Positions 1 through 22,166 are shown, counted from the first letter of the stretch. The stretch: 22,166 nt of DNA from Thermostichus sp. DRC_bins_24 (GCA_039794845.1 JAUQVK010000113.1:1-22166), one strand, 5' to 3'. Notes: a model not told the origin generated them from the letters alone. Numbers and translations are program-made.

Positions 1-1118
1 CGTTTGCAACGGACTTGAGAGGGGTGAGGAGGTCGCTCAATTTATCTTCTTGTCGATGAGACTGGGGATCCTAAGAAAGGAAAGTCAACAGGCTATGTGG
101 CTCGCCAATATATTGGGAGGTTGGGAAAGATTGAGAATGGGATTGTGTCTGTTTCAGTTTGGGGTGTTGTGGACAACCTTGTTTTCCCGCTAGTATTCGA
201 CCTCTACAAGCCGGAGAATCGGCAAGAAGGTAATGGAAAAGGGATTTGTAGTGGACTTGGTATGTGCAGACAGCCTTTACGGTGAGAGCAGCACTTTTCT
301 GAATGGGTTAGAAGAGATGGGGCTGGAATATATTGTCTCAATTCGCAGTAACCATGGGGTGTGGATGCTGCCTGGGGAGAGAGTAAGGCGTAGTCGATGG
401 AGACGTTTTGAGCGAATCTTTGCAGATGGGACGAAAGAGGAGAGATACATCCGGGAGCTGATTTTCGGCCACAGGATGGAGAAGAGATACTGGGAGCTGA
501 CAAAAGACCCCAAAGAGCTGCCAGAGGAAGGGACATTTTATTGAATGACCAAGAAAAGGGAGATTGATTACAGCCCTTTCGCTAGTCACATGTAACAGCT
601 ATGGAGGTTGAAACCCACCTCCTGGAGGGCTGAGGAAGCATAAACCCTGCTGTAGAAAACCCGCGCAAGGGCTGTATCAGGGGATAGGAAACCTATACGG
701 GATGAGAAGTTGGATTGAGTATGGATACAAGCAGAGTCAAGATGAGCTGGGCTGGGCTGACTACCGCCTAACCCATTATCAGGATATCGAGAAGTGGTGG
801 GAGCTGGTGTATCATGCCCTGCTGCTTGTCGGCTTTATCGGTGATGGAAACCGGAAGAATAAGACAAGATCTAGAGAAGAAGAAACTAGGGAGGAGTTCA
901 GGAACAATCCGAGGTGGGAAGAGGGAAAGAGTTGGAAGAGCCAATTGAACAACCTGCATGTGCTGATTGAGCCTTGGAACTATTTGAGCAATCTTGCGAG
1001 TTGGTTGAGAGTTTATACTATTCCTGAACTATCGATAGGTCTATCCCGACTCATCGAGAAGTTAAATTCATCCCGATGGCCTTGGATGTCTACCTCAATT
1101 CTGTTCTCCTCTGCTTAG
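1..1118 (+). pseudogene. IS701-family DDE transposase, inactivated (5' end outside window)
   Basis: Frame from base 1 reads LLVDETGDPKKGK..VARQYIGRLGKIENGIVSV, followed by LVCADSLYGES (233..544) and RSWIEYGYKQSQDELGWADYRLTHYQDIEKWWELV (702..1118), all typical of cyanobacterial IS701. Lesions: stops at 16-18, 25-27 and 542-544, a frameshift/deletion near 220-233, and a MITE at 571-674. GTGACGAAAGAGGCG (1120-1134) is the likely right end. Confidence 0.9.
571..674 (+). mobile_element. MITE copy 1, 104-bp short form, TA target duplication
   Basis: TA|CAGCCCTTTCGC...GCGCAAGGGCTG|TA. Deleting it plus one TA rejoins the IS701 frame (EIDY-QGIGNLYG-MRSW). Confidence 0.93.
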
Positions 1119-1236
1119 AGTGACGAAAGAGGCGTAATTAGCGAAAGCGCTGTACCTGGATTTCAGGCAAGAGATGGGCAAGGGATCGGTGAGCGGCAGA
1201 GCTGACCAGTCGCTGCACCTGACTTTACAGCCCTTT

Positions 1237-1260
1237 ACGCCCGGGGCACACCGGCGTGAC
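1237..1260 (+). repeat. 24-nt small dispersed insertion (family B) in MITE 2
   Basis: ACGCCCGGGGCACACCGGCGTGAC is absent from MITE copies 1 and 4 and is 22/24 identical to 6018-6041. Confidence 0.8.
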
Positions 1261-1325
1261 CGCTAGTCATATGTAATAGTCATATGTAACAACTGCGGAA
1301 GTTGAGATCCACTCTCTAGAGGGCT

Positions 1326-1352
1326 AGTGCTCCGCACCTCGCGGAGCGAGAA
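1326..1352 (+). repeat. 27-nt double-hairpin insertion (family A) in MITE 2
   Basis: A-GTGC-TCC-GCAC-CTCGC-GGA-GCGAG-AA, absent from MITE copies 1 and 4. Confidence 0.85.
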
Positions 1353-1436
1353 CAGGACGCACAATTTCTGATATAGAAAACCCGCGCAAGGGCTGTAAGC
1401 TAGATTTGTCCCGATGTTTCAGTTTGTTTCTGGCAA

Positions 1437-2822
1437 GTGAGTTCCACGTTGGAAGTAGTCCCTTCTCCCGCTTCGGTCTCGGCCCCCAAGTCGGTTGCCC
1501 TCCTGCACTTGGGCTGTGAGAAAAACCGGGTGGATACGGAGCACATGTTGGGGTTGTTGGTTACAGCAGGCTACCGAGTCGATGGGGATGAAGAGACTGC
1601 AGATTACGTCATCGTCAACACCTGCAGCTTTATCGAGGCGGCGCGGCGCGAGTCGGTGCGCACCCTGATGGAATTGGCAGTACAGGGCAAAAAGATCGTG
1701 ATCTCAGGGTGCTTGGCCCAACACTTTCAGCAGCAGCTCCTAGACGAGATCCCGGAAGCCGTAGCCTTGGTGGGCACCGGTGACTACCACCAGATTGTGC
1801 AGGTGATTGAGCGGGTGGAGCGGGGGGAACGGGTGAATGCCGTCACCGCCAGTCTCGACTACATTGCCGACGAAACCGTACCGCGCTACCGCACCACCCA
1901 TGCTCCCGTGGCCTATTTGCGGGTGGCAGAGGGTTGCGACTACCGCTGCGCTTTCTGTATCATTCCCCATCTGCGGGGCAACCAACGCTCCCGTTCCATT
2001 GAGTCGATCGTGCAGGAAGCTCAGCACCTGGCTGCCGAAGGGGTGCAGGAGTTGATCCTCATCTCACAAATCACCACCAACTACGGGTTGGATCGGTACG
2101 GAGAACCGCGACTGGCGGAGCTGATTCGCGCCTTGGGCCAAGTTGACATCCCCTGGATCCGCATGCTCTATGCCTACCCAACTGGGCTCACCCCCCCAGT
2201 CTTGGAGGCGATTCAAGAAACCCCCAATGTTTTGCCCTATCTCGATCTGCCCCTTCAGCATAGCCATCCAGAGGTGCTCAAGGCCATGAATCGTCCCTGG
2301 CAAGGGCAAGTGAACGACCGGGTGATCGAGCGCCTACGCCAAACTTTGCCCAATGCGGTGCTGCGGACCACCTTCATCGTCGGCTTTCCGGGGGAGACCG
2401 AAGCGCATTTTCAGCATCTGCTGGAGTTCGTGCAACGCCACCAATTCGACCATGTTGGGGTTTTTACCTTCTCGCCCGAAGAGGGTACCCCCGCCTACAA
2501 CCGTCCCGATCCGATCCCCGAGTCGGTGAAACAGGAGCGCCGAGCGCGTCTGATGCAGGTGCAGCAGGGCATTGCTTTCCGCCGGAACCGCGAGCAGGTG
2601 GGCCAGATCGTGCCCGTGCTTTTGGAGCAGGAAAACCCCCAAACCGGAGAGTGGATTGGCCGTTCCCCCCGCTTTGCCCCCGAGGTGGATGGGGTGGTGT
2701 ATGTGCGGGGCAGAGGTTCGCTGGGATCCCTAGTGCCTGTGCAGATTACGCGGGCTGAACCCTACGATCTGTTTGGCCAAGTGGTGGCAGCCCCGGAGGG
2801 CTTTGGTTGGAGCGGGCGGTAG
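1437..2822 (+). CDS. rimO: Ribosomal protein S12 methylthiotransferase RimO
   Basis: [22 protein letters not shown], radical-SAM motif [13 protein letters not shown] and C-terminal TRAM domain with APEVDG. Confidence 0.96.
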
Positions 2823-2939
2823 AGCCTCCATTTGCGGTTGGGGGGTGGTGTAGTGGCGGGTAACTGAAGGGAGCAATTCGATAAAATGACAGAGCACACG
2901 CTGACGAGCCTTGCAGGATATCCATAACTGGACTCCATG

Positions 2940-3143
2940 AGCAGAAACGTGATTTGTAGAGGATCTGTGCCCTCTGTCTGCGGTGGGGCGCATCGTGGAC
3001 GTAAAACAAACAGCCTGCGGAGGCGTTCTGACCGGGGATGCTGGTGCTCCGTACTTGTGTAGCAAGAACGAGCAAGCTTGTGCATCTAGGCGTGAGCCAG
3101 TGAAGCAGGAATCTCACTCTGTACCCCAGAGGGAGAGCGTCAA
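2940..3143 (+). mobile_element. IS200/IS605 3' remnant: tnpB C-terminal tail plus right end / omegaRNA scaffold
   Basis: Encodes AVGRIVDVKQTACGGVLTG (TnpB-tail-like). GCCTGCGGAG...GAAGCAGGAATCTCAC...GAGAGCGTCAA matches the usual right-end layout ending in TCAA. Left boundary uncertain. Confidence 0.72.
3043..3068 (+). repeat. Family A double-hairpin insertion, 26-nt degenerate copy
   Basis: G-GTGC-TCC-GTAC-TTGT-GTA-GCAAG-AA. Removal restores the hairpin GATGC-T-CGAGC-AA-GCTTG-T-GCATC. Confidence 0.72.
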
Positions 3144-3218
3144 ACTGCAAGTGCGTTGACCTCTGCCCCAGCAGAAGGATTTGTGCAGGCACAAGCCGCT
3201 ACGTGAGAGGAACTGCAA

Positions 3219-3911
3219 ATGGCCACTCAAGACGAACTCAAGCAAGCTGCGGCTCGGGCTGCTGCCCACAAGGTGCAGTCGGGGATGGTGGTGGGCTTGG
3301 GCACGGGATCTACGGCAGCGTTTGCGGTGAGTGCCTTGGCAGAGCGGATGCGAACTGAGGGATTGAAGCTAATCGGGGTGCCTACCTCCGTTCGCACCGC
3401 AGAACAGGCTCGCTCCCTCGGGATCCCGTTGGCCACTCTGGAAGAGCAGCCCCATTTGGATATGGCCATTGACGGGGCGGATGAGATCGAGGTTGGATCC
3501 CTGAATTTGATCAAGGGTGCGGGTGGGGCTTTGCTGCGGGAAAAATTGGTGGAGGCCAGCGCTGCTGAGCTGATCATCATCGCCGATGCCTCGAAAAAAG
3601 TGACGCAACTGGGCACGCACTTCCCTCTGCCGGTGGAGGTGGTGCGGTTTGGCTGGAAAGCCACCTTTGCCCGCGTGGAGGCGATCGGATGTACCCCGGT
3701 TCTCAGATTGGATCAGGCAGGGGATCCCTACCTGACGGATGAACAGCACTACATTCTTGACTGTCAGTTTGGCCCGATGACGGATCCCGCTAGGATCGCC
3801 GATCAACTGAAGGGCACTGTTGGGGTGGTGGAGCATGGCCTGTTCATTGGCATGGCCAAAGAGGCGATCATCGCGCTGCCGGACGGGATCGAAACCCTAC
3901 GTCCTGCTTGA
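3219..3911 (+). CDS. rpiA: Ribose-5-phosphate isomerase A
   Basis: VGLGTGSTA, DGADEI, LIKGAGGALLREK and GVVEHGLF motifs, with GAGAGG RBS upstream. Confidence 0.97.
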   Translation: MATQDELKQAAARAAAHKVQSGMVVGLGTGSTAAFAVSALAERMRTEGLKLIGVPTSVRTAEQARSLGIPLATLEEQPHLDMAIDGADEIEVGSLNLIKGAGGALLREKLVEASAAELIIIADASKKVTQLGTHFPLPVEVVRFGWKATFARVEAIGCTPVLRLDQAGDPYLTDEQHYILDCQFGPMTDPARIADQLKGTVGVVEHGLFIGMAKEAIIALPDGIETLRPA

Positions 3912-3996
3912 GTGGTTTTGGCGCAACAGGCGGGCTGGACTGACCAACCGGTTCAAGACTTCCAGTTCAACACTCATATAGTTGCTCTCCCGCTTC

Positions 3997-4663
3997 ATGC
4001 TTGTTCTGGAAACCAAGCTCAGAGGTAATCCCACCCAGTTTGCAGCACTGGATGAGGCGATGACCCTCCGGGTCGTGCGGAGCACGATTAGAACGGCTCA
4101 GTTCATTCGCAACAAGTGTGTGCGCTACTGGATGGAGAACAGAGGGGTAGGGCAATACGACCTCTCCAAACTCTGTGCTGTATGGGCCAAGGAATTTGCC
4201 TGGGCCGGCAAGCTCAATTCAATGGCCAGACAGGCCGGCGCGGAACGGGCTTGGTCTGCCATCAAGCGGTTCTACGACAATTGCAAAGCCAAGAAGCCAG
4301 GAAAGCAGGGCTTTCCTAAGTTCAAGAAGAATAGCCGCTCCGTGGAATACAAAACCTCTGGGTGGAAGCTCTCTCCTGAGCGGACGCATCTCACCTTCAC
4401 CGATGGCTTCAAGGCTGGAACCTTTTTGCTGGTAGGAGCTAGGGATCTCCACTTCTACCCAATTTCGCAAATCAAGCGGGTTCGGGTGGTGCGTAAGGCG
4501 GATTATGCTCAGTTCTGTGTTGCGGTTGACCGACAAGAAACGATTCAACCAACAGGTAAGGCGGTTGGCATTGACCTGGGGTTGAAGTCTTTCTACAAGG
4601 CAGCCGATAGCACTGAGGTCGAAACTCCTAAGTTCCCGAGAAAGGCGGAACACAAACTGAGGA
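3997..4663 (+). pseudogene. tnpB: TnpB (IS200/IS605 RNA-guided nuclease), 3'-truncated
   Basis: MLVLETKL..IRTAQFIRNKCVRYWM..GFPKFKK..SVEYKTSGWKL..RuvC-I VGIDLGLK. Similarity stops after KAEHKLR, with no RuvC-II/III, Zn finger or right end. The ORF runs on into unrelated sequence to 4776. Confidence 0.9.
4062..4088 (+). repeat. Family A 27-nt double-hairpin insertion in tnpB, in frame
   Basis: G-ACCC-TCC-GGGT-CGTGC-GGA-GCACG-AT. Removal converts ALDEA-MTLRVVRST-IRTAQF into ALDEAIRTAQF. Confidence 0.87.
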
Positions 4664-4861
4664 ATAGAGGATCCCTATCCTATGCTCTGCCTACGGCACC
4701 CTTTTGCTCCCCAATGGCGGGAACCCCACAACCCGGAGGGATCCCAGCGGTAGTAGGTAACGCTGGAAAAGGCTAGATGTGCAGATTTTCAAATCGTCGG
4801 CTTCTTAGGCTTTGAATGGGGCTATTGCTGCTATCGGTTGGAAGGCCAGGGGGATCCATCC

Positions 4862-5629
4862 CTAGAAAATATCCTGGTTCAACAATTTGGTCAGGCGTTC
4901 CAGCCCTTTCTTTACCTGACGGGAAACCGTAACGGCACTGATCCCCAGTCGCTCTGCGGTTTCTTTTTGAGTGAGATCGTAGAAAAAGACAAACTCCAGA
5001 ATGGTGCGGGTACGTTGTTCCAGCTTGGCAAGGGCATTTTGCAGGCGAATGCGATCTTCTTCTGCCAGTTGAAAGCTGCGGTAGCGCTGATCGGGAACGA
5101 TATCCCCCAAGGCCACACTGTCCTCCTCGGTTTGGATCGGGGCATCGAGGCTGAGCAAGAGGCTATTTTGTTGAGCCAGCTCCATCTCCCGCCATTCCTG
5201 CTCCGTCAGCTGTAGGGCTTCTCTCACCTCCGTCTCGTAGGGAGGACGGCCCAACTCCTGCCGCAACTGGGCGATCACCTTCTTGGCCTGCCGTTGCAGC
5301 GTGGCCCAGCGGCGCGGGATCCGCATCGTCGGGCTTTTGTCCCGCAGATAGTGTTGGATCTCCCCCCGGATGTAGGGTATGGCAAAGGAGCTAAAGGCCA
5401 AACCACGGGTAATATCGAAGCGCTCGATCGCTTGAATCAGCCCCAAACACCCGATCTGCATCAGGTCGTCGTAGCCCTCTGCACATTGGTTGCGCCAGTG
5501 GTGGGCCTCTTTGCGTACCAAGCCCAGGTTCATTTCCACCAAGCGGTTGCGCAAGTGGGGATCCGGACGTTGATGGTAGAGACGCAGCAGTTCGGCGGTA
5601 CGAGTTTTGACGTCCTCGGTAGATGCCAT
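4862..5629 (-). CDS. sigF: RNA polymerase sigma factor SigF (group 3)
   Basis: LRNRLVEMNLGLVRK, YDDLMQIGCLGLIQAIERFD, FSSFAIPYIRGEIQHYLRDK, FFYDLTQKETAERLGISAVTVSR. Start chosen by typical SigF length. ATG at 5743 is an alternative. Confidence 0.9.
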   Translation of the reverse strand: MASTEDVKTRTAELLRLYHQRPDPHLRNRLVEMNLGLVRKEAHHWRNQCAEGYDDLMQIGCLGLIQAIERFDITRGLAFSSFAIPYIRGEIQHYLRDKSPTMRIPRRWATLQRQAKKVIAQLRQELGRPPYETEVREALQLTEQEWREMELAQQNSLLLSLDAPIQTEEDSVALGDIVPDQRYRSFQLAEEDRIRLQNALAKLEQRTRTILEFVFFYDLTQKETAERLGISAVTVSRQVKKGLERLTKLLNQDIF

Positions 5630-6017
5630 AGTGCCAGACGCGACTCGACGAGATCCGGAATCGCAAAGAAGAGTACAGGACAAGGGCAACGGAGTCAGGG
5701 CTATGGGTGGAGAAGAGGGAAGGTGGAGAGCATTGGTTACCATCAGGGATCCCCTTGACTCAAAAAGCAGACCAAAGCCAATATCCAAAGACCCAACAGA
5801 GGAACTTATCCAGCTGCCGGAGCCATGAAGCGAAGCGCAAAAGCTGCCAAACTCCTTAGCAAGAGCACTTCTCAAGCCAGATGTTCTTAGTTTGACCAGG
5901 TTTGGGAACCAAAGCAACGGCATCCCTACGGAAAATGCCCCGCTTGCATCAGCAAGAGAGCGTAATTTTACGCCAATATTCGACTAATTGTCCGTTTTTT
6001 TACTACTACAGCCCCTT

Positions 6018-6041
6018 ACGCCCAGGGCACACCGGCGTGCC
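6018..6041 (+). repeat. 24-nt family B insertion in MITE 3
   Basis: ACGCCCAGGGCACACCGGCGTGCC, at the same site as in MITE 2. Confidence 0.8.
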
Positions 6042-6093
6042 TGCGAGTCACGTGTAACAACTGTGGGGGTTGAGATCCACTCTCTAGAAGGAT

Positions 6094-6121
6094 AACCCTC
6101 CGGGCCCCGCGAAAGCGGGAG
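6094..6121 (+). repeat. Family A double-hairpin insertion in MITE 3 (28 nt)
   Basis: A-ACCC-TCC-GGGC-CCCGC-GAAA-GCGGG-AG, at the same site as in MITE 2 but with different stems. Confidence 0.82.
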
Positions 6122-6205
6122 TAGGAATTACAATCTCTGCTGTAGAAAACCCGCGCAAGGGCTGTAACTCGATCTTGCGCACGGTCATCCGGACATCTTC
6201 TGCCC

Positions 6206-7363
6206 TCAGGAGGCCACCGACCTGGCAGCGGGATCCCACCTTGCTAAGAAGTCTTTAAAACTCGGCTCACTGCGGATCAGGTCGAAGTAGGGCTCAGAAA
6301 ACAGCAAAGGACCGTAGTGGTCTGGTTGCAACTGCAGGGCTCGCTCCAAGGCTTGTAGGGCTTGGGGCACTTGCCCTTCCCAGGCACAGCAGCAGGCTTT
6401 GGAGTAGTGGGCTTCGGCCTCGTCAGGATCCAGCTGGAGGGCGCGATCCAAACTTTGCCTGGCCAGCTCGTGGAGGTTCAAATCCATCAGTGCCAGTCCG
6501 CGATAGACCCAAATCTGGCCCCGTTCGGGATCCCGTTCGAGGGCACGATCGTAGCTGTTCAGGGCCTCCATAGGGTTGCCGAGGCGGTGATGGGCAAGGC
6601 CGTGGCTAGCCCAGAGGGTGGCGGAGTCCGGCCCCAGTTGGAGGGCCCGTTCGTAGCTGGCCAACGCATCCGCGTAGCGTTCCAGCCGAAACAGGGCCAG
6701 CCCGCGACTTTGCCAAACCCGAGCATCGACGGGGTTGATGGCGATGGCTTTGTCGTAGCTGATCAAGGATCCCTCCCAGCGGCCCAGAGAGGCCAAGGTC
6801 AGCCCGTGCAGGTACCAAGTCTCCGGGCTGTCGGGGCTAATGGTGAGGGCACGATGGTAGGCGCGCAGGGCCTCTTCTCCCCGACCCATTTCCCGGAGAG
6901 TATTGGCTTGGTTAAAGCAGGCCTCGAAAAAATCCGGCTTCAGTTGTAGGGCACGGTCGTAACTGGCCAGGGCTTCTTGGTGGCGGCCCAGCTCGTCAAG
7001 GGCGGAGGCGCGGTTGTTCCAGGCTTGGGGAAAATCCGGTTTCAGCTCCAGGGCACGGTCGTAGTTGGCGAGTGCTTCTTGGGTTTGCCCCATTTGGTCG
7101 AGGAGGGTGCCGCGGTTGTACCAGGCAATGGGATCCAGCGGCTGCACTGCCAGAGCTCGGTCGAAGGGATCCAACTGGGCGGCCTGTTCCGGAGAGAGAG
7201 CCGTCGGTTGTGGTGGGATAACCGATTTCGCGTCGCTAGAAACAGCTCGGTTGCGGCGTCCCAATCGCCAGGCCCAGCCGCCCGCCAGAAGCAGCAGGCC
7301 CACCCCCAGCCCCAACACCCCCAGGTCTTGGGGGGCAACCCCAACCCCAAATGGCATGATCAA
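6206..7363 (-). CDS. Membrane-anchored tetratricopeptide repeat protein
   Basis: N-terminal hydrophobic helix followed by RLGRR, then eight 34-aa repeats (e.g. AWYNRG..EALANYDRALELKP). GAGGAG RBS upstream. Confidence 0.92.
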   Translation of the reverse strand: MIMPFGVGVAPQDLGVLGLGVGLLLLAGGWAWRLGRRNRAVSSDAKSVIPPQPTALSPEQAAQLDPFDRALAVQPLDPIAWYNRGTLLDQMGQTQEALANYDRALELKPDFPQAWNNRASALDELGRHQEALASYDRALQLKPDFFEACFNQANTLREMGRGEEALRAYHRALTISPDSPETWYLHGLTLASLGRWEGSLISYDKAIAINPVDARVWQSRGLALFRLERYADALASYERALQLGPDSATLWASHGLAHHRLGNPMEALNSYDRALERDPERGQIWVYRGLALMDLNLHELARQSLDRALQLDPDEAEAHYSKACCCAWEGQVPQALQALERALQLQPDHYGPLLFSEPYFDLIRSEPSFKDFLARWDPAARSVAS

Positions 7364-7373
7364 CTCCTCATCT

Positions 7374-7679
7374 TCACAACATCACCAGAAACGGCAATGG
7401 ATCGCTCGGCCCTGCTGCCGAGATCAGCTCAATGCGCTTTTCCCCCGGATAGGTGCTGGTGTCGATTTCAAAAGTCACCGTCAGCTGGTTGGGGCCGCTC
7501 TGCACCGGTTCTTTCGCTTGCCCCAGGGGATCCCCGAAGCTGACCCGGATCCCTTTACCCGCCGGACTCACCCGAATCTCTGTCACCTGATCCAGATGGG
7601 ATCCCTCCAGGGTACAGACAATAACATCCCCCACAAAAGCTTCTAGGGGCCAACCGCGTTGTACTTCTGGTCTAGGCAT
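7374..7679 (-). CDS. Small hypothetical protein, probable Ig-like (IPT/TIG-like) fold
   Basis: 101 aa with alternating beta-strand pattern (CTLEGSHL, QLTVTFEI, SDPLPFLV). Lies 10 bp upstream of the TPR gene, with an AT-rich region upstream. Confidence 0.72.
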   Translation of the reverse strand: MPRPEVQRGWPLEAFVGDVIVCTLEGSHLDQVTEIRVSPAGKGIRVSFGDPLGQAKEPVQSGPNQLTVTFEIDTSTYPGEKRIELISAAGPSDPLPFLVML

Positions 7680-7687
7680 TTCGATTT

Positions 7688-7732
7688 CACCTATTCCACC
7701 TATTCCAAGTGTTCTGATTCCAAGTGTTCTGA
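7688..7732. repeat. Two overlapping short tandem duplications
   Basis: CACCTATTC x2 (7688-7705) and ATTCCAAGTGTTCTG x2 (7702-7731). Confidence 0.85.
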
Positions 7733-7800
7733 CTCTTTATTTTTGTATTTTTGTTTATGGTTTTTTATTGGGGTATTTTACGATCCCTGTTGAATCGATT

Positions 7801-8601
7801 TCAATCCTCCAAGCCAAAGCTACCGGGATGACAGATGGCTTCCTCCCCCGTAGGGGTGGCACTGGCCCAACCCTCCGAAGAACTCGGTGGAGCAGGAGCT
7901 GGGTTTACCGCCGTACCCCGCAGCACCACCTTTTGATCTGCCCCGACACTCACCAGGCGCGGCAACTCCCCCAGGCTATCGGCCACCGCAAACAGCACCC
8001 GCTCTTGGGCCTGGGGATCCCAACCGAGCAGCTGAGTGTAGCCCAGTACCGGCGGCGGATCCCAGATTTGTACCGGCGGGATCTCTGCAGAAGAGGCAGG
8101 TAAGGGCCAGATCACGGCTCGATCCCAGCTCAAATCCGTCTGGAACCAGCCTTCGTACTCGCGGGCCAACAGGGTGTGATCTCGCCACGCCAGGGGCAGG
8201 ATCATGGCAAAATCCAGGGGCTCCCAGGGATCAAGCACAGAAGCCGAGGCCTGATAGAGCACTTGCAGTGTTCGAGTACGGGTATTCTCAGCAAACAGTA
8301 CGCTCGTCAACCTGCCCATCTGTGGGGTAGCCACCAAGTCCAGCCGTGTGTACACCTGCCATTCGGGATTTGGTGATGGCAAAGGCTCGCTGCGCAACAG
8401 ACCAACCATCGTGCATTGTCGCTGCTGGGCTTGGTCCCGCAATCCGTACACCCAGTCCCAGGGGATCGAGACGGCAGCCGCAAGATAAGTTGCAGAGGAG
8501 CGGATCCCGGCTTGTAAAGACGCGCCTGGAGCAGCCCATACCGAGCCAGCCCAGCTCGCCCAGATGGCCACGAGTACTTTAACCAGCCCATTTCGCCTCA
8601 T
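7801..8601 (-). CDS. Hypothetical exported protein
   Basis: Long ORF directly downstream of hisD. MRRNGLVKVLVAIWASWAGSVWA looks like a signal peptide. Start could be as early as GTG 8655. Confidence 0.7.
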   Translation of the reverse strand: MRRNGLVKVLVAIWASWAGSVWAAPGASLQAGIRSSATYLAAAVSIPWDWVYGLRDQAQQRQCTMVGLLRSEPLPSPNPEWQVYTRLDLVATPQMGRLTSVLFAENTRTRTLQVLYQASASVLDPWEPLDFAMILPLAWRDHTLLAREYEGWFQTDLSWDRAVIWPLPASSAEIPPVQIWDPPPVLGYTQLLGWDPQAQERVLFAVADSLGELPRLVSVGADQKVVLRGTAVNPAPAPPSSSEGWASATPTGEEAICHPGSFGLED

Positions 8602-8655
8602 CTGATCCGCCATCCACCTCACCTGCTTGTGTTCGACAACGGCTACAAGGCTCAC

Positions 8656-9969
8656 TTAGTCGTCTTCCGTCAACCGCAGCTGCACCGACTGGCCATGGGC
8701 CGGCAACCCCTCCGCCTGGGTGAGGGCCTGAATGGCCCCTGCCACCTCTCGCAAAGCCATGGAGCCGTACTGGATCAGGCTGGAATGCTTGAGAAAGGTT
8801 TCCACCCCCAAAGCGGAAGCATAACGAGCTGCCCCGGCGGTGGGCAAGGTGTGGTTGGGGCCTGCTAGATAATCCCCCACTGCTTCTGGGGTGTGGTGTC
8901 CCAAGAAAATCGCCCCTGCATGGCGAATCGGCTCCAACAACGCCCAGGGATCCGCCACCTGCAACTCCAAGTGCTCTGGGGCAAACAGGTTAGACAGCAC
9001 CACCGCTGTGGCCAGATCCGGCACCACAGCAATTAACCCATAATTGACCACCGACTTTTCCACCATCAGACGGTTGGGATGGGTTTCAATTTGGATCGCC
9101 ACCGCCTGTTGCACCTGCTGGGCCAACTTCGGATCCGGGGTTAGGAGGATTGCCGCTGCCAGAGGATCATGTTCTGCCTGGGCCAGCAAATCGGCTGCCA
9201 AATGGGTGGGATTGGCACTCTCATCGGCGATGATCAACACCTCCGAAGGCCCCGCCAGCGAGTCGATGCCCACCGTGCCGTACACCTGCTTTTTGGCCAA
9301 AGTGACGTAGATGTTTCCGGGGCCGGTGATCACATCCACCTTGGGAATCGTCTCGGTGCCGTAGGCCAGCGCCCCAATCGCCTGCGCCCCGCCGACGCGG
9401 TAGATGGTTTGGATCCCGGCTTCTTGGGCGGCCACCAAGATTGCCGGGCTGATCCCTTTCCCGCCCGAGCCATCGGATCCCGGCGGCGTCACCAGGACAA
9501 TTTCCGGCACCCCTGCCACCTGAGCGGGAATGGCGTTCATCAACACGGTGCTGGGATAGGCGGCGCGCCCCCCGGGAACGTAAAGACCGGCGCGATCCAC
9601 AGGGCGATATTGCTTGCCCAAGACGATCTCGGGGGCAGGGAAACTCACCCAACTGCTGGGCACCCGCTGCCGGTGAAAGGCCTCAATGCGCTGTTTGGCC
9701 AGGCGAAGAGCAGCCAGAAGCTGGGGAGACACCGCCTGATAGGCTGCCTCCAGTTCTGCGCCCGATACCTTCAGCTCAGACACACTTAGCTCTACTTGAT
9801 CAAACTCTGCGGTGTAATCCAGCAAAGCCCGATCCCCTTGACGGCGCACCGATTGCAGAATCTCCCGCACCGTCGCTTCACGATGAATGTTCTGGTCGGC
9901 TTGCGTGCGCTCCGAGATCCGTCTGAGCTCGGCTTCAGCCTCGGTCAGCTGGGTGACGATTCTCAGCAT
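8656..9969 (-). CDS. hisD: Histidinol dehydrogenase
   Basis: [55 protein letters not shown]. Start at MLRIVTQ. Confidence 0.97.
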
Positions 9970-10200
9970 GGCAACTCCAAGGTAACGAAGGATCCAGCGG
10001 CATCGCGGCAGCAAAATACCGATCTTTACCACCGTCCCGGTTGTCGGCTAAAACCCGCGGAGCAACCCCTGGGCAGGATCCCCTTTAGGCCAAGCGGTAG
10101 CCGGGTTGGATATGGTCATAGCTTAGCCTGTATTTCCGGCAGCCAAGAACTTGACAGAAGCCTTCCATCGCCTCCTTTCCGAAGGATTCCGCTGCGACTC

Positions 10201-10950
10201 CTACAGACCCAGCTCCGCCGTTTTGATTAGGTTGCGAAAATCGTGTATCACCCCTTCACAGCGGCGGAAAAAAGCCAGTACCCAATCCCGCAGCACCTTC
10301 TGCTGAGATTCATCCAGCTCCTTCAGGAGGCCGCCGTAGCGGATCTGGCCGCTGCGCTCGATCTCGAACTGATTGAGCCATTCTGCCTCCAACCCCCGGT
10401 GTTGCAACACCTCCTGTCGGGCTGCTTTCCAGTAGTTAACGATCACTGCTTTGCCCAAATAGCCCGTTGTAATCTGACAGAGACGGTTCAGGGAGCGCAT
10501 AAACGTCTCCATTTCCATAGATGTACCAGCAGCGGAGGTAGGGGCGGCCGTGGGCTGAGTGGCGTTGGAGCTAGCCTCCATTTGACTGCTGAAGAGGCGA
10601 AAAGTCGCCAGGCCCTTTTGGGTATCCCGCTGCAATTCCGTGCGTAGGCGGTTTACCGCCAAACTGTAGATGGGCATCACCAGGTCATCGCCCACCGCCA
10701 CCAGCAACACCCACTCAGTGCTCAGGGGATAGACAAACACCCGTTGCTCGGCAAACTGAAAGTCAAAATAGTCAAACCCCTGCGGCATCGTCTCCAAGAC
10801 TTGAAACAATCCCTGGGTTAGAGCCTGCTGCTGGCGAGAATCCAGATTTTGAAAAGAACGGTAGAAACAAGGGCGCCCCGTGGGGCTCAGTAGCGCCACT
10901 CCCATCACCCCTTGAATGGACAAAAAGCGCTCGAGGATTTCTTTCTCCAT
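10201..10950 (-). CDS. Hypothetical protein, N-terminus possibly roadblock/LC7-like
   Basis: 249-aa ORF from MEKEILERFLSIQGVMGVALLSPTG. The fold call is pattern-based inference. Confidence 0.75.
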   Translation of the reverse strand: MEKEILERFLSIQGVMGVALLSPTGRPCFYRSFQNLDSRQQQALTQGLFQVLETMPQGFDYFDFQFAEQRVFVYPLSTEWVLLVAVGDDLVMPIYSLAVNRLRTELQRDTQKGLATFRLFSSQMEASSNATQPTAAPTSAAGTSMEMETFMRSLNRLCQITTGYLGKAVIVNYWKAARQEVLQHRGLEAEWLNQFEIERSGQIRYGGLLKELDESQQKVLRDWVLAFFRRCEGVIHDFRNLIKTAELGL

Positions 10951-11536
10951 ACCTATTGGGAGATAGCTTGAGAGATCTGTCGAGATCATTGAGCGATGAT
11001 CACATCCTTAATATCCTGACTTAGTTTGCCCGAGGATGGGTCAGCGAAATTGACGAATGCTTAAAACGGGAAGACAGAGCTTCAGTTGGTCCACCAGCTT
11101 AATTGGCTGCAGCCCGTGAAACCAGAATGCGGGCATTTTTCAGCTAGGGCAGCAGGAGCCCCGCACCCTACCCCTTCGAGGGGGGGTCGGGAGGAATGCG
11201 CCGCCGGCAGCGGGATGAAATAACACAAACCAACTCCTGACCATCTCTTGCAAGCTCAAGGTATCCGAATCGCAGGCCGCAAAACTGGATGCGACTCCGG
11301 AGGCGTTTGGGCAGGTATTGAACTGGGTTAACCAGAACACACCCGAGAAGATGGTCAATGCCCTCAAGCTGCAATCCCTTTGCTACCACGAGATTCGCAC
11401 TCACTTTGGCCTGTCGAGCAACTTGGCTTTACAGGTTTGCAGGGGAGTCGCCGGTTCTCGGAAGGTGGCCAAACAAAAGCATCGCCCGGTCAAAGCGGTC
11501 AAGTCGGATTTTCTCGTTTCGGGAAAGAGACCGGAC

Positions 11537-11560
11537 GGCTCGCCGGAGCCGGGTGAGCAC
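11537..11560 (-). repeat. 24-nt in-frame insertion in tnpB, probable family B
   Basis: Adds 8 codons to FRERD-R-TVSLTT. Reverse complement GTGCTCACCCGGCTCCGGCGAGCC is 14/24 identical to the MITE 3 insert and shares CCGGCG(A/T)GCC. AC at both junctions makes the boundary uncertain by 2 nt. Confidence 0.68.
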
Positions 11561-11617
11561 AGTTTCACTCACCACCGTTGATGGGCGTGAGCGGTTTGGG
11601 TTGGCCATCGGCAATTA

Positions 11618-11721
11618 CAGCCCTTGCGCGGGTTTTCTGCAGCAAGGATTGTGCTTCCTCAGCCTTCTAGAGAGAGGATCCTAACTCCCACAGTTGTTAT
11701 ACGTGACTAGCGAAAGGGCTG
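11618..11721 (-). mobile_element. MITE copy 4, 104-bp short form, inverted, inside tnpB
   Basis: TA|CAGCCCTTGCGC...GCGAAAGGGCTG|TA. Removal rejoins GN-Y-QQGML in frame. Confidence 0.93.
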
Positions 11722-11967
11722 TACCAACAGGGAATGCTGAACAGTTGGGCGTTCCACCGGTTGAGGGGGTTCATTGAGTACAAAGCTTTGAGGGCGGGTG
11801 TGAAGGTTGTTGCGGTCAATCCGGCCTACACCGGTCAAACGTGCCACCGATGTCTGCGTATTCACCCGGATGTCGATAAGTTCTATCGGAGGGGTAAGCG
11901 GTTTGGGTGTGGGCATTGGGGTTGGCAGGGGGATGGGGCTTTTAACGGGGCCAAGAACCTTCAATCC

Positions 11968-11994
11968 ATCTCACGAAGCGGGGTGCAGAGCACC
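11968..11994 (-). repeat. Family A 27-nt insertion, degenerate, minus strand
   Basis: Reverse complement G-GTGC-TCT-GCAC-CCCGC-TTC-GTGAG-AT. Removing these 9 codons gives GAKNLQSTGLSVIQPGGS. Confidence 0.72.
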
Positions 11995-12380
11995 ACCGGG
12001 CTGTCGGTAATACAGCCTGGAGGCTCCTGGTTATCCTGTGGGTTGAAGGAGATAGGCGGAGGGCTACTGAAGGGCTTTTGGAAAGCCCGCGACTGCGTAA
12101 GCCGTCAGCCTCGGGAAGACATTACGAGATCTTTACCACCTCACCCCCAGTGATGCGCAGTGGCTGCTGTTGCTGTGCTGTCGGTCACTGCTACTGGGGG
12201 CGGAAGAAGTGCGCAAGAAGAAGTGCACAAATTGTGGATGGGCCGAGGCAGGGGATCCCGTTAGGCTTCGTTGGGCGCAAGGGATCCCATCGGCCCGGTT
12301 GATCCCTGCCCTCCCTCCGGCTGGGGGATGACCTTCGCAGACTAGGATGAACGGTATTCGTTTTCAGCCGATGGTTCCCC

Positions 12381-14012
12381 ATGACACCTGTTTTTTTGCG
12401 GCAGGCTCTCAGCCACTACCCTTTTGCGTCGCAGCGACGAGTGGTGATGGGCAGACGGGGATCCGTTGCCACCAGCCAGCCTCTGGCGGCGATGGCGGGA
12501 ATGGAGATGCTCTGGGCAGGAGGAAATGCCGTGGATGCCGCCCTGGCAATGGCGATGGCCTTGACGGTGGTGGAGCCGACTTCCAATGGCCTGGGCTCAG
12601 ATGCCTTTGCCTTGGTGTGGGATGGCGAAAATCGTTTGCATGGCTTAAATGCCTCCGGTCGTAGCCCGGCGGCCCTGACTCCAGAGCACTTTATCGGCTA
12701 TGAGCGGATCCCATCCTGGGATTGGTTGGCGGTGACGGTGCCGGGGGCCGTGTCTGCTTGGCAGGCTTTGCATCGGCGCTGGGGACGATTGCCCTTCGAG
12801 CGCCTGTTTATACCTGCCATTCGGTTGGCTCGAGAGGGGTTTCCGGTTTCTCCCCGCATTGCACAACTGTGGCAAGCGGCAGCCGCAACCTATTTGCCCC
12901 TGCAGGATCCCCGTCATGATCCCTTCAAAGCTGTTTTCTTTCCCCAGGGGCGCGCCCCACAAGCCGGAGAATGCTGGAGTAGCCCGCAGCATGCCCAAAC
13001 GCTGGAAGAGATTGCCCGTAGCGGCGGAGAGAGCTTTTACCGCGGGGAGCTGGCGGAGAAGCTGCTGGCTTTTTCAGAGGCAACGGGTGGGATCCTTTCT
13101 CAAGCAGATTTAACGGAGCATCGGGCCGACTGGGTGGAGCCGATCCATACGGATTACCGGGGCTACACCGTCTGGGAGATCCCCCCCAATGGCCAGGGCA
13201 TTGCCGCCCTGATGGCCCTCAACATTCTGGAAGGCTTTGATCTGAGTCGGATCCCCTACGATGCAGGCGAGCGCTATCACCTACAAATTGAGGCGATGAA
13301 GCTGGCCTTTGCCGATGTGAACCGACAGGTGGCGGATCCCGATTATCTGCAGGTGACGCCTGCCCAAATGCTGGATAAACCCTACGCTCAACAACGGCGC
13401 AGGCTGATCGGTGATGAGGCAATCCCCTTGGCTAAGCCAGGACTGCCCCAGGGGGGAACGGTTTACCTAGCAGCCGCCGACGGCGACCTGATGGTGTCGT
13501 TGATTCAGTCCAATTTCGACGGGTTTGGCAGTGGTCTGTTGGTTCCGGGTACGGGCATTGCCCTCCACAATCGCGGCACCGGCTTTACCCTGGAGCCAGG
13601 CCATCCCAACCAAGTGGGCCCCCGCAAGCGCCCCTATCACACGATCATTCCTGCTTTTCTCTCCCGAGACGGGATCCCCCTCGGCCCCTTTGGTGTCATG
13701 GGGGGAGCCATGCAGCCCCAAGGCCATGTGCAGGTGGTGGTGAACTTGGTGGATTATGGCTTGAACCCGCAAGCCGCCCTAGATGCTCCCCGCTGGCGAG
13801 TCTTGTCGGGCCAAGAAACCACACAAGTGCTGGTAGAGGCAACTGTGCCGCAGCCGGTGGTGCAAGAGTTGGCGGCCCGAGGCCATGCGGTGCAGGTGAT
13901 GACCACAGAGGACTACTACGGCTTTGGACGGGGGCAGATCATCTTTCGGGATGGAGATCACCTGATCAGCGCTTCCGAACCCCGCGCCGATGGGTTGGCC
14001 TTGGCTTGGTAA
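12381..14012 (+). CDS. ggt: Gamma-glutamyltransferase family protein
   Basis: GGNAVDAALA, EIPPNGQG, nucleophile Thr in GTVYLAAAD, KRPYHTIIP, GVMGGAMQPQGH, SEPRADG. Confidence 0.93.
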   Translation: MTPVFLRQALSHYPFASQRRVVMGRRGSVATSQPLAAMAGMEMLWAGGNAVDAALAMAMALTVVEPTSNGLGSDAFALVWDGENRLHGLNASGRSPAALTPEHFIGYERIPSWDWLAVTVPGAVSAWQALHRRWGRLPFERLFIPAIRLAREGFPVSPRIAQLWQAAAATYLPLQDPRHDPFKAVFFPQGRAPQAGECWSSPQHAQTLEEIARSGGESFYRGELAEKLLAFSEATGGILSQADLTEHRADWVEPIHTDYRGYTVWEIPPNGQGIAALMALNILEGFDLSRIPYDAGERYHLQIEAMKLAFADVNRQVADPDYLQVTPAQMLDKPYAQQRRRLIGDEAIPLAKPGLPQGGTVYLAAADGDLMVSLIQSNFDGFGSGLLVPGTGIALHNRGTGFTLEPGHPNQVGPRKRPYHTIIPAFLSRDGIPLGPFGVMGGAMQPQGHVQVVVNLVDYGLNPQAALDAPRWRVLSGQETTQVLVEATVPQPVVQELAARGHAVQVMTTEDYYGFGRGQIIFRDGDHLISASEPRADGLALAW

Positions 14013-14017
14013 AGGGG

Positions 14018-14797
<780 letters not shown>

Positions 14798-14909
14798 CTA
14801 TTCCAACAGCCGCAACAGTATATGACGCTTTGGGGATGTCTGATGCCAAGGGTAGGGTTTGTAGTGATAATGTTTCTACTCCTAATTCCTACCGTGATCG
14901 GTGCCGACC

Positions 14910-15824
14910 ATGCCAGATTTTCTGCCCTATGCCTACTTCCAGGGCCAGATTGTTCCCTTTGCTGAGGCGAAGATTTCCATTGCCACCCATGCCTTGCACT
15001 ATGGAACCGCGGCATTCGGCGGCCTACGCGGGATCCCGGATCCGCAAAATCCCAATCAAATTTTGTTGTTCCGGCTGGACCGCCATTGCCAACGGCTAAG
15101 CCAAAGTGCCCGCCTGCTGTGTTTCGATCTCCCTGCCGACCGGATCGAGCAGGTGATTGTGGAGCTGATCCAAAAAAATCGACCCTCCAACTCCTTTTAC
15201 ATTCGCCCCTTGGTGTACACCTCCGATTTGGGCATTTCGCCGCGATTGCACAACATCGAAAAAGACTTCTTCGTATACGGCTTGGAGTTGGGGGATTATC
15301 TCTCGCCAGAAGGGGTCAGTTGTCGCATCAGTTCTTGGGCCAGACAGGAGGATCGCAGCCTGCCTTTACGGGGCAAGATCAGTGGCGCCTATATCACCTC
15401 CTCTTTGGCAAAAACGGAGGCCGTGCAGGCGGGCTACGACGAAGCGATTTTGATGAATTCCCAGGGTAAAGTCAGCGAAGCCTCAGGCATGAACATCTTT
15501 ATCGTGCGCAACGGCACCCTGATCACCCCCGGTTTCGACCAAGACATTTTGGAAGGGATCACCCGCGATAGCATCCTCACCCTGGCGCGGGATCTGGGGA
15601 TCCCCACCCAAGAACGACCGATCGACAAGTCGGAGCTGTTGATCGCCGATGAGGTGTTTTTGAGTGGCACAGCCGCCAAGATCACCCCAGTTCGTCAAAT
15701 TGAGCAGTACCTCATGCCCGCCTCCCGCCCCATCACCGAGCAATTGCGGCAAAAGCTGGCGGCAATCACGGAAAATCGGGATCCCGATTACCCCCATTGG
15801 GTAAAGGTGGTGCGCTTCGGTTGA
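14910..15824 (+). CDS. ilvE: Branched-chain amino acid aminotransferase
   Basis: HALHYGTAAFGGLRG, GKISGAY, EASGMNIF, ILEGITR, ADEVFLSGTAA. Confidence 0.95.
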   Translation: MPDFLPYAYFQGQIVPFAEAKISIATHALHYGTAAFGGLRGIPDPQNPNQILLFRLDRHCQRLSQSARLLCFDLPADRIEQVIVELIQKNRPSNSFYIRPLVYTSDLGISPRLHNIEKDFFVYGLELGDYLSPEGVSCRISSWARQEDRSLPLRGKISGAYITSSLAKTEAVQAGYDEAILMNSQGKVSEASGMNIFIVRNGTLITPGFDQDILEGITRDSILTLARDLGIPTQERPIDKSELLIADEVFLSGTAAKITPVRQIEQYLMPASRPITEQLRQKLAAITENRDPDYPHWVKVVRFG

Positions 15825-15857
15825 GGCCCAGAAGACCGGCCATCCCACCAGCTGAAA

Positions 15858-16838
15858 TTATTCCCGCGCTACTTCCAGTTGATTGTCGGGTGCAAACCGC
15901 ACGCGAAACCGTTGGGCTCCCGTCGGCAAGGGATCCGGGGGCAGCTCCGGCAGGTCGGCAAGGGGGGTTTCGGCCAGGCGCTCCTGGGCCAGCTCATTCT
16001 CTGGTTGGGCCGCCAACAGGGATCCCGTCGCATCCACCGTGACTTGATAAACCAAGCTCTCCTGCAAATCTGGCGGCGATTGCCACTGGTTTGCCAGGGT
16101 ATCGCGCAGGCGGCTAAGGGGATCCCCGTCGTCTTCGGCAGAAAGGGGGCGGCTGGCCCCTGCTTCCTGGCCGGCGGTTTGGGCAGAGTCGGGGGGGGTG
16201 GCGGCTAGAGGGGGCGGCGCCTCAGGCGAGGCAGGGGTGGTGAGCTGCTCCTGAACGGCGTTTGAAGCGGTTTGCTCCTGGCTTTCGGGCGTGCGCGTGG
16301 CCAAGACCCCCACACCAGCAACCACGGCGATCCCCCCCACCAATAGGGCAGCGATCCCGGTCGGTTGTCGGTACCAAGCACGCACAGCCTGGGTTTTCAA
16401 GCTGCTCAGTTGGGGGATGTCGTCGGCCACCTGAGAGAGGGTCTCCAGCAGGTCATACAACTGGGTCATGGAGAGATCCACCTGAGCGATCCGATCCTCC
16501 CCTTGGCGAACCGTGAGGCGATGAAAAATAAAATCAAGAGGACGAATGGCGACCGTGCCACTGAAGGTCCCCTTTGGCTCCCCACTCAATTGGGATCCCA
16601 CATAGCGATCGATCACCGTGATCAAATCATTAAGCCAGACATGATCTCCGTACAGGGTTTTGGTGTTCTCCCCCTGACGAATCTCCAACTGACAGGTGAA
16701 CCCCCGCTGGATCGCATGTAATGGCGGCGTGGAGGTGCCGTCGGGAAGGGCAGACGCTTCTCCCTGCACAGTCAAGGTAGAGGTGGGCTGCTGATAGGCG
16801 TGGCTGAGGGTAGCGCTAGGCATGACGACTACAGGCAA
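15858..16838 (-). CDS. DUF4335-like single-pass membrane protein
   Basis: YQQPTSTLTVQG start, LSMTQLYDLLETL motif, one TM helix, Pro/Ala-rich linker and C-terminal LVYQVTVDATG domain. Adjacent to DUF3038. Start may be 16823. Confidence 0.78.
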   Translation of the reverse strand: MPVVVMPSATLSHAYQQPTSTLTVQGEASALPDGTSTPPLHAIQRGFTCQLEIRQGENTKTLYGDHVWLNDLITVIDRYVGSQLSGEPKGTFSGTVAIRPLDFIFHRLTVRQGEDRIAQVDLSMTQLYDLLETLSQVADDIPQLSSLKTQAVRAWYRQPTGIAALLVGGIAVVAGVGVLATRTPESQEQTASNAVQEQLTTPASPEAPPPLAATPPDSAQTAGQEAGASRPLSAEDDGDPLSRLRDTLANQWQSPPDLQESLVYQVTVDATGSLLAAQPENELAQERLAETPLADLPELPPDPLPTGAQRFRVRFAPDNQLEVARE

Positions 16839-16863
16839 ACAATACAGAGGTGAGGGACCGGAT

Positions 16864-17526
16864 TTAGACCGAGGGGGAAGCGTCGGAAGAACCGGAATTG
16901 GCCGCCTGGGCTACCTCCTCTTCTTCCAGCTCACTGACGGCAGGCAGATCCATCTCAGGACGGTTAAGCAAGGCTTTCCACAGACGCTGAGTTCCTTTCG
17001 GGCTGCTGTAGAACATCAGCTCGATCAGAATGCGTAGGGCCAACTCCATAATGCTGTTTTCATCCCGCACATCTCCGTCCACCATGCGGCTGCGGTAATG
17101 GGAGAGAAATTCATCCAAGTAATCCCCCACCAGGGGCTGATGAAAGGGGTTGCGCTCCTGCTCGACAGCAGCTTCGAGTTGTTCTAGGGTGCTGCGGAGG
17201 CGGGCCTGCTGCTGGGCAGCCAGATGGCCGATCACCAGAACAAGGGCACGAGCCTCTTCAATGTCGACCTTTTTGCGCCCACCGCTGCCACGGCGTAGGG
17301 GGTTGGCATTGCGCAGCCGCCACAGAGCCACTCGATCGGGAATGCGATCCTCCAGGTGCAAGGCTTGGGCTGCGGCCAGAACCGCCTCAGAACTTTCGCC
17401 GCTAAGGGATTCCAACCCCAGCAATAACAAATCCAACTGGGCTTTGATGGTGCCGGTGGCTGTGCTGAGACCCTCGGGCCAACCGTCTAACTGAGTGTGC
17501 TTAGTGTGTTTGTGTTCCACCGTCAC
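16864..17526 (-). CDS. DUF3038 domain protein
   Basis: IKAQLDLLLLGLESL, DRVALWRLRNANPLR, GGRKKVDIEEARALVLVI, FYSSPKGTQRLW. Start uncertain (ORF is open to 17700). Confidence 0.85.
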   Translation of the reverse strand: MTVEHKHTKHTQLDGWPEGLSTATGTIKAQLDLLLLGLESLSGESSEAVLAAAQALHLEDRIPDRVALWRLRNANPLRRGSGGRKKVDIEEARALVLVIGHLAAQQQARLRSTLEQLEAAVEQERNPFHQPLVGDYLDEFLSHYRSRMVDGDVRDENSIMELALRILIELMFYSSPKGTQRLWKALLNRPEMDLPAVSELEEEEVAQAANSGSSDASPSV

Positions 17527-18023
17527 GCTGTCAAGGGGAGCTGTTTGTTTCAACAAGACTCTATGATCTCTTGTCTGAGCTAAACCTGCAACCAGTCCCC
17601 GCTGCGCTTTAGGGAAAAATACCTTGTGCCCCCTGCTCTGGCAGGCTGGGCTGTTGAGGGTCGAGTACCTGGATGACGGGATCCCCCGAAGGCTGACCAT
17701 GCTTTTGCTCCTAGAGACTTTGGAGGAAAGGAGAAGGTTCTGAATCTCTATCCCCTTCCTAGCGTAAGGGTCAGCTCAGGTGTGTTTGGGCCAGTTGCCA
17801 TTTTTGCAACGCACGTTTTCCAAGATTGGGATCCCTGCCCTTACTCCAATGGGGATCCTCCCCAAAGGGATGGTTAAGAGGTGAGGCTGTATGTCATCAT
17901 GGGCTAATAATTTGGAATGAAGGAAGGGGGACCTCTCCTTGATTCGGGTGTGACTGTTTTCTTGTCCTCTGTTTCTCTGTTCACCGCCCTTGCCCATACC
18001 GACTGCGTTGGGTAGGTTCACAC

Positions 18024-18488
18024 ATGGTCATGGATGCTTCTGCTGCTCAATCCAGCCTGCCTCGCTTGGTCTTGATCATCACCGATCAGATGGGTCGCCG
18101 CGGCGTTGTTTTGGATGGCATTTACTACTCCGTGGGTCGTGCCCCTAGCAACCATATTCGTCTCTACGACTCCTGCGTCTCGCGGGAACATGCCCTGATC
18201 ATCCGCATTCCTGAAGAGAATCAGGCTGGTTACAGCTACATGGTGTTCGATGGCAGCCCTGGCTCCCGTCGCAGCACCAACGGCTTGTTTGTGAATGGCA
18301 AAGCGGTCTTGTCGCACCCCTTGAAGCTGTTTGACAAGGTGGGGTTTGGCCCCAACGTGACGGCGATTGTGGAGACCACCGACCGTCTCACCCCGGAAAC
18401 TTTGGCGGGCCTGTTGAAACCTCCGGTTCCTGCCGGCAACACCACGCTGGTGGGATCCAAAGAGACCAAGGGGTTTACCGCCGCCTGA
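18024..18488 (+). CDS. FHA domain protein
   Basis: SVGR..VSREHA..STNGLFVNG FHA motifs. Confidence 0.92.
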   Translation: MVMDASAAQSSLPRLVLIITDQMGRRGVVLDGIYYSVGRAPSNHIRLYDSCVSREHALIIRIPEENQAGYSYMVFDGSPGSRRSTNGLFVNGKAVLSHPLKLFDKVGFGPNVTAIVETTDRLTPETLAGLLKPPVPAGNTTLVGSKETKGFTAA

Positions 18489-18562
18489 CCCGAGATTCAG
18501 GGATCCCGACCCGAGCTGTAGAGAGAGACCGTTGTGCTGGATTTGTCGAGTTCTGGGTTGTT

Positions 18563-19327
18563 GTGCCCCCGATTCCCCCTGCTCTGAGCCAGTATTGGCG
18601 GAATGCCTTTGACCTGGAAGCCCATTTGGGAGCCTTCCTGGGTCTTGATGCGGTGAGCTTGCAGGAGAAATTGCGGGCAGGGCAACAGCAGTTGGCGGAG
18701 CTGGGCCGACGGGATTTTCGCTGGGAGCAAGCGGATGAGTTTTATCGGGATCGGGTGGGATCCACCTATTTACTGGATTTGGCGGCTTGGCACCTGAGCA
18801 GCACCGACTACATTGGCGATACCCTGCGCCTGCTGGCGGATCACGCGCGTGGGTTGGTGCTGGATTTTGGTGGTGGCATCGGCACCCATGCGATCGGGGC
18901 GGCCTTGTGTCCGGCGGTGGAACAGGTGATCTTTTGGGATCTCAACCCCATTCATCGGCAGTTGTTGCGGCTGCGGGCGGAAAAACTGGGCCTCACCGAA
19001 CGGATCCGCTGCCCAGACACTTTCCCCGTCGGGCTCCGCTTCGATACGCTGGTTTGCTTCGATGTGATGGAACATTTGCCGGATCCGGTGGAGCAGCTGC
19101 GGCAGTTTCATGCCTGGTTGCAACCGGAGGGCAAGCTGCTGATCAACTGGTACTTCTTCAAGGGCTTTCAAGAGGAGTTCCCCTTTCATCTCGACGATCC
19201 GAAGGTGATCGAGCACTTTTTTCGGGTGTTGCAAAGCCAGTTTTTGGAAGTGTTTCACCCTTATTTGATCACCAGTCGCTGTTACCGGAAATGGCCGGAT
19301 CCTATTGTGGAGGCAGAACCGGGATGA
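18563..19327 (+). CDS. Class I SAM-dependent methyltransferase
   Basis: VLDFGGGIG, FDTLVCFDVMEHLPDP, LQPEGKL. Confidence 0.9.
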   Translation: MPPIPPALSQYWRNAFDLEAHLGAFLGLDAVSLQEKLRAGQQQLAELGRRDFRWEQADEFYRDRVGSTYLLDLAAWHLSSTDYIGDTLRLLADHARGLVLDFGGGIGTHAIGAALCPAVEQVIFWDLNPIHRQLLRLRAEKLGLTERIRCPDTFPVGLRFDTLVCFDVMEHLPDPVEQLRQFHAWLQPEGKLLINWYFFKGFQEEFPFHLDDPKVIEHFFRVLQSQFLEVFHPYLITSRCYRKWPDPIVEAEPG

Positions 19328-20106
19328 TGCGCTATGGGCGGGTGTTGTGGCTGTTCTGGAGCACCTCCATTGCAGCGGAAATGGAGTACCGGGCCAATTT
19401 TTTCTTTGCCAGCCTCAGCAGTTTGGGGGGCTTGGCGGGGGCTTGGTTTGGGTTGTCGTTGTTTTATCAGCAGGGGCATCAGTTCGGCGGGTGGAGTTGG
19501 CCCGAGGCACTGATCGTGTTGGGGGTGTTTACGATCCTACAGGGGGTGGCTACCTCCAGCTTTAACGCCAATTTGAACCGCATTGTGCAGCAAGTACAGG
19601 AAGGCACCCTCGACTTTGTCTTGCTCAAGCCGATCAGCAGCCAGTTTTGGCTTTCGGCCAGGGTGTTTTCCCCCTGGGGTCTTACGGATATTGCCTTTGG
19701 CCTTTTGGTGATTCTCTATGCCGGTAGGCAATTGGGGTTGCCGGCGTGGGCCTACGGGCTGGGGATCCTACCTCTCCTGTTGGGGTTGGTGATTCTCTAT
19801 AGCCTCTGGTTTATGTTGGGGGCGACCAGCATTTGGTTTGTGAAAATCTACAACGTGACGGAGGTATTGCGGGGCTTGGTGGAGGCGGGGCGGTTCCCGA
19901 TCGTCGCTTATCCGGCGGCCTATCGTGTGTTTTTTACCTTCATCGTGCCGGTGGCTTTCTTGACGACGATCCCTGCAGAAACCTTGCTGGGGCGGGTGCA
20001 GTGGCAGTGGCTCTTCGGATCGGGACTGCTGGCGGTGGGGCTGTTGTGGGGATCCCATGCTTTTTGGCGGTTTGCGCTGCGCTTTTATACCAGTGCCTCC
20101 AGTTGA
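19324..20106 (+). CDS. ABC-2 type permease (DUF990-like)
   Basis: EYRANF, GTLDFVLLKPISSQF, about six TM helices and RFYTSASS ending. ATGA overlap with the methyltransferase stop. Confidence 0.9.
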   Translation: MMRYGRVLWLFWSTSIAAEMEYRANFFFASLSSLGGLAGAWFGLSLFYQQGHQFGGWSWPEALIVLGVFTILQGVATSSFNANLNRIVQQVQEGTLDFVLLKPISSQFWLSARVFSPWGLTDIAFGLLVILYAGRQLGLPAWAYGLGILPLLLGLVILYSLWFMLGATSIWFVKIYNVTEVLRGLVEAGRFPIVAYPAAYRVFFTFIVPVAFLTTIPAETLLGRVQWQWLFGSGLLAVGLLWGSHAFWRFALRFYTSASS

Positions 20107-20163
20107 GGGGATTCCTACTCCCACTTTTTCTTTGAATGGAACTGTTGGGCTGGGATCCCCATC

Positions 20164-20624
20164 ATGAGGCGGAGCGTGCAAGGGTTTTTGGCCCTGATGG
20201 TGCTGCCGGGGTTGCGCTGGATATGGGCAGCCCGTTTGGGGGCAATCGACGCAGCAGTTGGAACAGGCGGTACAAGCCCAGGATTGGTCGCGGGCCTTGG
20301 CCATTGTCGAACAGATGATGCGCGCCCAGGCCGCAACGCCGCGCCGAACTCGAGACCTATCGTGAGCACCTGCAGGCCCTCCAAGCGCAAGCTCAGACCA
20401 TGCCTCCTGAGACTCCTGCACCTAGCCGCCCACCCTAAGCGGGCTATGACATCACCCTGCGGTTTTTGGATGAGCGGTTTGGCCCCCAAGAACAGGTGGT
20501 GATTGCGGCGGCAGTACGTTGCCGGGAAGAGGTGGTGATCGGGGATCTGCCGGAGTATCGCGGTGGCATTGGCCCTGCCCGTTGTGCCCGGTTTAGAAGT
20601 TATGACCCGTGGGGCCGCCATTAG
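20164..20624 (+). pseudogene. Frameshifted gene for an exported hypothetical protein
   Basis: Stitching frames gives MRRSVQGFLALMVLPGL/AGYGQPVWGQSTQQLEQAVQAQDWSRALAIVEQMMRAQ/PQRRAELETYREHLQALQ..PP*AGYDITLRFLDERFG/PQEQVVIAAAVRCREEVV. Shifts near 20215, 20330 and 20485, stop at 20436-20438. Confidence 0.65.
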
Positions 20625-21033
20625 CTGGGTTTCATTGGGGGCCTTGATGGATTTGGGCTATCGCGTCAATCTGGAGGCGGCGGATCCCTTTGTGTTGGGA
20701 GCAGGATAGGGATCCTTGAGGTGATCTGAGAGATTCGGGCTGTTGATTGAAAAAAAGTTCGGATCCCAGGCATCCAAGTTTTGAATGTTCGAGTATTCCC
20801 TACAGAGGCGACCCCCACGCTGCTGTCGGGAAGTGCTGCTGGCCTTCCGCCGACCCGGTTGAAGGGCAAGACATGGATCCCTCCCATGTGAGGGATCCTC
20901 GAATTTCTGCTTTGACCAAGAGATAGCCCTGATTGCGGCAATCCAGAACCACATCCGGTGGCCGGGGAGGGGTTTGCCTGTGCTTGCACTGTCGATCAGT
21001 CGATCATTTGTCGATTTTTTAGGAGCCTTTTCA

Positions 21034-21831
21034 ATGCGCAAACTCCTGGTTTCTGTAGCAGCCGGTGGCTTGGCCCTTTTTGGCTGTGGCAGTGGTCATG
21101 CTTCTCCGGTGGCCATGATGCCTTCCCAGGCTGATCTGGTGGCTTTGAGTGGCGGCAACCGCCTCACCTTGATTCGCTCTACGGATGCCTCTGTGCAGGG
21201 ATCCCTGAGGGTGACGGGGGTGAATGGCAATTTGATCGGCATTGATGTGCGCCCCGCCAATGGTGCCCTTTACGGCCTCACCGATACCAACATTCTCTAC
21301 ACCATCAATTTGCAAACCGGTGCCGCCGTCGCCGCCAGTACCCTCTCGATTCCCTTTTCCGGGGGTACCCTCTCTGGTATGGATTTCAATCCTGTCCCCG
21401 ATCGTCTGCGGGTGGTGGGTAGCAATGGTCGCAACCTGCGCATCAATGTCGATACCGGCGAGGTGATAGAGGATAGCATGTTGGCCTTTGGTCCCGCTGA
21501 GCTGCAAACCACCCCACCCAGGATTACCGCTGCTGCCTACCTCAACTCCGTAGCAGGTGCTCAATCCACCCAGTTGTTGAATATCGATGGCGAACGCAAT
21601 CTGCTGGTTTTGCAGAACCCCCCCAACGACGGGATCCTCACCCCGATTGGGCCTTTGGGAGTGAACTTCGGCCCTGTGGGCGGATTTGACATTCGTACCG
21701 ATGCCAGTGGCATGAATACCGGCTTTGCCATCGGGGGATCCACCCTTTACCAGATTGATCTGGACTCGGGTCGGGCAACTGCCCTAGGTACCGTGCCGGG
21801 GGGGCCTTTCTTCGGGTTAGCGGCCCTGTAA
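21034..21831 (+). CDS. DUF4394 domain exported protein
   Basis: AGGAG RBS and signal peptide. LIGIDVRPANGALYGL, GMDFNPVPDRLRVV, AAAYLNS and LQNPPNDGIL motifs. Confidence 0.9.
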   Translation: MRKLLVSVAAGGLALFGCGSGHASPVAMMPSQADLVALSGGNRLTLIRSTDASVQGSLRVTGVNGNLIGIDVRPANGALYGLTDTNILYTINLQTGAAVAASTLSIPFSGGTLSGMDFNPVPDRLRVVGSNGRNLRINVDTGEVIEDSMLAFGPAELQTTPPRITAAAYLNSVAGAQSTQLLNIDGERNLLVLQNPPNDGILTPIGPLGVNFGPVGGFDIRTDASGMNTGFAIGGSTLYQIDLDSGRATALGTVPGGPFFGLAAL

Positions 21832-21870
21832 CTGTACCTGAGCCTTCACCATCCGATTCCCCAAATCCTG

Positions 21871-21899
21871 GCCCAATTCCGCATTGGGGTTGGGCTTTT
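21871..21899 (+). terminator. Probable intrinsic terminator
   Basis: GCCCAATTCC-GCATT-GGGGTTGGGC hairpin (with G-U pairs) followed by TTTT, 40 nt after the stop. Confidence 0.55.
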
Positions 21900-22039
21900 C
21901 CCTCTCCCCGGGTCTGGCTTGACCCTCATCTATGCAAACGATAAATTATGGAGGCCATCGTTCCGCGTGTTTCGTCCCTGGCAACACTTGCCTCTCTGTT
22001 GTCTGTTTTTCCCTCCCATTCCGTTCTCCCTTCCCGCCT

Positions 22040-22166
22040 ATGAAAGTTGAGGGTGACAAGATCGAGGGATCCCTGCAGGAGGGCACCGATGCGGAGGTGT
22101 TTCTGGCCCTGAAGGCGGGGCAGCCGCAAGCTTTGGCAATTCTCTACGACCGACATGTGGGTCTAG
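22040..22166 (+). CDS. ECF-type sigma-70 factor, N-terminal fragment (runs off window; not in the ORF track)
   Basis: MKVEGDKIEGSLQEGTDAEVFLALKAGQPQALAILYDRHVGL matches the D..L...AL..LYDRH start of ECF region 2. Confidence 0.8.
   Translation, partial: MKVEGDKIEGSLQEGTDAEVFLALKAGQPQALAILYDRHVGL

Follow-up and report, generated by a model that had tools for sequence, protein, structure and literature searches.

A probable family of 26–28-nt double-hairpin inserts in a Thermostichus contig

Five short segments dispersed over a 22,166-nt stretch of Thermostichus DNA (the window, i.e., the whole stretch that was analysed) very probably constitute a real family of inserted elements, termed family A here. 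Direct checking of the window located all five segments, of 26–28 nt, letter for letter where the original prediction had placed them. Each is solitary (n = 5), and the hosts are dead transposon genes (TnpB relics), MITEs and one spacer (Table 1). The genome shows the GGGATCCC-rich signature that marks types A and B of hot-spring Synechococcus. Our best explanation, held tentatively, is that these are very small, non-autonomous and non-coding elements resembling the small dispersed repeats (SDRs) of other cyanobacteria, which would be moved by an enzyme that reads single-strand structure.

Layout, ends and target of the five inserts

Alignment of the five segments (MAFFT alignment A4) gave a common layout: a purine comes first, then a TCC loop on a 4-bp stem, then a 3–4-nt loop on a 5-bp stem, and finally A-N. 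Within the element, one nucleotide precedes hairpin 1 and two follow hairpin 2. The original prediction that the copies share this layout holds in full for 1326–1352, 4062–4088 and 6094–6121 (all plus strand; TCC loop, then a GGA or GAAA loop), where 9/9, 9/9 and 8/9 stem positions are paired, respectively. It holds less well for the other two: 11968–11994 (minus strand) has TCT and TTC as its loops and one C.A mismatch, and 3043–3068 (plus strand) has only 26 nt, with the 3′ arm of stem 1 one base short. The second hairpin of 3043–3068, CTTGT/GCAAG around a GTA loop, is better paired than it had been in the earlier parsing.

Nine of the 27 columns are invariant in the five-copy alignment, and pairwise identity ranges from 44 to 74%. 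In hairpin 1 the C-G closing pair and the TCC loop are conserved, in hairpin 2 the outer C-G pair, and at the 3′ end the GA; the stem interiors are variable so long as pairing is kept. Entire hairpin modules recur as well: GTGC/TCC/GCAC is exact in 1326, differs by one change in 3043 and in 11968, and is found on the opposite strand of 4062, and ACCC/TCC/GGGY is common to 4062 and 6094. The element is moreover quasi-symmetric, its reverse complement likewise reading as stem-TCC-stem and stem-GGA-stem. Since nine columns are invariant and modules recur, the description of the family as defined by structure rather than sequence was overstated, although structure scoring was needed to recover the copies (see below).

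As had been claimed, GNT immediately precedes all five copies (GCT, GCT, GAT, GAT and GGT), against a background of 7.3% of window positions. None of the five insertion sites lies within a local GGGATCCC palindrome, and the 4062 site can be written as GCG^AT within its 3-nt boundary ambiguity (GAT), which is suggestive only. Direct reading also upheld the reported lack of coding capacity in the five inserts, of a terminal inverted repeat in the five copies and of a consistent target duplication at the five insertion sites; a terminal GTAG or CGTC tag is likewise absent from all five. Classification as a classical MITE was rejected, as the 27-mers have neither terminal inverted repeats nor a target-site duplication, whereas the TA-flanked host MITE has both.

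Table 1 Family A copies and their hosts in the window
Feature	Coordinates	Strand	Details
Empty MITE copy (empty allele)	569..676	+	Inserted in IS701-family transposase relic
Filled MITE, TA-flanked, inverted ends starting CAGCCC	1226..1397	+	Alignment A1; repeat families D2, D4, D5, D8
Family A copy, 27 nt, inside MITE	1326..1352	+	GTGC/TCC/GCAC + CTCGC/GGA/GCGAG; five-copy model 38.5 bits
Probable degenerate family A copy, 26 nt, stem 1 minus one base	3043..3068	+	rimO-rpiA spacer
TnpB (IS605 OrfB) relic 1, internally deleted, truncated	3997..4776	+	Host of copy 4062
Family A copy, 27 nt (nine codons), in TnpB relic 1	4062..4088	+	ACCC/TCC/GGGT + CGTGC/GGA/GCACG
Filled MITE hosting copy 6094	6007..6166	+	Alignment A1, repeat families
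Family A copy, 28 nt, GAAA loop	6094..6121	+	In second MITE; same MITE position as 1326
TnpB relic 2: N-terminal piece, MITE, C-terminal TNB-domain piece	11222..12153	+	Host of copy 11968
Empty MITE copy (empty allele)	11616..11723	-	Inserted in TnpB relic 2
Family A copy, 27 nt (nine codons), antisense to TnpB relic 2	11968..11994	-	Loops mutated: TCT, TTC

Host sites with and without the inserts

Empty alleles exist both as MITE copies and as TnpB homologues. The MITE alignment of the window sets two filled against two empty copies, and the 1326 insert is missing at the same position in both of the latter, with a boundary that is ambiguous by 1 nt (the insert takes the place of a G present in the empty copies). 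Both filled MITEs are without this G, and because they share this feature as well as the position of the insert, the two inserts may stem from one ancestral event and not be independent. The identity of the two inserts is 66.7% (18/27), compared to 85.6% (113/132) for the rest of the MITEs (Fisher p = 0.027), and this gap in sequence identity would be compatible with one site having received inserts twice, or having had its insert replaced. A second small insert, of 24–25 nt, lies at 1237–1261 in the first filled MITE, and the other filled MITE has one at 6018–6042. A 20-nt exact search with the host MITE end found no match in the genome contigs searched.

In TnpB relic 1, the nine residues at 4062 are missing from 17/17 aligned homologues, and among P0001 and its 120 homologues (the matches listed) P0001 is the only one with residues in the insert columns. 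The site is also empty in 8/8 homologous DNA loci, nearly all of the loci returned by the DNA-level TnpB scan being from other lineages. For TnpB relic 2, exactly nine residues are missing at 11968 in 18/18 homologues, and the same nine in 5/6 closer ones; P0275 has a different insertion approximately three codons from this site. The aligned TnpB homologues thus lack the nine codons instead of all containing them.

Insertion evidence had been claimed for every copy, and this stands for the four in MITEs and TnpB relics and is weak for 3043. Removing the latter in silico does allow its flanks to form a hairpin, as predicted, but this hairpin is short and imperfect, and the filled form pairs with its right flank as well. 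On direct reading, the second hairpin of 3043 has two 6-mers in common with the right-flank palindrome. With 20/27 columns identical to 1326, 3043–3068 is likely a family member.

Outside the window, P0022 and P0275 (“Thermostichus vulcanus” in nr) have 9-residue insertions at other TnpB sites. Both insertions can be back-translated to the family A layout, and one then contains the GTGC/TCC/GCAC module; of 75,735 background 9-residue windows, only 109 allow back-translation to this layout. From these protein letters only, we infer two to three extra copies beyond the window.

Stem covariation and structure-based searches

The original prediction that the stems differ and yet remain paired was borne out by compensatory changes. 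Pairing amounts to 95.5% of 44 cells, against 22–51% when the partners are slid, 5/9 stem pairs are changed on both sides, and none of 500 shuffles reaches the observed covariation score. Folding energy is unremarkable in 4/5 copies (z-scores −1.2 to −1.7), and in copy 1326 the favoured fold is one 7-bp hairpin formed by its complementary TCC and GGA loop regions.

For a comparison of the window with shuffled controls, a strict descriptor was set post hoc to require a TCC loop, a G..A loop and 8/9 pairs or more. It gave five strand-hits, corresponding to three loci, compared to a mean of 0.29 and a maximum of 3 in dinucleotide shuffles (0/300 reach five). As an independent test, a hold-out covariance model built from copies 1326 and 4062 only returned 6094 (22.1 bits, E = 0.006), 3043 (16.6 bits, E = 0.095) and 11968 (15.1 bits, E = 0.2) as its top three non-training matches in the window, although by score alone 3043 and 11968 are no better than the best match in other bacterial loci totalling 1.04 Mb (15.7 bits). 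A sequence-only model gave E-values of 0.43 for 6094 and 3.3 for 3043 and did not list 11968, which means that the structure term improves the E-values ~35–70-fold for two copies and recovers a third. The five-copy model scores its own copies at 29.9–38.5 bits, with the next unrelated window match at 14.8 bits and the best match in the 1.04 Mb of other loci at 16.8 bits. Besides the 22-kb window, the lineage DNA compared comprised a single contig of 3.9 kb from a possible close relative (L061).

In two alternative readings nothing has moved. Chance likeness of GC-rich, hairpin-prone segments that form no family is strongly disfavoured and, in our estimate, extremely improbable: in its favour, double mini-hairpins of the generic kind, whatever their loops, are about as frequent in shuffles (19 observed, shuffle mean 17.0) and the folding energies are mostly unremarkable, but the segments picked by the hold-out model are precisely those shown to be inserted by independent indel evidence, its match at 11968 having the same 27-nt limits as the TnpB indel. 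Moreover, 0/300 shuffles reach the descriptor count, and no control locus exceeds 16.8 bits. Very unlikely, too, are non-mobile filler or templated insertions that arise when breaks are repaired or the template is switched at quasi-palindromes; their likeness would reflect a common source or bias. The 6-mers that hairpin 2 of 3043 shares with its right-flank palindrome would suit such an origin, as would the location of the sites in decaying DNA; the uniform length, the invariant columns, the TCC loop and the identical modules at unlinked sites speak against it, together with the conserved upstream GNT and the same layout deduced for proteins from a different record set, and covarying stems around fixed loops are not what repair would be expected to leave.

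Candidate movers and likeness to known repeats

For the favoured reading of SDR-like elements moved in single-stranded form, insertion would take place after GNT without target duplication. Propagation would be confined to copies with hairpins that fold, and the element would therefore be handled in folded, single-stranded form. A structure-reading, HUH/Y1-type ssDNA transposase or nuclease acting in trans would be the most likely agent, for example IS200/IS605 TnpA or the REP-associated RAYT, which cut and join beside hairpins and whose insertions lie 3′ of a short target that is not duplicated; copies would survive mainly in unselected DNA such as MITEs, TnpB relics and spacers. A trans-acting enzyme that reads shape is purely what we infer, and an HUH-type single-strand enzyme as the mover is possible, if doubtful. 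The window contains no HUH, RAYT, IS110 or reverse-transcriptase gene.

Other routes for a real mobile family, i.e., a reverse-transcribed RNA copy or a structure- or RNA-guided recombinase (IS110-like or integrase-like), appear unlikely. Covarying hairpins would suit an RNA intermediate as well as ssDNA, the element is too small for the canonical IS200/IS605 end architecture, and the absence of an HUH gene nearby fits as well; the window, however, equally contains no reverse-transcriptase or IS110 gene, and against these routes stands the lack of a poly-A or primer-like tail, of a target duplication and of any Rfam family match for the element. Somewhat less likely again, the 27-mers could derive from a larger parent whose left and right ends became fused, either as minimal products of deletion or as uniform scars of excision. 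Non-autonomous insertion-sequence derivatives usually arise by such end fusion or deletion, and the modules here are indeed re-assorted (GTGC+CTCGC, ACCC+CGTGC, ACCC+CCCGC and GTGC+CCCGC), but the hairpins directly abut in all five copies at a uniform 26–28 nt, and random deletions or scars are disfavoured because they would not yield a single length. Nor did the five-copy model find a longer copy or an isolated half-element in the window or in the 1.04 Mb of other genomes.

Regarding the SDR-like reading, the description of the Nostoc SDRs in 2008 raised a question that to our knowledge is still open, namely how elements of 21–28 nt move. The SDR4, SDR5 and SDR6 small dispersed repeats of Nostocaceae reportedly go back to Elhai et al. 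2008 (Genome Res 18:1484). Excerpts of later papers discuss the SDRs of Nostocaceae (PMC5861425, PMC4390886, PMC13756078), give SDR5 as 21 nt (PMC13756078) with its insertion point between bases 3 and 4 of HIP1 (PMC4390886), and in a recent case still call its function unknown (PMC13756078). As far as these excerpts describe them, SDRs resemble family A in being non-coding, dispersed, cyanobacterial and tens of nucleotides long, with a mover unknown in both, and in inserting precisely, including into other repeats (here the filled versus empty MITE and TnpB sites). Copies of 26–28 nt without coding capacity also agree with the SDR size of ~21–27 nt. Unlike the SDRs, family A belongs to a GGGATCCC-rich thermophile type and not to Nostocaceae, and the two are likened by description, not sequence. 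Identity with SDR5 was rejected, as HIP1 has no occurrence in the window and the target here is GNT.

Known IS200/IS605 derivatives measure ~100 nt or more and have guide and cleavage sequences spaced from the hairpin feet. Family A resembles these non-autonomous, palindrome-associated and TnpA-moved derivatives in having hairpins at both ends, no terminal inverted repeats, no target duplication and insertion 3′ of a short conserved target (GNT in 5/5), and its hosts include IS605-family TnpB relics. It departs from their end architecture because an element of 26–28 nt leaves no room for guide/cleavage spacing, and no TnpA gene is present in the window. Rickettsia palindromic elements, of ~100–150 bp, from another phylum and sited in functional genes, are likewise hairpin-forming selfish repeats lying in frame within protein-coding sequence, whereas the hosts here are already dead genes. 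REP/REPIN sequences are GC-rich hairpin repeats of 20–40 nt thought to be spread by the domesticated HUH protein RAYT (PMC3116915, PMC3733652, PMC6006769), and to the extent that the excerpts of these sources describe them, they share with family A the small, GC-rich hairpin, which in REPs would be read by RAYT. REPs are, however, described there as single palindromes with a terminal GTAG/CGTC, usually arranged as extragenic inverted doublets beside a RAYT gene, while family A has two different abutting hairpins, untagged, as single copies inside gene relics; with two hairpins, no tag and all copies solitary, membership of the REP/REPIN class was rejected.

Read as SDR-like elements, the Thermostichus family would add to the few very small mobile repeats on record. 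Finding them in a second lineage, unrelated to the first, would offer a comparative handle on the mover, aided by a clear structural signature, a short GNT target and hosts that give clean empty alleles. The boldest version appears improbable to us, namely that family A is among the smallest mobile DNA elements known, a 27-nt two-hairpin module recognised mainly by its shape by what could be a new kind of structure-guided ssDNA insertion enzyme, with compensatory stem evolution and module re-assortment, active in Thermostichales and peppering every TnpB relic examined. The family raises questions about co-occurring enzyme genes, strand bias and polymorphism in natural populations; hot-spring mat populations are deeply sequenced, and filled/empty polymorphism could therefore reveal the mover. 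For annotation, the inserts lengthen gene relics by nine in-frame codons and break up MITE families, by which gene and repeat callers can be misled.

Layout of family A

Family A comprises the 26–28-nt double mini-hairpin segments of the window, named here by their start coordinates; MAFFT, unaided, placed the five copies in 28 columns (alignment A4), and their original transcription proved exact to the letter on re-reading. Each copy consists of a single 5' purine, hairpin 1, an abutting hairpin 2 and A-N at the 3' end. The stem of hairpin 1 is 4 bp long and its loop 3 nt, reading TCC except in one copy with TCT, and hairpin 2 has a 5-bp stem and a 3–4-nt loop (GGA in two copies; GAAA, GTA and TTC in one each). 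The copies are pairwise 44–74% identical, with nine invariant columns in A4 that include the closing C-G pair of hairpin 1 and two of its three loop bases, the outer C-G of hairpin 2, and the 3' GA. Copy 3043 is short of one base in stem 1, while all pairs of its hairpin 2 are formed (CTTGT/GCAAG, one wobble), and it fits the family better than under the parsing first proposed.

Because its two loops are complementary, family A is nearly symmetrical, and its reverse complement likewise reads stem-TCC-stem, stem-GGA-stem; the order of a 4-bp before a 5-bp stem and the overhangs of 1 nt and 2 nt favour the orientations assigned originally. On its opposite strand, copy 4062 carries GTGC/TCC/GCAC, the hairpin-1 module of 1326, from which 3043 and 11968 are each one change off, whilst its given strand carries ACCC/TCC/GGGT, common to 6094. 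The modules of family A therefore recur and re-assort.

Structural signal and recovery beyond chance

Standard pairs filled 95.5% of 44 stem cells, compared with 22–51% when the partners were slid, and both partners had changed in five of the nine pairs. None of 500 shuffles matched the observed covariation score, which comes from five sequences and a structure derived from these same sequences. The original prediction implied an excess over shuffled sequence, and this was found with a strict descriptor, although the test is post hoc since the descriptor was drawn from the copies themselves: it gave five strand-hits at three loci in the window, against a mean of 0.29 in 300 dinucleotide shuffles, none of which reached five.

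As an independent test, a covariance model was trained on 1326 and 4062 alone. Its best non-training matches in the window were 6094 (22.1 bits, E 0.006), 3043 (16.6 bits, E 0.095) and 11968 (15.1 bits, E 0.2), the last with limits identical to those of a nine-codon indel, and the other loci scanned, 1.04 Mb in all, held no match above 15.7 bits. These 66 loci, from a TnpB-based scan, belong nearly all to other cyanobacteria and Chloroflexi, with one Thermostichus-labelled locus (L061, 3.9 kb), and supplied empty sites and a negative control rather than a census. On these figures a chance resemblance among the copies is unlikely. Generic double mini-hairpins showed no enrichment in the window (19 observed, shuffle mean 17.0). 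With a sequence-only model trained on the same two copies, the score was 6.8 bits for 6094 (E 0.43) and 4.3 bits for 3043 (E 3.3), and 11968 was not listed. This weaker recovery, together with the pairing and covariation of the stems, means that structure carries most of the generalising signal.

A model of all five copies found no sixth in the window (next unrelated match 14.8 bits), and its best match in the other loci scored 16.8 bits. A weak model match at 18417-18456, within an FHA-domain gene, fits only with 16 nt inserted and was set aside as chance. A three-copy hold-out alignment (A5) was left out, its gap being misplaced, and the window gave no Rfam and no tRNA match.

In folding energy, four copies were unremarkable. 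Only 1326 stood out (z = −3.6), and as this copy folds preferentially as a single 7-bp hairpin from complementary loop regions, not as two hairpins, folding energy was dropped as evidence. On direct reading of A4, an alternative long hairpin pairing the TCC with the GGA region is possible in only two of the five copies. The claim that family A is defined by structure rather than sequence thus stands in part: the covarying stems and structure-scored recovery speak for it, whereas the invariant columns, ordinary energies and single hairpin of 1326 speak against it. Family A is fairly described by both: its core is conserved in sequence and its stems covary.

Host sites and target

Family-A copies and their hosts in the window
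Feature	Position	Strand	Family A	Ends
Family-A copy	1326-1352	+		
Probable family-A copy	3043-3068	+		
Family-A copy	4062-4088	+		
Family-A copy	6094-6121	+		
Family-A copy	11968-11994	-		
MITE copy	569-676		empty	TA-flanked, inverted ends
MITE copy	1226-1397		filled, hosts 1326	TA-flanked, inverted ends
MITE copy	6007-6166		filled, hosts 6094	TA-flanked, inverted ends
MITE copy	11616-11723	-	empty	TA-flanked, inverted ends
TnpB relic 1	3997-4776		hosts 4062	
TnpB relic 2	11222-12153		hosts 11968	

The four MITE copies lie within 12 kb and are mutually 79–85% identical; one is nested inside an IS701-family transposase relic and one inside a TnpB relic. Alignment A1 shows two of them with the family-A segment and two with a clean gap in its place. 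The nine extra residues of TnpB relic 1 are missing in all 17 aligned homologues covering the region, and among P0001 (a TnpB-type protein) and the 120 homologues listed for it, the insert columns are occupied solely in P0001. At the DNA level this site is empty in 8/8 homologous loci examined, the Thermostichus-labelled contig included, and the junction of copy 4062 has a three-base ambiguity (GAT). The insert of relic 2 is exactly nine codons, missing in 18/18 homologues and in five of six closer ones. The gaps in A1 and in the homologues bear out the insertions originally proposed for two MITE copies and both relics. The proposal for copy 3043 held less firmly: its flanks form a short imperfect hairpin once the insert is removed in silico, but the filled form likewise pairs with the right flank, giving a longer hairpin. 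This copy is a probable family member because it is 20/27 identical to 1326, and its insertion is putative.

The inserts 1326 and 6094 occupy the identical MITE position, and both filled MITEs are without the G of the empty copies, so one ancestral insertion is possible. The two inserts are, however, 66.7% identical (18/27) against 85.6% (113/132) for the rest of the two MITEs (Fisher p = 0.027), and two arrivals, or replacement at one preferred site, would fit better.

GNT stands immediately 5' of all five copies, compared with a background of 7.3%, in agreement with the target first proposed. The five copies have no inverted ends and no consistent target duplication, as the original prediction also held; a 3-nt duplication was rejected as a rule, being complete solely at 4062 (GAT/GAT). 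The copies are confined to 1326-11994, where two sit in MITEs, two in TnpB relics and one in a spacer, and the family-A model found none at 12-22 kb of the window, where mostly housekeeping-type genes lie. This distribution fits copies being tolerated only where selection is absent.

Several further features were observed at the host sites. A second small insert of 24–25 nt, starting ACGCCC, lies near the 5' end of the filled MITEs (1237-1261 and 6018-6042) and is missing from both empty ones; its two copies are 22/25 identical, it folds as one weak hairpin (z about −0.5), and a further SDR-like family may be present here. Within the filled MITE 1226-1397, window positions 1262-1287 hold two tandem copies of the 13-nt TAGTCATATGTAA. 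The exact 20-nt pattern of the MITE end gave 0 stretches among 185,579 representative genomes, the MITE had no match in a plasmid collection (the whole window gave distant TnpB matches only), and a protein search with the MITE-spanning reading frame yielded no candidate for further MITE copies. Large internal deletions mark the two TnpB genes as relics, and some relic 2 homologues (e.g., P0125, 217 aa) likewise have an N-terminal fused to a C-terminal piece, so a deleted TnpB form may be propagating. The rimO-rpiA spacer around copy 3043 (3037-3086) is palindrome-rich with a CAAGCTTG core, and holds a long imperfect hairpin including part of the copy; the spacer itself could act as a regulatory element or a terminator.

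Candidate mover, closest known kind and possible spread

Insertion is precise, after GNT, and compensatory changes maintain the hairpins. Propagation would require the folded hairpins, which in turn would imply a single-stranded intermediate read by a trans-acting enzyme. One candidate mover would be an HUH/Y1-type single-strand enzyme acting in trans. Single-strand transposition by HUH/Y1 enzymes (IS200/IS605 TnpA, RAYT) is typified by hairpins at the ends and a short fixed target on the 5' side that is not duplicated; the known end architecture of these two, however, exceeds the room in a family-A element, and the window holds no HUH, RAYT, IS110 or reverse-transcriptase gene. We regard the HUH route as possible but less likely than not, and an RNA-based or other recombinase route as somewhat less probable still. 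That family A represents the fused ends of a larger parent element is a possibility, whilst repair filler is unlikely.

Among known elements the SDRs of Nostocaceae (Elhai 2008) come closest, as far as they are described in passages of citing papers, where SDR5 is 21 nt long and of still unknown function (PMC13756078) and inserts between bases 3 and 4 of HIP1 (PMC4390886). Family A is alike in size, precision, nesting and a mover that is not known, but differs in lineage and in target (GNT). The features that define REP/REPIN elements, classical MITEs or canonical derivatives of IS200/IS605 are not those of family A. For this lineage, no account of elements of this sort was found in the literature searched, which lacked many subscription papers.

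In the window GGGATCCC occurs 27 times (~1200 per Mb), GGATCC 73 times and HIP1 (GCGATCGC) 0 times. The relevant passages of PMC4390886 give GGGATCCC as the dominant octamer of the Synechococcus OS A and B genomes (1160 and 1345, respectively, in the Elhai 2015 table), such palindromes generally reaching 1000–2000 per million nucleotides. The profile of the window matches this published signature of hot-spring Synechococcus types A and B.

Two TnpB proteins named "Thermostichus vulcanus" in nr carry insertions at TnpB sites different from those filled in the window, of 9 residues in P0022 and of 9 and 8 residues in P0275; the name spans strains of two lineages in NCBI taxonomy, so their organism is uncertain. 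Both 9-residue insertions are back-translatable to the full family-A layout (background 109/75,735 9-residue windows), one in the frame of copy 4062 and the other with GTGC/TCC/GCAC as a module beside a stem 2 not seen before, and by their protein letters they may be family-A copies. The 8-residue insertion was rejected: its first four residues are those of the 9-residue one in P0275, but the full layout is not back-translatable. Where P0275 is filled the window relic is empty, and at the site filled in the window P0275 is empty, but has a different insertion three codons off.

TnpB homologues from other cyanobacteria (P0018, P0026, P0031, P0038, P0077) have private 7–18-residue insertions at various sites, and cyanobacterial TnpB genes may often carry small nested insertions. 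The N-terminus of P0022 and the C-terminus of P0275, otherwise unrelated TnpB-derived proteins, have the peptide AVP-x-RVSV in common, a hint that their borders may carry a further repeated DNA element, perhaps the end of a related MITE.
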